DNA of 64,000 nucleotides. Origin: an uncultured archaeon. GTDB lineage: Archaea > Asgardarchaeota > Thorarchaeia > Thorarchaeales > Thorarchaeaceae. The DNA lies in NCBI GenBank assembly GCA_964610875.1, contig CAZSWP010000008.1, positions 1 to 64,000 of the forward strand. The letters are read 5' to 3'. Positions 1 to 64,000 of this stretch are shown here, piece by piece; positions within the stretch are counted from its first letter, which is position 1, and the number at the start of each line of letters is the position of its first letter. The position numbers were made by a program, and so were the translations under genes. The notes below the pieces were generated by a model. That model made no database searches. It saw only the letters and a list, made by a program, of their open reading frames with translations, and was not told where the DNA came from.

Positions 1-200
1 CTTGACATAAACTGAGTAGCTGTAAAATCGTTTCCAGTACCATCAGCAGAAGATACAATCGCCATGTTATTAGATTGTACTTCCAAAAATTCTGAGGCTT
101 TAATGGTTGTTTCCGAATCTCTGACATCTACTGGACTAGTTGATGCTGGCATTATGACTAGTAGTAAAATCGCTATGAGCGGTACAAGGGCCCTTCTCAT
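1..200 (-). CDS. Secreted/surface protein, N-terminal part only (runs off window)
   Basis: Not in the ORF track. ATG at 200 preceded by GAGG; reads MRRALVPLIAILLLVIMPAS... (signal-peptide-like) and stays open to position 1. Confidence 0.7.
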   Translation of the reverse strand, partial: MRRALVPLIAILLLVIMPASTSPVDVRDSETTIKASEFLEVQSNNMAIVSSADGTGNDFTATQFMS

Positions 201-412
201 GTATATTCCTCGGTATTTACGCTTCCAGCTGGTCCCAATACAGAAATACTGGGTGGCGACTATTATGTCTTATTCATGCTAGGAACAATATATGCGAAGG
301 GATTTACGTGATATATAGGTATCTAGAATTCATCTGTTCGAAAAATGATGATGTTCCACTCAAGTCAAAGAGATGAATCCGTACTAATACTCACAAACAG
401 CGAAATGCTATT

Positions 413-925
413 TTACGTGTAATAGGATGGAGTTGTGTCTTCAGTCTCAGGAGGCTTAGTTCCGCCCAGTCCAGTGATATCATTCAAGATTGCAATCGCC
501 ATATCTACTCCAGAATGAACACGTCTCATGACCTGCCAGACCCTGTCATTTGTCAGTCCGTCATCATAGATTCTGTCTGACACAACAAATCCCGGTCCTT
601 GCGGTTTTGGTCCCTGCTGGCCAGGACGTGGTTGAATAAAACCAACATTGATACTTGTTTCGAATCCGTAACGTAAAAGCTGCATCTGGAAGTCCCGCAT
701 CTTCTCAGCGTTAAGGGCTTTCAAATGCTGAGGAGAGATTGCTACCTGTGACTCAAACTGTACGAAGTTCTGTTCATTAGGTTTAACGACGGTAAAGAAG
801 AATCTCATGAACTTCACTTTGAATAGAAACTCAGCTTTTGGATTGGTTATGGTCTCCACTTTTGTTCCTTCATTAGAAAACCAGTCCTTTACAAATTGCT
901 TGATTTTTTCCGAATCATCACTCAT
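413..925 (-). CDS. Conserved archaeal hypothetical protein (DUF2299-like)
   Basis: 170 aa; VKDWFSNEG N-terminus and SDRIYDDGLT motif resemble DUF2299. Confidence 0.6.
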   Translation of the reverse strand: MSDDSEKIKQFVKDWFSNEGTKVETITNPKAEFLFKVKFMRFFFTVVKPNEQNFVQFESQVAISPQHLKALNAEKMRDFQMQLLRYGFETSINVGFIQPRPGQQGPKPQGPGFVVSDRIYDDGLTNDRVWQVMRRVHSGVDMAIAILNDITGLGGTKPPETEDTTPSYYT

Positions 926-985
926 TGATTCCTTCTCCGTCTATGAAACAAAGATTTTGCTCTCACTTAATGCTTGTGCTATCAT

Positions 986-1795
986 TCATGCTTTGATGAC
1001 TTTCGGTTCGCCGTATCTGGTGGGCTGTCGGTCTGAGTAGCAGGTGATCTTTTCCCTCACTGTCTTGATCATGTGAGTATCTCCACTTTGTTTAACAACC
1101 CGTTCTTCAGTATTTGGTCTTGTCAACACCATTCCCCATGGATCAATCATTTGAGCATGTCCGAAGTATGTTTTACTATCAAAACCAAATCCAACACGAT
1201 TCGTTGCCGCTACATAGAGCTGGTTTTCAATTGCTCGTGCTTGTAACAGAATGTTCCAATGGGCTGATCTTGGGTCTGGGAAAGATGCTGGTACTACGAG
1301 AAGCTCTGCACCTGCTAGAGCGAGGCTTCTAGAGACCTCGGGAAACCTAATGTCATAGCATATTTGCAGTCCAACCTTTATTCGCCCAATATCCACAAGC
1401 ACAAGACCTTCTCCCGGTTTGAAGACATCCTTCTCCTCTTGAAAGGGATGTATCTTCCTATAGGTTGCAATAGTCTTTCCTTCTGGATTTGCCATAACCA
1501 GTGTGTTGTAGTACATATCATCAGCTGCTTCAATACCAGTAGTGATGACATATGCACTGTGTTCTTCAGCAAGTGCTTCAACAAATTCACTTGTTGGCCC
1601 TAGTACTCCAGGTCCCTCTCTCTTGAAGTCTTGTTTATTGAATCCAATGTCGAAGAGTTCTGGGAGTATGATGAAATCTACTTCTGAGTCCGAAGAATAG
1701 CGTTCCAACATCAGTCTTGCGAGACCATAGTTTTTTTTCCTGTCACCTTCATAACATACCATTTGAAGCAAAGCCACACTAAACTGCACAGACAT
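986..1795 (-). CDS. Carbon-nitrogen hydrolase (nitrilase/omega-amidase family)
   Basis: E-K-C triad motifs LPELF, YRKIH, ICYDIRFPE; ARAIENQ. Confidence 0.93.
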   Translation of the reverse strand: MSVQFSVALLQMVCYEGDRKKNYGLARLMLERYSSDSEVDFIILPELFDIGFNKQDFKREGPGVLGPTSEFVEALAEEHSAYVITTGIEAADDMYYNTLVMANPEGKTIATYRKIHPFQEEKDVFKPGEGLVLVDIGRIKVGLQICYDIRFPEVSRSLALAGAELLVVPASFPDPRSAHWNILLQARAIENQLYVAATNRVGFGFDSKTYFGHAQMIDPWGMVLTRPNTEERVVKQSGDTHMIKTVREKITCYSDRQPTRYGEPKVIKA

Positions 1796-1881
1796 CAGCT
1801 CTCAGTATTATTCTTAGGAATGACCCTACATCATAATGCTTAAGTTGTGGGCATTAAGCTTTCTAAATTGTAAAGGCTCCC

Positions 1882-2214
1882 ATGGACGTGCTATTTGTGG
1901 TCAACGAGGTCGATACAGAGCCCGATTGCAGGGCTGACATGCCCAAGACATCATACTCCAAACCGTCTGTCGGTTCTACCGGTAAGACTGGTAGTTGGCG
2001 TACTTTTGATCCAGTCATAGACCTGGAGAATTGCAGCAGATGTCGGACGTGTTGGCTTCACTGCCCAGAGGCTACTATTACTTTGGACGAAGATGGAACC
2101 CCTCACATTGATTATGATTATTGCAAGGGCTGCGGGATTTGTGCCCAAGTCTGCCCCCGCAAATGCATTGAGATGGTGAGGACAGGACAAGCAAAAGTCG
2201 AGGAGGAGGCATAA
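1882..2214 (+). CDS. porD: 2-oxoacid:ferredoxin oxidoreductase delta subunit (2x 4Fe-4S)
   Basis: KTGSWRTFDP, CxxCxxCxxxCP and IDYDYCKGCGICAQVCP; true start may be slightly downstream. Confidence 0.9.
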   Translation: MDVLFVVNEVDTEPDCRADMPKTSYSKPSVGSTGKTGSWRTFDPVIDLENCSRCRTCWLHCPEATITLDEDGTPHIDYDYCKGCGICAQVCPRKCIEMVRTGQAKVEEEA

Positions 2215-3392
2215 TGAAGACAAAGCTAATGTCTGCTAACTATGCAGCCGCCAGGTCGGTGGTATCTGCGCGAGTTGAAGTTGTAGCCGCTTACCCAATT
2301 ACTCCTGCAACAACAGTCCCTGAACAGATCGCTTTGCTGAATGAAGAGGGTGTCTATAAGGGGCAATTCATTCGTGTAGAATCAGAGCACTCAGCCATGT
2401 TTGCATGCATTGGTGCGAGCTCTACCGGAGCGAGAGCATTCACTGCAACTTCGTCAAACGGACTGCTTCTGATGGATGAGGCATTACATTGGGCTGCTGC
2501 AGCAAGACATCCTATTGTTTTAGCTAACATCAATCGTTCAGTATCTCCCAGTTGGAACATTCATGTCACTCACGATGATTCAATGAGCAAGCGAGATACT
2601 GGCTGGATTCAATTCTACATCTCAAGCGTAGATGAATTCTATCACACTATCATCCAATCATTCAAACTAGCTGAAGATGAACGGGTCTTGATGCCGGTCA
2701 TGGTGAATGCTGACGGGTTCGTACTTAGCCATACAGTTTCAACCTTTGACTATCTCGAACCTGAAGAAGTGGATCGATTTCTACCAGCTTACAAACCTCC
2801 ACACTGGGTTATGGACCCCAAAAACCCCGTGAGTCATGGAAATATCGTGTTTCCAGAATACTATCAAGAATTCCGATATGGAATGCATGAAGGAAATCGT
2901 AATGCATTGAAGGTCTACGAGGAAGTTGAGAAAGACTACAAGAAACTCTTTGGCAAGTATTTTGGTGGCCCTATTGACTGTTACAAATGTGATGATGCTG
3001 AAGTGATATTCACATCTCAAGGTTCTGTGGCTGCTGAAGCCAAGGATGCAATCGATGAACTCCGGGAAGAGGGATACAAAGTTGGGAATGCCCGGATGCG
3101 AATGGTTCGTCCATTCCCTATAGATAAAATCCGTGAACTTGGTGGCAAAGTAAAAGCATTCACAACATTAGACCGAGGTGCCTCATATGGATATGGCGGT
3201 CATATGGCAATCGATATCCGATCTGCTTTATACAGCTCAAAACATCATCCAATGGTAAAGAGCTATATCAGTGGTCTCGGCGGTAGAGACGTCACAGTGT
3301 CTGATGTGAAAGGAATGCTTCTTGATACTTACAAAGCAGTCGAGAATGGGGATATGGGTCCTGAAGAGATCTGGTACAATTTGATGGAGTGA
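2214..3392 (+). CDS. porA: 2-oxoacid:ferredoxin oxidoreductase alpha subunit
   Basis: AYPITP, VESEHSA, TATSSNGL, GLGGRD motifs; start overlaps the stop of delta. Substrate specificity not determinable. Confidence 0.92.
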   Translation: MKTKLMSANYAAARSVVSARVEVVAAYPITPATTVPEQIALLNEEGVYKGQFIRVESEHSAMFACIGASSTGARAFTATSSNGLLLMDEALHWAAAARHPIVLANINRSVSPSWNIHVTHDDSMSKRDTGWIQFYISSVDEFYHTIIQSFKLAEDERVLMPVMVNADGFVLSHTVSTFDYLEPEEVDRFLPAYKPPHWVMDPKNPVSHGNIVFPEYYQEFRYGMHEGNRNALKVYEEVEKDYKKLFGKYFGGPIDCYKCDDAEVIFTSQGSVAAEAKDAIDELREEGYKVGNARMRMVRPFPIDKIRELGGKVKAFTTLDRGASYGYGGHMAIDIRSALYSSKHHPMVKSYISGLGGRDVTVSDVKGMLLDTYKAVENGDMGPEEIWYNLME

Positions 3393-3397
3393 GAAGA

Positions 3398-4303
3398 ATG
3401 GTAGCGACTAAAGATATGCCACTAAAGGAATACGTACTCAAAGGTAACGCTGCATGTGCTGGATGTCAGGACATGGTCGCTCTTCGACATGCTCACAAGG
3501 CATTAGAGGGTGATGTGATTCAAGTTGTTCCTGCATGCTGTACTAGTGTTGTCCAATCACTCTGGCCAAAGACTGGGCTAGCTGTACCTGTATTGAACAC
3601 GGCTTTCCCAGCTGCTGCCGCGACTGCTTCTGGTGTCAAAGCTGCATTGAAAGCGAAAGGGAAAGACACTACAACCGTTATGGTCTGGGCTGGAGACGGT
3701 GGTACTTTCGATATTGGAATTCAAGCATTGAGTGGCGCTTTCGAGAGGCGTACTGATTTGCTCTATGTCTGTTATAATAACCAAGTATACAGTAATACTG
3801 GAACACAGAGGTCTGGAGCTACTCCCCTTCATGCTAAGACAACAACTACTTGGTATGGGAAGACTGAACCAGAGAAGATGCTCGATCTGATTGTTGCAGC
3901 TCATGAACCAGCTTACCAAGCAACAGCGAACACTGCGTATCCGAGAGACCTCTATGATAAATTCAGGAAAGCAAAGGAGATAGAGGGTCCAAAGTTCATT
4001 CATATCTTCCTACCATGCCCTCAAGCATGGAACTATCCTGTTGAGAAAGGCGTGGAAGTTGGAAAACTCGCCGTGGAAACTGGCTACTGGATTCAATGGC
4101 AACGTGTAGGTGATACATTTGAACTTGGTAGTGTTAGTAAGCGCTATCAGGATCCAGAGAAGCGAAAACCCATCGAAGAGTTCCTAAAACTACAGGGTCG
4201 ATTCTCACACCTCTTTAGACCAAAAAAGGATGAGAAGAAAATCCAGGAATTACAGGACTATGTACAACATCGATGGGATGTTCTAATTAGAACGTTCACT
4301 TAG
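3398..4303 (+). CDS. porB: 2-oxoacid:ferredoxin oxidoreductase beta subunit (TPP-binding)
   Basis: ACAGC, GDGGTFDIG...YNN TPP motif, PCP, QGRFSHL. Confidence 0.92.
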   Translation: MVATKDMPLKEYVLKGNAACAGCQDMVALRHAHKALEGDVIQVVPACCTSVVQSLWPKTGLAVPVLNTAFPAAAATASGVKAALKAKGKDTTTVMVWAGDGGTFDIGIQALSGAFERRTDLLYVCYNNQVYSNTGTQRSGATPLHAKTTTTWYGKTEPEKMLDLIVAAHEPAYQATANTAYPRDLYDKFRKAKEIEGPKFIHIFLPCPQAWNYPVEKGVEVGKLAVETGYWIQWQRVGDTFELGSVSKRYQDPEKRKPIEEFLKLQGRFSHLFRPKKDEKKIQELQDYVQHRWDVLIRTFT

Positions 4304-4327
4304 CACTATTGTAACATAGTATTATCT

Positions 4328-4370
4328 GGTCATGTCTATTGACATGACCTCTGTCTTTCTTTTTGTTTCT
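4328..4370 (+). terminator. Hairpin + T-rich terminator after por operon
   Basis: GGTCATGTC-TATT-GACATGACC followed by TCTTTCTTTTTGTTT. Confidence 0.6.
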
Positions 4371-4551
4371 CAATACATTTAGGATTTCATGAGTGGGATT
4401 TTTTGTCCCGTAAATCCAATGCTCAAAGGTCGCAAATAATCCGACATCACCCTTGCTAGTTCAAAGGTTACAATTACTCCAGACACGTCTTCATTTGCAC
4501 CAAGGCCATCTTTGATTGGAACAACATATTATTACATACTTCGATGCATGG

Positions 4552-6645
4552 TTACTGATACGGATTTCTTTTTCTCTTGATCTCCAAGAAAAATATTGTA
4601 ATCGAAACGGCAATTAAAATTCCAATTGATCCTACAAAAACTGGATGATATGAGGGGATTCCCGGATGGAGTCCGAGTTCATATTCCAAATAGTTAGAGT
4701 ACCCATCACCGTCTAAATCATCCAACGAATCATTAACCAAAGGATCTGTTCCATAGAGCACCTCCCAATCATCTGGTAATTGGTCTCCATCGGAATCTGC
4801 ATTGAATATATTCGTCCCGAGTTTATATTCCTCATAATTTGATAGAGTGTCATTATCAAAATCGAGTAGTGAATCATTTACCCTTGGATTTAAACCAAGA
4901 AGAATTTCACTAAGGTCATCAATCATGTCTTCATCGGTATCATTCGTGAAAGGATATGTTCCATTACGATATTCATTAAGATTCGATATTCCGTCCATGT
5001 CTGGATCATCATTTTCGTCGGAAACAAGTGGGTCTGTTTGGTTCAACGATTCCCATCCATCAGGTATTCCATCTGAGTCCGAATCTCTTACAAGCGGATG
5101 TGTTCCATATTCAAATTCTTCACTATTTGATAGACGATCAAAGTCATAGTCCTGCGAAGAATCGTCCTCTGTGGGATTTGTTCCATATTGATATTCCCAG
5201 AGGTCTGGCAAAGCGTCATTGTCAGAATCACTAGAATTGCTAAAGGTTCCTATTATTCTTTCAAGCCCATCAGATAAACCGTCCTCATCTGAATCCTCTA
5301 AGAACAGACTCGGGTCAACCCAAAACTCTTCACTGTCCTTGATTCCATTTCTATCAAAGTCTGTTTCATAGAACATCAATGATGTGAAGTTGATTCGCTC
5401 GCTGCTAGAACTTGAAAATTTTAACCTAAAAAGCCCTGACATTTCAGTTTCAGTGAAGAGTATGGATACATCATCTCCGATTTCTTCATCACTATGATAG
5501 GAATCTAGAACCTCACTACTTGGAGAATAGAGCGTCGCTTCAATAGGTCCACCCTCCCAACTCAGTTTCACTTTCAATAATGAATTAGTTGTAGATGGTA
5601 TGTAGAGTTTCTTTTCCATGTCAGGATATATTATACCTTCAACTTCACTCTTCACGGGCAATCCCTGCTGTCTTGCCATTGTCAAAGCCATACTAGCACC
5701 AATGGCTGCAACTCCCTCTGCAGCAATATTGTAATTGTAGAGTTCATTGTCCCAGGTATCTGTCGGTTGGTGATATGCAGTATCAATTCCCCATCCCGAT
5801 TCTGCCATATACATTACATTCTCATAGCCTTCGTTGATGAAAGACCATTGATCAGAACGTTTCCATCCATTTCCAAATGCACTACTACTCAACGGTGTTA
5901 TGTAATCGTGACCATGATTGCAACTCATGGCTCTTGTTAACTCAGCGTAACGAATTGTAGCAGCATTATGAACAGTCCATATCTTTTCGTCGTTCTCAGC
6001 TTCTGGATCGGCTACAAGGAGCATATCTACGTTGTAATATGCCAAGATGTCAACATTTCTAATCCGCAGATATTCTGCATATTCTCCACTACCAAGTAAT
6101 CCCAGTTCTTCGCTATTCCATGCACAGAAATAAATGTCAAGGGGCCAATGGTAAGAGGACATCACTCGTGCCAACTCAAGAACAGTTGCGACTCCTGATG
6201 CATCATCATTTGCACCTGGGGCATTCCGCACGCTATCATAATGACCTCCTACCATGAGTATTGGTGCATTATCTCCAATATATCCAGGTAGCTTACCAAT
6301 CACCGATCTGTAATTTCCAAAAATAGTGACATCTATTTTTCCCTCAGATACGGTTTCCAAATAATCTGTTATCCATTCTCTCGCCTTAATATTGGCATCA
6401 CTGAATGATGGTTGGTAGGTTGTCCATCTCGATCCATTCTCTGTCAGTTTTCTAATCAGACTTTGATAATTGTTCAGTGACACCTCGTCAAATATTTCTG
6501 AAGATATATCCTGACCATAGATGAGATTGGTTACTGGTAGAGTTGTTTCACTCCGAGTAACAATAGAATCTGGCGCCTGGAATGAATGATTTGGAATAAC
6601 CAGTATAATGACTATGATGAATCCAACTAAGGCCTCTTTCTTCAT
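4552..6645 (-). CDS. Membrane-anchored M28 aminopeptidase with Ca-binding DxDxDG repeats
   Basis: Signal peptide; GHYDS, GANDDASG, EELG, NVDM, YHQPTD M28 motifs; about ten DSDxDGxxDxxE..GTxP repeats; C-terminal TM helix plus basic tail. Confidence 0.88.
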   Translation of the reverse strand: MKKEALVGFIIVIILVIPNHSFQAPDSIVTRSETTLPVTNLIYGQDISSEIFDEVSLNNYQSLIRKLTENGSRWTTYQPSFSDANIKAREWITDYLETVSEGKIDVTIFGNYRSVIGKLPGYIGDNAPILMVGGHYDSVRNAPGANDDASGVATVLELARVMSSYHWPLDIYFCAWNSEELGLLGSGEYAEYLRIRNVDILAYYNVDMLLVADPEAENDEKIWTVHNAATIRYAELTRAMSCNHGHDYITPLSSSAFGNGWKRSDQWSFINEGYENVMYMAESGWGIDTAYHQPTDTWDNELYNYNIAAEGVAAIGASMALTMARQQGLPVKSEVEGIIYPDMEKKLYIPSTTNSLLKVKLSWEGGPIEATLYSPSSEVLDSYHSDEEIGDDVSILFTETEMSGLFRLKFSSSSSERINFTSLMFYETDFDRNGIKDSEEFWVDPSLFLEDSDEDGLSDGLERIIGTFSNSSDSDNDALPDLWEYQYGTNPTEDDSSQDYDFDRLSNSEEFEYGTHPLVRDSDSDGIPDGWESLNQTDPLVSDENDDPDMDGISNLNEYRNGTYPFTNDTDEDMIDDLSEILLGLNPRVNDSLLDFDNDTLSNYEEYKLGTNIFNADSDGDQLPDDWEVLYGTDPLVNDSLDDLDGDGYSNYLEYELGLHPGIPSYHPVFVGSIGILIAVSITIFFLEIKRKRNPYQ

Positions 6646-6751
6646 ATATTCTCCTTGTTTTTAATTACAATTTAATCTACGGATTTATGCTATCAACAAA
6701 AATCGATATTGCTAACAGTAAAAAGGGTAATCGTCTTAGAAGAATGTACCG

Positions 6752-8026
6752 ATGCCTCTTCAAGATATGCCCTTTACACTTCAGATAAAAGATCCATTAC
6801 ATGGCTACATAGACCTGACGAATTTGGAGCAGAAGATTGTAGATTTACGAATGATGCAAAGGATTCGTAACATTAGATATCCGGCAGGTGCACATTATGT
6901 GTATCCTGGTGTCGAAACATCACTTATGGGAAGAGCGCTTGGAATTCTTCATGTGACTAGGATTTTTATCGAGTACTTGGGTGGTAGCCTCGAAGAGGTC
7001 GAAAAGGCTCGATTAGCATCAATTCTCCTATTGGCTCAATATGGTCCCTTTAGCAATGTTATGTCAGAATACCTTACAACTAGAGGGTTTGATAGGAAAA
7101 CAGTTGCAACAATTCTTCTAGATCATTCAGAACTATCTGATATTATCAATGATAGTGAATACTCCATGTCAGAAGTCAGTGACTTAGTAGAAAAGGGAAC
7201 ACCAATCAAAGGTATTCGTGTTGACCTGACAACTACCCCCATAAATCCTGAGCATGTGGACAACCTTGAGAGAGACTCATATTTTGCTGGAGTTGAATAC
7301 GCACAACTAGAATTTAGGCGTCTATTCAGTTCTACAAGAATCGCCAAGAATAAGATGGCTTTTGATAGGAATGCATTGTTCACCCTTGATTCATATCTCT
7401 CTGCATCTCTGAACATGTTTGATGCACTCTATTATCATAAAACAGTAAGAGCCACTGAACTCATGCTATTAAGAATTTTAGATGAGATTGGTTCAGAACT
7501 CATTCCTCTACCCTCAGAGAAACTGGATGATTATTTGATATATGATGACCTGACTCTTCATGATACTCTGATGCACATAGAACCCGATGCATCTGATTCG
7601 ATGAAGAACGCAAATCGTCTTTTCATGGACTATAGGAAGCGTATTCTCATAAAGCGAGTGAGTGAACGATCTATAGGGGACAAGTCTTTCCTTGACAAAC
7701 TCAGGACGCCAGATGGTCTTTTCAACCTAGAATCTGAAATCGCAGAAGATGCTGGAATTGATCCTTCCAATGTGTATATTGATTATCCCAATAGACACTC
7801 AGTGAGTTATTATCCTGGTAAACATTCTCTGGATGATTTGGTGCTATTTGAGCGAGGTTCAAGAGGATATGAATTCTGGCGAATTGAGGAACTAAGCGGC
7901 ATTGCCCGTAGTTTTGGTCGTGATTTGAAGAGTATACGTGTCTATACCACACGTGGATACCGTTCTCGTTTGAAAAAATACGCAGACGCGCTCCTAGAAA
8001 GTGTAGATGGTCTCGGTGAGACGTGA
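6752..8026 (+). CDS. HD-superfamily dNTP triphosphohydrolase (SAMHD1-like) homolog, catalytic residues degenerate
   Basis: IKDPLHGYI, MQRIRNI, YVYPG, GPFS, RDSYFAGV, YYHKTVRA scaffold present; metal-binding H, HD and H positions substituted. Confidence 0.8.
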   Translation: MPLQDMPFTLQIKDPLHGYIDLTNLEQKIVDLRMMQRIRNIRYPAGAHYVYPGVETSLMGRALGILHVTRIFIEYLGGSLEEVEKARLASILLLAQYGPFSNVMSEYLTTRGFDRKTVATILLDHSELSDIINDSEYSMSEVSDLVEKGTPIKGIRVDLTTTPINPEHVDNLERDSYFAGVEYAQLEFRRLFSSTRIAKNKMAFDRNALFTLDSYLSASLNMFDALYYHKTVRATELMLLRILDEIGSELIPLPSEKLDDYLIYDDLTLHDTLMHIEPDASDSMKNANRLFMDYRKRILIKRVSERSIGDKSFLDKLRTPDGLFNLESEIAEDAGIDPSNVYIDYPNRHSVSYYPGKHSLDDLVLFERGSRGYEFWRIEELSGIARSFGRDLKSIRVYTTRGYRSRLKKYADALLESVDGLGET

Positions 8027-8093
8027 ATATCAACTATTGCGATATACTCCCATTCATAAGTATCGAAAGGAATCAACTATCTCGGTTGAAACC

Positions 8094-8543
8094 ATGTCAA
8101 AATCAACAGATGTGAATATATTCGACGATTTAATGAAGGACCCAAACATCGCCATGATTATCGTTGGAGCCCTTGTTTGGTTGGTTGGTCCATATATCCC
8201 CCTATTAGGCCCCATAATTACTACGGCCGGTTTTATACTCACCATTATTGCATGTGCTACTAATGCGGCAAACAGACCTGAACATGCATCTATTCCTGGA
8301 ATGATTATTGGTAGCATTGTTTACATCATAGGTCTCTATCTCTCTTGGATTCCCTTTGTTGGGTATGCTGTACAAGTATTTGGAGGGGTGCTGCTACTTT
8401 TCTTTGGAACTTCTTTTGCACTAAAAGTTGGGCTCGGACCTGTATTGGAGGAAATTCGTAAGCAAGCCTCACGTGAGAAAGAAGAAACAACAATAGATGT
8501 TGAGCCTGAAGATGTATCAGAGCGTGAAACACAATTTGAATAG
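8094..8543 (+). CDS. Small 4-TM membrane protein
   Basis: Four hydrophobic segments in two similar pairs, acidic tail; ATG at 8094 preferred over the overlapping 8007 start. Confidence 0.7.
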   Translation: MSKSTDVNIFDDLMKDPNIAMIIVGALVWLVGPYIPLLGPIITTAGFILTIIACATNAANRPEHASIPGMIIGSIVYIIGLYLSWIPFVGYAVQVFGGVLLLFFGTSFALKVGLGPVLEEIRKQASREKEETTIDVEPEDVSERETQFE

Positions 8544-8606
8544 TTAATCCCTGCTATTAAGTTTCATAAGTAATGTTTGTGCAGAATATAGCAGAAGAAA
8601 AAACTG

Positions 8607-10892
8607 GTGGAACATGTGTTTTCATGCACTAAATGCGGTCTCTCTCTACATATTGAACATGCTACAATTCAAGATAAAATCTTGACTCTAAATGTTAGGT
8701 GTCTGAATGGCCATAAAGGAGTGCGAAGGATAGCTGAACATCAGGCGAACGAAATAGCTGGTGATGTTTTTAGTAGAATGTTGACCTGCCTTGAATGTGG
8801 AAGGGATATGAGTCAGCTTGGTACGGATATTCATGAGGGCATCGCTGAGAGTATTTTTCTCTGTCCGGTCCATGGCCCTCAGGTAAGAGAATTTCCCTCG
8901 CAATATCTTGGCCCTATTACTATAGCCGCGTCTGATGTGGATCCCACCCAAGCAATATTGGACTCCTTTCATTGTCCTGAATGTGGTCAGCTCTCAGCAA
9001 TAAGTGAGATAGAGTCGCGTAATGGAATGTTAGTAATGGAGCTAAGATGCGCAAATGGACACAAATCGAAACGATACATTCCAAGTCAATTAGATGAATC
9101 AATAATGAAGAAATTACTCCAGCGACTGGTCAATTGTGATAAATGTGGATTGCCTGGTCATATTGCAGATTCTGAAGATAGAAGAAAGGCAACCCGTCTT
9201 CATGTGGTTTGTCCAACTCACGGGATAACAAAGAAAGACATTCCATCAGATTTTGAGGAGCAAGTTAAGGAAGCAGTATCTGAGATTCCTGATGATGCAG
9301 TTGTCAGAGCCATGCTTACAACCACTAATTGCAGATTACCTTTGGCAATAATAAGCATCGAAGACCATAAGATGGGTTACAAGTTCAAAACTGAATGTCC
9401 TGGTGGTGGTTCCGTTCCTGATATGATTGTACAAATGAAATGGAATGAACCTACAAATCGTCTAATAACAAAGAGTCTACTGACTTGCGGTGAATGTGGT
9501 CTGCTCACTCATATTCTTGATGTTCGCAAGAGGAGAAAAGCCACTGAATTTCGAATTGTGTGTCCGATTCATGGTGTCATGAAACGGGATGTTTCACGGG
9601 ACATATTCGATATTATCAGAGAAGAAGAACCAAAGTTGGATCGAATTCCATCAATCATTCGTTCTATGAACTGTACCAAGTGTAACAGTACACTCTATCT
9701 AAGAGATGTTGAAGAAAAGCGGGGTCTGATTGAGTTCGAGTTAGATGATAAGAATGGACATCGAACAAAGAGATTCTTCGTACCCAAGTTACCAAAGGAA
9801 ACACTAGTTGATGTTTACAAGAACATGTTTCAATGTCCTGAATGTCATAATCCTCTTGACTTGGTATATACTACACCTGGCAGTCGTGAATCAAGAGTTG
9901 TATTGCTGTGCTCTCTACATGGCAAATATGTTTTGGACGTCCCTCATGACCATGCGGAAGCTTACAAACTAGCATATGATGAAATTCTGCAGGATAGGGC
10001 AAAACCCCCTGAAGAAGCAATTGAAGAAGAACCTAAAATGGAACTTGAACCAGAGGTCAAATCTATAGATACACTGCGTCCCGGTATCCATGTGTTCAGA
10101 GGTTGTGAGATAATCGGAGGTAAATTCGATTATAAAGTGAAGATACAGAATGACACAGAATATGTGATAACCAATGTCACTGTGAGTATCGTAGCATACC
10201 CAATGGATTGTATGGATCTTGGTGGAGAGAGCGTTAAGACAATCTCAAGAATAGAGGTAGGTGGATTCAGAAGTCCACAATTCACGTTCTATCCTACAAA
10301 AGACTGTGTGCAGGGAAAAGTAGTAGCAACGGTTTCTTACATTGACTTCAAGGATCAATTACATACCTTACAGGTTGAGCCCTACATCATCCGTTCTGTA
10401 TGTGATCTTTTACAACCCTCTGAAAAATCTACAAAAGAATTCGATATGATTCTAGGATCTTTGACGGAAACCCATCAAGAACAGACCTTAGACTGGAATC
10501 CGCAGGTTCTCTTCACTAAAGCTGAGAAACTATTGCCTGCAAAGAATTTCCACATTGTCGACAAGGAAGAGAAGATTGCTGGTGGCCAATTCATTGGAAC
10601 ACTACGTGGATTTGCTGAAGGAAAGTATACCCAAAAGAAAGTTGCAGTAGTATTCCTCATTACCGGTCCCGAGCACGGTCGTCACGCATCATTGAAAGTT
10701 GAGGCATTAGGTGAAGATATTGCAATGCTCCCAACAACTATTGATGAGCTAGCGGACACAATGGACTCATGGATATGCTTGCGATGTGGTGCTCCTTTGC
10801 TTCCTGAACAGATAGAAGAGTTAGGAAAAAGAACACCAATACGATGTGTATATTGTTCTCATACTCTTACAATTGCATTGTATCTAAAATGA
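8607..10892 (+). CDS. Multi-Zn-ribbon repeat protein with Ig-like + platform (appendage-like) domains and C-terminal Zn ribbon
   Basis: Eight CxxC...CxxGH/CxxHG units (two degenerate), acidic linker, beta-rich domain, alpha/beta domain, terminal CLRC...CVYC. Confidence 0.75.
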   Translation: MEHVFSCTKCGLSLHIEHATIQDKILTLNVRCLNGHKGVRRIAEHQANEIAGDVFSRMLTCLECGRDMSQLGTDIHEGIAESIFLCPVHGPQVREFPSQYLGPITIAASDVDPTQAILDSFHCPECGQLSAISEIESRNGMLVMELRCANGHKSKRYIPSQLDESIMKKLLQRLVNCDKCGLPGHIADSEDRRKATRLHVVCPTHGITKKDIPSDFEEQVKEAVSEIPDDAVVRAMLTTTNCRLPLAIISIEDHKMGYKFKTECPGGGSVPDMIVQMKWNEPTNRLITKSLLTCGECGLLTHILDVRKRRKATEFRIVCPIHGVMKRDVSRDIFDIIREEEPKLDRIPSIIRSMNCTKCNSTLYLRDVEEKRGLIEFELDDKNGHRTKRFFVPKLPKETLVDVYKNMFQCPECHNPLDLVYTTPGSRESRVVLLCSLHGKYVLDVPHDHAEAYKLAYDEILQDRAKPPEEAIEEEPKMELEPEVKSIDTLRPGIHVFRGCEIIGGKFDYKVKIQNDTEYVITNVTVSIVAYPMDCMDLGGESVKTISRIEVGGFRSPQFTFYPTKDCVQGKVVATVSYIDFKDQLHTLQVEPYIIRSVCDLLQPSEKSTKEFDMILGSLTETHQEQTLDWNPQVLFTKAEKLLPAKNFHIVDKEEKIAGGQFIGTLRGFAEGKYTQKKVAVVFLITGPEHGRHASLKVEALGEDIAMLPTTIDELADTMDSWICLRCGAPLLPEQIEELGKRTPIRCVYCSHTLTIALYLK

Positions 10893-10899
10893 GAAAATT

Positions 10900-11466
10900 C
10901 TAAAGACCTTGCCATTCTACAGAAGTATTTTCCTTTACCTTGAGGTGAGTAAATATTCTATCTAGTAGACCATCAACAAGTTCGTCTACATTCTCGGGCT
11001 TATGCCAGAATGCTGGACTAGCTGGGAATATAATACCTCCAGCTTGAGTAACACTTTCCATGTTTCTGATATGGATAAGGTTCAGCGGGGTCTCTCGAAC
11101 CAATAACACTAATGGTCGTCTTTCCTTAAGTGCACAATCTGAAGCTCGTGCGACCAAATTGTCTGCATATCCCTGAGCAATACCTGCAAGTGTTTTCATA
11201 GAACATGGTGCTATCAATACAGAATCAATATGGAAACTACCACTAGCTGGTCCTGCTGCTAAATCATCTTCTTCATAGGAGAAATCGGCTTCTTTCTTGA
11301 GGGCTTCTGCTTTCATGTCAAGTTCATGTTCTAGTGTTTTCTCTCCCCATTTACTGATTATAAGATGGACTTCATGTCCCATCTTCTTCAAGAGACGCAG
11401 CGCCCTTAACCCGTATATTGCACCACTTGCACCGGTAAGACATAGAAGAACTTTCTTCTTTGACAT
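10900..11466 (-). CDS. ubiX: Flavin prenyltransferase
   Basis: TGASGAIYG, ASGS, APCSMKTL, LKERRPLVL, RETPL, PAFW. Confidence 0.95.
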   Translation of the reverse strand: MSKKKVLLCLTGASGAIYGLRALRLLKKMGHEVHLIISKWGEKTLEHELDMKAEALKKEADFSYEEDDLAAGPASGSFHIDSVLIAPCSMKTLAGIAQGYADNLVARASDCALKERRPLVLLVRETPLNLIHIRNMESVTQAGGIIFPASPAFWHKPENVDELVDGLLDRIFTHLKVKENTSVEWQGL

Positions 11467-11526
11467 TTAGTAAGACCTCCGCAGTTGTGTGAATCCTCAT
11501 TCAAGACATATCTTCTTTCCGGAAGC

Positions 11527-13374
11527 TCATAGAAATCCAGAAAGAAATATAGAGAAGAGAAAAGCTAATCCCCCTGCTGCGAGTCCTATACGTTTCGCGA
11601 TATCTGCAGCTTCAACAATATTTTGTGTTAATGTATCAAAACCGCGTTCACCAAATGTACAAAGGTCTGGTACTGTTCTAGATGTGATTCCAACGGTCAC
11701 TGATCTGACTTCATTTAGAGCTCTCTTTGCAGAATCAACAATTGAATCGATGACTGGTTGTGGTTTTTGACTTCCTACAGGCGGGTATCCTCTGCTTGAC
11801 AAAGAAACAGCGTTTACAACATGTGTATCTGTCGTAAGGATCTCTGCGGCATCATATCCGACTTTCTTCAGTGCATCAATCACTTTCTCTCTAAAACCCG
11901 GACAGACGTTATTTCCATCTACAGTCACAAATCCGACTTTCTTTTCATCACTAATGAATGCTAATGTTACTATTCCACCTGGTCCTATACCTTCTTCTAT
12001 CCCTAGATTCTCTGGATGCATACTGTATATTCCTAATTTCAATCTGCTAGGACTTTCTTTCCATGCATTATTCAGTCCTCTAGAGACCCCTTCTATGTAT
12101 TCTTGTTCTTCGGGGTCTCCGGGCATCACTGATACCGCATCATCATCAATTGAGTTATGAGCGTCAACAACTGCAATTACATCTAGTTCGGGAATTTGTT
12201 GTTTAGCTTGACTGATTGCATTGTTTCCTACTTCTAATGCAATATCGTCAGTAAATGCTGGTGCTGTTGTACTAATAACGACTGCATTCTTTCCAGCAAC
12301 CAGTGTCCATGTCTTGAATTTTCCACTATCCTCCCACAGTGGACCAACTAACATTTCTTTAGCTTCAAGAGTAGTAATTGCTTCATCTATTATTTGAAAT
12401 ATTCTTTCAAAATCCTCTTTGTTTGTAAGATTTTGATGATGTGTACATGCGCCATGAAACACGAATGCGGGTATGGCATGTTTCTGTTCAATATGTGAAA
12501 TCACAGCTGAAGGCAAGTCGCTGCTACCAATATCTCTGAATGGTCCTGGATGAATATGTAGTACAACACCAGCAGCATAAAGAGAATCATTGTTGTCTCT
12601 AACCGCAATCACTTCTATGGGAATGTCCTGCTTGATACCAATTTGTGTCAGAACCTTTTCCATTGGTGTTGGATTCTCCATGAGATAATCGTATCCAAAT
12701 GCTCTTAGTAGATCTGGACCGTTTATACCGAGGTCTCTCTCAAACGGTTTGCTTACTGCTCTGAAAATCCACCATATTGCTATCGAATCTACTATCAGAA
12801 TTATTGGGATTACAATATACCACAGTGGAGTAATCTCTGGAAGTGTTGGTGATATGGTTCGAAGAGCGAAATAAGATACTATCCAAACCAGCTGGGGCAT
12901 TGCTGCTCCAATGAAATTACGTATCGGGTGATAGTCACTAAGACCATTGATTAGAAAACCTGATAGAAGATAGGAACTAGCTAATCCGACTAGCCAAGCC
13001 TTTCCTTCAATATATGTTACTCCCAGAATAAGATCAAAGAGTCCTCCAATGCATGCCAATGCAAACCAAAGGAGTGTTCCAAATTGAACTGAACCAAGAG
13101 TCCTTCGGGCATCAAGGGGCGAGTCCTTTTTCCTCACAACCAGAAAAAGCAATCCACTCCCTAAAGACGCAGTCGTCCCCAGAAATATGAAATAATGCAC
13201 ATAACTTACGAAGAAATCATTAGATGATGGTCCTAGCAACCTAAACAACGATAAGATGAATGACGAAACTATCACCATCAATGCCAATCTGAGTACTATA
13301 CCACGATATGTAGGAAGTTGCCATACCTTAGAATAGAGGCTTACTGTTTCTTTAACTTTGGCTTTTTCGCCCAA
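11527..13374 (-). CDS. DUF2070 family membrane protein
   Basis: N-terminal TM block; HPGPFRDIGSS, HGACTH, DAHN, DGNN, TTDTH motifs; C-terminal TM. Confidence 0.85.
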   Translation of the reverse strand: MGEKAKVKETVSLYSKVWQLPTYRGIVLRLALMVIVSSFILSLFRLLGPSSNDFFVSYVHYFIFLGTTASLGSGLLFLVVRKKDSPLDARRTLGSVQFGTLLWFALACIGGLFDLILGVTYIEGKAWLVGLASSYLLSGFLINGLSDYHPIRNFIGAAMPQLVWIVSYFALRTISPTLPEITPLWYIVIPIILIVDSIAIWWIFRAVSKPFERDLGINGPDLLRAFGYDYLMENPTPMEKVLTQIGIKQDIPIEVIAVRDNNDSLYAAGVVLHIHPGPFRDIGSSDLPSAVISHIEQKHAIPAFVFHGACTHHQNLTNKEDFERIFQIIDEAITTLEAKEMLVGPLWEDSGKFKTWTLVAGKNAVVISTTAPAFTDDIALEVGNNAISQAKQQIPELDVIAVVDAHNSIDDDAVSVMPGDPEEQEYIEGVSRGLNNAWKESPSRLKLGIYSMHPENLGIEEGIGPGGIVTLAFISDEKKVGFVTVDGNNVCPGFREKVIDALKKVGYDAAEILTTDTHVVNAVSLSSRGYPPVGSQKPQPVIDSIVDSAKRALNEVRSVTVGITSRTVPDLCTFGERGFDTLTQNIVEAADIAKRIGLAAGGLAFLFSIFLSGFL

Positions 13375-13467
13375 TGAATCACCCGCTCTTTGGTTTGGAA
13401 TTTGCTTTTTTCAGGTCTTATCAAAGTTGTCTTTTCACAGCTGAAAACTGCATGTGCCATTAAGTTT

Positions 13468-13495
13468 ATATCGTATTCGATATCGCATTCGATAT
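13468..13495. promoter_or_regulatory. Tandem overlapping inverted repeats, candidate PadR operator
   Basis: ATATCG-TATT-CGATAT (13468-13483) and ATATCG-CATT-CGATAT (13480-13495), overlapping TTTATA upstream of the PadR gene. Confidence 0.7.
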
Positions 13496-13541
13496 TAGAC
13501 TGAGCGTGAGTTATATGAATCCAACAGGCGAGAAAATTAAG

Positions 13542-14033
13542 ATGCCCCATCATATACCTCGCGGTCTGCTTGGCTTTTTGATTCTTCGTCTTCTAGAAGA
13601 AGGAAATAAAACTGGTTCTGAAATAATGGATGTTCTATATGAACGTAGCAAAAAAACCTGGAAGCCAAGCCCTGGTTCTATATATCCTCTTCTTTCATCA
13701 ATGGAAGAAGCGGGATTGATCGAAATTGTTGAGGAGCATGGCCGGAGTAAGGTCTATGGTCTTACTGACAAAGGTGATGAGAAAATCAAACACTCATTCA
13801 AGAAGAAGGGACGATTGCATGAACGTGCAAATCTTGGGCCAAGATTATGGCATCAACTCTTAACACCATCAGACCAGATTCGTTTTCATGCAGGAGGCCT
13901 TGAAGCACATATAGCAACCCTGTTTGAATCGATTGATACCTTGAATCAAACTCAGAAGAACAACCTCCTCTGTATTATAGACAAGAACATTGAGGCTTTG
14001 AAAGAACTACGAGATGCTTTGGAAGGAGACTAA
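13542..14033 (+). CDS. PadR family transcriptional regulator
   Basis: RGLL..LIL.LL, G.EIM, WKPSPGSIYPLL, KVYGLTDKG. Confidence 0.9.
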   Translation: MPHHIPRGLLGFLILRLLEEGNKTGSEIMDVLYERSKKTWKPSPGSIYPLLSSMEEAGLIEIVEEHGRSKVYGLTDKGDEKIKHSFKKKGRLHERANLGPRLWHQLLTPSDQIRFHAGGLEAHIATLFESIDTLNQTQKNNLLCIIDKNIEALKELRDALEGD

Positions 14034-15881
14034 ATGATGAGCCGAAACAATGGTGGAGATACCGTACAAAGAACTTCCGGACGATACATGTTAGGTGGAC
14101 TAATGAAAAACAAGGGAGTCATTTCCTTTGCTCTTATACTTACAATAATTTCTCAGTTACTACTAATAATACCGAGTCTAATACTCGGATTTGCGATTGA
14201 TGAACTCACAATAAATGGGATGAGTGCGCAGTTTACACTCTACGTAGTGGAGATTATCATATTAGCTCTAATATACATGGGAATGTATTTTGTAGTTGGT
14301 TATGTCTGGGCTGTTGTCACCTTGCGATGGGAACGTGACGCTCGACAAGATTTCTTCGAACGATTACAGGAATACAGTATGACATTTCACGATGAGGTAG
14401 ACAGCAAGAAGTTACTCTCGGTTGCTATGCAAGATATCCGGTGGGTACGATTCTCTCTTAATCCTGCATTACGTAACATTGCTGGGGGGTTTGCAACTTT
14501 TGCCATAACAGGAATTTTCCTCGCAATGATTGACTTGACACCCAGCTTTCTTGGATTTGTCACACTATTCAGAATTCCAATCCCCATACTCACCACAATC
14601 ATTCTAATTGGCACACCTCTATACTTGATATTTGCTTATCGTTACGCAAATGCAGTTGAACCAGTGCGCAGAAAAAGATCTGAAGACATGGAGCATCTGA
14701 CACAAGCTACTCAAGGTGTATTCACAGGAATTGAAGTTGTACGTGCTTTTGGTGCAGAAGATGTAGAAGAGGAGAAATTCGAAAAAATAAGCAAGGAATA
14801 TCGCGATTCAGTTGCTAGAGAAGGGAAATTAGCTGCTTTTTACATACCTGCTCTCATTCTGATTGGCATGATATCCGTTGCATTTTTTGTTGGAGCAAAC
14901 GCTGTGTGGGCAGGAGCTCTTACAATTGGAACACTTACTCAGATTCTTGCTCTTCTAGTTTCCCTTGAGGGTTTCAATTTCATGCTACCTCGAATGCTTC
15001 TCGTTCTTCGCGGAGGATACGTAAATGCACAAAGAGTAGTAAATATCCTAAACTGGGAAGACCCAATGAGTGAACCAGAAGTTGAAGCGAAATCCGTTGA
15101 TTGGTTAGGTGACATTGAGTTCAAAAATGTGAGCTTCAAATATAGTTCTGAATTGGATCATTATGCATTGAAAGATTTCAACATAAGGATACCTGCAGGG
15201 TCTAGAGTTGCACTAATTGGAGGCCCGGGTGGTGGAAAAAGTACGATCTTGAAATTATTGCTTCGACTCTATGATCCTTCTAAAGGTGAAATCACAGTAG
15301 GTGGAGTGAATCTTAGAAATATATGCACTGAAACAGTAAGAGATGCTGTTGGTATGGTTGAACAAGATATTTTCTTGTTTAGGATGTCTGTGAAAGATAA
15401 CATTGCTTTTGGTCGTTCAACTGCTACGGATGAAGAAATTATAGAAGCTGCAAAGAGAGCTCAGGCTCATGAATTCATTGTGGAGCTACCAGAACAATAT
15501 GACTCTATGATTGGCGAACGTGGAATGACATTAAGCGGAGGTCAAAGACAACGGTTAGCAATCGCCAGAGCAATAATCCAAGATCCAAAGATACTCCTTC
15601 TGGATGATTCAGTAAGCGCTGTTGATGCAAAGACCGAATTTCTACTTAGAAAGGCATTACGTGAAGTTATGAAAGGTCGTACCAGCATAACTGTGACTCA
15701 AAGACTTAGAACACTGATTGAATCGGATCTTGTCATAATAGTTGAAAAGGGCAAATTAGTTACAGCTGGCTGTCATGAGGACCTCCTGAGGGAATCTGAA
15801 TCATATAGAAAAATATTCGAAAGGTTGCCAGGTGCACAAGCACTTCTTGCAAGCGTTGCATCGAAGGAGGTTGGTGTATAA
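14034..15881 (+). CDS. ABC exporter, fused TMD-NBD (degenerate-site subunit)
   Basis: 6-TM domain, GGPGGGKS, LSGGQRQR, Walker B LLDD (no catalytic E), switch Q in TQRL. Confidence 0.92.
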   Translation: MMSRNNGGDTVQRTSGRYMLGGLMKNKGVISFALILTIISQLLLIIPSLILGFAIDELTINGMSAQFTLYVVEIIILALIYMGMYFVVGYVWAVVTLRWERDARQDFFERLQEYSMTFHDEVDSKKLLSVAMQDIRWVRFSLNPALRNIAGGFATFAITGIFLAMIDLTPSFLGFVTLFRIPIPILTTIILIGTPLYLIFAYRYANAVEPVRRKRSEDMEHLTQATQGVFTGIEVVRAFGAEDVEEEKFEKISKEYRDSVAREGKLAAFYIPALILIGMISVAFFVGANAVWAGALTIGTLTQILALLVSLEGFNFMLPRMLLVLRGGYVNAQRVVNILNWEDPMSEPEVEAKSVDWLGDIEFKNVSFKYSSELDHYALKDFNIRIPAGSRVALIGGPGGGKSTILKLLLRLYDPSKGEITVGGVNLRNICTETVRDAVGMVEQDIFLFRMSVKDNIAFGRSTATDEEIIEAAKRAQAHEFIVELPEQYDSMIGERGMTLSGGQRQRLAIARAIIQDPKILLLDDSVSAVDAKTEFLLRKALREVMKGRTSITVTQRLRTLIESDLVIIVEKGKLVTAGCHEDLLRESESYRKIFERLPGAQALLASVASKEVGV

Positions 15882-15882
15882 A

Positions 15883-17922
15883 ATGGCGTTACATGGAAGA
15901 AGAGGACCCACTGTACTTGCAGGAGAACGTGAAAAGCCTAGTCGACCAGTTCGTGTTTTATTGAGGCGAATGATAAATTACCTTGGACAATTCAAAAGAA
16001 TTGTTGCAATAGGTGCGCTTTTCTCACTTATGGGGACCATTGTTGCGGTATTGGACCCTCTTATCCTTTCATGGGGCATTGATGCAGCATTTGACACACA
16101 AACTACATACCTCACAATCCTTTGGTTAGTAGGACTATATATAGCATTCAAGCTGATATCTTGGATATTTTCAAGCATCAATACATGGATACTTGCTGAT
16201 GCACAAGCTGGTTTCGTTCAAAATGTTCAGCACGACGTATATGATAATTTGATTCGAGCTGATTTATCATATCACAAATCTGAGCAGAGTGGCAATGTAA
16301 CTTCGAGAGTCACAACAGATACGGTTGATTTAGCAACAGGAATACAAGTAATTATAGACTTCACGAGTCAAGTATTGATGTTGGTATCCGCATTTCTACT
16401 GCTTTGGTGGGTTGCACCCTTACTTGCTTTGACATCATTAGTCATTGTTCCAGGTGTGGCATTCATTGCATGGTTATTCGGTACTGTTGGTCAAAGAATT
16501 ATGCTCGCTTCCCAACGAGCATATGGAAGAGTATCAGGACAAATTGCAGAGAATCTGAGTGGCATCCACATTGCAAAAGCATTCAACCGTGAGGATGAAT
16601 TGGCTGAGGAAATGATGGACCTTAATCAAAAGGCATACCGTCACGGTTTTCGTTTTATGATGCTTATGAGTGCAATGCAGCCGTTGGTAAGATCCATTGG
16701 TCAGTTTGCTCTAGCGGCAATGCTCTTTGTTGCTGGATCTCTTGCAACAGGTACAGCATCTAGCTTAACTATTGGGCAAGTGTTTTTGTCTATTATATTG
16801 ATTAGCAGATTTCTTTGGCCGTTATTAGCACTGACAATGATGGCAACCCAGGTTCAGGCATCATTAGCTGCAATGGATAGGGTATCTGATATTCTTGAAT
16901 CAGAGTCTACCATTGTTGACTCTGTAGAGGCAGCTCCACTATCTACAGAAAGCGATGGTATAAGCTTCGAGAATGTCACATTTGAATATATTGAGAACAC
17001 ACCCGTTTTGAAGGATGTAAGTTTCGAGATTACGCCGGGGCAAACAGTAGCTGTGGTAGGTCATACCGGTGCAGGAAAGACTACATTAGCTGCACTGATC
17101 AACCGTTTCTATGATCCAAACGAAGGGAGCATTAGGATTGGAGAGCAAGATCTTAGGTATGTCACCCTTGATTCACTCCGTGATACAATATCTCTGATTC
17201 CTCAAGAACCATATCTTTTCGACGACACAATACTTGAGAATATACGATATGGGAAGCCAGACGCATCCATTGATGAAATTATTGAACTCTGTAAATTGAT
17301 TGGAGCAAATGAGTTTATCGAAGTGCTTGCTGATGGATATGATACAAAAATCATTGAGGGTGGAAAGAATCTTAGTGCTGGTCAGAAGCAGATGATAACA
17401 ATTGCAAGGACCATGCTTGCTGATCCTAAAATACTCATCCTTGATGAAGCGACAAGCCGATTGGATGCATATAGTGAATCTCTTGTACAAGATGCACAAG
17501 CACTTCTTTTTGCTGAACGCACTACGGTTGTAATTGCTCATCGTCTAACAACTATTGCAGATGCTTCACGAGTATTCGTCTTTGAGAATGGTGAATTAAT
17601 TGAGCAGGGTACGCATAGAGAACTGTTAGAACTTGGAGGTGTATTCAAATCTCTCTATGACACATATTATGCTCATCAAGGTGTAGAGGAGATCACAGAA
17701 GAAACAGCAGCTCATGCAGCAGAGGTCTACAAAGAAGCACCAGCTGAAGCTGTTACTCATATTGGGGGGATAGGGTCCGGTTCTATGATGGGAATGGATG
17801 GTCATTCAGAAAGACTGACTCCCGAAATGATTGAAAGAATCAAGAAGAATCCAGAGCTGATTCCTAAAGAGCACAGAGAAAGAATTCTTGAAATGATCAC
17901 AAAACGAGAGAAGAGAGAATAG
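15883..17922 (+). CDS. ABC exporter, fused TMD-NBD (consensus-site subunit)
   Basis: GHTGAGKT, LSAGQKQ, ILDEAT, IAHRL; pairs with the upstream gene as a TM287/288-type heterodimer; GGAGG before ATG 15883. Confidence 0.92.
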   Translation: MALHGRRGPTVLAGEREKPSRPVRVLLRRMINYLGQFKRIVAIGALFSLMGTIVAVLDPLILSWGIDAAFDTQTTYLTILWLVGLYIAFKLISWIFSSINTWILADAQAGFVQNVQHDVYDNLIRADLSYHKSEQSGNVTSRVTTDTVDLATGIQVIIDFTSQVLMLVSAFLLLWWVAPLLALTSLVIVPGVAFIAWLFGTVGQRIMLASQRAYGRVSGQIAENLSGIHIAKAFNREDELAEEMMDLNQKAYRHGFRFMMLMSAMQPLVRSIGQFALAAMLFVAGSLATGTASSLTIGQVFLSIILISRFLWPLLALTMMATQVQASLAAMDRVSDILESESTIVDSVEAAPLSTESDGISFENVTFEYIENTPVLKDVSFEITPGQTVAVVGHTGAGKTTLAALINRFYDPNEGSIRIGEQDLRYVTLDSLRDTISLIPQEPYLFDDTILENIRYGKPDASIDEIIELCKLIGANEFIEVLADGYDTKIIEGGKNLSAGQKQMITIARTMLADPKILILDEATSRLDAYSESLVQDAQALLFAERTTVVIAHRLTTIADASRVFVFENGELIEQGTHRELLELGGVFKSLYDTYYAHQGVEEITEETAAHAAEVYKEAPAEAVTHIGGIGSGSMMGMDGHSERLTPEMIERIKKNPELIPKEHRERILEMITKREKRE

Positions 17923-17938
17923 AATATGTTCATAATTT

Positions 17939-18709
17939 CTATTCTATCTCTATTTTTCTTGAAACGACTAAAGCTGCAAGTTGTAGGAGATACCCGTTAG
18001 TAGCGAGTAACTGATCGAGAGCTCCTACAGTTTGTAGACCTGAAATGCACCAGACCACACTTCTTGCAAGTAAGAATAGTATGGATAAGAATAGTATACC
18101 AAAACTCCAGTTGTATTGTCCTCCACGATATAGAATCTGCAAGATAAGAGTAGAAACAAGAATGGATAGTAATGCTACACATATAGGTGCCATCAATAAT
18201 TGACCAACAAGAAGTCCGTTATTGTTTAGACCTACATCAAATGCAATTCCAACAAGTACAGGTACGACTGATGCCATTACGATAACAAGGGATAGAATTG
18301 CACTATCAAGGAAATGCAACACTTCATTTACCGATCTCAAATATGAGTGAGTTCCCAGTAGCCAAAGAAATATCCCACTTCCATGTAATATTGGAATTAT
18401 CAGAAATAAGGTTTCACCGCCAACTAGAATCAGTCCTAGTATCAAAACATCTGCTACACCAAACGCCAGAAGTCCAAGTGCAAAGAAAGCATTCATCATA
18501 TGCAATGGATCTTTCCTCAGGAATCCATCCTTTCGAATTATTAGCAGTCCAAATAAAGCAACTCCAAATGCTGCCAAAGGTGCCATCGTTGAAGCAGCAA
18601 ATAGTGCGGGAACGCCTTCTTCTATAGGATGAGTCAATATAACCAGGATAGAACCTAGAATGCCAATAACGAAAAGCAAACCGAGAGTTTTTTTCGATGG
18701 GATGCGCAA
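17939..18709 (-). CDS. Polytopic (about 8 TM) membrane protein
   Basis: Eight hydrophobic segments; GGAG upstream of the ATG. Confidence 0.75.
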   Translation of the reverse strand: MRIPSKKTLGLLFVIGILGSILVILTHPIEEGVPALFAASTMAPLAAFGVALFGLLIIRKDGFLRKDPLHMMNAFFALGLLAFGVADVLILGLILVGGETLFLIIPILHGSGIFLWLLGTHSYLRSVNEVLHFLDSAILSLVIVMASVVPVLVGIAFDVGLNNNGLLVGQLLMAPICVALLSILVSTLILQILYRGGQYNWSFGILFLSILFLLARSVVWCISGLQTVGALDQLLATNGYLLQLAALVVSRKIEIE

Positions 18710-18781
18710 CTACTTCTCAACTCCTGGAATTCGAGAAACTTTGCATATTTCTTCCCATTTGTATATTATTGCGGTCATTCA

Positions 18782-19978
18782 TTATGCCGCCTTCAGAGTT
18801 AACCAATCGATATTGTCTACTGATTTAGGAAATCGTTGTTCTAGTTCAATTCGAGATTTTTCAATGATTCTATTAGTTGTTCCTTTACCTATTACCATAG
18901 ACATCCGTTTTGTGATGAATTGGATAAGAGCTCTGAATCCATCATGTACGATTTCTGGAGAGAGGCTTCCTTTCACTGCAGCACTGACCAAAGAGCTCTT
19001 GATTTCAACATCAGTATCATCTTCTAATGTGACAAATGCCAACCAAGAATACATATCGGTCAGAGCTTCACGTGATTTATCGAAGACAACTTGTGTTGCA
19101 TTAAATCCAAGCACTATGGATGCAATAGAAATAATCTCTTGCAAGCTATTTGAGTTAATCACCAATGCTTCTTGTGTAGGCGATACCTGCTCGATGACCT
19201 GTTTACTCACAAGTTTCTCAATCTCTTCTAGAAAATTTTTCAAATCTGAAGTCTTTATCCGTTCCGCAGCAATTGCAATTGGTGTTTCTCCATCTAAGTG
19301 CTCCAGAATTCTTGCCATCTCCGGTGACATACCTTCTGCTTTACTTGTTGTTTGTGTAAGAGATGTTGCTTGGAAGATATCATCTGGTTGGATAGGATTG
19401 TGTATGGTCACTGCTTTTTCCCAAAATGCTTTAGCTGCTAGGTTCATTGCTATCTCTACAGGGACTTCAAGGAAAACTGCTGCATCCTTAACAGTACACA
19501 CATCAGGTATCAAATTCAGGAATGCTACCACTTCAGGATCGGAAGTAAGAAGGTCCCAATTCAACTTCGTCCGAACTACACTTTCTTCAGTTATCAAATC
19601 TCGCACAAACTCTTCCATAATGACCGGTTCAAATCTGGAGTAGATTGCAAGATCCATCTCGACCCAACGAAGTAGGCTAAATTGCTCTTCGAACTTTTTG
19701 ATAACTCGTTTGAGTTTAGTTCGTAGATGTTGTGAATCTCTGGAAACTGAAATAGCTCCGACTGTCCACTCTCCGAATTCTACAACAATCTTATAGTCTG
19801 TACCTTCAAATGCTCTGGCTTTTGATGTCATTGAATGACTTGCCTCGTCAAAAAAAGAAGTCATAGCCACTAGAAATGAGGAGATAAGATCAGCATCGAA
19901 TATTGTTTCTGTGAAGTCTTTATGATACATGCATACACCTGTATCACGTTTTATGATGTATAAACTACGAACATCCAT
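18782..19978 (-). CDS. Longin-like domain + tandem winged-helix protein (NPRL2-like architecture)
   Basis: N-terminal LYII...GVCMY...DADLISSFLVAMTSF longin pattern; two WH-like segments including ILEHLDGETPIAIAA. Confidence 0.7.
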   Translation of the reverse strand: MDVRSLYIIKRDTGVCMYHKDFTETIFDADLISSFLVAMTSFFDEASHSMTSKARAFEGTDYKIVVEFGEWTVGAISVSRDSQHLRTKLKRVIKKFEEQFSLLRWVEMDLAIYSRFEPVIMEEFVRDLITEESVVRTKLNWDLLTSDPEVVAFLNLIPDVCTVKDAAVFLEVPVEIAMNLAAKAFWEKAVTIHNPIQPDDIFQATSLTQTTSKAEGMSPEMARILEHLDGETPIAIAAERIKTSDLKNFLEEIEKLVSKQVIEQVSPTQEALVINSNSLQEIISIASIVLGFNATQVVFDKSREALTDMYSWLAFVTLEDDTDVEIKSSLVSAAVKGSLSPEIVHDGFRALIQFITKRMSMVIGKGTTNRIIEKSRIELEQRFPKSVDNIDWLTLKAA

Positions 19979-20135
19979 TGATGCTACCCTCGATGGTATT
20001 CACTATAGACTAGACTTCACATTCAGGCGGTGTGCAAGTAATATGAAAAGAAACTCCATATTAGCATTCTTAGAATGTCTATAAAGAATATCACATTGCA
20101 GTATGACTATAAGCGGAAAATTGTGAACTCTTCTC

Positions 20136-20744
20136 ATGTCCAGTTCAGAACTGTCACTCGCTTGTCCAACATGCGGCAAACCTGGATTGAAATCGCAGTC
20201 CATAATGTATAGTGTACCATTCTTCAATCAACTTGCCATGTTCTCAATGTCTTGTCCTCATTGCAATTTCAAATATAGCGATGTCTTCTCAGCTGAAGAA
20301 CGTCCCCCCATGCGTTGGAAACTGCATGTGGACGATGAGTCATTATTAAGAGTGAGAGTAGTTCGTTCTGGTTCTGGAACAATTCGTATTCCTGAATTTG
20401 GAATAGATGTGGAACCCGGTCCTGCTGCAGAAGCTTTCATCTCAAACGTAGAGGGTGTTCTCTATCGCGTGAGAAATGTTGTTGAGATGGCGGTACGTTT
20501 TGCAGATAAAGCATCTGAAAAAGAACGTGGGAATGAGATTCTAGAATTGATGAAAAAGGCGATTCAAGGAGAATACTCCTTTACAATGGTAATTGAAGAC
20601 CCAGTGGGCACAAGTGGAATTCTTCCTGATGATCTAAGTCTAGTTGAGAGGACTGAACTGAGTATTGAGGAAGCTTCAAAGCTTCGTGGTGCCCCTGCTT
20701 GGCTTGACACCGCAAGAGAACAATATCAAGAGCGTAAGGGTTAA
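20136..20744 (+). CDS. ZPR1-related zinc finger protein
   Basis: CPTCG, VPFF, CPHC.FK.SDV, VVRS...TIRIPE, PGP, SNVEGVL, EDPVGTS. Confidence 0.92.
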   Translation: MSSSELSLACPTCGKPGLKSQSIMYSVPFFNQLAMFSMSCPHCNFKYSDVFSAEERPPMRWKLHVDDESLLRVRVVRSGSGTIRIPEFGIDVEPGPAAEAFISNVEGVLYRVRNVVEMAVRFADKASEKERGNEILELMKKAIQGEYSFTMVIEDPVGTSGILPDDLSLVERTELSIEEASKLRGAPAWLDTAREQYQERKG

Positions 20745-20776
20745 AACTATCTCTCCTTTTGAAGTCGAATAGTCGT

Positions 20777-20853
20777 GGGCCGATAGATTAGCCCGGCGGA
20801 TCGTCTGGTTTGCATCCAGAAGGCCAGGGGTTCAAATCCCCTTCGGTCCACCA
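20777..20853 (+). tRNA. tRNA-Ala (UGC), CCA encoded, no intron
   Basis: Acceptor GGGCCGA/TCGGTCC with the G3:U70 Ala identity pair; anticodon arm TCTGG-TTTGCAT-CCAGA; T arm AGGGG-TTCAAAT-CCCCT; ends ACCA. Confidence 0.97.
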
Positions 20854-20917
20854 TTACTTGTTTTAGTTATAGCTGACCAAAATACCTTCTATTCTTTGCT
20901 CTCAATAAAACCGAAGA

Positions 20918-21511
20918 TTGATTTGCTACTCATTGAAGTTTTTTACTATGTGGCATTCGTGTGCACAAATAGAACCAACAATATATCCCCCTATTCAATT
21001 TTGGATTCTGATTATTCTCGTTGAATTTGTGATAATGATATTTGGAATCTGGTTTGTCTGGTCTGCTATGGTAGGTGCCCCTTGGCTTCCTACACCCAAA
21101 AAGAGAGTACGCGCAATGCTCAAGCTAGCAGAAGTTTCAGAAGGCGATGTTCTTTATGATCTGGGTTCAGGAGATGGTCGGATAATTGTCATGGCGGCAA
21201 AGGAATTCGGTGCCAATGCGATTGGTATTGAAATTGACCCCCTTCGTTTGCTATGGACAAGATTTGTAATTTGGCGTCACAAACTCCATCAAAAAGCAGA
21301 AGTGATACGTGGAAATTTCTTCCATATCAATCTTGAAAATGCTAGTGTCGTGACTATCTATCAGGGTCATGAAATAAACAAGAAGATACGTGAAAAATTA
21401 TCAACTGATTTAGGAAAAGGAACACGAGTTGTTTCATACCGCTTCATAATTGCTGGTTGGACTCCAGTGAGTGTGGATAATGATTCATCGCTCTACCTTT
21501 ATGAAGTATGA
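20918..21511 (+). CDS. Class I SAM methyltransferase with N-terminal TM (FAM173-like)
   Basis: GAPWLPT, YDLGSGDGR, GIEIDP, RVVSYRF; start codon uncertain. Confidence 0.85.
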   Translation: MICYSLKFFTMWHSCAQIEPTIYPPIQFWILIILVEFVIMIFGIWFVWSAMVGAPWLPTPKKRVRAMLKLAEVSEGDVLYDLGSGDGRIIVMAAKEFGANAIGIEIDPLRLLWTRFVIWRHKLHQKAEVIRGNFFHINLENASVVTIYQGHEINKKIREKLSTDLGKGTRVVSYRFIIAGWTPVSVDNDSSLYLYEV

Positions 21512-21569
21512 ACAAAATGATTCTGTCGGATAGAAAAGAAATGAATCTTCCATCTCATCAGTGTGATTT

Positions 21570-21989
21570 ATGAGTGGTTTTTACAATAAACGCACAATCA
21601 GGTGGACTACTTTGATTGAACAGAATTTGATCTCGATAGCGCTTAGATTCAATGAGAAGATAAACGCACGTGATCTGACCGGACTCAGTGACATGATGAC
21701 AAAAGAGCATGTCTTCATAGACAGCTCCAACGAAACTCATGCGGGGAGAAATGAGATGATTCTTGGTTGGGCTGATTTTTTCAGAAGGTATCCTGATTAT
21801 AGAAATAATTTCACACGAGTTGTTGTAAGAGATAGAACCGTAGTTATGTTGGGATTTTCCGAATGTTCGTATGATCCACTAGATGGTGAAGCTATATGGA
21901 CTGCAAAAATAGAAAATGGGCTTGTATCTGAGTGGAGAGTCTATGACGACACCCCCGCAAACAGAGAGATATTCAAGCTATCTGATTAA
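21570..21989 (+). CDS. NTF2/SnoaL-like domain protein
   Basis: FNEKINARDL, H.FID, GR...W..FF...PDY, EWRVYDD. Confidence 0.8.
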   Translation: MSGFYNKRTIRWTTLIEQNLISIALRFNEKINARDLTGLSDMMTKEHVFIDSSNETHAGRNEMILGWADFFRRYPDYRNNFTRVVVRDRTVVMLGFSECSYDPLDGEAIWTAKIENGLVSEWRVYDDTPANREIFKLSD

Positions 21990-22217
21990 CCTTATCCATG
22001 CTATTTTTTGGCTATATCAAGTTCATACATATTTGTAGCAAAGGTTTTGGATTTCCTAAACTGGAATGTGTGATTTCAAACATGCTTCTTAGCTGGATGA
22101 GCAATCCTTAAAGGGGGCCGTTTTTGGCCCAAAGACAATTCACAATGATGTCTAGGTCCATAATTCTCCTTCAAGAGGAAAAAAGACGCACCTAGACCTA
22201 CACTATGGTGAACAAAA

Positions 22218-24596
22218 ATGCAATTATTCGAGACATTCATTGAAATGATGTTCATAGAACAGGCAATGATATTGACTGTTATAGCAGCAGCATTCGTAAG
22301 TTTCGTGTATGCTTGGTGGCTCAGAAAGACTGTTCTAGAAAAGGGCAAAGGAACTGAGCAGATGCAGAAGGTATGGAATGGAATCAGAGAAGGTGCATTG
22401 TCTTATCTTAACAGACAGTTGAAGACAATTATACCAATTCTTGTTGTACTCTCCTTCCTTCTCTTCTTTACCGTGTACATAACTGTACCAGAGAGAGGCA
22501 CTAATGAGCTCTTTGCAGGAGACCTCGAGACCGGTAAGATTCTTGTTGGAGTCGGCCGTTCAGTTGCCTTTGTTCTCGGTGCGGGTTTCTCTTTGATAGT
22601 TGGTCAGCTCGGAATGCGGATTGCTGTCGAGTCCAACATCAGAGTTGCTCAGGCTACACGAGAGGGTGAAGACAGATATAATCGAGCACTTGACATCTCT
22701 TACAAGGGTGGCACATTCACTGGAATGCTCACTGATGGACTTGGACTGCTTGGAGGCACTGTCATTTTCATCATCTATGGTATTGCAGCGCCTGATGCAC
22801 TCTTAGGATTTGGTCTTGGTGGTACTCTATTAGCACTATTCATGCGTGTTGGTGGTGGTATCTATACCAAAGCCGCAGATGTTGGAGCTGACCTAGTTGG
22901 TAAGTTAGAACACGGGCTTCCAGAGGATGATCCACGAAATGCAGCAGTAATTGCTGACCTCGTAGGAGATAATGTGGGTGACTGTGCGGGTATGGCTGCG
23001 GATATATTCGAGTCATACGAGGTTACAATTGTTTCAGCGCTGATTCTCGCGATTGTGATTTATCTTGAGAACCCTGCCACATTACTTCCTGGTGGTCTGC
23101 TTGCTGTAGTAATCTTTCCACTGTTCATCAGAGCAGTTGGTGTGATATCATCAATACTTGGCACATTCATGGTCCCTGTTTGGCCACGATTGCTAAAGAA
23201 AGCACAAGTATACGCTGAGAAGGCAATGTTCCTTTCATATGAGGTTTCCAGCATCTTTACAATCATTCTCTCATTGCTCATATCATGGTTCTATGTTGGT
23301 GACCTACGATTTGGAATACTGATAGCTGTCGGTGTTTTGCTTGCAGTATCATTCAATCCAATCACTAGCTACTTTACTTCATTGAAGAAACCACCCGTTC
23401 AAGAGATTGTCAAATCTTCTGACACAGGTACAGCCACATTCATTCTTTCAGGGCTTGTTGCAGGTTACGAATCAACTGTCGCTGCTTTGATTGTAATTGT
23501 TACTAGCTTTGGAATTGCATGGGCACTCTTCCTTCCAGCTGTAGCTACAGCAGCATCACCATTCTTTGTGGCAGCTGTTGCTGACGGTCCTGGTCACTTC
23601 TTATGGACCCTCTATGGAATTGCCCTCATTGGTATTGGAATGCTGTCACACACTGGCAATAATGTTGCAATGGACTCATATGGTCCTATTAGCGACAATG
23701 CTGCTGGAATTGGTGAGCTCTCCCCCGGCGACTTTGACGAAGAAGCAATGAAGACAATGGCTGAACTCGATGCCGTAGGTAATACTACCAAGGCCATCAC
23801 AAAGGGAGTAGCCATTGCATCAGCAGTCATTGCTGCTGTAAGTCTATTCGAAAGCTATGTGGTCATCAGCGGATTGGACCACCTACTCCTTGACAATCCT
23901 ATTGTATTCTCTGGACTACTACTTGGAGCTGCCCTTCCATGGTTGTTCTCTGCTCTGAATATCAAAGCGGTAACACGAGCTGCAGGTGAAATGGTTAAGG
24001 AAGTCCGTCGTCAATTCAAGATTCCGGGAATCCTAGAAGGTACGAAGGAGCCCGACTATGATCGAGCTGTAGACATTTCTACGACCGCTGCTCAAAAGGA
24101 ACTCATCTCATTGGCTGCACTGACAGTTACATTCCCATTGATTGTGGGTATTATGTTCGGTGTGGAAGCTCTGGGTGGATTCCTTGGTGGGATTATCGTT
24201 TCTGGTCAGTTACTGGCTGTCTTCATGTCTAACTCCGGTGGAGCTTGGGACAATGCTAAGAAAGCTATTGAAGACGAGCCTTGTGATCCGGAAGCAAATA
24301 CTGGAAAAGGCTCTGAACGTCATAAGTGTGGAGTTGTAGGTGATACCATTGGTGACCCTCTAAAGGACACTGCTGGTCCTGCCCTTAATCCAATGATTAA
24401 GGTCGTGAACCTCCTCTCACTCATTCTTGCACCAGTCCTACTCACATTCCAGTTTGGTGCAGATATGACCGTTAACATAGCCCTACTCGGTGCTTTGTTC
24501 GTTCTCTTCCTGATAACTATCTGGTCTATTCGGAAGAGCTCCGCACAAGCTGACTTTGGAGTTGAATCTCCAGACGTAGAAACTGCAGAAGTATAA
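22218..24596 (+). CDS. hppA: Membrane-bound pyrophosphatase, K+-independent type (H+-translocating by inference)
   Basis: GGGIYTKAADVGADLVGK, EDDPRN, DNVGD, DSYGPISDNA, GNTTKA (Lys determinant), GDTIGDPLKDTAGP. Confidence 0.95.
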   Translation: MQLFETFIEMMFIEQAMILTVIAAAFVSFVYAWWLRKTVLEKGKGTEQMQKVWNGIREGALSYLNRQLKTIIPILVVLSFLLFFTVYITVPERGTNELFAGDLETGKILVGVGRSVAFVLGAGFSLIVGQLGMRIAVESNIRVAQATREGEDRYNRALDISYKGGTFTGMLTDGLGLLGGTVIFIIYGIAAPDALLGFGLGGTLLALFMRVGGGIYTKAADVGADLVGKLEHGLPEDDPRNAAVIADLVGDNVGDCAGMAADIFESYEVTIVSALILAIVIYLENPATLLPGGLLAVVIFPLFIRAVGVISSILGTFMVPVWPRLLKKAQVYAEKAMFLSYEVSSIFTIILSLLISWFYVGDLRFGILIAVGVLLAVSFNPITSYFTSLKKPPVQEIVKSSDTGTATFILSGLVAGYESTVAALIVIVTSFGIAWALFLPAVATAASPFFVAAVADGPGHFLWTLYGIALIGIGMLSHTGNNVAMDSYGPISDNAAGIGELSPGDFDEEAMKTMAELDAVGNTTKAITKGVAIASAVIAAVSLFESYVVISGLDHLLLDNPIVFSGLLLGAALPWLFSALNIKAVTRAAGEMVKEVRRQFKIPGILEGTKEPDYDRAVDISTTAAQKELISLAALTVTFPLIVGIMFGVEALGGFLGGIIVSGQLLAVFMSNSGGAWDNAKKAIEDEPCDPEANTGKGSERHKCGVVGDTIGDPLKDTAGPALNPMIKVVNLLSLILAPVLLTFQFGADMTVNIALLGALFVLFLITIWSIRKSSAQADFGVESPDVETAEV

Positions 24597-24613
24597 ACAG
24601 ATTAAATATGAAA

Positions 24614-24648
24614 GGTGGCTAAATAGCCACCCTTCCCTCTTATTTTTC
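24614..24648 (+). terminator. Hairpin + T-rich terminator after hppA
   Basis: GGTGGCT-AAAT-AGCCACC followed by a pyrimidine/T tract. Confidence 0.6.
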
Positions 24649-24733
24649 CAGAATTTGATTTCTTCTAAATTATCTAGTTATGATGATTCTAATCGAAGCT
24701 CAGACGTAGTATATATTAGGCATGATGTCTTCC

Positions 24734-24862
24734 AGAGAGTGTGAGATACTCAATCTCACGCGGAGGAAACGGTTGGGTTCCGTTTCAGGAGAAAGAGAAT
24801 GTAGGTGTTCGCGGACCTACGCGCAGTGGTCTGCGAGCACTGTTTTCTCTAATTTCATTTTT
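24734..24862 (+). ncRNA. Candidate structured ncRNA: four hairpins in two loop-complementary pairs
   Basis: TATA-like TATATATT at 24710-24717; four stems; loop-loop complementarity; AGAGA(G/A)/TTCTCT closing stem; T-rich 3' end. G:U pairs indicate the + strand. Confidence 0.65.
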
Positions 24863-24924
24863 ACACGCTTGTACAATTAAGTTCTTTACAAAATTTAGCG
24901 AATTACTAACCAAGGCAGGTAAAG

Positions 24925-25239
24925 ATGGTGTCAATAGCAATTCTTCCGATTTTCTTACTGGCTTATGGAGGTCCAACAACGCTCTATTTCATGGCGCGGT
25001 CTGTAATGAAAAAGGAGTACTGTAACGATGCCCTATTACTGGCTTTAGTAGCCATTGCAGGATGCATTCTTGGAATTGCTGCTATTCTGAACACATTATC
25101 TTTCCCATACACCTTCTCTAGAACTTCAATGCCTGTTGAGGTAATGATTCAATATTCTATTCCCTCCATTATTCTCACTACCATCATGTTGATAGACCTC
25201 TTGTTATTATATAGAAACAATATCCCATCTTGGGATTAA
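24925..25239 (+). CDS. Small 3-TM membrane protein
   Basis: 104 aa, three hydrophobic segments, AGGT upstream. Confidence 0.5.
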   Translation: MVSIAILPIFLLAYGGPTTLYFMARSVMKKEYCNDALLLALVAIAGCILGIAAILNTLSFPYTFSRTSMPVEVMIQYSIPSIILTTIMLIDLLLLYRNNIPSWD

Positions 25240-25291
25240 AGTCAGGACAGACCAGAGGCTGTTAACTCATATTCTTGAGCAAGAACTTGAT

Positions 25292-27106
25292 TTAAAGGAC
25301 ATATCTCTTCTTTTTCCTGCGTGTTACACTGACAATCATTATTGAAGGAATAATGACAAGCAAAAACCCTCCCAAGATATAAGGCATATAATCAGTGCCT
25401 TCGTCTGTGTTATTTGTGTTTGTTTCTGTGTATCTTGAATAGAAGAAATCCTCATCATATCTGAGAATAAGTGATTTCTGGAAGCTATACGAATCAAGTC
25501 GGAAGGGTCCACATGTCACGAACCCCTCCAAGTCAAATCCAGAAAGCCAGGTAACAAATTCGTCATTGTTATCTATCTCTGACCAGATATGCTTTGGAAC
25601 AATTGGCATGTGCGCCACAGTCTCATAATACCAGTATGATTCCGTGTCAAACTCTATAACGAATCTAAATGGCGTAGGTGTATATGCTGCGAATAGGTTC
25701 TGTAATTGACTTCCATACACATTCTCTGATTGGTTGTAGAGGAGGAGAAATGAGAAGAGTACGTCTTCAGCAGTCAAAGGTTCGGAATCAGACCATGTCG
25801 CATTTGAAACAATTTCAAAGGTGAATCTCTGATGGCCATCAATGATATCAGGATTCTCCGGATGTGTTTCAACAGAATATGACTTAGCAAGCCAACCTAT
25901 TTCTTCTCGAGCTGGACCTTCCTGCAATAAACTTGGAAAGAGCAGTTTGAGGTATGATGCATCTGGAAATGTGTATTGCTCCCGATACGGATTGAATATC
26001 TCAGGCTGCGTTACCCCAACTCTTAGGGCCTCTCCTGGATTGTTTTCAAATTCAGGTTCTGCCAACATATAGTTCCACCAAAGCAACCTATCTGATAGTA
26101 GAGGGTCTACAAATCCACTGAAAGTATCAGTTCTAACAGGAAAACTATGTACATTTTGATAAGTAATGACCACAGGACACTCGTAGACCAAAATCTCTTG
26201 TAATGCTTTGGCTGCATCAAAGGTTTCTTCAAATGAGTAACTAGTCAATAAATTGGAGATATGAGAATCATATGTGCTATTTCTGAAATTTGGCAAATTA
26301 CTAAAATCTACTTCAGCATTCTCCGAGTGATAGTTTTCTAACCATGTCAAACTATCGCTGAAGAAATCTACTCCTGTGAACCAGATGTCATAATCTCCAT
26401 GGAAATAGAGTCGTTCAGGATTGTTGTAGGTAAATGTGAGATCCTCATAATTAATGTTCAGGGACTCCAATGCTTTCCCCAAGTAATAGGCACTACCTAG
26501 TCCTAGGTTAGTAGATGAACCTTCGATTGTTATTTGAAACTCGCTTCCATTCGGTGTTAATCGATATCCTGTTTCATTACTGATAGTGAAACCTGCATCA
26601 TCAAGCAGATCATTTCCAAGCTCTGGGTGGGCTTCATAGTAAAGCCCTTCTAGATTATCCTCGATGGACATTGGATTTTGTCTTGGGACTGGAGCATCTA
26701 ATGGGTGTCCGGTTCCATCCAAAACATCTGACGAAATATTCTCTTTATCAAGAGCATAAGCAATCGCTCTTCGAAATGCTGTGATGTTCAGTGGGTATTT
26801 CTCACAGTTGATGATGAAAAGTCCATATCCATTTCGTTCTGTATTAATCAGTGTTACATTGTTTCGTCCAGCAAAGTAGCTGTAAGCACTACCTACTGGG
26901 TCTGGTATCATATCAAGCTCTCCATTTACAAGAGGTTGATAGTGTGAATCAAAACCATACTTAAATTGAAATTCAATCTTGTTTACTTCTGGTGTTTTGG
27001 GATTGGAGTCATGCAGTGGAATATGTATTTGAGGTTTTGAGGTGCCGATTATTAGAAGAAGCAAAAGTAGCGTAACTTTCACAATAGTCTTCTTCTCGAC
27101 GAACAC
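25292..27106 (-). CDS. ABC-type oligopeptide-binding (family 5) protein with C-terminal TM anchor
   Basis: Signal peptide, FRRAIAYALDK, WLAKSY, ATWSD.EPLTAEDVLFSF, GPFRL; C-terminal TM plus RRKKKR. Confidence 0.85.
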   Translation of the reverse strand: MFVEKKTIVKVTLLLLLLIIGTSKPQIHIPLHDSNPKTPEVNKIEFQFKYGFDSHYQPLVNGELDMIPDPVGSAYSYFAGRNNVTLINTERNGYGLFIINCEKYPLNITAFRRAIAYALDKENISSDVLDGTGHPLDAPVPRQNPMSIEDNLEGLYYEAHPELGNDLLDDAGFTISNETGYRLTPNGSEFQITIEGSSTNLGLGSAYYLGKALESLNINYEDLTFTYNNPERLYFHGDYDIWFTGVDFFSDSLTWLENYHSENAEVDFSNLPNFRNSTYDSHISNLLTSYSFEETFDAAKALQEILVYECPVVITYQNVHSFPVRTDTFSGFVDPLLSDRLLWWNYMLAEPEFENNPGEALRVGVTQPEIFNPYREQYTFPDASYLKLLFPSLLQEGPAREEIGWLAKSYSVETHPENPDIIDGHQRFTFEIVSNATWSDSEPLTAEDVLFSFLLLYNQSENVYGSQLQNLFAAYTPTPFRFVIEFDTESYWYYETVAHMPIVPKHIWSEIDNNDEFVTWLSGFDLEGFVTCGPFRLDSYSFQKSLILRYDEDFFYSRYTETNTNNTDEGTDYMPYILGGFLLVIIPSIMIVSVTRRKKKRYVL

Positions 27107-27235
27107 ACCAATTCCTCCTCATTCTTAGCTATTTCTTCCTATTTACTCTTGACGTTCCAAGGACAATTTCAGTGACAAAGATTATTTCCTTCTACTATCA
27201 AATCAATATCGATTAGATCAGTACTAGTGATTACT

Positions 27236-27556
27236 ATGGCTGAAGAAACAAGTTGTCCATATTGTGGTTTACCTGCTAATGCGGGAACCGCTGAATCTGA
27301 CGAAAAGAAAACACTTCGTTGTAGTAGATGTGGCGGCTACTTCGATTATATTCCTGGATTTGGTGCTTTCTCACTTTCCGATGAAGAACAGAGTGAACAT
27401 CGTCGGAGCCAACGGTGGTCTGGTTATTCAGGAGTTCCTCGTACAATTGAGTTCTCATCAGAATCAGAAGGTGGTCCCTGTATTGCATGCTGTGTGATTA
27501 TCTGCATTTTGGGTGTGTTTTTCATCCCATTGATATTCATCTTATCTCTCTTCTAA
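27236..27556 (+). CDS. Zn-ribbon protein with C-terminal TM helix
   Basis: CPYC...CSRC, followed by a Cys-rich hydrophobic C-terminus. Confidence 0.7.
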   Translation: MAEETSCPYCGLPANAGTAESDEKKTLRCSRCGGYFDYIPGFGAFSLSDEEQSEHRRSQRWSGYSGVPRTIEFSSESEGGPCIACCVIICILGVFFIPLIFILSLF

Positions 27557-27584
27557 ATGAACTAGATTGCTGAGAATAAGTAGA

Positions 27585-27670
27585 AGGTGGGCCCGTCCCA
27601 GAAGAAAGAGTTGTAGGTATTCGCGTGGTTAGGAGGGGGGAGATTTGTTTTAATTCTGAAACGAGCCCTT
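27585..27670 (-). ncRNA. Candidate sRNA: 15-bp terminal stem with 50-nt C/U/A-rich loop
   Basis: Minus strand GGGCUCGUUUCAGAA pairs with UUCUGGGACGGGCCC (3 G:U); TTATAATA about 25 nt upstream. Confidence 0.5.
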
Positions 27671-27943
27671 GATTAAATTTTGAGTTGTAGTATTATAATA
27701 TTATAGATGTATGCAGAGAATTTCTCGCCATTCATAGCACCCCAGTTCCCTCTGCGTCACTGAATTTCTTCAAATTAATATCTGTTGAAATGTACTTAAT
27801 CTGTTGGTTCCGTGCAAATATTTTAGTCCAATCTATCTCTAACATTCTCAATAGTCGTTTTATGTTACTCCACCTTTGATATTTTCAAACCAAGGATTTA
27901 TCGAAAAAGCAATGGTAATATCATTACAAGCATGTGTTGAGAA

Positions 27944-28309
27944 ATGGACGATATGATTGCTCCTTGTGGTATTGACTGTGAGAAGTGTGATATTCGGCTC
28001 CTTCCAACTAATTCCTCAGCCGCTAATCGAGTTCTTGTATGGTTTAAGAACATGGGGTGGATTAAATCCGATGATGGTGTGCAGGTGGTCATGGAGAAGA
28101 AGATGTACTGCCATGGTTGTCTAGGCGATCGTGAGATCCACTGGTCTCCAGATTGTCCAATACTGAACTGCTGCCACGATCAGCGTGGTCTGGAGTATTG
28201 CTATCAATGCCCTGATTTTGTCTGCGAAAAACTATCATCATGGTCAAAAGAGTCAAAGATGCATACAAAGGCTCTTGAGAGGTTGATAGAGAGGAATGAA
28301 TCTCAATAA
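27944..28309 (+). CDS. DUF3795 family Cys-rich protein
   Basis: IAPCGIDCEKC, CHGC, C.I..CC, YCYQCPDFVC. Confidence 0.85.
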   Translation: MDDMIAPCGIDCEKCDIRLLPTNSSAANRVLVWFKNMGWIKSDDGVQVVMEKKMYCHGCLGDREIHWSPDCPILNCCHDQRGLEYCYQCPDFVCEKLSSWSKESKMHTKALERLIERNESQ

Positions 28310-28523
28310 TGCAATAGCAGAATAGCTTTATTCATACTGAATGAGATTAAGAATGTCAAAAAAATTCATGACGATGTTAGATTATAGACAGAGGTTATAC
28401 ATATCTTCTTCACTACATCATATGAGATTGAAGATAGCCGAATAATCTAAACTGAAATTATATTCTTAGCTTCTCGAAACAGTATTATCTCGCCCTGTAT
28501 CTCACTGACTTAGTGATACTGAG

Positions 28524-29981
28524 ATGAGGGACCTAGTAGAGCTCGCTCTAGAAGAATGTGTAAAGCATGGTGCGACTTATTCTGATATGCGAATCGTAAC
28601 TATTCGTGATGAGGATATCTCCATCAAATCAGGAAATATTGAGACGATGCAACTCGGCCAAGAAGTGGGATTTGGGATTCGATGTATAGCAGATGGCGGC
28701 TGGGGCTTTGCAGGCTCATTTGATATTGCAAAATATGAAATTAAACGCGTTGCAGAACTTGCAGTTAGAATAGGCAAAGCTTCTGGTTCAACTCGTAAGC
28801 AACCTATTGAACTAGTTGATGAAAAGGCAATTGAGGATTCATACAGCACGAAGTTCAAGAAGGATCCCTTCAAAGTTCCTGCAGAGGAGAAGCTCGAAGT
28901 ATTGGTGGAGGCCGATAAAAGACTTCGAGAGTATGATAATGCAATCAAAGTAACAACTGCTGATTATCATGGTCATTCTGAGGAAAAAATATTCAGTAGT
29001 TCTGAAGGTGCGTATATCACTCAGAAAATCATCTGGTGTGGAGGTGGATTTTCCTGCCTTGCTGCATCGGCAGGATCTCGTCCACAAAGAAGGTCATATC
29101 CAGGGTCCTTTCGTGGAGATTTCTCCACCAGTGGATATGAGTTCTTTGAATCACGAGAGATTCTTGAAAATGTGGATCGAATTGCCTCAGAAGCAATAGA
29201 TCTCACGAAAGCAAAACAATGCCCCTCTGAAAAGACTACGCTATTAATTGATGGTCACCAGTTGATGTTACAGATCCATGAGAGTTGTGGTCATCCAACT
29301 GAATTAGATAGAGTCCTAGGAACAGAGGCAGCATATGCTGGTACTAGTTTCATGACCACTGACAAGCTCGATAAACTCAAGTATGGAAGCAAAGATGTTA
29401 CACTTGTTGCTGATTCCACATTAGAAGGTGGTCTTGGTACTTTTGGGTACGATGACGAAGGTGTCAAGGCAAAACGTGTTGAACTCGTTAAGAATGGTCT
29501 CTTCGTTGGATATCAGAGTTCCCGGGAGACTGCAGCACTTATTGGTCTCTCTAAGAGTTCTGGTGGGATGCGAGCAGATAGCCCACAAAAACTCCCTCTA
29601 ATACGAATGGTGAATATCAACCTTGAACCCACTGATTGGAAACGTGATGACATAATTGCTGACACAAAGAAAGGTATTCTCATGTCTACAAACAAGAGCT
29701 GGAGTATTGATGATAAACGTTTGAACTTCCAATTTGGGACAGAGATTGCTTGGGAGATTGTGGATGGGGAAATTGGTAAGATTCTCAAGAATCCTACATA
29801 TACGGGAATTACACCTGAGTTTTGGGGAGGTATGGATGCATCCTCAAAGGACGATTGGAGATTGTGGGGAACACCGAATTGTGGGAAGGGACAGCCTGGA
29901 CAAGTGATGTATGTTGGACATGGATGTGGAACTGCTAGGTTCCAGAATGTACGAGTTGGAATAATGAAGGAGGGCAATTAA
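28524..29981 (+). CDS. tldD: TldD family metalloprotease subunit
   Basis: GFGIR, HESCGHPTELDR (HExxGH), YDDEG, RM.NI, NCGKGQP. Confidence 0.93.
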   Translation: MRDLVELALEECVKHGATYSDMRIVTIRDEDISIKSGNIETMQLGQEVGFGIRCIADGGWGFAGSFDIAKYEIKRVAELAVRIGKASGSTRKQPIELVDEKAIEDSYSTKFKKDPFKVPAEEKLEVLVEADKRLREYDNAIKVTTADYHGHSEEKIFSSSEGAYITQKIIWCGGGFSCLAASAGSRPQRRSYPGSFRGDFSTSGYEFFESREILENVDRIASEAIDLTKAKQCPSEKTTLLIDGHQLMLQIHESCGHPTELDRVLGTEAAYAGTSFMTTDKLDKLKYGSKDVTLVADSTLEGGLGTFGYDDEGVKAKRVELVKNGLFVGYQSSRETAALIGLSKSSGGMRADSPQKLPLIRMVNINLEPTDWKRDDIIADTKKGILMSTNKSWSIDDKRLNFQFGTEIAWEIVDGEIGKILKNPTYTGITPEFWGGMDASSKDDWRLWGTPNCGKGQPGQVMYVGHGCGTARFQNVRVGIMKEGN

Positions 29982-29982
29982 G

Positions 29983-31365
29983 ATGAAATCACAAAGAGAG
30001 ATATTGCTAGAAAAAGCTAAACTGGTCATCAAGGAAGCTGAGAAAGCGGGTGCCACTCAAACACAAGCCAGTGTGAAACTCATTGACCTCAAACTAACAA
30101 GACTAGCAAATAGCATCATTGATCAAAACGTTGCAGAACGTCATGCAAAAGTCAAAGCTATTTTGTATTTTGGACAACAGAAAGGTTCTGTTGAGTATGA
30201 AGTCTTTCAAGATACTGAAATCAGAAACCTCGTTCAGATGGCTGCAAAGATTGCCAAGATTTCCCCAAAGAACGCAGACTTTGAGTCCCTACCAACACCA
30301 AAGCCTTACTCATCTCAGCTAGATGCTAGTGTTCTGACTAGCAAGAACACATTGAATGTGACTCCTGAAATGCGGGCTGAGGCTGCTTTAGAAGCAATCA
30401 AATCAGCACATAATGTCGATGATAGAATATCTGCGGTTGCTGGGGCAATATATCATTCAACTACTGAACATGTGATTTGTAATTCATTAGGAATCGAAGC
30501 TTACGAAATGCGTACCAGTAGCGAGATAGAGATAACAACCCTTGCAACTGATGGGAGTGAAGAAACGGCAGGATGGGCTTGTGATTCAAGCAGAGATTTC
30601 AATGATTTGAAAATATCTGATGTAGCAAGAGTAGCAGCTGAAAAGGCTGCAAATGGATTTGGAATGAAAGATCTAGAACCTGGAGAATATGAAGTAGTTC
30701 TTGAACCAGCTGCTGTAGCAGGTCTTATGCTCTATATCAGTTATACTGCCTTTGGAGCTAAACAGTATCAGGAATACATGAGTTTTCTCCGTGATCGTCT
30801 TGGAGAGAAAATGTTCTCTGAAAAACTCTCTATGTATGATAATGCACTTGATACGAGATTGGTTCATGCTTCCCGGTTTGATGAAGAGGGCGTTCCCCAT
30901 CAAAAAGTGGATTTGATAGTGGATGGAGTAGTTATGGGACTTGTCTACGATTCATTAACAGCAACTAAGGACGGTGTTGAAAGCACAGGAAATCACGCTC
31001 AGGTCTGGGGTCCGCCAAGACCAATGGCCAGACACTTGATTGTAAATAGTGGTAATTCATCAGTTGATGAAATGATTGAAGAAACTGAGAAGGGTGTGCT
31101 TGTAACGCATTTCCATTACATGAACCCTGTAAACCCAACTGAAGGAGTCTATACAGGATTGACAAGAGATGGTGCATGGTATATAGAAAATGGGGAAATC
31201 CAATATCCATTAAGGACATTGAGATTCACTGATGCTGCTCCTAGATTCTTCAATGAAATCGATATCATTGGTGAATATCCGGAATTTAGAAGTCAACCAC
31301 CATTTGGCTTGATGCCTTCGATGAAACTGCCTTCATTCAGATTCTCAGGTTCAAGCAAACATTAA
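29983..31365 (+). CDS. pmbA: TldE/PmbA family protein
   Basis: TRLANS, PGEYEVVLEPAAV, FDEEG, STGNH, TGLTRDG; lacks HExxH; adjacent to tldD. Confidence 0.9.
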   Translation: MKSQREILLEKAKLVIKEAEKAGATQTQASVKLIDLKLTRLANSIIDQNVAERHAKVKAILYFGQQKGSVEYEVFQDTEIRNLVQMAAKIAKISPKNADFESLPTPKPYSSQLDASVLTSKNTLNVTPEMRAEAALEAIKSAHNVDDRISAVAGAIYHSTTEHVICNSLGIEAYEMRTSSEIEITTLATDGSEETAGWACDSSRDFNDLKISDVARVAAEKAANGFGMKDLEPGEYEVVLEPAAVAGLMLYISYTAFGAKQYQEYMSFLRDRLGEKMFSEKLSMYDNALDTRLVHASRFDEEGVPHQKVDLIVDGVVMGLVYDSLTATKDGVESTGNHAQVWGPPRPMARHLIVNSGNSSVDEMIEETEKGVLVTHFHYMNPVNPTEGVYTGLTRDGAWYIENGEIQYPLRTLRFTDAAPRFFNEIDIIGEYPEFRSQPPFGLMPSMKLPSFRFSGSSKH

Positions 31366-31490
31366 TCGAACCGAATCACAAGAAACATGTACCGTCGAGT
31401 GTGATCAGGAAGGTCAGCAATAGCAGCACAGACCAGAAACCTCTTACTCACATCGATTCCGCAATATTTTAGTGGTTTCTTCACAGTCAT
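31362..31490 (-). pseudogene. Truncated IS110-family transposase N-terminus (42 aa)
   Basis: Not in the ORF track. GAGGGT then MTVKKPLKYCGIDVSKRFLVCAAI..., matching the IS110 RuvC-like first motif GIDxxK; stop after 42 codons. Confidence 0.65.
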
Positions 31491-31511
31491 ACTAATGACC
31501 CTCGGTTCGTT

Positions 31512-31669
31512 AGGACTGTGGACGATCGGGAGTGACAATTTTCAATACGTGCTCAAGGACACAGGTAGATTACTTCGTCGGGTCGTCCAGGGTCATTTTG
31601 TCCACCATCATCATGGTGATAAATCTAGACTCGACCCGCATAGTCCTGTACCATTCAGACTCTGGTACA
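31512..31669 (+). ncRNA. Bridge/seek-RNA-like structure next to the IS110 remnant
   Basis: 9-bp closing stem 31512-31520/31639-31647 enclosing two arms, each with a large internal loop and a capping hairpin; extra hairpin 31647-31668. Confidence 0.5.
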
Positions 31670-31890
31670 CTCTCATATCTTTTGTCTAGCTTACAATGAA
31701 TGGTCCTAACTAAAACATGGACACCTTCTGTAGGACCAACAGAAGGTTTTCTGCATTGCCAATGCCCTCCGGAACTAATCTGCTTGGTTTCTTAATCTCA
31801 TATCTCTGTTCGATTACTGTATACTCTTTTCGATTATCTCGATTACATCATACTTGGAAAGATATGTAACCAATGTGTCTGCTGTTGACT

Positions 31891-32358
31891 TTAAGAACAA
31901 TCAATTTTATCGACTTCACCTTGGCAAATCTTCTTGTCTTGGTCATCCTTTACTGCATCAGTTGCTTTCTGTGCAAGTTGTTTGTATTTCTTACATGATT
32001 CGGAATCACCATTTGCTGCATGAGCTTTGGCAAGAACTTCGTAAGCGAAAGCCAGGTCGAAATCTCCAATTCCTGTTTTTTCAGTGATTTTCAAACAGAG
32101 TTCGGCATGATGGGCCGCTCTTGATCCTTCACCCATTGCACTATATACTCTAGCTATCATATATTCTGCTCTTGCTATATTAATTGGTTCACCTATCTTT
32201 GACCAATGATAGTGAGAGGTATGTGCCATATGCAAGGCTTGATCCAATTCATCTTGACTAGGACTGTCTTTATCCAACGTGGGCCATACACTGTTGTTTG
32301 TCTGAATGGCTATTTTCTTGTGGAACTCATCTAGAGTCATCTTTTCAGCATTTGACAT
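31891..32358 (-). CDS. Conserved helical (TPR-like) hypothetical protein
   Basis: FH...A...NN.VW, AH.S.YHW, AEY.IARVY, DFDLAFAYE.LA.A. Confidence 0.8.
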   Translation of the reverse strand: MSNAEKMTLDEFHKKIAIQTNNSVWPTLDKDSPSQDELDQALHMAHTSHYHWSKIGEPINIARAEYMIARVYSAMGEGSRAAHHAELCLKITEKTGIGDFDLAFAYEVLAKAHAANGDSESCKKYKQLAQKATDAVKDDQDKKICQGEVDKIDCS

Positions 32359-32482
32359 TTAAACCACTTATTTTAACCATTGTTAAACACATGATAAAAA
32401 TTTGCCTGTCATGCAGCAGACATCTGATATTAGAAGTAAATGACGTCAACTAGTTTTGCGGGATAGGAGCTATCTGCTAGCT

Positions 32483-32842
32483 CTAATATCCCCATTCCTG
32501 CCCAAGTCTTTGACGATACCATCTCTGACCTCGTTTAGTCAAAGAATACTCGCTCATCATCTCTTGGATTAATCCCATATCGATCATGCTTTGGATAACG
32601 TTGTAGAGCTTGTCGTCTGAGGCGCCTGTTGCACTTTTCAATCGCTGAAAGCTCATTTTTCCGTCACGTTTGATAGCTTGTGCTATCTCGAATTTTCCAA
32701 CAGCTTTGGTTTCTTCCCTAACAATGATGTGTCCGCAGTTGGTGCAGAGCAAGTCGCCTTTCATATCGTCTCTGGCAACTTCTTTCCCACCGCAGACAGG
32801 GCAGGTCGTCTTTGAAAATCTTAGTGAACGTCTGTGTGACAT
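32483..32842 (-). CDS. TFIIB-type Zn ribbon + winged-helix protein
   Basis: CPVCG...DDMKGDLLCTNCGHI followed by a wHTH ending GLI...YSLTKRG. Confidence 0.8.
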   Translation of the reverse strand: MSHRRSLRFSKTTCPVCGGKEVARDDMKGDLLCTNCGHIIVREETKAVGKFEIAQAIKRDGKMSFQRLKSATGASDDKLYNVIQSMIDMGLIQEMMSEYSLTKRGQRWYRQRLGQEWGY

Positions 32843-32913
32843 GACAACCATATGGTCCAGAAATATGGTCTTGATAAAGATAACGAAGGTGTACCTTTTT
32901 TATATGTGAAAAA

Positions 32914-33417
32914 CTACTGTTCACCAGATAGTCTTCTAAAGAATCGTTCATAATCCACTTCAAATGAAACACGAGCACCGGGTTGCACTTGATCTGATTT
33001 ACGGTCGTACTCTACATATCCCATATCTCGTAACTCTCGAATGTCATCCAATACACTTCTTCTACTCTTTCTTCTAAACTCACGTACTCTATTAACACTC
33101 ACTGCTTTGCCTTCTTGATATACAAGTGTGATGATAATCAGGAGTGTTGCTGCTAATCTATCAGGAAGTTGTGTATCTTCAATTACATCATCAAGCTTTG
33201 AGTGCGTATCAAGATGAAATACTTTTGAAACTGGATTGAATCGAACTTTCAGTCCAATAGGTTCAAGTTTTTTCTCCAATTCTCCAAGACGCTTGAATAG
33301 AACATGTTTACCAACATCATCGGGTAGTCCCAATGCATCCAACATGTCTTCTACTCCAGCTCCGATTGGATTTCCGGACTGAGTCAATAATCGGAGAAGA
33401 ATTGCGTATTCGTTCAT
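32914..33417 (-). CDS. KITE (ScpB/Nse1/Nse3-like) tandem winged-helix subunit
   Basis: Two WH-like halves (LEKKLEPIGLKV; LAATLLII...IRELRDMGYVE); downstream of smc and the kleisin gene on the same strand. Confidence 0.65.
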   Translation of the reverse strand: MNEYAILLRLLTQSGNPIGAGVEDMLDALGLPDDVGKHVLFKRLGELEKKLEPIGLKVRFNPVSKVFHLDTHSKLDDVIEDTQLPDRLAATLLIIITLVYQEGKAVSVNRVREFRRKSRRSVLDDIRELRDMGYVEYDRKSDQVQPGARVSFEVDYERFFRRLSGEQ

Positions 33418-33591
33418 TCCTTGCTCTTTCCTCTTTTCTTCCCTGTACAGAGAGTAAATTAAACTAGTGGATTATTGACGCACTACTGAAATGCCTACCC
33501 AGATAGTAACAATTTGTGACCTACTTGTGTGACCCCATATCGTGGCTTTGCATTATATACTAATTCTGAGTGTTATGTATTGTGAACAAAA

Positions 33592-33702
33592 ATGGCACTA
33601 GCAAGCAACTCACGAAATCGGGACGCAAGCAAGAAGATTGATGCAAAAGTGGTTCCCTCCACAAGAGCAATCGTTTACGCTTACACTACTATTAATAGAT
33701 GA
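33592..33702 (+). CDS. Candidate 36-aa small protein
   Basis: TTATATA at 33553; GTGAACAAAAATG start context identical to hppA; MALASNSRNRDASKKIDAKVVPSTRAIVYAYTTINR; strong hairpin after the stop. Confidence 0.4.
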   Translation: MALASNSRNRDASKKIDAKVVPSTRAIVYAYTTINR

Positions 33703-33740
33703 GGTTGAGAGAATGAGTAATTCTCATCTCAACCTATCTA
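33696..33740. terminator. Long inverted repeat between the small ORF and the kleisin stop
   Basis: TAGAT-G-AGGTTGAGA ... TCTCAACCT-ATCTA with inner TGAG/CTCA; T-run follows on the + strand. Confidence 0.55.
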
Positions 33741-34376
33741 TCTCTTTTTTCTAACAGTTTTTTTTTCAGGATTAAATGTCAAGACTCCTTTTGATATCAG
33801 AATCACAACATAAAGGAAAAATTTTAGGAATTCATCAAAGTCCTCACTTGAAGTCAAATCTACAAGTAGAACGTCTTTATCCAGTGGAATCCGATCCGCA
33901 AATTCTGTGAGGTCCGCTTCAAATACTGATTCTTCCGTTTCAAATAGAAATCCACTGACATCGGAAAGTGTAGGTGGTGGACTGTCATCATCATCTTCAG
34001 CTGTCATTGCCTCTATGTGTTCCAATACCCTTGTGTTTGCTTCTGATAACGAATCGTATTCCAATCTTCCAAGCACTATTGGATGATTATATGCAATCAT
34101 CTTCGAAAGCTGCCGAATGTCCTTCTCTTTGATTTTTTCGACATATATTTCTGGTGAGGCTAAAATCCTAGCCAGTTCTTGAGCTCTGCTGACCTTGGTT
34201 TCAAGTACTTCGTTTAGCATTTGATCTAAATCGATTCGTGTCTTTATCTTACTACGAATAGCTCGTAGTTCTTGATATGCATCTAGAAGCCTGATGTCAA
34301 GTGGGTCAACTTCACCTGATTCAATTTGAGTGACGATATCCTTGACCAGTTTTGTGACTTGTCTTGATGTAGACAA
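33738..34376 (-). CDS. Kleisin (ScpA-like) subunit
   Basis: SGEVDPLDIRL resembles the ScpA IDPWDID motif; C-terminal WH with F..FL.VVILISKG; TTG start just after the smc stop, with GAGGTG. Confidence 0.7.
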   Translation of the reverse strand: MSTSRQVTKLVKDIVTQIESGEVDPLDIRLLDAYQELRAIRSKIKTRIDLDQMLNEVLETKVSRAQELARILASPEIYVEKIKEKDIRQLSKMIAYNHPIVLGRLEYDSLSEANTRVLEHIEAMTAEDDDDSPPPTLSDVSGFLFETEESVFEADLTEFADRIPLDKDVLLVDLTSSEDFDEFLKFFLYVVILISKGVLTFNPEKKTVRKKR

Positions 34377-34380
34377 AATT

Positions 34381-37300
34381 CTAGACCCCCACCTCGCCCG
34401 CAAATCGTGGGCTCTCGATGATGACCGACGGGTCTGTTCCTCCAGGAGATACTACACCAAGGCGCTTGTCAGCATGCTTCAGTAGATGTGTACTCTTTGC
34501 TGGGGTAAATAGAATGAATTGACTTCTCCTAGAAGAATCATGAAGAAGACGACTCACTATCTCTGTATTTGTTGCGTCTAGAAATGTATCGATTTCGTCC
34601 ATTGCATAGACGGGGGCTGGATTATGTCTTTGTAATGCGAGAATAAGACCAATTGCAATTAAAGACCTCTCGCCTCCAGAACCCGAGCTGATACTCTTGT
34701 ACTCTTCACTTTTTATCTTCGATTTGAACTCCACACCGTATTCTTGGCTGAACATAGAGAGTTCAAATCTCACGGTGCCTACAAATCCAACATTGTTCAG
34801 GATGTTGTTTACTTCATTCTCAATTCCACGGAGGGTTTCGTTCATCCCATTGTGGTATTGATCTTTGATATTTGTCAGGGTTTCTTCAGCTTCAACTAAC
34901 TCTTCTCCAATCTCAGAGATCTTGATACTTAGGGAGTCCATTCTTGATTTGAGTTGGTCTTCAGTATGAGCTACCGTTTCCGAAACATCTTGATAATCAT
35001 CAAGTAATGTCTTTACTCTCAGTAGTGCTTCCCTGACCTTCTCGATAGGGCGCAGTTGATTCGGTCTAGTTTTACCAGTGAGTCGTTGTTGTGATTCCTC
35101 AAGTTCTTGTTGATAATTACTCAACTGTCGTTTAGACTGCATCAAATGGAGTCTGTCTGTTTTTGCTTGTACGTTTAATTCAAGTAATTCTTCGTTTAGT
35201 GTCCGTATTGCCGTTGCTAATTCGATTTGCTGCTTTCGTAGATTATCAATTTGTGAGTCAATCTTATCTTTTCCATCTCTTAGTTCTTCAATTGTCTGCA
35301 CGATAATGGACCCTTCACTCTTAGACGATTTGATTTCTTCTCGAAGCTCAGTAAGACTCGAACCTAATACGTCAATTGATCCATTGCATTGTTTCAACTC
35401 TTGTCTCCATAAGCTCTCATTTCTATCAGTTTCATGAAGTTTTGATAATGTGTCATTGAGTTCTTGCTGGACTCTTCTTTGCTTCATTTTGATAGCTGAC
35501 TTCTGACCAACAAGTCTACTTCTCTCAGGAGGTTGACTGCTGTCAAGTTTTCTCAATTCACGTTCAGCCTTTCCAAGCTTCTCTTGTAGCTTCTTGAGTT
35601 CATCATCGAGTGTAAAAATCCTCTCTTGGTCTGCTGGTATTGACTCGAGGAGTTTCTTTCTCCGTTCCCAAGTGCCACTCCATCGCGTTAGTTGTCCCAA
35701 AAGCTCCATTACTTGCTCTCTTTCTTCAGTTGCCTTTTCTAGCTTTGACATTATTGAAGTGATTTCTTTTCGGGTAGAAGCAAGCTCAGTTTCTGCAGAA
35801 GTAAGACGTTTTTGTATTGGTGCTGTTGAGATGATACCACTGGGTTTAGGTTTTGGTCTGCTGACAACTCTATGTTCATTGACCATTCTTACATATCCGT
35901 CTGTAGTTACGACACTTGCACCAAGTTTTTCCACAATGCGTTTTGCAGTTCTTTCATTTTCAACAAGAACGATTGGTCCTATTGCTTGATTTAGTTTCTC
36001 CTTTAGTTCATCATCAAGTTCCAACTCATCCCAAAGCCATCCTCTGACTCCTTTCCATTCTGGAAGATTTGGCATTCCTACTTGTTTGTTAGTTATGTGA
36101 AGAATTGGTGAAGGAGCATCAATATTCTCTCTTAGTTTTTCAAGCAATGCATATTCTACTGGGTCTTCTACAATGAAGGCATAAACCAGATTCTCAATCA
36201 AGACCGCCTCTAAAACCTGCGATAAATCTCCTCCTATCTGTAAGAGTTCGACAAGTGGTCCTTTCACAGATGTCAGAGAGTGCTCTTCAATTGCTTCTCT
36301 CAGAGACCTTACTTCTTCAGGTATCCTGTGTGCAGTTTCGCTAAGTTTGAGTCGAAGATCGTCAATCTCCTTCTGTAGTTGTGAAACTCTGGTGTTCTCT
36401 TGAAACCGTCTTTCATTCAAAGAAGCTATATCCCTCTCCAAATGTGCTTTCTGTAAAACTAAGTCTTTTTCATCGGTTGTTTCGAGCACAGACCAGACAT
36501 GACCCCATTTGTTCTCAATCGTTTCTAATTCTGCTTGATCATTTTGTACTTTCTCCTTTATACTCCGTAGGAGAAGGTCCTTTCCTCGAATATCGGTCTG
36601 GAGTGCGCGATATGTGCCATGTGCTTCAGCACGACGAGTATTCCATTCAGCAAATTCTGTCAGTTCTGCTTCTATCTTACTTAATTCATCTTCATTTTCG
36701 GCAATACTCTCTTCGAGACTCTTTTTCTTATCTTCAAAACGTTCCTTGGCAGTGACAGCATGTCGTAAATCGTCTGTTAGTTTCTTTTTCCTTCGTTCTT
36801 GTTTACTAACACGTTGTTGTAACTCTCCAAGCTCCACTGCGAGTTTCTTATCTTCTTCTTTTAGTTTTGAGAGTCGTCTCTCTTCTTCATCAATTCTCGC
36901 ATTTATTGATCCAAACTCATTCTGTAATCCTTCAAGTTCTTTCGAAATGTGGGACGAATCGGTTTCTTTGACACTGATTTGGTCTTCGAGAGTAGTCACT
37001 TTTTCAATTATTTCTCCAAGTCCAAGTTCTTTATCTTCCAGTTCTGCTTTTAGTGTATCAATTTTGCTTATGAGGTCCACTTCTGTAGCCCAGAGTAGTT
37101 CCTCTTCGATTTGCTGTTCTTCCCTTCTTAACTCACGTTTTCGTTTAAGTCGCGAAATATCATGTTGTAGCAATTCAAGCTCGCGTTCGACCATTGCAGC
37201 TTCGTTCGAAACTTCGATGAGTCGTTCTTTACTTGTTGAAACTCTAGATTCTTCCAATACTATGCGGTCCCTTACTACAGACAGCCCCGTTCCTTCTTCA

Positions 37301-37755
37301 ACCAGTTTTCTAATCTCTACAGGGTCTGTATCTCTTATTGCATTTATCCGCTCTTGTGGCATAAAGACCAACGGATTATCCACATCAAATCCTAGTTTGT
37401 CTACCATTGAATGGAGCTCTGCAGCTTTTACTCTTTTGCCGTCAATGTATGCCCTCGGTATTCCATCCCTACTTATTTTTCGGACGAAAGAAATCTTGCG
37501 TTGTCCGACATCTACTACGAGTTCTACTTCTGCAGAACTGGCACCATGTCTTACAAAATCACTCCATTTCGAATAGCGATTCTCTCGTTGATTAGAGCCT
37601 AAAGCAAACTTGATTGCGTGAAAGATAGATGTCTTTCCTGAACCATTGGGACCAAAGACCACTGTAAGACCTGGATCAAACTCTACCTTGCCATCATAGA
37701 AACTAAGGAAGTTCCTGAGTTTAACCGATGAGATTTCTACGTTAGAGTTTGGCAT
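34381..37755 (-). CDS. smc: SMC ATPase, Smc5/6-related type
   Basis: GPNGSGKTS, Q-loop DNPLVFMPQE, coiled coils, hinge (KGPL..LL...AFIVED), SGGERS, MDEIDTFLD, QFILFTP. Confidence 0.9.
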   Translation of the reverse strand: MPNSNVEISSVKLRNFLSFYDGKVEFDPGLTVVFGPNGSGKTSIFHAIKFALGSNQRENRYSKWSDFVRHGASSAEVELVVDVGQRKISFVRKISRDGIPRAYIDGKRVKAAELHSMVDKLGFDVDNPLVFMPQERINAIRDTDPVEIRKLVEEGTGLSVVRDRIVLEESRVSTSKERLIEVSNEAAMVERELELLQHDISRLKRKRELRREEQQIEEELLWATEVDLISKIDTLKAELEDKELGLGEIIEKVTTLEDQISVKETDSSHISKELEGLQNEFGSINARIDEEERRLSKLKEEDKKLAVELGELQQRVSKQERRKKKLTDDLRHAVTAKERFEDKKKSLEESIAENEDELSKIEAELTEFAEWNTRRAEAHGTYRALQTDIRGKDLLLRSIKEKVQNDQAELETIENKWGHVWSVLETTDEKDLVLQKAHLERDIASLNERRFQENTRVSQLQKEIDDLRLKLSETAHRIPEEVRSLREAIEEHSLTSVKGPLVELLQIGGDLSQVLEAVLIENLVYAFIVEDPVEYALLEKLRENIDAPSPILHITNKQVGMPNLPEWKGVRGWLWDELELDDELKEKLNQAIGPIVLVENERTAKRIVEKLGASVVTTDGYVRMVNEHRVVSRPKPKPSGIISTAPIQKRLTSAETELASTRKEITSIMSKLEKATEEREQVMELLGQLTRWSGTWERRKKLLESIPADQERIFTLDDELKKLQEKLGKAERELRKLDSSQPPERSRLVGQKSAIKMKQRRVQQELNDTLSKLHETDRNESLWRQELKQCNGSIDVLGSSLTELREEIKSSKSEGSIIVQTIEELRDGKDKIDSQIDNLRKQQIELATAIRTLNEELLELNVQAKTDRLHLMQSKRQLSNYQQELEESQQRLTGKTRPNQLRPIEKVREALLRVKTLLDDYQDVSETVAHTEDQLKSRMDSLSIKISEIGEELVEAEETLTNIKDQYHNGMNETLRGIENEVNNILNNVGFVGTVRFELSMFSQEYGVEFKSKIKSEEYKSISSGSGGERSLIAIGLILALQRHNPAPVYAMDEIDTFLDATNTEIVSRLLHDSSRRSQFILFTPAKSTHLLKHADKRLGVVSPGGTDPSVIIESPRFAGEVGV

Positions 37756-37774
37756 TCCAATATTCCTCAGTTTA

Positions 37775-38830
37775 TTATCGGCCCATTATTCTGCTCAATC
37801 TATCTAGACTTCTTTTAGCTCTCATAAGACGAGTAAGTCTGTCATCTGGTTCTCCCTGTAATAGAAAGGGATAGTTATTCAGTAGAATTCTATCTTCTGC
37901 TGATAGGGGTAGGTTCGAATTGAGTGTTTCAATCACCTGTTGTACGCCCTGAAAGTTCTCGCTTACTGCCATGAGGTAAAGTTGATCAAGAAAGTCATCT
38001 GGATATACTGATTCAACACTCTTCAACCCTGGTGAAAATGATCCAGAAGTACGTTTTGCAATTGCATCTAAAGATTCCTTCCTGCCTAGAGGTACAACTC
38101 CTGATTCTCTAACTCGCTTTTCAAGTTCCTCTTTAGTAACTGGTTCTTTTTCATCTTTTCCTCGCAAAAGGAGTGAAGTTGCTAGATGTAGTGAATCAGT
38201 GAAAGTCCATCCCTCCGTGACCCCGGCCAATAGTCTTGGTTGAATCGACTTAAAGCCCTCCAAGGACTCTTCAAACAAGCGAACTCTATCCTCAATCTCT
38301 GAGGCATCAAAAATGTAAGTATGGTCAAAGAGAGAGAGGATGTGTCTATCAATGTCCTCTGGTTGGGTTGTACAAGCAATGACTAGGACTTCATCATCCA
38401 CCCATGATGTTTCTTTAAGCTCCATTTCTAACACGGCTGCGTAAACAGACTCTCGCTTTCCAAGTAGTTCCAGTCGTGATATATAGAGAATAGCTGGTGA
38501 GTTTCTTCTGGCAAACTCAATACCTGCAGTAATGGATTCTGGTAGAGTCTCCAAATTTTGCAGAATATCTCTCATCCGGAAACTAATTGTCTTCAAGGGC
38601 ATCTCGATAGCAATTTTTTGCGAAAAAGCATCGAAATCGGTACCGGCCGGTCCACAAAGCAGAACCCTTCCACCAAAAGATAGCGTTGTCTTTGCTCCAC
38701 TCTGTACTTTTTGGAGCATATTGTAGTACTCTTCGGCCTTTTTCATGACTGAATACTGTTTTGGCCTTTCTGAGCTGACTTCTTCTGGCTCATATATGGT
38801 GACGGGCTCGGTAAACTTGTCTCTACTCAA
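37775..38830 (-). CDS. AAA+ fold protein with degenerate Walker motifs
   Basis: RVLLCGPAGTDFD (no GKT), FARRNSPAILYISRLE (no DE), VLVIACTTQPEDID, GWTFTD. Confidence 0.7.
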   Translation of the reverse strand: MSRDKFTEPVTIYEPEEVSSERPKQYSVMKKAEEYYNMLQKVQSGAKTTLSFGGRVLLCGPAGTDFDAFSQKIAIEMPLKTISFRMRDILQNLETLPESITAGIEFARRNSPAILYISRLELLGKRESVYAAVLEMELKETSWVDDEVLVIACTTQPEDIDRHILSLFDHTYIFDASEIEDRVRLFEESLEGFKSIQPRLLAGVTEGWTFTDSLHLATSLLLRGKDEKEPVTKEELEKRVRESGVVPLGRKESLDAIAKRTSGSFSPGLKSVESVYPDDFLDQLYLMAVSENFQGVQQVIETLNSNLPLSAEDRILLNNYPFLLQGEPDDRLTRLMRAKRSLDRLSRIMGR

Positions 38831-38984
38831 TTGAAAACCCCGGCAGACTTGCTTGCAGAAATTCCAAAGGTAGGTATATTACCTCTTTGGAGTGTGTGTT
38901 TCTTCCGCGCCGTATAAAACGCGCCTCATACCGTGAATGCCATAAGTGTTTATCACAAGCACCTACGGGACGATGTGAAAAAGC

Positions 38985-40700
38985 ATGAGCAGCAGTTCTG
39001 AACGACTTAGGTCTCTCATCTGGGAAATCATTAGTACAGTGGAGAGTAGGGGTCTTTTCGTTCATTCTTCTGACTTAGAGCTACGGTATAAAGAGAGTGA
39101 GCGGACAAGTAGTAGAGCATCAATCACAAGATTACCACTTATTGTAGGTAGTTGTGTCTTGAACGCTCTCGTTCCAAGGTCTGCAATGCTTCTTGTAGGT
39201 GGACATGGGGGAGGCAAAACAACTTTGCTAAAAATCCTTGGAAGAATGCTTACGGGAAGCAGTCTTGAGGCCATAGAGGAAGGTATGCTTAGAGGACATC
39301 CACAACTGACAGAAGAGAAGATGGTTGCCACTTTACGTCCCGGTCCATTGATGAAGGAAGGTCTTGAGGTAATTGTCTGGAGAAAGTTCGTGCTTGATTT
39401 TTGGAAGATTATTGATGAAGTAAACAGACTCACTCCTCACGCACAAAATATCCTTCTCTCTCTACTCGCAGAAGGTGAATTGAAATATTATGATGAAGTG
39501 AAACGCTGCGAAGAATACTGTCTTTATGCCACAATGAACCCTACAGACTCCGGCACATTTGATATGGCTCCTCCTTTCATGGACAGGTTTGGTATTGCTG
39601 TACCCATAACAATGCCAACTATTGATGATCTTGAGTTGATTCTCTCCTCTCGTGATGAACGGCTATTTGGATATGATCAATTATGGCAAGTTCCTGCTAT
39701 CACTAAAGAAGAGGACTTGTTGACTATATGGAATCTAGCTGATAAGGTCACAGTGTCTGAGGAAGCATCAGAATTCATGCGCTGTCTTGTCCGAGAGTTT
39801 GGTGCATGTATCCGTTCAGACAAAAGCCAAGCTCAGGGTCTTACAGTTGAGAACGGTCTCTGTGATGGCTGTCATTTCAATACCACCAAGAGCATTTGCA
39901 ATAAGGTGATAATCCCACTGAGTGTGCGGGCGGCAAAGGATTTGAACCGCTACTGTAAAGCTGCTAGTTGGCTAGTGGGAGCCGCAGAAGTCGGTGTAGA
40001 GATGGTCAAATCTATTGCTCCTTTGGTATTTTGGCATAGAACTAGATTTGTCAGAGATATTCTTGAGAAAGCCCCATTTTACGGTGATGTATTTGCAGTT
40101 ACTCAACATCTGATGGAGCAGGCTGCAAATAGATTTGCCCAGCGTGAACCTGCATTGAAACTCATGAGGAAGCTTGCTGAAGGTAGAGCAAAGAAAGAAG
40201 AGGTTGAAGAGCTCAAACAAATGGGAAAGAGTGATCTGCTAGTACGACTAGATTTTATGGCTCTGGCTAAAGACTTGAAGACATCTAAATACAGAAAGAT
40301 TGTCAAGAGAGTTGAGAAGGCTATTAATTCCAAAGATGTTGTAGAATTATCCACATTGCACAAAGAATTGTTGGAGAACACAGATATTCCAAATAGAAGT
40401 GGACTACTCAGTCGAGTCTATGAAGTACTTCACAAACTCACTCTTACACAACTCACACTCACATTCGAAAAATGGCAAGATGTTTGGATGACAATAAGCA
40501 TGAGTTTCCCGAAGACCACCATCATACTAAAAGAAACATTGAAGCCACCAAAGAGGCGAGTCATCCGGACAGATGGTCTCATGTTAGTAGTGTATGTCAC
40601 TGGGGATAATCCGGAGTCTCCAGTTTTTCTAGAGATATCCGGAGGAGCGAGTGCACAGAAGCTTTGCAAAGCAGTGCAGGAACAGATTAGTGAGGTGTAG
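38985..40700 (+). CDS. MoxR-like AAA+ ATPase with 4-Cys insertion
   Basis: GGHGGGKTT, IIDEVNR, QNILL, ATMNP, DRF, LSVRA; C..CxxC..C cluster just before sensor II. Confidence 0.85.
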   Translation: MSSSSERLRSLIWEIISTVESRGLFVHSSDLELRYKESERTSSRASITRLPLIVGSCVLNALVPRSAMLLVGGHGGGKTTLLKILGRMLTGSSLEAIEEGMLRGHPQLTEEKMVATLRPGPLMKEGLEVIVWRKFVLDFWKIIDEVNRLTPHAQNILLSLLAEGELKYYDEVKRCEEYCLYATMNPTDSGTFDMAPPFMDRFGIAVPITMPTIDDLELILSSRDERLFGYDQLWQVPAITKEEDLLTIWNLADKVTVSEEASEFMRCLVREFGACIRSDKSQAQGLTVENGLCDGCHFNTTKSICNKVIIPLSVRAAKDLNRYCKAASWLVGAAEVGVEMVKSIAPLVFWHRTRFVRDILEKAPFYGDVFAVTQHLMEQAANRFAQREPALKLMRKLAEGRAKKEEVEELKQMGKSDLLVRLDFMALAKDLKTSKYRKIVKRVEKAINSKDVVELSTLHKELLENTDIPNRSGLLSRVYEVLHKLTLTQLTLTFEKWQDVWMTISMSFPKTTIILKETLKPPKRRVIRTDGLMLVVYVTGDNPESPVFLEISGGASAQKLCKAVQEQISEV

Positions 40701-40710
40701 CACCATTCCC

Positions 40711-42444
40711 TTGAAAATTCCTTGGCGTGAAACAAGTTCAGGAAAGAACTTTACAGAAGTCGCAAAAACGGCGTGGGAACGGGCAAAATCTGATTTCTAT
40801 CATCCCCCCATCCCAGAACCCATCATTGAAACTGATGAAACGGCATCTAGTTTTTTCTACATTGATGCGGAAACTTGGACTGTTCATCTCAATCTAACAG
40901 GTGTTCCTTTACATCTTGACTCCACTGAAGCTGAGTCATTCTTACGTTCAATATGTCATCATGAAATTCAGCATTACCTTGTTTGTCCTTTTGATGGTGT
41001 TACAAATGGACTGATGTTTTCTGGTGCGAGAAGACATCTCTCTGACAGCTTGGCCATGTTTACATGTAATCTATTCGCTGACTTGGTGGTAGACTCTCAT
41101 CTCCTTAGAAGATATCCCTCATTAACTCACAATCGAGTAAAGGCATCAATATTTGATGCGTCCATTAGAACTAGAGAACACTCAGATATCTGGAGACTTG
41201 TTGTTGCTACTTATCGAAAAATGTGGGGGTATCCTATTCCTACAGGTATCCAGATAGATGAAACCACATTTTCAGCTGCACAGGAAATAGTAGAAGTCGC
41301 TCGTAAGTATATCAACAGAGAACAAAAGTGGCCTCTAGCTGTGAGAAAGATTGCTAAGATAATAGACGATTGGTTAGAGGATCATGAAGACTTCTCTTCA
41401 TGTATGCCTTCTTCGGATGGGGGACAAGATGGAACAGACTCTGATTCAACAATGGTCGTAAACATACCCTTGGACGTAGATACTGTGATGGGTGACCCAC
41501 TTCAAGAAAGAAATGGTGATGTTGCGAAGAGATGTCTTGAACATGATCAAGTAAAAGACGCAGAGCAAGAACTTGAACGCTTAGCAATTGAAGTAGAAGA
41601 ACGTGGAGGAGATCTTGAGGATCTTGAGTCAGTGTTCATGTTATATGGTGCTGGAACTGAGCGGGGTGAATGGACAAGGTTCTGGTATAGGGCAAAGGCA
41701 CAGAATCTCCTCAAGTTCTCTGTAAAACATATGCGTCATCACGGAGCAACACCTCTCTCTCCAAATGTTTGGCGACTTGGTGACCCTATTGAGGAATTGG
41801 ATGTTGTTCAATCATTACAGGCTTTCCCTGTTCTTGTGCCTAATATGTCGACTCGTAGATGGCTTAAGACCGAGATAATTGGTCTTGAGGAGTCAAAAAC
41901 TCTTCCTGACCTTCTTCTAGTTCTTGATTCAAGCGGCTCGATGTCTTGGTCGCGAAAAGGTCGTAATCTATCGGGGAGTTTCCATCTTGCTCTTGTATCA
42001 GCTTTTGCAGCTCTTGATTATGTAATAAAGAAGGGATGTAGAGTGGCTGCAATCAATTTTTCTGTAGACCTTACTCAATGTGAATGGACAAAGGATAGAA
42101 TGGAACTTGAACACACTCTTCTTGCGTACGAAGGTGGAGGTACTGTTATCCCTATCAACCAGATCTCTGAATTATGTACATCAGCAACTGACCGAGTGAT
42201 GGTCCTAGTCATATCTGATGCACAAATATCAAACTGGCACCCATTTGTGAAAAGGATGAAAGACCTCACATCTAGAGGACATGAGCTGTTCTTATTCCAT
42301 ATTGGGTCAAGAAGTAAGACGCCATCAAAACGTATAGCAGATTTGGTCAAATCGGGTGTTGAAGTTATTCCTGTTTCTTCAGTCAAGGATCTACCCGACT
42401 TAGTTATCGGTGAAGTGCATCGGAAATATGAGAATGCGGAATAG
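40711..42444 (+). CDS. vWA-domain protein with N-terminal HEXXH metallopeptidase-like domain
   Basis: HHEIQH, NLFADLVVD; MIDAS DSSGSM...GGT...ISDA; follows the MoxR gene; start uncertain. Confidence 0.85.
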   Translation: MKIPWRETSSGKNFTEVAKTAWERAKSDFYHPPIPEPIIETDETASSFFYIDAETWTVHLNLTGVPLHLDSTEAESFLRSICHHEIQHYLVCPFDGVTNGLMFSGARRHLSDSLAMFTCNLFADLVVDSHLLRRYPSLTHNRVKASIFDASIRTREHSDIWRLVVATYRKMWGYPIPTGIQIDETTFSAAQEIVEVARKYINREQKWPLAVRKIAKIIDDWLEDHEDFSSCMPSSDGGQDGTDSDSTMVVNIPLDVDTVMGDPLQERNGDVAKRCLEHDQVKDAEQELERLAIEVEERGGDLEDLESVFMLYGAGTERGEWTRFWYRAKAQNLLKFSVKHMRHHGATPLSPNVWRLGDPIEELDVVQSLQAFPVLVPNMSTRRWLKTEIIGLEESKTLPDLLLVLDSSGSMSWSRKGRNLSGSFHLALVSAFAALDYVIKKGCRVAAINFSVDLTQCEWTKDRMELEHTLLAYEGGGTVIPINQISELCTSATDRVMVLVISDAQISNWHPFVKRMKDLTSRGHELFLFHIGSRSKTPSKRIADLVKSGVEVIPVSSVKDLPDLVIGEVHRKYENAE

Positions 42445-42661
42445 TATCAGAGAATGACTCTTGTTGAAGCTAAAACTCCTTAGAATTAATCTGCTCCTAG
42501 AAAATGAATGGAGTCCGACGTTCATTCAAATTTAATGATTCTTTTCGAATTGTTATTTAGATAATCATTTCGAGGTTGGCACCCAAACTTTTATCACAGG
42601 TAAATAGCGGCCTCGCTTCGTTGCAACACAGCTTTGAAACCTCTTAATGGGGTAGTCCGTT

Positions 42662-43498
42662 ATGTACGAGATTATGTTCAAACAGGTTCTAGCAAAAAAC
42701 ACCAAGATGCTGGTGGTCAATGCTCCTGACATTGCTAGTGTTTGTAAACCTGGTCAATTCGTCATGATTCGAGTTAATGAGACTGGTGAGAGATTTCCTC
42801 TAACAGTAGCTGACTTCGATCGAGAGAAAGGTACTGTTACTATTGTTTTCCAAGAAGTCGGCAAGTCTTCAAAACTATTAGGGTCATTAGAGAAAGGTGA
42901 TGAGATTCTAGATTTTGTAGGTCCATTAGGTAAACCGAGTCCAACCGACAAAAACTATGGCACGGTTGTTGTAATTGGAGGTGGTTGTGGAAGCGCCATT
43001 GCTTATCCCGTTGCACGAGCATTCAAAGAAGCCGGCAATTATCTTATCACAATTAATGGTGCCCGCAGTATGGACCTCCTGTTGTATAGAGATGAGATGG
43101 ATAAGATCTCTGATGAGACCTATGTAACAACTGATGATGGTTCATGTGGTGTACATGGATTTGTTACTCATGTGCTTGGGGATTTGATTCAGAAAGGCCG
43201 TGAGATTGACCTTGTTTTTGCAGTCGGTCCAGTTCCTATGATGAAGTTTGTTGCAAAGACAACTGAAGCTAAGAGGATACATACTCTTGTTAGTCTCAAC
43301 AGCATCATGGTTGATGGAACTGGAATGTGTGGTGCTTGCAGAGTTTCTATCGATGGTCAAATGAAATTCGCTTGTGTTGATGGACCAGAATTTGATGCTC
43401 ACAAGGTGGATTTTAATGAGCTCATGGGCCGATTAAATGCATATATTAAGCAAGAAGCCGTTTCCGACGAGCTCTGGGAGAAATCACAGGAGGGATAA
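42662..43498 (+). CDS. nfnA: NfnA / sulfide dehydrogenase beta subunit (FAD, 2Fe-2S)
   Basis: PGQFV, GERFPLT, GPLG, GGG.G, GPVPMM, MVDGTGMCGACR, CVDGPEF. Confidence 0.92.
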   Translation: MYEIMFKQVLAKNTKMLVVNAPDIASVCKPGQFVMIRVNETGERFPLTVADFDREKGTVTIVFQEVGKSSKLLGSLEKGDEILDFVGPLGKPSPTDKNYGTVVVIGGGCGSAIAYPVARAFKEAGNYLITINGARSMDLLLYRDEMDKISDETYVTTDDGSCGVHGFVTHVLGDLIQKGREIDLVFAVGPVPMMKFVAKTTEAKRIHTLVSLNSIMVDGTGMCGACRVSIDGQMKFACVDGPEFDAHKVDFNELMGRLNAYIKQEAVSDELWEKSQEG

Positions 43499-43504
43499 TT
43501 CAAA

Positions 43505-44938
43505 ATGCCGGAAGAGAAATCAAAACCAAAGAGGGAACGAAAGCCCCCTACAAAGAAAGTTCCAATGAAAGAACAAGCACCTAACAAACGACGGCGCAAT
43601 TTTGATGAGGTTGCTCTCGGGTATACCGCAGAGGAAGCTATGGCTGAAGCTGAAAAATGCATACAATGTAGAAATCCAAAGTGTCAAAGTGGCTGTCCCG
43701 TTGAAGTGCCCATTAAAGACTTTATCAACCTGATTCGAGAAGGCAAATTCATGGAAGCAGCCGCAAAAATAAAGGAAACTAATAGTCTTCCGGCCATCTG
43801 CGGACGCGTGTGCCCTCAAGAGACCCAATGTGAAAAGACCTGTATCTATGGTATCAGGAATGAGCCAATTGCTATTGGCCGTCTTGAGCGTTTTGTGTCT
43901 GATTATGCACGTGAGAGAGGTGAACCACTACCTGAACATCCATCAAAGAATGGGATGAAAGTTGCTGTTGTAGGCTCTGGCCCAGCTGGACTTACCTGTG
44001 CTGGAGACCTCATCAAGATGGGTTACGAGGTCACCATTTTTGAAGCATTTCACAAAGCAGGCGGTGTACTCCAATACGGAATCCCACAGTTCCGTCTTCC
44101 AAAAGAGATTGTGGATGCTGAAGTAGAATATCTGCAAAGACTTGGTGTAAAAATACGATACAACTTTGTCGTTGGTAAGATACGCACAATAGAGGAATTG
44201 ATGGAGGAAGATGGTTTTGATGCGGTTTTTGTTGGCTCTGGTGCTGGTGCACCCAACTTCATGCGAATTCCAGGTATGAACTTGGTTGATGTATTTTCCG
44301 CAAATGAGTTTCTAACCCGTGTCAATCTTATGAAGGGCTACAAATTCCCCGAATATGATACTCCAGTGAAGTGTGGTAAGAAAGTCGCAGTTATTGGCGG
44401 TGGAAATGTTGCTATGGACTCTGCAAGAACTGCTCTACGGCTTGGAGCTTCTGATGTATACATTGTTTATAGAAGATCAAGAGAGCAGATGCCTGCTCGT
44501 GTAGAAGAAGTACATCATGCAGAAGAGGAAGGAGTCCAGTTCAAATTGTTGATTAATCCCACTGAAATTCTTGGTGATGACAAGGGTAATGTCATAGGTA
44601 TGAAATGTAGCAAGATGGAACTTGGCGAACCTGATGCATCAGGTAGAAAACGTCCCATTCCCATTCAAAACTCTGAATTCGTTATCGATGTTGATACTGT
44701 GATAGTTGCAATCGGCAACTCACCTAATCCTATTATACCCTCTTCGACACCTGGGCTTGAAGTATCTGAGTGGGGTACCATACTTGTAGATGATAACACT
44801 GGAATGTCCAGTGTTCCCGGTGTATTTGCAGGTGGAGATATTGTAACAGGTGCTGCAACAGTCATCAGTGCTATGGGTGCTGGTAAGATTGCAGCAAGAG
44901 GTATTGACAAGTATCTATCAGAAAAGAACGAGACTTAA
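43505..44938 (+). CDS. nfnB: NfnB / GltD-like electron-bifurcating subunit
   Basis: CIQC...C..GCP, CGRVCPQETQCE, GSGPAG, YGIP.FRLP, GGGNVAMD, FAGGD; paired with nfnA. Confidence 0.92.
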   Translation: MPEEKSKPKRERKPPTKKVPMKEQAPNKRRRNFDEVALGYTAEEAMAEAEKCIQCRNPKCQSGCPVEVPIKDFINLIREGKFMEAAAKIKETNSLPAICGRVCPQETQCEKTCIYGIRNEPIAIGRLERFVSDYARERGEPLPEHPSKNGMKVAVVGSGPAGLTCAGDLIKMGYEVTIFEAFHKAGGVLQYGIPQFRLPKEIVDAEVEYLQRLGVKIRYNFVVGKIRTIEELMEEDGFDAVFVGSGAGAPNFMRIPGMNLVDVFSANEFLTRVNLMKGYKFPEYDTPVKCGKKVAVIGGGNVAMDSARTALRLGASDVYIVYRRSREQMPARVEEVHHAEEEGVQFKLLINPTEILGDDKGNVIGMKCSKMELGEPDASGRKRPIPIQNSEFVIDVDTVIVAIGNSPNPIIPSSTPGLEVSEWGTILVDDNTGMSSVPGVFAGGDIVTGAATVISAMGAGKIAARGIDKYLSEKNET

Positions 44939-45086
44939 GTGAGGCTAAACCCTCACATCCTCATTCTCCTACACTTTTTCTAGAAGTATTATATGTCTAA
45001 GTTACAACTGTTAAATTGCATCCCCAATATTTACTATTAATCGATTCTGTGCATTCCACCAGAAATGAATATCGGAGAATTATAGA

Positions 45087-46601
45087 TTGCCCGTATCAGT
45101 AGCGTTTCCCGAGATTGATTCTGACTCATTGGAATACTTCCTGAAAGTACTCAACTCGTTGAATATACAGGCATATCTCTGTGACTCCGATTTAAGGGTG
45201 ATAACTGCAAATAGCTTGTTTCTTTCATCTCCAATCTTGAAATCTGTACAGAGTAGTATCATCGGTTTGAATCTGAGTGAGATATTGAAAGAGTTCGATG
45301 AGAGAACTGCTGAGCTAATAAATGAGGTATTAACAAAACAGACCCAAAATGTGAGTCAAATGAGAGCACAGGACCAACATTATAATATAACATACGAAGT
45401 TGTAAGAAGTCCAATTCAACTTCAAACAGCAAGTCATGTTCGATTACTGGTAATGACCACGATGCGTGAGATTGACAAACAACGCGTAACCAATCCATTA
45501 TTGGCACATATCAACAAAGAAGCGATACATATCATAGACACAATCGATGAAGGTATAGCTTTCATAGATGATAAACATCGTTTGATATATGTGAATGAAG
45601 TTTTCCCAAAGATGCTTGGGTATACTCGTGATCAAATGTTGGGAGAGGAGCTTGTCAAGTTCCTATCAGATGCTGAGAAAACAATGGCATTGCAGAGGCT
45701 AGAAACTAGAAGGAGTCGGGAGATTGAGGAATCCTCTTACAATATGAGCATGATTGATTCAGAGGGGAAAAATCATCTCTTCTTCATTACTGGCAGAGAC
45801 ATATACAATGATCATGGAGTGTTCATTGGAAGTATCGGTGTGTTTAGAGATCTTGAAATAATTCAGGATGTAGATGAACAGGATAATATCAATACTACTT
45901 TGGAACAACTCTATCTCGATATTCTCTATAAGGACCTCAGTTCCTTTGGCATGTCATTTGAGGATGATGTATTCTCTCTGCTTGAAGATTCAAAAGCCGA
46001 GGGGCTCATGTTCAATATTCTCGAAGCTAGAGAAACCTTAAGTTCTGCGAAAAATCTAGTTTCTGATATTCGACGGATTCAAAAAATCTCTGCTTTCCCA
46101 CGAAGTAGTGAAGAAAAACACCTGTATCTTGTTCTTACAAATGCTGTCGAATCTTTGAATGAATGGCCTGAAATTGCATCTAAGGGGCTAAAGGTAGAAA
46201 TTGATGTACCATCAAATATCTCTATTGTAACCCACGGGATGCTCGAGGAGGCTATCCTACAAGTACTCAGATACATCGCATTGAGTATCAGTACAACAGA
46301 TACTGCCATCTCAATCTCCACGACCCGTGATAAAAGTGACAATCCCATTGTTGAATTCCAATCTCCCAGACTCAAATACGTCCCGGATACAGAGGACCCG
46401 ATTCATTTAGATATTAACAAGGTGACATCTCTTCGTAGACCAGAACATGGAATGTCTATTGTCATGTTAGCGGCTCTTGCAGCACAGAACAAATGGACTG
46501 TTGAGATTGAACACACATCTGATAAGTCGTCTGTTATTCGTATCAGCCTTCCATCAATAGTGTACACTGAATCGGACTCTGGGAATGCTATAGACAAATA
46601 G
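45087..46601 (+). CDS. PAS-domain protein with degenerate histidine-kinase-like C-terminus
   Basis: Two PAS-like regions (YVNE.F..MLGY....MLG; G.IGVFRD); LYLDILYKDL at the H-box position; eroded HATPase boxes. Confidence 0.65.
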   Translation: MPVSVAFPEIDSDSLEYFLKVLNSLNIQAYLCDSDLRVITANSLFLSSPILKSVQSSIIGLNLSEILKEFDERTAELINEVLTKQTQNVSQMRAQDQHYNITYEVVRSPIQLQTASHVRLLVMTTMREIDKQRVTNPLLAHINKEAIHIIDTIDEGIAFIDDKHRLIYVNEVFPKMLGYTRDQMLGEELVKFLSDAEKTMALQRLETRRSREIEESSYNMSMIDSEGKNHLFFITGRDIYNDHGVFIGSIGVFRDLEIIQDVDEQDNINTTLEQLYLDILYKDLSSFGMSFEDDVFSLLEDSKAEGLMFNILEARETLSSAKNLVSDIRRIQKISAFPRSSEEKHLYLVLTNAVESLNEWPEIASKGLKVEIDVPSNISIVTHGMLEEAILQVLRYIALSISTTDTAISISTTRDKSDNPIVEFQSPRLKYVPDTEDPIHLDINKVTSLRRPEHGMSIVMLAALAAQNKWTVEIEHTSDKSSVIRISLPSIVYTESDSGNAIDK

Positions 46602-46659
46602 GAATACGAATTACAAGAGTTCATTAGATGGCTCAGTATGATAAGAATATGTGTGACTC

Positions 46660-48177
46660 ATGAATATCCCCGTGATGACTACAACTGATATGCGCGTCGT
46701 TGAGTTGAACACTGAATATCTTGGCATTAGTCTCGGTACTCTAATGCAACAGGCTGGCCGAGAGATTGCTCGTGTTATTTCTGAATCTGTTGATATTTCC
46801 GAGAAAAAAATCGCAATCCTTTGTGGAACTGGAGGTAATGGGGGCGATGGAATGGTCGCAGCCAGATATTTAGCTACACAGAGTGCACAAGTGTATGTAT
46901 ATCTTATCGGTGATGAGAACAGAATTTCTAGTTCTGACACCCAGGATAATTGGGATATTCTCCAGAAACTGTGGACTATAGAAGTGGATGTTCTTCGTAC
47001 AGAATCTGCAATCAAGAAAATGAAAGAGATCTCCAACTCTGACATTATAGTAGATGGTCTCTTAGGTTTTGGTCTAAGCTCAAATGTCAGAGAACCTGCT
47101 GCTACAGCAATCAAAATGATCAACAAATCCCAGGCAAAGATATTCTCAATTGATGTTCCTAGTGGCATAAACTCTGATACAGGTGAGAAGATGGGTGTAG
47201 CAGTAAAGGCTGATTGTACTATTACTCTCCATGTAACAAAGATTGGTTTGGAACAAGCCTCAGAGTATGTTGGAAAGTTGATAGTTGCTCCAATTGGAAT
47301 TCCCGACGAAGCATCAATTATCTGTGGAAAAGGAGACATCTGGTTGTTCAATCGTCCAAGGAAGAACAGCTCACATAAGGGTGATTTCGGGCGAGTCTTA
47401 GTCGTTGGAGGTAGTAATGTATTCTCAGGTGCTCCTGCTTTGTCCGGAATGGCTTCCTTGAGGGCTGGTGCTGATTTGGTTTCTCTAGCGGTCCCGAATC
47501 CCGTACTCACCCCAGTCCGTTCATATAGCCCAAATCTCATGGTTGCTAGTCTTGACTGCGATTTTCTTCATTCCTCTGTGATTGAAGATATCCTCCTCAT
47601 GGTGGAAGATGTTGATGTCGTAGCAATTGGTCCTGGACTAGGTCGTGAACCTGATACAGAGGATGCAGTACAGACTCTATTGAACAATCTCTCGGAAACT
47701 GAGAAGAGAATCGTGATTGATGCAGATGCTCTGAAGGCGATTGCTGGCTCTGGAATTACGTTCGATGAGAGCAGGGTTATTCTTACTCCGCATTGGGGCG
47801 AGCTTCATGCATTATTGCAGCAGAAACCAACCGACGCTATAGATGATGAAAGAATTCATCTTTCTTTAGAAGCTGCAAAGATGTATAATGCAACGGTTCT
47901 CCTAAAGGGTGCAAAGGACATGATTGTACAACCCAATGGTCGCTACAAGGTAAATCGTACTGGGGTTCCTGCAATGACAGTTGGTGGAACGGGTGACGTT
48001 CTAACGGGAATCGCTGCTACCTTTCTAACAAGGAATTATGGGGCACTCTATGCAGCTTCGGCAGCAGCTTTTGTTTCAGGACTTGCGGGTGAGTATGCCT
48101 TCGAGAAATTCGGAAATCACATCACAGCAACAGATTGTATAGAGTGCATCCCAAAAGTGATGAATACGTTCTCTTAA
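46660..48177 (+). CDS. nnr: Bifunctional NAD(P)H-hydrate epimerase/dehydratase
   Basis: LMQQAG, GTGGNGGDG, DGLLGFG, DVPSG, HKGDFG, GPGLG, DADAL, TPHWGE, GGTGDVLTG. Confidence 0.95.
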   Translation: MNIPVMTTTDMRVVELNTEYLGISLGTLMQQAGREIARVISESVDISEKKIAILCGTGGNGGDGMVAARYLATQSAQVYVYLIGDENRISSSDTQDNWDILQKLWTIEVDVLRTESAIKKMKEISNSDIIVDGLLGFGLSSNVREPAATAIKMINKSQAKIFSIDVPSGINSDTGEKMGVAVKADCTITLHVTKIGLEQASEYVGKLIVAPIGIPDEASIICGKGDIWLFNRPRKNSSHKGDFGRVLVVGGSNVFSGAPALSGMASLRAGADLVSLAVPNPVLTPVRSYSPNLMVASLDCDFLHSSVIEDILLMVEDVDVVAIGPGLGREPDTEDAVQTLLNNLSETEKRIVIDADALKAIAGSGITFDESRVILTPHWGELHALLQQKPTDAIDDERIHLSLEAAKMYNATVLLKGAKDMIVQPNGRYKVNRTGVPAMTVGGTGDVLTGIAATFLTRNYGALYAASAAAFVSGLAGEYAFEKFGNHITATDCIECIPKVMNTFS

Positions 48178-49151
48178 CCTATCACAGGCATTACGTCAAG
48201 ATAACTTTGAGCTAACTGTTTATTCTCATCATTTACTGGAACCCAAACAATTCCTTCATCGGGCTGTCCATAGAGCATTACTGCACCTTCTTCAGCTAAC
48301 ATTACTGCAGGGAATCCCATGAGATCTTCTTCTCCTTCTACAAGAATCAATGATTTCTTTCCATCTTTAATTGCTGTATCCATAACTGACCATGCTTCAG
48401 GATAGATTGCAGCTGCAGGATTGTAAATTATATATTGAATCTCCGAATCAACATCTAGATCAAATTCTCCTCTTTTTGTGATTCTGTCTGCAACCATTAC
48501 ATCTGGCGTGAATCCTGCTTTCTGGATTGTGTCACTTGTCACATCACCCACTGTAATGACTATGCTTGGTTTATCATTCTCAATCCTAGCTACAACTGCT
48601 TCTTCGGGACTTCCTTCTGTCACTCTGTAGATGTTTCCTTTTGGTGCTTTTAGTCCATCTCTTGATGTTTTAGGCAATCTTCTTGCCTTCTGACCAGTAC
48701 CCTCAAGTGGTCTTCCATTCCTATCGATTTCTCCCTGGCGTATTCTTGCAGATGACAAATGCTCCCCATCCAGTGCTCGAACAGGTTTCATTCTATCAAA
48801 TGAATCTCCCCTACCTTTCCTTGTTTCTAATGCGCGTTCTGAAATTTCTTGACAACAATGTCCATCGAACATTACAAACCTTATCGATCTCTCTAACGCA
48901 CGTAACTCATCATATTTTGTGACTCGTATCACAGGTAAATTATATCCCAATTCTAACGAATCGACATAAATCTCTAAGTTTTTCACTCGTAGGTCGAGAG
49001 GTTGTATTAGCTGTACGAGTTGTGTATCATCAGGTATCAGTTCATTATCGATAACGCCTGCAGTGGGATTTGGATGGAGCATTAGACTGTCAAGTAGTAT
49101 TTGATGTCCATAATGCAAGCGGTCGAATAAGTTCAAGGCAATAGTCCGCAT
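48174..49151 (-). CDS. Phosphopantetheine adenylyltransferase-like + DUF359 GTP-dependent dephospho-CoA kinase fusion
   Basis: FDRLHYGH and LSSARIRQGEID (archaeal PPAT); VGDVT, NPAA.I, VEGEEDL, LYGQPDEG (DUF359). Confidence 0.85.
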   Translation of the reverse strand: MRTIALNLFDRLHYGHQILLDSLMLHPNPTAGVIDNELIPDDTQLVQLIQPLDLRVKNLEIYVDSLELGYNLPVIRVTKYDELRALERSIRFVMFDGHCCQEISERALETRKGRGDSFDRMKPVRALDGEHLSSARIRQGEIDRNGRPLEGTGQKARRLPKTSRDGLKAPKGNIYRVTEGSPEEAVVARIENDKPSIVITVGDVTSDTIQKAGFTPDVMVADRITKRGEFDLDVDSEIQYIIYNPAAAIYPEAWSVMDTAIKDGKKSLILVEGEEDLMGFPAVMLAEEGAVMLYGQPDEGIVWVPVNDENKQLAQSYLDVMPVIG

Positions 49152-49237
49152 GTCCTAAACCCAAGAAGGAAGAACTACCTGATAGGTTTAATATCTATGC
49201 TTCCTGCTAAGAAGGCAGTACTCAGTGAGCAGAAAAT

Positions 49238-49924
49238 ATGAAGCTACTAGCAGTTGCAGACGTACATTTCCCGCGCTTTGAGAAAGAGTTCAGAGAAGCG
49301 CTCTCTCAAGTGTCACCTCCAGACCTCTTCCTTTTTGCTGGTGATATGATAAATAGAGGTGCTGCAGAAGAGTACCCTCGTGTCATTGATACTGTAATCA
49401 AGTATCTTGGAGATGACTTTCCTATAATTGGTTGTTATGGAAATGAGGAGTATACAGAGATTAGGAAGGACATCTGCAATTTAGTAAAAGGTCGAATTTC
49501 ACTCCTTGATGAAAAGAGCAAGATTTTCAAAATTGATGATAGAAGAGTTGGTATTGTTGGAACACAGGGTTCTCTTGATAAACCAACAATATGGCAAAGA
49601 AGAAACGTACCTCACATAAAGGATACATTTGCCAGAAGAGCTGACAGGGCAACATCTCTGCTCAAACGGATACGGAAAGCTGACATTCGAATCCTTCTGA
49701 TGCATTACAGTCCTTGTATTGAAACCTGTGAAGGTGAGGATGAAAGGTCTTTTGCTTGGTTAGGAAGCAGGAAATTCTACTCTGTAATCCACACAATACA
49801 ACCAGAACTAGTACTACATGGGCATGTACATAATGCAACAGTTCATGAAGCTAAGATAGGTGCGACGCTTGTAAGAAACGTCGCCCTACCAGCTGTTGGA
49901 AAAATAACTGAGCTCGAATTCTAG
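49238..49924 (+). CDS. Calcineurin-like metallophosphoesterase
   Basis: ADVH, AGD, GNEE, MHYSP, HGHVH. Confidence 0.9.
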   Translation: MKLLAVADVHFPRFEKEFREALSQVSPPDLFLFAGDMINRGAAEEYPRVIDTVIKYLGDDFPIIGCYGNEEYTEIRKDICNLVKGRISLLDEKSKIFKIDDRRVGIVGTQGSLDKPTIWQRRNVPHIKDTFARRADRATSLLKRIRKADIRILLMHYSPCIETCEGEDERSFAWLGSRKFYSVIHTIQPELVLHGHVHNATVHEAKIGATLVRNVALPAVGKITELEF

Positions 49925-50343
49925 CTATGACCGGTTACTTTCATTGTTGGTTCAAACTTGTATCCATAGACGATTATTCCCGAATCTCCGTGTTCTGTGA
50001 TTTTTCTGAAACAAGCACGGACTCTCATGCCTATTTCTACATCGTCTGTGTCTACGTTAACGATCTGGGCGGTTAATCTTGGCCCTTCATCAAGTTCTAC
50101 TTGTGCTACAACATAAGGCATCTGTCGCTTGAAATTCTCCGGTGCTTGTCTGACAACTGCGAAGCTGTAGATTTTTCCAAGCCCTTTGAACTTATACTCC
50201 TCTAGTACTCCCTTCCGTCTGCATTTTGTACAGACTGGTCTGGGTGGGAAGAAATAGGTATTGCAGGTCTTACAGTGATTACCTTGGATGTTGTATATCT
50301 CTCTAATGCGTCTCCAAACTTGTGCTACTCCTTGTTCTGCCAT
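49921..50343 (-). CDS. DUF35 Zn-ribbon/OB-fold scaffold protein
   Basis: CKTC..FFPPRPVC..C, PYVVA.VELDEG, YGYKF; in an operon with thiolase and HMGS. Confidence 0.93.
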   Translation of the reverse strand: MAEQGVAQVWRRIREIYNIQGNHCKTCNTYFFPPRPVCTKCRRKGVLEEYKFKGLGKIYSFAVVRQAPENFKRQMPYVVAQVELDEGPRLTAQIVNVDTDDVEIGMRVRACFRKITEHGDSGIIVYGYKFEPTMKVTGHS

Positions 50344-50348
50344 TCAAA

Positions 50349-51515
50349 TCACCTTCCTAAAACATGTACTATTGATGTTGCACCTGTTCCACCAATATTC
50401 ACTGCAATCCCCTTCTCTGCTCCATCTACTTGTCTACCATCAGCGTCACCTCTTAGCTGAAGGGCAAGCTCTACTATCTGAGCTACTCCTGTAGCTCCAA
50501 TGGGGTGTCCTCGGGCTTTCAATCCTCCGGACGTATTGACCGGATACTTCCCTCCAATCTCAGTTATGCCCTCCTGTACAGCATTTCCACCCTCTCCTTT
50601 CTTCACAATGCCAACATCCTCTGTGAGCATAATTTCGCTTATAGTAAAGCTATCGTGTAGTTCAAAGACATCGATATCCTTGAGTTCAGCATCAGCTTCC
50701 TTCAGTGCTAATCTAGAGGAGTGAATAACTGAGTCCATCTTGGTGATGTCTTCCCTGTCATGAAGTGCGAGTGTGTCGCTTGCTTGAGTTGACGATTCAA
50801 TATATATCGGAGTATCAGTGAAATTCTTTGCTATCTCTGCTTTACACATAATGAGGCCCGCTGCACCATCACTTATCGGTGATGAGTGCAAAATTCGGAT
50901 AGGATCCGCAATTAGACCTGATCCCATAACTACCTTTAATGGCACTGCTCTCTGGAACTGTGCCCAAGGATTATGTGCTGCATTTGCATGGTTTTTAACT
51001 GTGACCAGACTCATCTGTTCGTCAGTTGTTCCATATTGCATCATGTGTCTTCTTGCCATGAATGCATAAAGGGCTGGAAATGTAGCCCCAAACATACCTT
51101 CATTCTCCCAATCGCTTGCAACACTGATTGTGTTCATGGCCTCAGTCTGATTGACATCACTCATCTTCTCACAACCTAAGACGAGCATTAGGTCATGTTC
51201 ACCAGCTTTTATTGCCATGTATGCCTGACGAACAGCAGCTCCTCCACTTGCACAAGCTGCTTCTACACTGTACGCAGGAATATTACCTAGACCACTCATG
51301 TCTGAAGCCAATGCACCAAGATGCTCTTGTCCTGTGAATCGTCCTGCGCTCATATTACCTACAACAATACCATCAATGTCTTCCCCACTTACATTAGAGT
51401 CAAAGATTGATAGCATCCCTGCTTCAAGTGTGATGTCAATGAGGCTTCTATCCCATAATTCTCCGAATTGGCTCATTCCAACTCCGACTATTGCGACTTG
51501 TCTTCCCATCTTCAT
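50349..51515 (-). CDS. Acetoacetyl-CoA thiolase (archaeal type)
   Basis: EAACASG, KNH.NA..NP, SPISDGA, ELHDSF, NTSGGLKARGHPIGATG. Confidence 0.93.
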   Translation of the reverse strand: MKMGRQVAIVGVGMSQFGELWDRSLIDITLEAGMLSIFDSNVSGEDIDGIVVGNMSAGRFTGQEHLGALASDMSGLGNIPAYSVEAACASGGAAVRQAYMAIKAGEHDLMLVLGCEKMSDVNQTEAMNTISVASDWENEGMFGATFPALYAFMARRHMMQYGTTDEQMSLVTVKNHANAAHNPWAQFQRAVPLKVVMGSGLIADPIRILHSSPISDGAAGLIMCKAEIAKNFTDTPIYIESSTQASDTLALHDREDITKMDSVIHSSRLALKEADAELKDIDVFELHDSFTISEIMLTEDVGIVKKGEGGNAVQEGITEIGGKYPVNTSGGLKARGHPIGATGVAQIVELALQLRGDADGRQVDGAEKGIAVNIGGTGATSIVHVLGR

Positions 51516-51520
51516 ACCTC

Positions 51521-52564
51521 CTATCCTAGGGCCTTTATCTTGCGTCTATATTTGGCATAGACTGCATAGCTTACGTATGTCTTCCTCTCAATGAAATCAT
51601 CGACTGTTGGTACTTCTCCTCGATGATTCTCAATTTCATCCTCAACTGTAATGGCAAAACCATCACTACCTGCACCAGATCCATATGATACGCAGAATAT
51701 CCTGTCTCCCGGTTTGGCTATATCAAGAATCCGTGCAAGACCCATCATTGCTGACCCTGAGTAGGTATTACCAATGTGTCTTACAACAAGACTATCCTCA
51801 AGCTTTTCTGCAGGCACCCCAAGTTGTTTGCCCATGGCTATTGGAAACTTACCATTGGGCATATGAAATACATAATAGTCCCAGTCATCAATATCTGTGT
51901 TTGTCTTCTTTAGTAGAAGTTTGGAACAATCTCCAACATGCCTGAAGTAGGCTGGTTCCCCAGTAAATCGTGCTCCATGACTTGGGAAGTCTTCTCCTTC
52001 TCTCCTCCAAAAGTCTGGAGTATCTGTTGTGATAGATACGGTGGTTTCTATGGTGGCTACAGGGTGCTTCTCGCCAATGAGGAATGCTGCACCACCAGCG
52101 GCGGCTGAATATTCCAAGGCATCACCAGGTCTTCCCTGCGCTGTGTCTGACCCAATAGCTAGTCCCACTTCTATCATTTTAGAACTCACAAGCCCCATGT
52201 TTGTCTGAATCGCAGCAGTTCCTGCTTTGCATGCGAATTCAAAGTCTGCACAGGTAATCTCCGTTGTGCAGCCTATTGCTTCAGCTACAATTGTCCCTGT
52301 GGGCTTCACAGCATAAGGATGTGATTCCGACCCTACATATATAGCTCCGATTGTCTTTGGATCAATGTTTGCATGTTTTACTGCGTTTCGAGCTGCTTCA
52401 ACTGAGATTGTGGCGACGTCTTCATCAGGTCCTGGGACAGATTTCTCAAAAACACCCAGACCCTTAGCGAGTTTTTCGCCATCTTCGCCCCAAACGCTAG
52501 CGATTTCTTCGGTCTTTATTCGATATCGCGGTACGTATACGCCATAACCAATTATTCCAACCAT
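51521..52564 (-). CDS. Hydroxymethylglutaryl-CoA synthase
   Basis: [49 protein letters not shown]. Confidence 0.95.
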
Positions 52565-52885
52565 GTAGGTTCTCTCCTCGACGGCGGTTCGGTGAATGCC
52601 GAAGCGTTTTACGTCATCTTTCTATCGCTGCGGCTTGAGCCCTTTATAGAGCTTGTTGTTTCGCCAGTTTCTCCCTTACGTCTATCACCGATTTGCGGTA
52701 CGAGTATATGTCGATGTCGACGATAGTCTATTTTGTTGCTCTAGTATTTATGATTAGTGACGTGACACAATTCTAAAACTGTCGAATTCACTGGAATTCA
52801 CGTCGTTTTTATTAGAACTTCTCTTTAATGTCCAGCAGAACAACTCTTTAAGGGAAATGTGTTATAGATTACGCAGGTAACTCAG

Positions 52886-53080
52886 ATGTCAATACCATTA
52901 AGTCGCTCTCGAGTACGAGAGATAATTCTCACAGAAAGGAAAACAGTTGCTCAGCTATTGAGTGAGTTAGGCTTATCTGAGGAACACGTTGTATTAGTAA
53001 ATGGTCAGCGTCAAGAACTTGATGTCCTTCTCGATGAGAATGACTCTGTGATTGTCTTACCCCTCATTGCGGGAGGATAA
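52886..53080 (+). CDS. Ubiquitin-like MoaD/ThiS/SAMP protein
   Basis: 64-aa beta-grasp pattern with VLVNG and C-terminal IAGG. Confidence 0.88.
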   Translation: MSIPLSRSRVREIILTERKTVAQLLSELGLSEEHVVLVNGQRQELDVLLDENDSVIVLPLIAGG

Positions 53081-54571
53081 TACTCCTTTCTTATACCTCA
53101 AGACCTCATCTAGGTTTACTTGATCTGAATCTAACCTGTTTCCATATGCAGGAATCCCTAATTCTGTTGCGAGTGTATTTATGATGGCCTGAGATACCTC
53201 CCTAGTTTTTCTCAAACTCAGGCCTTGGCTGCTATATCCGTATCTAGCTAGAACTCTGAGTAGCACTGATTTTGAACCACTACTATACTGTGTAGCACTC
53301 TTTGGTTGTAGAGATAGATTATCTGGTAACCCAAGTCTCTTAGCTAGTTCAACAAAGATCACTTTTCTCTCGGGATTATTATTAGGCATTACTTTCCATT
53401 GTGGTGGTAGTGAAGCTGCTCGTTCGATGAGATTTCGGTAAATGTAAGGGAAGAAGGGAGCTATTCCATGGTGCGAGATTACATGATGGTCTCTAGCAAT
53501 ATTTGCTTCATGTGTTATGCGTAGCTCACCAAGTAGTTCCTTATGTAATGCCTCTGGTCCACTTTTAGAGAAGATACTCACATGTCTCGCATATCCTGCA
53601 AAGAGTTCATCCGGACCCTGTCCAGACAGCATTACTTCAATACCTAATTCTCGAGCCCTTTTTGCTGCGTAGAAAAACGGGATTCCAATCTCCAAGTCCA
53701 TGATTCGCGAAATCTCGAGTGAAAAGAGTATTTCAGGTATATCTCGCCAAAGTTTCTCTTCTTCAATCATGATATCTTCAAGAGGAAGTCCGAGAAGATT
53801 TGCTCCTTGATGAACTAATTCAAGGTCTCTCGCATTTTTTGCATTAGCAGAGAATAGAATAACTTCATTCACAAAGCTTGATGCTAGATGTGCAACTAGC
53901 GAACTATCAACTCCTCCCGAGAAGAGAACTCCCACTCTCTTAACTCCTTTGAGATGACTGAAAGTAGTGAGCAAATGCTGTTCGAGTTCTTCTAATGCCC
54001 TATCTTTGAGTACCATGTTGTCGATTCCATCTAGAATATCATCTACTTGGTTAGTTTCACTTTTATTGTTCGCTCTTAACCGAGTTATTGATCCCGGCAT
54101 AACCGGCTGAGGGTCTAATCCCATTTTCCAGAAGGGTTTCTTTTCTGTCCCAAACCATATGCCATCTGCTAACGAATAATACAATGGATTCTGACCATCA
54201 ATAGACCTGACTAGATGCACTCCATCTTTGTCATACACTATAGCACTTAGGAAATGATTGGCGATTAACCACTGTGTTAGATTGTTTCCCTGCTCTAGTA
54301 ATTCTGAAACACCTTTACTATAATCACTTTGAATACTAGGAATATTTTCTGGAATACTCACGATAACAGCAGAATTATCGCTTACCTCATGTACTGGATA
54401 TTCGTTGTTCCATGCGATGATGGCTGTGAACTTCAGTGGTATTTCGTCGTGAAGAAGTACGATTTCCTTGGTAAAATCAAATTGGTACGAAATGGTTGAT
54501 GTGAGGTCTCTTATTTGCTCTAGGATGTGATCACTGTCTTTCTCTCCAACATAGCCGATAATTGCTACCAT
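53057..54571 (-). CDS. Asparagine-synthetase-like N-type ATP pyrophosphatase; glutaminase domain lacks Cys1
   Basis: FSGGVDSS, SGQGPDELFAGY, K.A.QY.SG; N-terminus MVAIIG rather than MCGI. Confidence 0.8.
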   Translation of the reverse strand: MVAIIGYVGEKDSDHILEQIRDLTSTISYQFDFTKEIVLLHDEIPLKFTAIIAWNNEYPVHEVSDNSAVIVSIPENIPSIQSDYSKGVSELLEQGNNLTQWLIANHFLSAIVYDKDGVHLVRSIDGQNPLYYSLADGIWFGTEKKPFWKMGLDPQPVMPGSITRLRANNKSETNQVDDILDGIDNMVLKDRALEELEQHLLTTFSHLKGVKRVGVLFSGGVDSSLVAHLASSFVNEVILFSANAKNARDLELVHQGANLLGLPLEDIMIEEEKLWRDIPEILFSLEISRIMDLEIGIPFFYAAKRARELGIEVMLSGQGPDELFAGYARHVSIFSKSGPEALHKELLGELRITHEANIARDHHVISHHGIAPFFPYIYRNLIERAASLPPQWKVMPNNNPERKVIFVELAKRLGLPDNLSLQPKSATQYSSGSKSVLLRVLARYGYSSQGLSLRKTREVSQAIINTLATELGIPAYGNRLDSDQVNLDEVLRYKKGVLSSRNEG

Positions 54572-54663
54572 TGCAAATTCAGTCAATTGATTATTTGTTC
54601 CCGATTTGAATCAACGGAGAATATTCTCTACTATCCACCTGAATGTAAAGATGATTCTATTCA

Positions 54664-55080
54664 TCAAGCAATTGGGACTTGTACCAACTGTACATTTTGT
54701 ACCCCTGTGATATTCTCAAGCATCTTATTCAATTCGTCTACAGAATTCTTAAGTTGCTGAGGAGTGAAATAGCATTCGTAGTAACACTGTTTTTCGGCTT
54801 GACATATACCGCTAGTAAACAGAATATCTTCAAGTCCAGTTCTTTCGAAGATAGATGTGAGTTCTTCTAAGAAGCTCTTACTGAGTTTTTCAATCTCTAA
54901 TCTCAGGTAGTAGACCTCATCGGTGTCAACAGGATAGATCTTCACATTCTTGTCCTTCAAGACCATTATAGCCAATCCAAAAGACTGATTGATACTTGTC
55001 AGGAATGTTGCTGGGAGTGTGATTGAACTTCCTTCAACTATTTTCAAAACATGTGCTCGTGTCATCTCTGATTTGTCCAA
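54664..55080 (-). CDS. Hypothetical protein, possible AbrB-like + ACT-like domains
   Basis: Short beta-rich N-terminus, then a beta-alpha-beta-beta-alpha-beta pattern with TSGIC....CYYE. Confidence 0.55.
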   Translation of the reverse strand: MDKSEMTRAHVLKIVEGSSITLPATFLTSINQSFGLAIMVLKDKNVKIYPVDTDEVYYLRLEIEKLSKSFLEELTSIFERTGLEDILFTSGICQAEKQCYYECYFTPQQLKNSVDELNKMLENITGVQNVQLVQVPIA

Positions 55081-55181
55081 AGCGCTGTCCTCCAGTACGG
55101 GAACACAATTAGCAGGATGTGCTGGTAATTATATCTCTTGCGGGAAAATCAACTTTTGTATAAATACACCTTGGAATGATA

Positions 55182-56759
55182 CTAATGCTTATGCCACCAA
55201 CTACGAAGGCGTTTTATGGCTCCGATATCTGGCTTCTCAACAACCCTTAGTATCCATGAATCCTTATTTGTAGAACAATATTCTAGAAATGCGACCTCTC
55301 CACTTGAACGAATTCTCTCCATTTCCTGTAATTGCCCCTGTAACCATGCTTTCTTTGAAATTGGCATTCTATTCGTTGCTTCATCAAAAAGTGTTGGATG
55401 AAAATCGAATACTAAAGCTCGCTCACTCATATATTCTAGAATACCTTCTTGGAGTGTCGAGCTAAATTTCTCTCTATTTGTAAAGAATGATGCCGCAACT
55501 CTGACATTTGGATACTTTTCGGGTATATTCAATGCAAATTTAAATGACCTCTCAAATTTTGATAGATGTGTGGCAGCATCTAGGATAAGCAGGGTTTCTG
55601 GTTTGCCCTCGTATTCTTCATCCGAGATTTCGATCTGGGAATCTATCTCTTCTTCATGCTTTTCAATTATATCCTGAATCAGCTGTTCGGTGACAGGTGG
55701 TAGAGATGATTCTTCAGGTTCTCCATATGTCAACGAATCATCATCCCATTCATCTTGCGGCATCTTCGCTGTTTCTTCAGGCATAGGCTCTTTTCTTCGT
55801 CTATATTTCGGCTTCATATATCCTATTTCTTCAACGAGATGCTGTAACACAAGTGGTAAAAACAGATCATATAGAGTGCCACGAGTTTCAGTGATTAGTA
55901 AAACTGGTTTATATTCCGAAACTGCTGATGAAAGCATTGATTGATATTCATCACCCACATCAAAGAATTTGCTTAGATTTTCAAGGGAGTAACCCTCACG
56001 TACTCTTTGTTCCCATTCTTGATATACCTCTTTGACCTCTTGCTTCCGTCTGTCTTTTAGAAGACTAACGAATTTACCGAGATACTTTACACCTCTAGAA
56101 ACTGCAGTTGTTGGACTTACAAACACCGTGAGAAGCCCTACAGCCTCTCCTGCATACTCGCTTTTCTCAGTACTTTTTATTTTACCCAACACTTCTTCAG
56201 TCAAAGATGGTGGTCCTAGCTTTTCAGCAAGAACCTCATGCATTTCTTCAAAACTCTCAAAGGCGGCATCACCTGGACCAATATCTTCTCCAACTGGAGA
56301 GGCGTCTGAGATCACTTCTGCAAAAATGTTTGGCCTTTTCATTAACCACTTTAGAGGTATTTTCAGTGTTTCATAGTCGTGCATATATATACGTTCAGAA
56401 TCCTTTGGACCAAAATACAGTTTGATAGAATCTGGAAATAGACTATCGAATATCTCCATGAACTGATCAAAACCTTGCTTGGTACTCAGCCCCATCTCTG
56501 CACGTTCTAAAGCGTCAGCAACAAAAACAAGTCCTGTCTCATTTTTTTTGGCTTGTTTAGCCATTATTGCCATAACTTGCTTTGGAGAAAGATAAAGTAG
56601 ATCGCTTGCCGCATATGGTGCGTCATAAAATGAGAAAATTCCCAATCTCTTCCAAGGCTTATTGTCCATGTTAGTTGTTGCTAAATTTGAAAACCATTCA
56701 AATCCACGCTGATATCTGGGAATGTTCTCTTCATCAAAGTCATCATCAGAGTATGCCAT
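55182..56759 (-). CDS. Hypothetical protein (acidic; possible degenerate P-loop fold)
   Basis: Long clean ORF; LLILDAA resembles a Walker B motif but no Walker A is recognisable. Confidence 0.65.
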   Translation of the reverse strand: MAYSDDDFDEENIPRYQRGFEWFSNLATTNMDNKPWKRLGIFSFYDAPYAASDLLYLSPKQVMAIMAKQAKKNETGLVFVADALERAEMGLSTKQGFDQFMEIFDSLFPDSIKLYFGPKDSERIYMHDYETLKIPLKWLMKRPNIFAEVISDASPVGEDIGPGDAAFESFEEMHEVLAEKLGPPSLTEEVLGKIKSTEKSEYAGEAVGLLTVFVSPTTAVSRGVKYLGKFVSLLKDRRKQEVKEVYQEWEQRVREGYSLENLSKFFDVGDEYQSMLSSAVSEYKPVLLITETRGTLYDLFLPLVLQHLVEEIGYMKPKYRRRKEPMPEETAKMPQDEWDDDSLTYGEPEESSLPPVTEQLIQDIIEKHEEEIDSQIEISDEEYEGKPETLLILDAATHLSKFERSFKFALNIPEKYPNVRVAASFFTNREKFSSTLQEGILEYMSERALVFDFHPTLFDEATNRMPISKKAWLQGQLQEMERIRSSGEVAFLEYCSTNKDSWILRVVEKPDIGAIKRLRSWWHKH

Positions 56760-56839
56760 GGACTGCACCCATTCAAAGACCGGGAAGGTCTGGAACGGGA
56801 TTTATCTCAGCTTGTGATGAGATAAACCTATTCCCGTTC

Positions 56840-58045
56840 TTAATCAAATCGCGTTGCAATGATTCCAACGACTGCTGCTACAATGATGATACCAATAATT
56901 AAACCAAGACGCCAATCTATTATCGGTCCAGCCGGATTATTTGGGTCCTCTTCAAACAACAATGTAGTGTAGGTACCTGACTCATCAAGCAGTCTTAATG
57001 CGTCAACCGCAAGACCAGCATAGAAAAGACGACCAGTTTCCTGTTCTGGAACGTTGCCCCATGAACCATCAGCAGCCTGACAATTAACAATGAATCTTGC
57101 TGCTACAGATTTATTGACATTATCCATTGCTGTTAGGAGTTCTAATGCTTCAAGAGCCGCATGAGTGGTCTTAAGGTTTGGGTCATTGGTGGAGTTTCCT
57201 TCTTCGAATCCTCCAACTAACATCTCCATATCACTATCTAGAACCTGACGATCAAGAATCCAATTCCTGATTACAGATGTATCACCTATTCTGGATAGTT
57301 CCCCAAGAATATCAAGCGCCATTAGTCCTGCTGTTGTGGCTTGTAGACTTGGTAGATTAGAGTTAGGATGTAGTTTGAATCCGTCTCCTTCGCTACAATC
57401 AAGTATCCACTCGATTGTTGCTGTTCGATTCCATAGATATTCATCCATTGATTTTCCCAGCTGAGTAACGTAATAGTCCATTACATAGAGCGACTGGAAT
57501 GTTGAAATAATGTCTGGTGTTTCATCAACATTACGTCCAAATCCTCCTGCTTCAGTTTGAGTTTTGTTCAAGAAGACGAGACCAGCAGTTTCGTTTATTT
57601 CTACTTTGGAAATTTGTGGAATATCACTGAACTTTTCTTGGCTTAGTAATTCCCACAACTTTAGACCATAATAGTTGTATTCAGTACTAACTGGACCTGC
57701 AATATATATTGCAAACGCTCCATAACGGTCGTAATCTTCACCACCACTCTTCCACTGAATTTTCCTTGTGAAGTTCTTCAACTTTAGGATATCTACACTT
57801 GGGGGTCTATAGTCAAATAGTCCTCGTTCGTCAAGAACCATTGCTGCTCCATATGTTGGATACAGTCTGGAAGCCTCACCATCGGGAAGGCTGTAGCCAC
57901 CTTCAACATCGGCATCATAATTTTCTGTCATGTATGCATTCAAAGAGTCCCATCTTGTACCTGGGTTTGCAGATACAGGTACTGTGAATGCAACACCAAC
58001 TAATGCCACAATAACCATAATACTAGCAATCTGGACCTTCTTCAT
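56840..58045 (-). CDS. Secreted, membrane-anchored prenyltransferase/squalene-cyclase (PFTB) repeat protein
   Basis: Signal peptide; QTEAGGF, WILDC..GDGF, WILDRQ..GGF, FIVNCQAADGSWG repeats; C-terminal TM. Confidence 0.8.
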   Translation of the reverse strand: MKKVQIASIMVIVALVGVAFTVPVSANPGTRWDSLNAYMTENYDADVEGGYSLPDGEASRLYPTYGAAMVLDERGLFDYRPPSVDILKLKNFTRKIQWKSGGEDYDRYGAFAIYIAGPVSTEYNYYGLKLWELLSQEKFSDIPQISKVEINETAGLVFLNKTQTEAGGFGRNVDETPDIISTFQSLYVMDYYVTQLGKSMDEYLWNRTATIEWILDCSEGDGFKLHPNSNLPSLQATTAGLMALDILGELSRIGDTSVIRNWILDRQVLDSDMEMLVGGFEEGNSTNDPNLKTTHAALEALELLTAMDNVNKSVAARFIVNCQAADGSWGNVPEQETGRLFYAGLAVDALRLLDESGTYTTLLFEEDPNNPAGPIIDWRLGLIIGIIIVAAVVGIIATRFD

Positions 58046-58172
58046 GTGGAATCCCGGCCAATTATCATCTCATTTAGAGCATCTGCTCGTGCGATGTGCC
58101 ACGACTGTGGCGGTGTTATTAACGTTTCCCCAAGGTAGAGAATTGTACCTTAAGAGCTATTAATGAAGTATA

Positions 58173-58643
58173 TTATCTCATTGAAAGCACTCGTGACAAA
58201 ACCTGTTTAATATCCAATAATTCTGGATTGAACTCTTTTGGTTCACTTTTTGAAATCTTTTTTATCAATTCGGGTATCTTTTCGAAATCCCTACACCATT
58301 TTATGTACCCATCACTCTCTAGTTTTTTGAGAATCTCCCATTGATGTGAATCTAGAACTGATGTATTTTCTACCCCAATCACACGTTTTCTCATAGTTAG
58401 GCATTCAAGGAGTGTTCCAGCTCCTCCTGTAGTAATGATAATATCCGCAGTTTCCAGTATTCCTTTGATGCTTTTAGATAAACGAAAGAACTTGGTTGAT
58501 TTGGGGATATATTTGCCTTCGCCAATTTGTATGACCACTCTGTCATTAATTGCACCTGATTTTATGTGTTCGTCGATTGCTTGAACTAAGGGGTCAAAAC
58601 TACTGGTGCCAACAGTCACAAATATCAGATTCTTTACCACCAA
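58173..58643 (-). CDS. Alg13/PssE-like glycosyltransferase GT28 C-terminal domain
   Basis: IFVTVGTSSFD.L, IQIG, ADII..GGAGTLLECL, V.N....DSHQ.E. Confidence 0.88.
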   Translation of the reverse strand: MVVKNLIFVTVGTSSFDPLVQAIDEHIKSGAINDRVVIQIGEGKYIPKSTKFFRLSKSIKGILETADIIITTGGAGTLLECLTMRKRVIGVENTSVLDSHQWEILKKLESDGYIKWCRDFEKIPELIKKISKSEPKEFNPELLDIKQVLSRVLSMR

Positions 58644-58693
58644 TCAAATCATTTGATAGGTTCTTAAGAGTCATACAATCCAGTTAATCATTG

Positions 58694-59656
58694 CTATCCG
58701 CCATAACCCCTGACATCTGTCTGAGCAATTTGACGAAGATATGTATAGGCTGAGTCTGCAGCAATAGCCCCCTGTCCTACTGCAACAGCGATTTGTTTCA
58801 TCGACTCAACAACATCTCCTGCAGCAAAGAATCCCAGTATGTTCGTGGCTTGCTTAGCATCTACTAATATCTCGCCGTTCTTGTTTGTTTCCACACCAAG
58901 TTCCTGGGCTAGCTGGCTTTCAGGCGAAGAGCCCAAAGCAATGAATGCTCCATCTACTTCAAGAGACGACTTTTCTCCTGTCTTGACATCTTCTAGTATT
59001 ACCTCACGAAGTAGGTCATCTCCTTTGAATTCAGTTACAATATGACTCCATTTTATCTCTACACGTGAGTTGAATACCATATCCTGCATCGCTTGTTCTG
59101 CTCGCAGTTCGTCACGTCTATGGATTAGATATGTTTTTGATGTCAATTCAGAAAGATATACTGCTTCCACTGTTGCAGTATTACCGCCACCAACCACTAG
59201 TACTTCTTTGTCCCTAAAGAGTGGACCATCACATGTGGCGCAAAAAGAAACACCTCTTCCTGTGAACTCTTCTTCCCCTGGGACATTAAGATGCCTGTGA
59301 CCTCCCCCTGTTGCATAAATCACAACCGATGCTCTATAATCCCCTCTTCTTGTTTCAAGGACAAACTGTCCATTATCATTATCCTTGGTGATCTTTTTTA
59401 CTTCTGTGATCTCTTTGATGGTGGCTCCACATTTCTTTACTTGTTCTTTCATCTTACTTGCAAGGTCTATACCTGTAATGAACGTATATCCAGGATAGTT
59501 CTCAATTCCTGGACTGGTAGCTTGTGCCCCGCCTAATACTTTTCCTTCAAGAAGTACCGTCTTCAATCCATATCGCGCAGCGTATATAGCGGCTGTCATT
59601 CCTGCAGGTCCACCGCCTACAATCACTACTTCCCAGTTCAAATCTTCGTTTGTCAT
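58694..59656 (-). CDS. trxB: Thioredoxin reductase
   Basis: GGGPAG, IENYPG, GVSFCATCDG, GGGNTA, HRRDELRA, FAAGD. Confidence 0.95.
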   Translation of the reverse strand: MTNEDLNWEVVIVGGGPAGMTAAIYAARYGLKTVLLEGKVLGGAQATSPGIENYPGYTFITGIDLASKMKEQVKKCGATIKEITEVKKITKDNDNGQFVLETRRGDYRASVVIYATGGGHRHLNVPGEEEFTGRGVSFCATCDGPLFRDKEVLVVGGGNTATVEAVYLSELTSKTYLIHRRDELRAEQAMQDMVFNSRVEIKWSHIVTEFKGDDLLREVILEDVKTGEKSSLEVDGAFIALGSSPESQLAQELGVETNKNGEILVDAKQATNILGFFAAGDVVESMKQIAVAVGQGAIAADSAYTYLRQIAQTDVRGYGG

Positions 59657-59688
59657 CTGATCGTCTCCAACTGCGTGCTTTCACATTC

Positions 59689-60553
59689 CTATGGAACTCC
59701 CAATGGCTTTTTAGTGATACCTAATGTCAATAAATCATCTTCGTCCAGATTGTCTTTTCCTGTAAGGTGTAATCTCCCTGAGGGGGTAAGCATCTCCAGA
59801 ATTCGACCGAAGGGCACTTCACGAATTGGTTGACTATTATATTTCTCTAGTCGAACTGCTTTCTGGAATTTATCAGGATTATATGAGAATACATGTCCTG
59901 GTCCAACTACAAAGACATGGTCAACACTAGTCAATCCATCCCATGGCCAAGCAGTATCATTAAAGTTTTCTATGATAGTATAGTCTGTATTTTGAAACAC
60001 TTTATTGAACGATTCACTCACACAGTTCTCAAAACTTGTCGCCTCAAATGCTGATATCTCCTCTAATTTTGAGAATTCTATAATATTGGCGTCTTTGGAC
60101 TTCATTTTCGGTTATAAGAACCTGTTTCTTTTGAATCACATCCGCCGCCATCAGAATAGTTCTGTTTATCTTTCCCTCAATGGGACAAGAATAGCGTCGA
60201 AGTGTAAGGATGGCATCCCATCCACTCAAGCCAAGTATGCTTCCACCAGATTTTCGGGGACTGTCAAGAACCCATGGTACGTATAGTGTATGTACTGGGT
60301 TCACGAGTTCCATAGGCATTTTCATCGCTAGAACTTGATTGATTCTGTAGGCATCTCTAGAATAGAGGAGTCTGTCTTCGAGACATCTTTGTGTGTGATT
60401 GTTATGATGCCAATAATTGTGGCCACTAACAGGTTTGAAATAATGGACCCGATATCCATCAGATTTCAACTTTGCTGCAATTCTCGTTGCAAGTAGTGTC
60501 TTTCCTGCATCAAAAGATGTCATTCCAACAACAAGAATTCTCTTGGTCAACAC
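59689..60553 (-). pseudogene. Archaeal P-loop NTPase split by a frameshift near 60100
   Basis: ORF 60044-60553 carries G..SFDAGKT and FKPVSGHN; overlapping ORF 59689-60105 carries IIENFND.AWP; the frames differ by +1. Confidence 0.6.
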
Positions 60554-60561
60554 TACAACCT

Positions 60562-60595
60562 CAAAAAAGAAGAAAAAGGAGCCATAAAGGCTCCT
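60562..60595 (-). terminator. Hairpin + T-run terminator of the thermosome gene
   Basis: AGGAGCC/GGCTCCT stem (60577-60595) followed on the minus strand by a T-rich run. Confidence 0.65.
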
Positions 60596-60615
60596 AGTTA
60601 TTTCTTGTTCCGATA

Positions 60616-62283
60616 TTACATCATGCCGGGCATGCCGCCCATGCCACCCATGCCGCCCATACCGCCTGGCATTCCACCGGCTCCCGGTGGAGGTGCTGCG
60701 CCTGCCTTAGCTGAGATGACATCATCAATTCTGAGAATCATCTGTGCTGCTTCGGAAGCTGAACGGATTGCTTGGTGTTTGACTCTTGCTGGTTCAATTA
60801 CACCAGATTTCATCATGTCGGAGGTCTTACCTTTCAGGACATCAACACCGTACCAAATACCAGTATCATCTGAATGGTCCTTGATTAGGTCAGCAATGAT
60901 ATCTATGGGGTCATGACCACCATTCTCAGCTAGTGTTTTTGGAACTACTCTGAGTGACTCGGCAAAAGCTTCGATGGCTAATTGCTCACGGCCACCCACC
61001 TTTGTGGCAAAAGCATCAAGACGTTTCGCAACTTCTGCTTCTACAGCTCCACCACCCGCAACATATGTTGCGTCCTCAACAACATTTCTTACAACACAAA
61101 GGGCATCATGTAGAGCTCTGTCAGCTTCATCGACGACATGTTCTGTGCCACCACGGATGACAATGGATACAGCTTTTGGATCCTTGCAATCCTTGACATA
61201 GACAAGTTTGTCGTCTCCGATTTTGACCTCTTCTACGGTACCTGCAATTCCTAGAGTATCTGCATCAAGTTCATCAATACTGGTAGCGACCTTGCCGCCA
61301 GTTGCCTTAGCTAGTTTCTCTAGTGTGCTCTTCTTAGCTCTTCGAATGGCCATAATGCCTTGTTTAGCAAGATAGTGTTGGGCAACATCGTCAATACCTT
61401 TCTGACAGATTAGCACGTTTGCACCACTTGCAATGATTTTATCGACAATGTTCTTTAACATGCGTTCCTCTTCATCGAGGAATGCCTTCATCTGGTCAGG
61501 ACTATCAATTTTTATCTCTGCATCAAACTCTGTCTTTTCGACTTCAATTGCAGTGTTGACAAGAGCTATCTTTGCATCAGTGATTCTCTTTGGCATTGAT
61601 GCATGAACAATCTCTTTATCAATTACCATACCTGTAACGAGTTCTGTTTGAGTGAGACTCTTACCTTGCTTCTTGATAATCTCAATCATATCGATATCTG
61701 CCTCGACCTTGCCATCGCTCTCTTCTCTAATCTGAAGAACTGCATCTACTGCAATCTTTGCGAAGTGTTCCTTAGCACCAATCACTGATTTGCTATTCAT
61801 GGATGTTTCTGCAATGCTGGTGAGGATCTTCTTGTCCATACCTTCCATTGCAACACCAATCTCATCAATAATCTTGGTTGCCTGCTCAGCAGCTTTCTGA
61901 TATCCACCAACAACGATTGTGGGGTGGATCTTCTTTTCTAACAAATCTTGTGCTCGCTTGAGCAGTTCTCCAGCAATAACTACTGAAGTTGTGGTACCAT
62001 CACCCGTTTCAGAGTCTTGGCTTTTAGCTACTTCAACAAGCATCTTGGCTGCTGGATGCTGAACGTCAATCTCTTTAAGGATTGAGGCACCATCGTTAGT
62101 GATTGTGACATCGCCGAGTGAATCGACTAGCATCTTGTCCATACCTCGTGGGCCGAGCGTGGACTTGACTGCATCTGAGATCACAATACCTGCCATGATG
62201 TTGTTGGACTGTGCGGACTTACCGCGTGTTCTGTTTGTGCCCTCTTTAAGAATGAGGACAGGAGTTCCAGACAACTGTGACAT
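60616..62283 (-). CDS. ths: Thermosome (group II chaperonin) subunit
   Basis: [35 protein letters not shown]-terminal GGM repeats. Confidence 0.97.
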
Positions 62284-62356
62284 TTTTTGTTTCCCCTATT
62301 GTTTTGTTTTCTTTCGCTATGGAATTTCAATTTCACATAGGTCTTTGATTCATTTC

Positions 62357-62414
62357 TAAAACTGTACATGCACTTCGCATGTACTGCTAATAAAACTGTG
62401 CATGTACTTCGCAT
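62357..62414. repeat. 24-bp direct repeat pair with near-palindromic core upstream of the thermosome gene
   Basis: TAAAACTGTACATGCACTTCGCAT (62357-62380) and TAAAACTGTGCATGTACTTCGCAT (62391-62414). Confidence 0.75.
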
Positions 62415-63093
62415 AAAAACCTTGTCTTCGAGGGCATAATTTATCCGTTTTCTTATTTCTTGCGTTTCTAAAGATTCTACCAGATATTTCATGTCTTACT
62501 CTTTCTATGAAGGAATCATTGAGCATACAAGAATCGGGTATGTTCAACATAGTTAAATAGAGTTGAAAGTGGTGCAGTTCCACCCGATTAACGCAAGTAA
62601 AGCATAGTTGATTATAGTTGTAGTATCTTCCCATGTTTCTTGGTCTTTGCTGTGATAATAACGGTATCTTCGAGGGCTCTGTTTCTTTTCCCCCCTCTTG
62701 TAGGTTCTTGAAACCTCTACAAGCCATTCTTGTGGACCATTAATAGATTTGTTGAATCACATTGACCTGAGTATATTCATTACTGTTAACCGAAGTTGTA
62801 TCAGATATATTTCCCATTACAGTAACTAAAAATGTGCATGGTCTTTCTAGAAAACTAACACACGAATCAAATATCATCACTTTGTTTAATCCAATCGAAA
62901 GACGTTGTATAGCATTCTGGATAATTATGTAAATACTCTTTGTGATTTAGCTGAATCCTGACTGCTGATATTTTGTAATCTTCGTTTTATTTTTTTTTGA
63001 TGGATTTTCTGGTATCAATTCGAATGGTAAGTTTTTGCCTCAATAATTCTAGAAATTTTATATGATTGGCTAGTTCAAGTCACAATCCCCAGT

Positions 63094-63711
63094 TTATGGT
63101 TTTCTGTCGTGCTTTCTAGCAATACAAATGAAATAGCCTTCATCATCTCTTGTGAATGTAACTGAAAGCCCATTTTCCTCCATCATTTTCTGAAGCTGTT
63201 CCATGCTGGGCAAGAAATCATACTTGACCTCTGCACCAGCGTTCAAGTGCAAGCTGTTGATAAAATCTGCTGAATTGGAGTGAGCTACTACTAAACGACC
63301 TCCTTTCTTCAAAGCCATAGACAATTTTTGTAGAGCTAGAGGTTTGTCAACAAAATGGGGAAAGCATGAATAACAGACCACCAAATCAAATTCCTCATGG
63401 TAATCAAGATCATAGAGATCAGAAACAAGAAAAGAAATCCTAGGATGTTTTTTTTTGGGATATTTCGAACGGGCTATCTCAATCATCTTTTCTGAGTAAT
63501 CTATTGCAACAACACTACCCTCTGTTAGGTATTTTTCGTAAAACGGTATCAAGATTCCTGTACCTGTGCCAATATCCAGTATCTTATCTCTGCTTTGTAT
63601 TTCCTGTAATTCAATTATGTAGTGAACTTTTTCGAGGTCGTGAGTAGTGATTTCATCCCATATAGCAGCTTTTTCATTGAAGAAGTCTTTTTGTCTTGGA
63701 TGGGGATTCAT
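63094..63711 (-). CDS. Class I SAM-dependent methyltransferase
   Basis: ILDIGTGTG, IDYSEKM, FDLVVCYSCFPHF, LKKGGRLVVAH. Confidence 0.9.
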   Translation of the reverse strand: MNPHPRQKDFFNEKAAIWDEITTHDLEKVHYIIELQEIQSRDKILDIGTGTGILIPFYEKYLTEGSVVAIDYSEKMIEIARSKYPKKKHPRISFLVSDLYDLDYHEEFDLVVCYSCFPHFVDKPLALQKLSMALKKGGRLVVAHSNSADFINSLHLNAGAEVKYDFLPSMEQLQKMMEENGLSVTFTRDDEGYFICIARKHDRKP

Positions 63712-64000
63712 TGCTGTGCCTCCATGAAAATGGGGATGACTACAGGTATACCCCGGACATTTTCCACATACGCGTCGATGTTATAAACCGCTTTGATGTT
63801 CTCTGGAGTGATTATTTCGTGATCTCCTACAGCATAAACCATGCCGTCTTTCATCAAAACGAACTTATCGGAATAGCGAATAGCTAAGTTCAGGTCGTGA
63901 CTAATCATGACGACCGCGATATGGTACCTTTGGACTATGTTTTTGATCAATTGCATAATCATATGCTGGTTAGACAGGTCAAGACGGTTTGTTTGTTCAT
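63708..64000 (-). CDS. Iron-chelate/cobalamin ABC transporter ATPase, C-terminal part (starts outside window)
   Basis: EQTNRLDLSNQ, SHDLNLA.RYSD, MKDG, IT.ENIKAVY; frame open to the window edge. Confidence 0.85.
   Translation of the reverse strand, partial: EQTNRLDLSNQHMIMQLIKNIVQRYHIAVVMISHDLNLAIRYSDKFVLMKDGMVYAVGDHEIITPENIKAVYNIDAYVENVRGIPVVIPIFMEAQQ

Follow-up and report, generated by a model that had tools for sequence, protein, structure and literature searches.

An Asgard archaeal gene for a new small RNA with specific complementarity to a second small RNA

Behind the pyrophosphatase gene hppA, in the 64,000-nucleotide stretch of thorarchaeal DNA analysed here (the window), lies a short segment with dense internal complementarity, and the question is what it encodes and what its pairing serves. 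A sequence-only reading had proposed a noncoding RNA built from two tandem kissing-hairpin modules, either standing alone or acting as a riboswitch-like leader. The segment is a hitherto undescribed Asgard gene for a small RNA, here called RNA A. It is probably a stand-alone gene of ~113–120 nt (~24739–24851, plus strand), and its predicted transcript is probably a real small RNA. The locus, up to the trailer of a second small RNA (RNA B), is organized as follows.

22218–24596, plus strand: hppA, membrane H+-pyrophosphatase (PF03030, E 9e-230), the synteny anchor
~24614–24650: hppA's own hairpin terminator, kept in relatives
24710–24717, plus strand: TATA box of RNA A, recognized by sequence; predicted 5' end 24737–24740
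24739–24851, plus strand: RNA A (fold z −5.4; 11 positional homologs in genera g2, g7, and g8; no Rfam match), a predicted transcript
24843–24862, plus strand: T-rich terminator region of RNA A, recognized by sequence; g8 and g2 homologs finish in T runs
24925–25239, plus strand: 104-amino acid hydrophobic ORF, variable cargo between RNA A and RNA B and not a conserved partner of RNA A
25292–27106, minus strand: family 5 solute-binding protein gene (PF00496, E 2e-37), cargo between RNA A and RNA B
27227–27556, plus strand: 109-amino acid Zn-ribbon and membrane ORF, cargo ending beside the 3' trailer of RNA B, oriented as cargo ORFs are in relatives

The stem sequence of the hppA terminator hairpin (window 24614–24650) is kept across the family.

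The fold of the RNA A region is non-random (z −5.4, with 0 of 200 shuffles as good; the minus strand has z −3.9), and a separately assembled DNA run, possibly from the source sample, contains the identical region. No Rfam family matched RNA A, as had been expected. Of the earlier statement that it is not a tRNA, 5S RNA, or obvious SRP RNA, the tRNA and SRP parts were supported. We rejected tRNA, SRP RNA, and RNase P RNA as identities, as those genes sit elsewhere, and likewise a split SRP or RNase P RNA, the complete genes being present on other contigs. Inverted repeats are abundant at the locus, as would befit a MITE or other dispersed mobile repeat. However, a search for dispersed copies recovered no further full copy in the 3.75-Mb genome, and the single copy has fixed synteny, lacks a terminal inverted repeat, shows neither empty sites nor extra copies, and has G-U pairs that favor one strand, which makes a mobile repeat extremely unlikely.

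A blastn search with RNA A found no relative in 60 genomes, and homologs were obtained via synteny and via RNA B; most matches of hppA in metagenomes came from unrelated organisms. In genus g8, synteny revealed a relative of ~85 nt that follows hppA in six genomes. Two further relatives of ~105 nt occur in g2 and three of ~70 nt in g7, for a total of 11 positional homologs in three other genera; none was found in additional genera with the queries used. RNA A is thus found in 4 of 16 genera, along with cis promoters in g10, and RNA B is family-wide. The position of RNA A is fixed between hppA and RNA B, with the two RNAs separated by 0.1–7.8 kb (0.1 kb in genome G031).

The TATA-like box and T-rich tail noted by the sequence-only reading are both present. 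All RNA A homologs begin ~27–30 nt past a common purine-rich and TATA motif, which is kept at the position of the RNA A TATA box and from which the window's own promoter diverges. Where the TATA box of an RNA B gene is clean, the first paired base likewise lies 27–30 nt past it. Homologs mostly have a T-tract at their end, with those of g8 and g2 ending in T runs. A convergent gene comes next after 10 of the 11 homologs, and a relative of the 104-amino acid ORF after none. The common promoter motif, T runs, and convergent neighbors suggest that RNA A is a stand-alone gene and not a leader.

The other half of the earlier proposal, a riboswitch-like leader for the gene at 24925, was not supported by this comparison. 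In its fuller form, this explanation takes the locus to be a tandem kissing-loop riboswitch or toxin-type leader for the 104-amino acid membrane protein. The hydrophobic ORF does begin 73 nt past RNA A in the same direction, but a T-rich tract intervenes, a length-limited search at E 0.01 returned no relative of the ORF, no Rfam riboswitch matched, and the downstream gene is convergent in nearly all homologs. The same orientation counts against a riboswitch of any kind, for which a conserved place upstream of related same-strand genes would be expected. A type I toxin-antitoxin leader was rejected, as no conserved small hydrophobic ORF lies behind the homologs. A purine-type three-way-junction riboswitch was rejected as well, with no Rfam match to E 5 and junctions of only 0–2 nt in the four-hairpin fold.

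Two side observations concern sequences resembling RNA A. In genus g6, a conserved leader of ~95 nt precedes a large secreted-protein gene (L313:1503-1691, plus strand; L314-L318; L327); it has a promoter motif like that of RNA A, a purine-repeat hairpin loop, and a weak likeness to RNA A, and is possibly a target of RNA B. In genome G008, ~3.96 kb downstream of RNA B, locus L140 contains a possible minimal RNA A of ~55 nt, with a TATA-like box, a tract complementary to RNA B, a short terminal stem, and a T run.

We next consider the fold of RNA A, in which the following elements are distinguished, all on the plus strand.

24739–24761: hairpin H1, 9 bp (pair probabilities 0.94–1.0), whose loop can cover loop 2; not kept as such in homologs
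24766–24786: hairpin H2, 7 bp (probability ~0.8), covering the part complementary to the 3' stem arm of RNA B
24787–24793: open purine-rich linker (unpaired probability 0.77–1.0), a candidate toehold
24794–24850: 3' domain, a 6-bp closing stem (24794–24799 with 24845–24850) and a 14-bp hairpin (24804–24841)
24800–24821 (H3) and 24824–24842 (H4): alternative fold of the 3' domain (probability 0.00)

Four hairpins can indeed be drawn where they had been placed (H1 24739–24761, H2 24766–24786, H3 24801–24820, H4 24824–24842), and the 6-bp complementarity between loops 1 and 2 and the 7-bp complementarity between loops 3 and 4 are both present, occurring together in just 0.09% of loop shuffles. 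These above-chance complementarities, together with a bistable 3' domain, favor the kissing-loop leader. However, H3 and H4 have an equilibrium pairing probability of 0.00, and the four-hairpin state (−39.6 kcal/mol, pseudoknot energy left out) lies 16 kcal/mol above the minimum of −55.6 kcal/mol. The reason is a single 14-bp helix (24804–24817 with 24828–24841; probability 0.8–1.0) into which loops 3 and 4 combine with their flanks. This helix bears out the refolding of H3 and H4 into one hairpin that the sequence-only reading had offered as an alternative. A 7-bp kiss is unlikely to pay for 16 kcal/mol. The loop pairing scheme is not unique either, as loop 2 is also complementary over 5 nt to loops 3 and 4. 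Tandem kissing modules are not supported as a conserved architecture, none of the 11 homologs having complementary hairpin loops; the kissing loops are peculiar to this genome, with loop-loop pairing found only in the window. We consider the kissing-loop leader very improbable. Known kissing-loop RNAs of the SRP Alu or guanidine-II type were rejected on the same window-only pairing, a full SRP RNA gene being present on another contig.

Two further claims held in part. Either AGAGAR tract had been said to pair with the 3' TTCTCT; the second purine tract does so (probability 0.71–0.76), but the first does not (probability 0.00) and probably sits mostly upstream of the 5' end of RNA A. The frame shared by the two modules is repeated, occurring twice in the 3.75-Mb genome and both times here, but two frames in one sequence are insufficient for the internal covariation that had been read into them.

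Folds of RNA A vary by genus. The segment covered by H2 has its equivalent covered by other partners in homologs, and shuffled sequences fold as well as the short homologs do (z 0 to −1.7). Only for a nascent chain ending at 24822 is H3 the best fold, and both g2 homologs have an H3-like hairpin in the corresponding position. Between these two homologs, two compensatory and two one-sided changes occur in 26 pairs, located in the flanks (a comparison of two sequences only, for which the shuffle control is uninformative); these changes lend support to selection at the RNA level.

What, then, might the internal complementarity of RNA A serve? A model of the g8 RNAs matched a second site in the window, which is RNA B.

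27589–27668, minus strand: RNA B, in which a terminal stem of 15 bp closes a single-stranded loop of 50 nt; the near-invariant core of the loop contains a tract like the anti-Shine-Dalgarno (anti-SD) sequence
27691–27698, minus strand: TATA box of RNA B, recognized by sequence, 30 nt upstream of the stem; spacing kept in relatives

Blastn detected RNA B in 63 of the family's 76 genomes, with three borderline short matches elsewhere; a covariance model detected it in 23 of 26 family genomes and in 0 of 124 other genomes of the phylum. Its stem covaries, with 8 of 13 pairs changing on both sides (2 of 500 shuffles as good). Its loop core is near-invariant and tolerates inserted hairpins at fixed points. 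In a search of 185,579 species, a 20-nt piece of this core matched 50 records, and each title gives Thorarchaeota, Promethearchaeota, or unnamed archaeon; judged by the distribution of this core, which was found in no other named group among these species, RNA B is known only from Thorarchaeota. The 16S rRNA of Thorarchaeota has an anti-SD sequence at its end.

RNA B has no Rfam match. Y RNAs and vault RNAs, which are 80–110 nt in length, have a terminal stem around a large pyrimidine-rich loop. RNA B resembles them in these two features but differs in lacking an Rfam match and in lacking a TROVE/Ro60 (PF05731) match in this 95% complete genome. A role as an rRNA or tRNA guide was rejected, as nothing consistent was found, including no consistent 16S or 23S site in three relatives. 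No conserved mRNA target was found. The HerA leader was rejected as a target: its 11-nt match here is lost in relatives and was probably set by an upstream stop codon. The leading guess for the function of RNA B is the blocking of G-rich ribosome-binding sites.

Second full-length paralogs or variants of RNA B, with their own stems, occur in g6, g9, and g3 (L371, L398, L403, L410, L416, L185, L129, L140, L158). Separately, the 16S rRNA match of genome G008 (L352) spans 2.4 kb as compared with 1.5 kb in relatives, which suggests an intron or insertion.

The genes of RNA A and RNA B are 2.8 kb apart and on opposite strands, and RNA A contains a long tract complementary to RNA B.

24774–24813, plus strand: anti-B tract, 37 bp (5 G-U) with 27588–27625; at the DNA level, a direct repeat of the 3' half of RNA B

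This complementarity to another small RNA is specific. In a scan of 18,882 genome windows, RNA A gave the best non-self match to RNA B, scoring 57 against 42 for the runner-up and 35 at the 99.9th percentile, and cognate A:B duplexes beat shuffled RNA A in 10 of 10 pairs (0–2 of 200 shuffles as good). The net computed energy of A:B binding, after unfolding both RNAs, is −8 to −45 kcal/mol (−14.5 kcal/mol in the window). RNA A does not qualify as a cis-encoded antisense RNA, given the 2.8-kb separation; an A-type promoter motif directly faces RNA B only in two g10 genomes (G009 and G033). The RNA A sequences of g7 pair best with RNA B of g7, and those of g1, g2, and g8 with theirs, although such lineage-matched pairing is also expected from duplication alone. 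The g7 match scores, at 42–45, are near the top of the chance range, and the g7 assignment rests on promoter and position. The two g2 homologs agree at 25 of 25 tract positions, while 18 other positions differ (P 0.004). Altogether, sequence comparison gives us moderate confidence that A:B complementarity is kept by selection.

The fold of RNA A can be understood in these terms. The dense internal complementarity is explained without a tertiary kissing fold because the rest of RNA A covers the anti-B tract piecewise, leaving 24787–24793 open. In the predicted structures, most stems of RNA A may thus serve to cover the tract complementary to RNA B.

Copies of RNA B that have no promoter provide a comparison. 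About 16 promoter-less direct repeats of the 3' half of RNA B occur 0.4–4 kb downstream of RNA B in g6, g8, g9, and g15. Most of these bracket a single ORF, mostly pointing towards RNA B, which indicates that the RNA B site is a hotspot of gene gain. Bracketing repeats at L373, L377, L381, L389, L391, L394, L395, L399, L411, and L132 form a cassette-like array, and no integrase was recognized close to them. An isolated repeat of the g1/g8 RNA B type occurs at L130:2736-2768 in a g4 genome (G067) that has a different RNA B of its own, owing to transfer or bin contamination. No integrase was recognized among the ORFs listed between RNA A and RNA B, part of which were scanned, and the one tyrosine recombinase of the genome is on another contig. 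Viral contigs contained a 16-nt match inside unrelated sequence and no anti-B copy. We regard as improbable, though worth stating, the idea that RNA B is a housekeeping RNA doubling as a site or primer for serial single-gene capture without a linked integrase, with RNA A as a base-paired gate.

Duplication alone explains the likeness of RNA A to RNA B. The likeness could therefore be no more than the scar of an att-like duplication; RNA A would then be either a relic or a separate small RNA with a different function, and would not act on RNA B. The single-ORF repeats fit this explanation, as does the fact that RNA A matches them in orientation and nearly in extent, including the trailer of RNA B; the shuffle-like folding of the short homologs fits it too. 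However, substitutions point the opposite way in the two classes. For transitions relative to RNA B, the ratio of pairing kept to pairing broken is 49:29 in RNA A genes and 40:75 in promoter-less repeats (odds ratio 3.2, nominal P 1.4e-4, which is overstated because congeneric species are not independent). The bias comes mainly from g1 (5:0) and g8 (23:12) and is weak in g2 (4:4) and g7 (17:13), and the enrichment of G and U in RNA A may serve its own fold. The scar is also countered by the invariant tract and variable flanks in g2, the retention of RNA A in six g8 and three g7 species, and the conservation of its promoter and T-tract. On balance we consider it unlikely, but a serious alternative.

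The complementarity is shared evidence for a different relationship, in which RNA A pairs with RNA B as an obligate partner: a chaperone, a processing guide, or half of a two-piece RNA. The predicted duplex extends to the 3' end of RNA B and its trailer, and in the window 8 nt of the 5' arm of RNA B are within reach of the freed 3' strand of RNA A, which could catch them. Yet RNA A was not detected in most genera bearing RNA B, pairing destroys the covarying stem of RNA B, and the region of RNA B covered by RNA A differs between g7 and the others. We find an obligate partnership rather improbable.

The explanation we prefer, to which we give somewhat better than even chances, is that RNA A antagonizes RNA B as a trans-encoded antisense RNA (sponge) and arose from duplication at a gene-gain hotspot. 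RNA A would be transcribed from 24737–24740 and would fold with most of its anti-B tract under its own stems; the 'kissing' complementarities would be covers for this tract, and H3 a folding intermediate. The open linker at 24787–24793 and the adjacent weak stem would then meet the single-stranded pyrimidine part of the RNA B loop. Strand exchange would lead to the 37-bp duplex, unzipping the terminal stem of RNA B and covering part of its invariant core, and RNA B would thereby be sequestered or degraded. As to origin, the 3' half of RNA B may have been duplicated repeatedly as genes were gained beside it, with the copy nearest hppA kept under a promoter that directly faces RNA B in g10, such that an antisense RNA first encoded in cis came to be encoded in trans. 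The cis promoter in g10 and the A–B spacing of 0.1–7.8 kb elsewhere fit this cis-to-trans history. Points against the antagonist are that RNA A was found in few of the genera that have RNA B, that the window's promoter diverges from the common motif, that the g7 scores are close to chance, and that no conserved mRNA target of RNA B was found.

Several known systems resemble such an antagonist in part. Sponges of the AgvB and SroC type pair through short seeds, whereas the ~37 bp of complementarity in RNA A come from copied sequence of the gene for its proposed target. As proposed for RNA A, these bacterial RNAs are trans-encoded and pair with and neutralize a small RNA (PMC8383071). In enterobacteria, the well-conserved ~100-nt SdsR (RyeB) is accompanied by the less conserved antisense RNA SraC (RyeA), which is conserved across the complementary region only and has a variable promoter; foreign DNA has entered the locus repeatedly, RNase III cleaves the pair, and SdsR works with Hfq (PMC3333887). 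RNA A and RNA B are similar in having an antisense RNA conserved only over the overlap at a locus taking up foreign DNA, but SraC overlaps SdsR in cis, whereas RNA A lies 0.1–7.8 kb from RNA B except in g10, and we claim no sequence relation. SdsR controls SraC more than the reverse (PMC3333887), an analogy that urges caution about the direction of control between RNA A and RNA B. The two may work as do CJnc180 and CJnc190 of Campylobacter jejuni, although these are cis-encoded and RNase III-processed (PMC8687705) and the targeting of ribosome-binding sites by RNA B is a guess. A model for RNA B is sRNA162 of Methanosarcina mazei, in which a single-stranded region masks a ribosome-binding site (PMC3510493); the two are not homologous, RNA B consisting of one terminal stem with a large loop and having hypothetical targets.

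No description of RNA A or RNA B was found in the literature searched, subscription journals being outside its scope, and the A:B pair belongs to no curated family. The new element is a trans arrangement that stems from partial copying of a gene, here in an Asgard archaeon. Asgard regulatory RNAs are nearly uncharted territory, and this pair offers two new RNA families and an RNA-RNA interaction accessible in vitro without culture. The series of genomes, from a cis promoter in g10 through a 0.1-kb separation in G031 to kilobases of cargo elsewhere, shows the possible birth of an antagonist, with decaying copies of RNA B as a built-in neutral control. RNA B, with a 20-nt core identical across Thorarchaeota, may be the larger prize.

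What the first reader, a model, noticed from the sequence alone, without database searches (positions are those of the whole stretch)
31362..31750. IS110 relic with an intact bridge-RNA-like structure
Seen: an unannotated minus-strand 42-aa ORF with its own SD and YCGIDVSKRFLVC. Directly upstream, the + strand folds into a closing stem (31512-31520/31639-31647) carrying two arms. Arm 1: stems 31521-31535/31570-31587, internal loop CAATTTTCAATAC/AGGTAGA, cap GTGCTCAAGGACAC. Arm 2: GGGTC/GACCC, internal loop ATTTTGTC/ATAAATCTAGACTC, cap CACCAT/ATGGTG. Further hairpins lie at 31647-31668 and 31722-31747. Established: IS110-family recombinases use a non-coding-end RNA whose two internal loops specify target and donor DNA. 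Inference: an archaeal bridge RNA, oriented opposite to the transposase, left behind by a deleted or non-autonomous element and possibly usable in trans.
Basis: partly seen in the sequence, partly recalled or inferred. Interest (0 to 1): 0.75.

Follow-up and report, generated by a model that had tools for sequence, protein, structure and literature searches.

The report
Truncated IS110 stub keeping bridge RNA
This is the broken-off left end of a known kind of RNA-guided jumping gene (IS110 family) in an Asgard archaeon: it keeps the guide ("bridge") RNA, whose loop matches a site in another transposon's end repeat, but it has lost almost all of its enzyme gene, so it is most likely an ordinary decayed copy.

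Summary
Observation confirmed; interpretation partly supported. Window 31389-31683 (minus strand) is the left end of an IS110-family element. It holds the core AA, the left end, a two-loop bridge RNA, an SD-like site and 34 codons of the transposase; the rest and the right end are deleted. Relatives are Thorarchaeota IS110 recombinases.

The first loop's two guides predict the target GGTGGAC-AA-ATCTAGAC. The best matches among 651,650 genomic AA sites are right ends of IS607 mini-elements, which is where this stub sits. Guides track both flanks across about 20 related elements, including a set fetched after the register was fixed.

The functional RNA is most likely on the transposase strand, not the + strand. 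Only there do both guides end in the core, followed by a handshake dinucleotide, with the target loop first, as in IS621. Folding energy alone slightly favours +. The hairpin at 31722-31747 lies outside the element.

Use in trans is unsupported: no cross-targeted junction was found, stubs are common, and expression could not be tested. The scan has already reported this family elsewhere, including what is probably the intact copy in this genome.

The parts
31684..31704 (+). Outer 21 bp of the right end of an IS607-derived mini-element (the host repeat); 31684-31690 is the left half of the IS110 target
   Evidence: Matches more than 50 other copies of this end in the genome. The same end closes an 8.6-kb IS607 element with serine TnpA and a 731-aa ORF at C18:16148-24729.
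31682..31683 (-). Recombination core dinucleotide AA (left junction of the IS110)
   Evidence: Filled versus empty sites for the intact C2/C15 relative; the same junction, letter for letter, in full-length element L146.
31670..31677 (-). Left subterminal inverted repeat half (TATGAGAG); its partner in the right end is lost
   Evidence: Full-length relatives carry CAC(T/A)CATA just inside the right end.
31648..31668 (-). 5' hairpin of the non-coding left end; sequence is variable, and a hairpin is seen by eye only in the closest subgroup
   Evidence: Sequence; homologue left ends. Not formally tested.
31512..31647 (-). Bridge RNA body: 6-bp outer stem (31642-31647 with 31512-31517) enclosing the target loop and then the donor loop
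   Evidence: Conserved stems with compensatory changes in 13-24 homologues; covariance model R1 finds 24 matches in 14 of 86 family genomes.
31590..31637 (-).
   Evidence: Guides covary with insertion flanks.
31621..31630 (-). 5' guide: 8 nt plus UU, complementary to core plus right flank; predicts AA-ATCTAGAC
   Evidence: Empty repeat ends read AA-ATCTGGAC (7 of 8 plus one U.G wobble); L146 has this right flank.
31596..31606 (-). 3' guide: 7 nt identical to the left flank, core AA, and a 2-nt handshake guide matching the first two bases of the element
   Evidence: 5 of 7 identical to this copy's own flank plus one wobble; handshake bases match in all 13 first-set elements that keep them and 21 of 22 positions in the new set.
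31520..31588 (-).
   Evidence: A 3-4 nt motif on the 5' side covaries with the element's first bases; invariant GAAA on the 3' side matches the right end plus core. Weaker than the target loop.
31497..31503 (-). SD-like sequence before the transposase start
   Evidence: Sequence; similar purine-rich motif at the same place in relatives.
31389..31490 (-). First 34 codons of an IS110 (DEDD) recombinase, including the first catalytic Asp in GID; pseudogene fragment
   Evidence: 52-69% identical to N-termini of full-length PF01548 + PF02371 proteins; Pfam alone does not score the short peptide.
31362..31388 (-). Unrelated DNA read through after the deletion breakpoint (last 8 codons and stop), touching the pmbA stop codon
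   Evidence: No similarity to the transposases, to other genome repeats, or (by eye) to the 3' flanks of pmbA relatives.
31722..31747 (+). 9-bp hairpin followed by TTTT on +; outside the element, probably a host terminator between the converging pmbA and TPR genes
   Evidence: Lies beyond the IS607 end at 31704. It did not pass the strict terminator scan, so the function is inferred.

Best explanation
A Thorarchaeota IS110-family element inserted, guided by its bridge RNA, at the AA core 21 bp inside the right end of an IS607-derived mini-element. A later deletion removed the transposase after codon 34, the right end and the rest of the host mini-element. In the intact element the RNA is read on the transposase strand from the left end: first the target loop (5' guide pairs with core plus right flank, 3' guide pairs with left flank plus core and carries a 2-nt handshake), then the donor loop, which reads the joined element ends. 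Shown by comparison: element boundary, core, target identity, guide-flank covariation, conserved stems, truncation. Inferred: strand, donor pairing, expression and the catalytic mechanism (from IS621). The window copy is an immobile, slightly decayed stub.
For: Intact relative split over C2 and C15 with filled and empty sites. Left-flank guide permutation p = 3e-5, handshake p = 1e-4. In the independently fetched set: right flank p = 1e-5 (12 elements), left flank p = 1e-5 (11), swapped-guide control p = 0.75. The window's guides rank IS607 right ends at the top genome-wide (8 of 8 sites at 17.5/19, 5 of 6 at 17). Full-length L146 has the same left junction and the right flank that dominates the empty sites. 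Relatives are named Thorarchaeota IS110 transposases, score over the NF033542 cut-off and match IS621 in the PDB. For strand: core at the 3' end of each guide, handshake 3' of the second guide and target loop first match IS621 (PMC11208160, PMC11208158); guide mismatches are G.U-type on the minus strand 26 times against 7 on the plus strand. Decay: C.A mismatch in the donor stem, a changed base in the IS607 end. About 11 of the 24 model hits in the family are deleted stubs.
Against: Stems do not tell the strand (14 G.U against 16 A.C cells), and the + strand has the lower folding energy in 18 of 24 homologues and the better z-score in 12 of 19. The elements fall into about four related subgroups, so permutation p-values and wobble counts overstate independence. 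The right-flank score allowed two registers and a one-base shift (applied equally in the permutations). Donor-loop pairing is only 3-5 matching bases on the variable side. No empty syntenic pmbA-TPR site was found, so the deletion cannot be dated or its far end checked.
Confidence: 0.85

Rival explanations
1. The stub is immobile, but its bridge RNA is still made (for example by read-through from the co-oriented TPR gene) and is loaded in trans by the intact C2/C15 recombinase, giving that element a second target specificity.
For: The scaffold is nearly whole; the donor-loop 3' side and the first bases of the left end are the same as in the C2 copy; at least 13 well-matching free targets exist. 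Read-through makes IS621 bridge RNA from integrated copies, and action in trans was not excluded there (PMC13626964).
Against: All three assembled junctions of the C2-type element lie at its own target, none at the window-type target (the assembly collapses repeats, so others may be missing). The intact recombinase is only 54-65% identical to the window-type protein. The stub shows decay, has no right end to form a junction promoter, and nothing shows it is conserved at this locus in relatives.
Confidence: 0.1
2. One reading: the functional bridge RNA is the + strand, antisense to the transposase, with the donor loop first.
For: The + strand folds somewhat better in most homologues; the copy-specific change in the donor stem is a U.G pair on + but a C.A mismatch on minus.
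Against: It would put the core at the 5' end of both guides and the handshake on the wrong side, the mirror of the IS621 structures; guide mismatches favour the minus strand 26:7. From my own knowledge, characterised bridge and seek RNAs are co-oriented with the recombinase gene. Any + strand RNA here is more simply read-through from tldD-pmbA.
Confidence: 0.04
3. A purpose-built non-autonomous mini-element (RNA-only module, like the ssr9 module of ISPpu9) that is mobilised as a unit.
For: Such modules exist in the IS110 family (PMC12288879).
Against: No right end in the window; single copy in the genome; stubs in relatives break at different places.
Confidence: 0.01

Closest known systems
IS621 / ISCro4 bridge recombinase systems (IS110 group; PMC11208160, PMC11208158; PDB 8wt6, 9t56)
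   Same: DEDD + Transposase_20 recombinase; RNA in the long left end upstream of the gene; variable target loop followed by conserved donor loop; 2-nt core read by both guides; handshake dinucleotide; target is a repeated element.
   Different: Core AA rather than CT; both target guides 7-8 nt; the recombination sites are inverted relative to the gene (5' guide reads the right flank); an outer stem closes both arms; 8-bp subterminal repeats; about 430-aa protein with only weak similarity to IS621 (E = 1e-10); archaeal host; this copy is truncated.
IS1111-group elements and their seekRNAs (ISEc11, ISKpn4, ISPa11, IS4321/IS5075; PMC11187229)
   Same: [quoted passage not shown]
   Different: Non-coding region is upstream, not downstream, of the gene (an exception the paper already notes, e.g. 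ISMtsp17); repeats are 8 bp rather than the usual 11-13; group membership by phylogeny was not tested.
ISPpu9 with its ssr9 module (PMC12288879)
   Same: IS110-family RNA sequence found apart from a transposase gene.
   Different: ssr9 has both end boxes, is multicopy and circularises; the window stub has one end, one copy and a fragment of the gene.

Membership tests
IS110 family (bridge recombinase elements) | [quoted passage not shown] | tested here: met
   Met by the full-length relatives. The window keeps only 34 codons, 52-69% identical to their N-termini, too short to score in Pfam.
IS110 family (bridge recombinase elements) | Short core shared by target and element junctions, no target duplication beyond it | tested here: met
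   AA core from filled and empty sites; some relatives show AA on the left and AG on the right.
IS110 family (bridge recombinase elements) | Structured RNA sequence in a long non-coding end, with two internal loops | tested here: met
IS110 family (bridge recombinase elements) | Target-loop guides match and covary with both flanks | tested here: met
   related elements, so p-values overstate.
IS110 family (bridge recombinase elements) | Donor-loop guides match the circle junction | tested here: inconclusive
   3-5 of 6 bases on the variable side, permutation p = 1e-4 but only four or five distinct variants; the other side is invariant.
IS110 family (bridge recombinase elements) | Handshake dinucleotide 3' of the second target guide | tested here: met
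   Matches the element's first two bases in three variants, AA, AG and CG.
IS110 family (bridge recombinase elements) | RNA is expressed, binds the recombinase and directs recombination; circular intermediate | not testable with these tools
Autonomous or mobilisable IS110 copy (this locus) | Both ends present around an intact gene or cargo | tested here: not met
   No right end; gene broken after codon 34.
IS1111 group | Subterminal inverted repeats (7-17 bp) | tested here: met
   8-bp repeat in full-length relatives, imperfect in the window's subgroup.
IS1111 group | Top-strand complement precedes bottom-strand match | tested here: met
   On the minus-strand reading.
IS1111 group | Long non-coding region downstream of the gene | tested here: not met
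   About 190 bp upstream, at most about 60 bp downstream.
IS1111 group | Transposase falls in the IS1111 clade | not tested
   No curated reference set; plasmid hits are at most about 33% identical over most of the length and mostly unnamed.

The most novel reading that the evidence does not exclude
The orphan bridge RNA is still expressed and is used in trans by the intact IS110 recombinase of the same genome, acting as a natural second guide that sends that element to a different site in the IS607 end repeats.
Probability: 0.1. Interest if true: 0.6.

Novelty: new member of a known kind. Interest (0 to 1): 0.27.

Why it matters
The stub itself is ordinary decay. The family behind it is a well-supported Asgard-archaeal set of bridge recombinases with naturally reprogrammed guides, long guides on both sides, an AA core and a mixed layout (IS110-type position, IS1111-type guide order and repeats). 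It offers ready test cases for archaeal bridge recombination and shows one mobile element aiming at the ends of another. I found no paper on Asgard bridge RNAs in the library searched, but the mechanism is the one described in 2024.

Tried and rejected
Pfam on the 42-aa and 34-aa peptide: no hit; identity came from homologues. Rfam: nothing meaningful. Single-sequence folding: not significant on either strand. Stem G.U versus A.C polarity and folding energy as strand tests: uninformative or slightly for +, so the strand call rests on guide geometry. Searches of metagenome and genome contigs by peptide pattern gave only distant relatives or the query. Search for an empty syntenic site: no pmbA within 1.5 kb of any of 29 TPR homologues, and pmbA flanks are unrelated by eye. 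Placing the transposase in IS110 versus IS1111 through plasmid hits: inconclusive. Sigma-70 promoter scan is not suited to archaea. One script failed part-way and one query had wrong coordinates; both were redone. Rejected: the ORF as a real small protein (transposase fragment plus read-through); hairpin 31722-31747 as part of the RNA; the stub as a mobile mini-element.

Full report
Observation. The region lies between converging genes: tldD-pmbA on + (28524-31365) and a TPR protein on minus (31891-32358). The + strand fold alone is unremarkable (z = -1.64; minus strand -0.82), Rfam has no match and Pfam does not score the peptide, so the case had to be made by comparison.

The peptide is an IS110 fragment. 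The genome holds one related region at the end of contig C2 (69% identity). It continues into a transposase whose remainder is at the end of C15, with a 55-base overlap, 432 aa in all, carrying PF01548 and PF02371. Relatives in the same archaeal family and in metagenomes are 49-70% identical to the closest full-length protein, three are named Thorarchaeota IS110 transposases, they pass the NF033542 cut-off, and they match IS621 and ISCro4 in the PDB. The window matches full-length element L146 at 90 of the first 101 coding bases and then stops matching. So codons 1-34 (31389-31490) are transposase and the last eight are read-through. No right end follows.

Boundaries and target. The intact C2/C15 copy sits in a multicopy repeat whose empty copies define an AA core and the target GGTGTCC-AA-GTTTGT. 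The window copy starts with the same first bases, at core 31682-31683. Its flank 31684-31704 is the outer end of the same repeat family, present in more than 50 copies of 181-221 bp where both ends were found. One end of the repeat lies about 70 bp before IS607 serine-recombinase genes, and the other closes an 8.6-kb IS607 element at C18:16148-24729. The host is therefore a gene-less IS607 derivative, and the stub sits in its right end. The hairpin at 31722-31747 is outside both elements.

The RNA. Across 13 homologues four helices keep 89.6% of cells paired, 10 of 20 pairs have two-sided changes, and slid controls give 25-48%. In 24 hand-registered copies 609 of 648 stem cells are Watson-Crick (two of the five stems were registered by best match, which inflates this). 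Read on the transposase strand, the first arm holds a 5' guide complementary to core plus right flank and a 3' guide identical to left flank plus core, followed by two bases that match the element's own first two bases. The 3' guide tracks the left flank (permutation p = 3e-5) and the two extra bases track the element start (p = 1e-4). In elements fetched afterwards the same register gave p = 1e-5 for each flank and p = 0.75 for a swapped control. These elements form about four related subgroups, so the p-values overstate independence, but the guides change with the targets within subgroups as well. The window's own guides predict GGTGGAC-AA-ATCTAGAC. Of 651,650 AA-core sites in the genome, all 8 top-scoring sites and 5 of the next 6 are IS607 right ends, and L146 has the window's left junction with right flank ATCTGGAC. 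The second arm is more conserved; a 3-4 base motif on its 5' side changes with the element's start, and its 3' side carries an invariant GAAA matching the right end and core. This donor evidence is weaker.

Strand. In IS621 both target guides end in the core, the handshake guide lies 3' of the second guide, and the variable target loop precedes the conserved donor loop (PMC11208160, PMC11208158). The minus strand reproduces all three; the + strand gives the mirror image. Mismatches between guide and flank are G.U-compatible on the minus strand 26 times and on the plus strand 7 times. I put the minus strand at about 95%.

Mechanism and history. Inferred from IS621: the excised circle joins the two ends around AA, the RNA is read from the left end, and the recombinase pairs the target loop with the IS607 end and the donor loop with the circle junction. 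At this locus an insertion was followed by a deletion running from codon 34 through the right end and the rest of the host repeat. The copy shows mild decay: a C.A mismatch in a donor stem that is otherwise nearly always paired, and one changed base in the IS607 end. The covariance model finds only this copy and the C2 copy in the genome, and about 11 of 24 hits in the family are deleted stubs with different breakpoints. The search selects for copies that keep the RNA, so this says nothing about selection to keep it.

Use in trans. Possible in principle: read-through makes IS621 bridge RNA from integrated copies (PMC13626964), and the donor side resembles that of the C2 copy. But the three assembled junctions of the C2-type element are all at its own site, the two recombinase types are only 54-65% identical, and the stub cannot form a junction promoter. 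I give it 10%.

Comparison. It works like IS621 and belongs to the IS110 family by every sequence feature that could be tested in full-length relatives; the donor loop is inconclusive and activity untested. The layout is mixed: RNA upstream of the gene as in the IS110 group, but guide order and 8-bp subterminal repeats as in the IS1111 group. Such exceptions are already noted (PMC11187229). I found no paper on Asgard bridge RNAs. The scan's own notes, consulted after my analysis, already describe this family and its IS607-end target in other genomes, and a copy before an IS110 recombinase in this genome, probably the C2 copy; these are unchecked notes, not independent evidence.

Verdict. Real feature; new member of a known kind; this copy is a truncated stub. 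Interest 0.27.

Noticed in passing
L014:1500-1650 and L110 (minus strand, model hit): Two stubs keep only the left end and the target loop, then pass exactly at the core of the 3' guide into right-flank sequence (clearly the IS607 target half in L014). This suggests the DNA encoding the guide, which mimics the left junction, can itself be used as a recombination site.
   Followed up: partly
G000 IS607 mini-element right ends (e.g. C2:44218, C9:76261); L143, L017: Three IS110 subgroups aim at the same IS607 repeat: two at sites 2 bp apart in opposite orientations, and a third about 30 bp further in.
   Followed up: partly
L144:1-2420: A relative is inserted inside a tnpB gene (OrfB_IS605 before, Cas12f1-like zinc finger after), and its 5' guide matches the right flank at 7 of 8 bases.
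   Followed up: partly
G000:C18:16148-24729 (L076): An 8.6-kb IS607 element with a 206-aa serine TnpA and a 731-aa ORF ending in a TnpB-like zinc-finger motif, with exact ends matching the mini-elements; earlier scan notes cover it.
   Followed up: partly
G000:C61:13134-13561: A second copy of the C2/C15-type element at another site, with an internal deletion of about 670 bp in the transposase (or an assembly artefact at the contig end).
   Followed up: no
L122, L123, L144 junctions: Left junction core AA but right junction core AG; in L122 the 5' guide matches AG, so the second core base can differ between donor and target.
   Followed up: partly
window 31596-31630: Because the target is a near-direct repeat, the two target guides of this subgroup are partly complementary to each other and could close the loop when no DNA is bound.
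   Followed up: no
L026, L027, L140, L142 right junctions: Several right junctions have one more A in the run around the core than others, so the position of the right cut or the end length varies by one base.
   Followed up: no

What the first reader, a model, noticed from the sequence alone, without database searches (positions are those of the whole stretch)
32483..42444. Smc5/6-type SMC-kleisin-KITE locus coupled to a pseudo-AAA and a divergent MoxR + metallopeptidase-vWA pair
Seen: minus-strand order is dead AAA+, SMC (19-bp gap), kleisin (4-bp gap), KITE, Zn-wHTH; a 154-bp divergent region leads to a MoxR ATPase and a HEXXH-vWA protein. The SMC shows Smc5/6-like hallmarks (DNPLVFMPQ, DEIDTFLD, QFILFTP in place of the H-loop ITH, hinge lacking the GX6GX3GG motif). 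Established: Smc5/6-related proteins occur in archaea; Smc5/6 and Wadjet restrict extrachromosomal DNA; MoxR-vWA pairs remodel client proteins. Inference: a larger chromosome-organisation or DNA-surveillance system in which the AAA-like protein is an extra subunit and MoxR/vWA-peptidase loads, unloads or cleaves the ring (separase/Wss1-like logic). No JetD-like Toprim nuclease is visible, so it is not a canonical Wadjet.
Basis: partly seen in the sequence, partly recalled or inferred. Interest (0 to 1): 0.8.

Follow-up and report, generated by a model that had tools for sequence, protein, structure and literature searches.

The report
Asgard second SMC operon with partners
A Thorarchaeota genome carries the already published second (SMC5/6-related) chromosome-ring operon, but it starts with an undescribed dead AAA gene and sits beside a MoxR ATPase and a zinc-motif/vWA adaptor that track SMC genes across Asgard archaea, hinting at unknown helpers that handle SMC rings.

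Summary
The genome also has a canonical Smc-ScpA-ScpB operon on another contig. The window therefore holds the second, divergent SMC-kleisin-KITE operon that two papers already call 'SMC5/6-related'.

Two things are not in the papers I searched:
- A Cdc48-type AAA protein directly precedes this SMC in 37 of 39 Asgard loci. It has GTD in place of the P-loop GKT in every lineage aligned.
- A MoxR-class ATPase and its vWA partner (intact MIDAS, N-terminal HExxH) occur in the same ten Asgard families as this SMC type, and were not found in four tested families that have only canonical SMC.

The MoxR-vWA pair lies next to SMC genes in three different arrangements:
- divergent in Thorarchaeota;
- one co-directional operon in Jordarchaeia and a further family;
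- convergent beside the canonical SMC-ScpB in some Lokiarchaeia.

In most Lokiarchaeia the pair is unlinked to any SMC gene.

The context is housekeeping, with no nuclease and no match to known defence systems, so a Wadjet-like reading is unlikely. Physical or functional coupling, and any kleisin cleavage, remain inference.

This scan had already reached the same reading on at least seven other Asgard genomes.

The parts
32483..32851 (-). Zn-ribbon (C4, TFIIB-type) plus winged-helix protein, 122 aa. Follows KITE in Thorarchaeota and the sister family.
   Evidence: Pfam Zn_Ribbon_TF 6.3e-8, above its cut-off; weak wHTH hits. 64-75% identical across Thorarchaeota, with an invariant C-terminal tail. 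Stays with KITE even where another gene separates KITE from kleisin.
32914..33417 (-). KITE-like tandem winged-helix subunit, 167 aa
   Evidence: Sits after the kleisin in 30+ loci. hhalign against Asgard ScpB: probability 47%, E 2e-4 over 142 columns. Among 24 orthologues, 3 match Pfam SMC_ScpB, 1 matches DUF4194 and 13 match HVO_A0114. No structure was predicted.
33418..33737 (.). ORF-free 320-bp spacer between kleisin and KITE. It holds a roughly 150-nt element (33501-33649) repeated elsewhere in the genome.
   Evidence: Six-frame translation shows no ORF. blastn finds 78% identity over 152 nt at C47:10346-10494 and C3:30328-30476. In other Thorarchaeota this junction is tight, or holds an inserted MFS transporter gene.
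33738..34376 (-). Kleisin, 212 aa, TTG start 4 nt after the SMC stop
   Evidence: hhalign against canonical Asgard ScpA: probability 94%, E 1.4e-7 over 181 columns, from the N-terminal helices to the C-terminal winged helix. Weak profile hits to Pyrococcus ScpA C-terminal domains. Start codon read.
34381..37755 (-). Second-type (SMC5/6-related) SMC ATPase, 1124 aa
   Evidence: Pfam SMC_N 1.8e-40 and SMC_hinge 1.2e-5. TIGR02168 scores 260 bits, below its 567 cut-off. 23% identical to the canonical SMC of the same genome. Walker A, Q-loop, signature and Walker B motifs are intact; Q1079 and P1085 are invariant in 17 orthologues.
37775..38830 (-). Cdc48-type pseudo-AAA with a conserved C-terminal helical domain, 351 aa (TTG start)
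   Evidence: Pfam AAA 1e-6. Profile against PDB: Cdc48/p97/VAT, 1.8e-34. AF2 model pLDDT 85; Foldseek top hits are Vps4, FtsH, VCP and Msp1 at E about 1e-11. GTD replaces GKT in all 21 aligned sequences. Directly upstream of this SMC type in 37 of 39 loci.
38831..38984 (.). 154-bp divergent intergenic region with two A/T-rich TATA-like boxes (about 38875-38880 and 38913-38919)
   Evidence: Read directly from the sequence. No repeat elsewhere in the genome. Promoter function is inferred only.
38985..40700 (+). MoxR-class AAA+ ATPase, 571 aa, with an invariant Cys3-His cluster and a C-terminal extension
   Evidence: Pfam AAA_5 4e-12 and AAA_lid_2. Profile against PDB: 2r44, a MoxR-family protein, 1.8e-15. 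Walker A and B intact; C275, C293, C296, H297 and C305 invariant in 21 sequences. 44-72% identical across Asgard classes.
40711..42444 (+). Adaptor with an N-terminal HExxH helical domain and a C-terminal vWA/MIDAS domain (about 578 aa from TTG 40711; the ORF is open from 40651)
   Evidence: 18 of 20 orthologues match Pfam VWA_2. DxSxS..T..D is invariant. AF2 model pLDDT 78; the vWA domain reaches Z 18.6 and matches NorD among others. HExxH lies on the helix that follows a 3-strand sheet. The fold of the N-terminal domain was not identified.

Best explanation
The minus-strand genes encode the Thorarchaeial form of the Asgard 'second' SMC complex: an SMC homodimer closed by a kleisin that carries KITE winged-helix subunits. 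It is a housekeeping chromosome-maintenance ring, paralogous to the canonical Smc-ScpAB that the same genome also has.

Its operon opens with a catalytically dead, Cdc48-derived AAA module that carries a conserved C-terminal helical domain. This gene is tightly spaced with, or overlaps, the SMC gene. I read it as a fixed accessory subunit or regulator of this ring (inferred). In Thorarchaeota a small Zn-ribbon/winged-helix protein travels with KITE and probably adds DNA or partner contacts (inferred).

The divergently transcribed MoxR ATPase and its vWA partner form a separate, Asgard-wide conserved two-gene unit. By analogy with NorQ/NorD-type pairs, the vWA MIDAS site would grip an acidic residue of a client and the MoxR ring would supply ATP-driven pulling. 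I propose that the client is an SMC complex, during assembly, loading, opening or removal (inferred from gene linkage and co-occurrence only). Whether the HExxH domain cuts anything is open.
For: Core complex:
- SMC domains and intact ATPase motifs.
- Kleisin homology to ScpA: probability 94%.
- KITE-like tandem winged-helix protein.
- A separate canonical Smc-ScpA-ScpB operon at C10.
- Published trees place such second operons of TACK and Asgard archaea with SMC5/6.
- The profile of this SMC type scores yeast Smc5/6 at 161-167 bits. The canonical Asgard profile leaves them outside its top 60, whose lowest score was 68 bits.

Pseudo-AAA:
- Present directly upstream in 37 of 39 loci spanning SMC identities from 58% down to 24%.
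- Start-stop overlaps or gaps of mostly 1-23 nt.
- Dead motifs in all lineages aligned.
- Cdc48/Vps4-type fold.

MoxR-vWA:
- The pair is always together.
- It is found in families f1, f2, f5, f15, f20, f21, f22, f23, f26 and f27, which are the families that have this SMC type.
- It was not found in f4, f14, f16 and f29, where the one genome tested per family has only canonical SMC.
- It is adjacent to pseudo-AAA-SMC in all Thorarchaeota loci with enough flank.
- It is co-directional as MoxR-vWA-pseudoAAA-SMC-kleisin-KITE in Jordarchaeia and f5.
- It is convergent next to canonical SMC-ScpB in 5 of about 36 Lokiarchaeial loci from two families.

Context: flanking genes are metabolic and there is no defence-system match.
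Against: - No direct evidence of binding or activity.
- In most Lokiarchaeia the MoxR-vWA pair lies among unrelated housekeeping genes (HAD hydrolase, GatC, CoA ligase, peroxiredoxin), far from either SMC.
- Families f26/f27 keep the pair and the SMC-kleisin-KITE genes but lack the pseudo-AAA, and have lost HExxH.
- One f12 genome has this SMC type but no MoxR hit (85% complete).
- Related genomes are not independent, so co-occurrence counted by family overstates the support.
- By raw profile score this SMC still matches Smc2/3/4 better than Smc5/6.
- More distant relatives of the MoxR-vWA pair sit beside other large P-loop proteins and a nuclease. The module can therefore serve other clients.
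Confidence: 0.55

Rival explanations
1. The MoxR-vWA pair is functionally independent of SMC. It would be a conserved Asgard chaperone for some other client (for example metal-cofactor insertion or another complex). Its position next to SMC genes would then be inherited synteny or shared cell-cycle regulation, not a working partnership. The pseudo-AAA would still belong to the SMC operon.
For: - The pair is a self-contained unit, always together, and unlinked to SMC in about 31 of 36 Lokiarchaeial loci.
- It evolves much more slowly than the SMC genes: 44-49% against about 25% identity between classes.
- Known MoxR-vWA pairs serve many unrelated clients (abstracts listed).
- Distant relatives sit beside other proteins.
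Against: - Three different gene orders place the pair next to SMC genes, with two different SMC paralogues and in at least four families. Inheritance of a single arrangement does not easily explain this.
- Family-level co-occurrence with this SMC type.
- No other conserved neighbour emerges in Lokiarchaeia.
Confidence: 0.3
2. The whole cluster is a DNA-surveillance or anti-plasmid system in the manner of Wadjet, or of Smc5/6 restriction of extrachromosomal DNA. The MoxR/vWA/HExxH pair would act as its effector or activator.
For: - SMC-kleisin-KITE architecture is shared with Wadjet.
- One KITE orthologue matches DUF4194, the JetB family.
- Weak JetC and LmuB head similarity.
- More distant MoxR-vWA relatives lie beside large P-loop proteins and a PD-(D/E)xK nuclease, a layout typical of conflict systems.
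Against: - No nuclease in or near the locus.
- No PADLOC match for kleisin, KITE, pseudo-AAA, MoxR or vWA.
- Single copy, found in 69 of 85 genomes of the family, many of them incomplete, with stable gene order. Defence systems are usually patchy.
- Neighbours are metabolic genes. In f26/f27 the operon continues into the primase large subunit gene.
Confidence: 0.08
3. The pseudo-AAA is not an SMC subunit. It would be the substrate-recruiting or regulatory partner of the MoxR-vWA machine, in the way Mg-chelatase subunit D joins a dead AAA module to a vWA domain. On this reading the SMC linkage is secondary.
For: - Gene order MoxR-vWA-pseudoAAA in Jordarchaeia and f5.
- Weak NCBIfam similarity of the MoxR protein to chelatase I and D subunits.
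Against: - The pseudo-AAA stays directly upstream of the SMC in Lokiarchaeia, where MoxR-vWA is elsewhere.
- f26/f27 keep MoxR-vWA without a detectable pseudo-AAA next to either gene set.
- The pseudo-AAA belongs to the classical Cdc48 clade, not the chelatase/MoxR clade.
Confidence: 0.07

Closest known systems
Archaeal 'SMC5/6-related' SMC-kleisin-kite operons of TACK and Asgard archaea (van Hooff, Raas, Tromer, Eme, bioRxiv 10.1101/2024.01.07.573240; Yoshinaga and Inagaki 2021, PMC8665677)
   Same: A second SMC paralogue with its own kleisin and kite in one operon, alongside a canonical Smc-ScpAB operon in the same genome. That is exactly the situation here.
   Different: Neither paper's main text, nor the supplements held for the first, mention an AAA gene, MoxR or vWA next to these operons. 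The pseudo-AAA, the Zn-ribbon/wHTH protein and the MoxR-vWA linkage are additions.
Eukaryotic Smc5/6 with Nse4 (kleisin) and Nse1/Nse3 (KITEs)
   Same: SMC-kleisin-KITE architecture. Hinge without the glycine motif. The profile of this SMC type scores Smc5/6 far better than the canonical Asgard profile does.
   Different: One SMC gene, so presumably a homodimer. No Nse2, Nse5 or Nse6 equivalent was recognised. Kleisin and KITE gave no Nse4, Nse1 or MAGE match by Pfam or PDB profile search. Raw scores are still higher to Smc2/3/4.
MoxR AAA+ / vWA chaperone pairs (NorQ-NorD, RavA-ViaA, CbbQ-CbbO) and Mg-chelatase BchI/BchD
   Same: An active AAA_5-type ATPase encoded next to a MIDAS-bearing vWA partner. 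NorD is among the structural matches of the vWA domain.
   Different: The ATPase is 571 aa, with an invariant Cys3-His cluster and a long C-terminal extension. The partner carries a roughly 370-residue HExxH helical domain with no Pfam family. The proposed client is an SMC ring rather than a metalloenzyme.
Wadjet (JetABCD) / MksBEFG
   Same: An SMC-like ATPase with kleisin and KITE subunits encoded together with extra partners.
   Different: No JetD/MksG Toprim nuclease. Only weak JetC similarity. Housekeeping distribution and context.
Cdc48/p97/VAT and Vps4 (classical-clade AAA+)
   Same: The pseudo-AAA has their fold and lid, and its profile matches Cdc48 at 1.8e-34.
   Different: A single AAA module with neither the Walker A lysine nor the Walker B acidic pair. 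It has no N-domain but an added conserved C-terminal three-helix domain.

Membership tests
SMC protein | Split ABC-type head with Walker A, Q-loop, signature motif and Walker B, separated by long coiled coils | tested here: met
   Pfam SMC_N 1.8e-40 spans residues 8-1102. GPNGSGKT at 35, Q134, SGGE at 1026 and DE at 1053-1054 are all conserved in 17 orthologues.
SMC protein | Central hinge domain | tested here: met
   Pfam SMC_hinge 26.1 bits against a cut-off of 22.5, residues 496-607. The GX6GX3GG motif is absent in 17 of 17 orthologues.
SMC5/6-related archaeal SMC (second paralogue) | A paralogue distinct from the canonical archaeal SMC that coexists in the same genome | tested here: met
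   Canonical Smc-ScpA-ScpB lies at C10:69197-74064; the two SMCs are 23% identical. Loci in other Asgard classes score higher to this SMC than to the canonical one.
SMC5/6-related archaeal SMC (second paralogue) | Groups with eukaryotic Smc5 and Smc6 in a phylogeny | not testable with these tools
   No eukaryotic SMC sequences could be brought into a tree. As a proxy, the profile of this type scores Smc5/6 at 161-167 bits, whereas the canonical profile leaves them outside its top 60, whose lowest score was 68 bits. It still scores Smc2/3/4 higher, at 232-243 bits.
Kleisin | N-terminal helical domain and C-terminal winged helix homologous to ScpA/Nse4/Rad21, encoded next to its SMC | tested here: met
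   hhalign against Asgard ScpA: probability 94%, E 1.4e-7, 181 columns. Encoded 4 nt after the SMC stop. No Nse4-specific match was found.
KITE (ScpB / MukE / Nse1-Nse3 type) | Tandem winged-helix protein homologous to known KITEs | tested here: inconclusive
   hhalign against ScpB: probability 47%, E 2e-4 over both winged-helix regions. Pfam ScpB in 3 of 24 orthologues and DUF4194 in 1 of 24. No structure was predicted.
Classical-clade AAA+ ATPase | AAA fold with lid | tested here: met
   Foldseek hits to Vps4, FtsH, VCP and Msp1 at E about 1e-11. Cdc48 profile match 1.8e-34.
Classical-clade AAA+ ATPase | Catalytic Walker A GK[ST] and Walker B hhhhDE | tested here: not met
   GPAGTDFD and LYISRLE in the window protein. 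GTD or further-degenerated motifs in all 21 aligned sequences. It is a pseudo-ATPase.
MoxR AAA+ ATPase | AAA_5-type module with intact Walker motifs and an adjacent vWA partner | tested here: met
   AAA_5 4e-12. 2r44 at 1.8e-15. GGHGGGKTT and IIDEVNR are invariant. The vWA gene is adjacent in all loci with enough sequence.
vWA / MIDAS domain | vWA fold with DxSxS, T and D metal-site residues | tested here: met
   Z 18.6 to solved vWA domains. D389, S391, S393, T461 and D486 are invariant in 20 sequences.
Zincin metallopeptidase | HExxH on an active-site helix, plus a third ligand, in a recognisable zincin fold | tested here: inconclusive
   HExxH (window HHEIQH) lies on helix 54-73 after a 3-strand sheet, followed by an invariant P-x-D. 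No Pfam or PDB match for the N-terminal domain, and the fold searches were filled by the vWA domain. The motif is lost in f26/f27.
Wadjet (JetABCD) | JetD Toprim nuclease encoded with the SMC-kleisin-KITE genes | tested here: not met
   No such gene in the locus or its flanks. No PADLOC match for the six non-SMC proteins beyond one weak CARF winged-helix hit on the Zn-ribbon protein.

The most novel reading that the evidence does not exclude
The MoxR ATPase and its HExxH-vWA adaptor are a dedicated ATP-driven machine that opens, unloads or proteolytically dismantles SMC rings in Asgard archaea, with the dead Cdc48-like AAA as the docking subunit on the SMC5/6-related complex. That would be a prokaryotic counterpart to eukaryotic ring-release and separase/Cdc48-type pathways.
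Probability: 0.2. Interest if true: 0.85.

Novelty: new variant of a known kind. Interest (0 to 1): 0.6.

Why it matters
SMC5/6 is the least understood eukaryotic SMC complex, and Asgard archaea are the closest known prokaryotic relatives of eukaryotes. The core archaeal operon is published. A conserved dead AAA subunit, and a remodelling ATPase pair that tracks SMC genes, would be new accessory factors.

If they act on the ring, they offer a simple prokaryotic system for a long-standing question in the SMC field: how SMC rings are loaded, opened or removed. They would also show that such regulation predates eukaryotes. The proteins are small enough for reconstitution, so the idea can be tested directly.

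Tried and rejected
- Complex prediction of the pseudo-AAA against the SMC head halves plus kleisin gave no verdict (score 0.00, controls not run). It says nothing either way.
- A PDB search with only the last 59 SMC residues, meant to compare the H-loop region with Smc5/6, returned only chance CD4 hits.
- Kleisin and KITE profiles gave no significant PDB hit and no Nse4, Nse1 or MAGE Pfam hit.
- The fold of the HExxH domain could not be identified.
- The 439-483 aa gene upstream of MoxR in f26/f27 is not a pseudo-AAA relative (hhalign probability 0.3%).
- The homologue search with the pseudo-AAA profile listed only Asgard-labelled proteins, almost all named Thorarchaeota. It therefore says nothing about TACK archaea.
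- Cluster look-ups gave no organism names for distant MoxR relatives.
- Rejected as a reading: a canonical Smc-ScpAB (that operon is on contig C10), and a Wadjet system (no nuclease).

Full report
**What is there.**

Minus strand:
- a 351-aa AAA-like protein (37775-38830);
- 19 nt later, an 1124-aa SMC (34381-37755);
- 4 nt later, a 212-aa protein starting at TTG 34376;
- after a 320-bp ORF-free spacer, a 167-aa protein (32914-33417);
- a 122-aa Zn-ribbon/winged-helix protein (32483-32851).

Plus strand, across a 154-bp divergent spacer:
- a 571-aa AAA_5/MoxR-like ATPase (38985-40700);
- a vWA protein that ends at 42444. Alignment with orthologues and the codons present point to a start at TTG 40711 or GTG 40690.

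**The organism and the second SMC.** Homologues are named Thorarchaeota, and the genome belongs to the Asgard phylum.

The same genome has a better-scoring SMC on contig C10. That SMC is followed by genes matching Pfam ScpA (1e-8) and ScpB (3e-31). The window SMC is only 23% identical to it. So the window holds a second SMC operon.

Two papers already describe such second SMC-kleisin-kite operons in TACK and Asgard archaea and place them with eukaryotic SMC5/6. I could not bring eukaryotic sequences into a tree, so I used a proxy:
- A profile of 17 window-type SMCs scores yeast Smc5 and Smc6 at 161-167 bits, and Smc2/3/4 at 232-243 bits.
- A profile of four canonical Asgard SMCs scores Smc1-4 at 354-428 bits. 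It leaves Smc5/6 outside its top 60, whose lowest score was 68 bits.

This fits the published label but is not a phylogeny, and the two profiles differ in depth. The hinge glycine motif is absent in 17 of 17 window-type sequences, and the canonical SMC of the same genome has it. Q1079 and P1085 are invariant at the place where the canonical Lokiarchaeial SMCs carry the H-loop ITH.

**Kleisin and KITE.**
- The 212-aa protein family aligns with canonical Asgard ScpA at hhalign probability 94% (E 1.4e-7, 181 columns), from the N-terminal helices to the C-terminal winged helix.
- The 167-aa family aligns with ScpB only weakly (probability 47%, E 2e-4). A few members match Pfam ScpB or the Wadjet KITE family DUF4194.
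- Neither family gave an Nse4, Nse1 or MAGE match.

**The pseudo-AAA.**
- Its profile matches Cdc48/p97/VAT at 1.8e-34.
- The AF2 model (pLDDT 85) is closest to Vps4, FtsH, VCP and Msp1.
- In all 21 aligned sequences, from Thor-, Jord- and Lokiarchaeia and others, the P-loop reads GTD or worse instead of GK[ST], and the Walker B acidic pair is missing.
- The best-conserved part is a C-terminal three-helix domain (residues about 278-348).
- The gene lies directly upstream of the window-type SMC in 37 of 39 loci, mostly 1-23 nt away or overlapping. These loci include lineages whose SMC is only 24-28% identical.

This is an old, fixed member of the operon. The papers I searched do not mention it.

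**The MoxR-vWA pair.**
- The ATPase has intact Walker motifs and an invariant Cys3-His cluster. Its nearest solved relative is a MoxR-family protein.
- The partner has an invariant MIDAS site and a clear vWA fold (Z 18.6; NorD is among the matches).
- Its N-terminal 370 residues carry HExxH on a helix that follows a small sheet. No family or fold match was obtained for this domain. The motif is lost in two families.

**Linkage of the pair to SMC genes.**
- All 20 first loci from the Thorarchaeial family and its sister family have the full arrangement. So do the Thorarchaeota loci found from the MoxR side, wherever the contig reaches far enough.
- In Jordarchaeia and family f5 all genes run in one direction: MoxR, vWA, pseudo-AAA, SMC, kleisin, KITE.
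- In Lokiarchaeia the pair is always together but usually lies among unrelated housekeeping genes.
- In 5 of about 36 Lokiarchaeial loci, from two families, the pair lies tail-to-tail with the canonical SMC-ScpB genes.
- Across 400 Asgard genomes the MoxR orthologue occurs in ten families. These are the families that carry the window-type SMC, once the divergent SMCs of f26/f27 are typed with profiles.
- In four families without the pair, the one genome tested per family has only the canonical SMC. One fragmented f12 genome is an exception.
- Related genomes are not independent, so these counts are descriptive only.

**How it probably works.** I take the core as a housekeeping SMC ring of the SMC5/6-related type, with the pseudo-AAA as a fixed partner (confidence about 0.65 for that partnership).

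The MoxR-vWA pair most likely remodels SMC complexes. The MIDAS site would bind an acidic residue of a subunit, and the ATPase would pull on it (about 0.4-0.45). The kleisin linker is strongly acidic.

Cleavage by the HExxH domain is possible but has no support. It cannot be universal, because the motif is lost in f26/f27.

A defence role is unlikely for four reasons:
- there is no nuclease;
- the six non-SMC proteins gave no PADLOC match beyond one weak CARF hit on the Zn-ribbon protein;
- the flanking genes are metabolic;
- the cluster is single-copy and was found in most genomes of its lineages.

**Wider family.** 184 clusters match the MoxR profile at 1e-30 or better. The more distant relatives keep a vWA partner but sit beside large uncharacterised P-loop proteins. 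In one case they also sit beside a PD-(D/E)xK nuclease. The two-gene module can therefore serve different large clients. This fits a general remodeller role, but it also warns against assuming that SMC is the only client.

**Earlier notes of this scan.** After forming this reading I found that follow-up agents had reached the same conclusion on at least seven other Asgard genomes. My results agree with theirs. One of them was more cautious about the MoxR-vWA link, and I keep that caution as the main rival.

**Verdict.** This is a new variant of a known kind: a published core operon with undescribed conserved partners whose mechanism is still only inferred.

Noticed in passing
window 33501-33649 (inside the kleisin-KITE spacer): A roughly 150-nt segment is repeated at 78% identity on two other contigs of the genome (C47:10346-10494 and C3:30328-30476). 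It may be a small mobile element or a conserved non-coding element.
   Followed up: partly
L011:12113-13453, L014:2495-3943, L009:12068-13252: In several Thorarchaeota an MFS transporter gene on the opposite strand is inserted between kleisin and KITE. KITE plus the Zn-ribbon protein then form their own unit. The kleisin-KITE junction seems to tolerate insertions.
   Followed up: partly
G000 contig C10:70474-74064 (locus L168): The canonical SMC of this genome reads QFVVVSL where the canonical Lokiarchaeial SMCs read ITH. The H-loop histidine is therefore also missing in the Thorarchaeial canonical SMC.
   Followed up: no
L177:82-10531 and L173:740-11565 (metagenome contigs): Distant relatives of the MoxR-vWA pair lie in operons with uncharacterised P-loop proteins of 1123 and 1699 aa. 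In L177 there is also a PD-(D/E)xK 'REase-ARP' nuclease. These look like candidate conflict systems built on the same module.
   Followed up: partly
L169:3749-10402 and the matching genes in L170-L172: In Asgard families f26/f27 the divergent SMC-kleisin-KITE genes have no pseudo-AAA. In L169 they are followed in the same direction by the primase large subunit and a ThiF-family gene; same-sized genes follow in L170-L172 but were not annotated.
   Followed up: partly
window 28524-31365: A tandem pair of TldD/PmbA-type metallopeptidase genes lies upstream of the cluster. It was not seen to travel with the cluster.
   Followed up: no
KITE orthologues (alignment A2): 13 of 24 KITE-like proteins match the recent Pfam family HVO_A0114, named after a Haloferax plasmid gene. 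That family may be an unrecognised KITE group.
   Followed up: no
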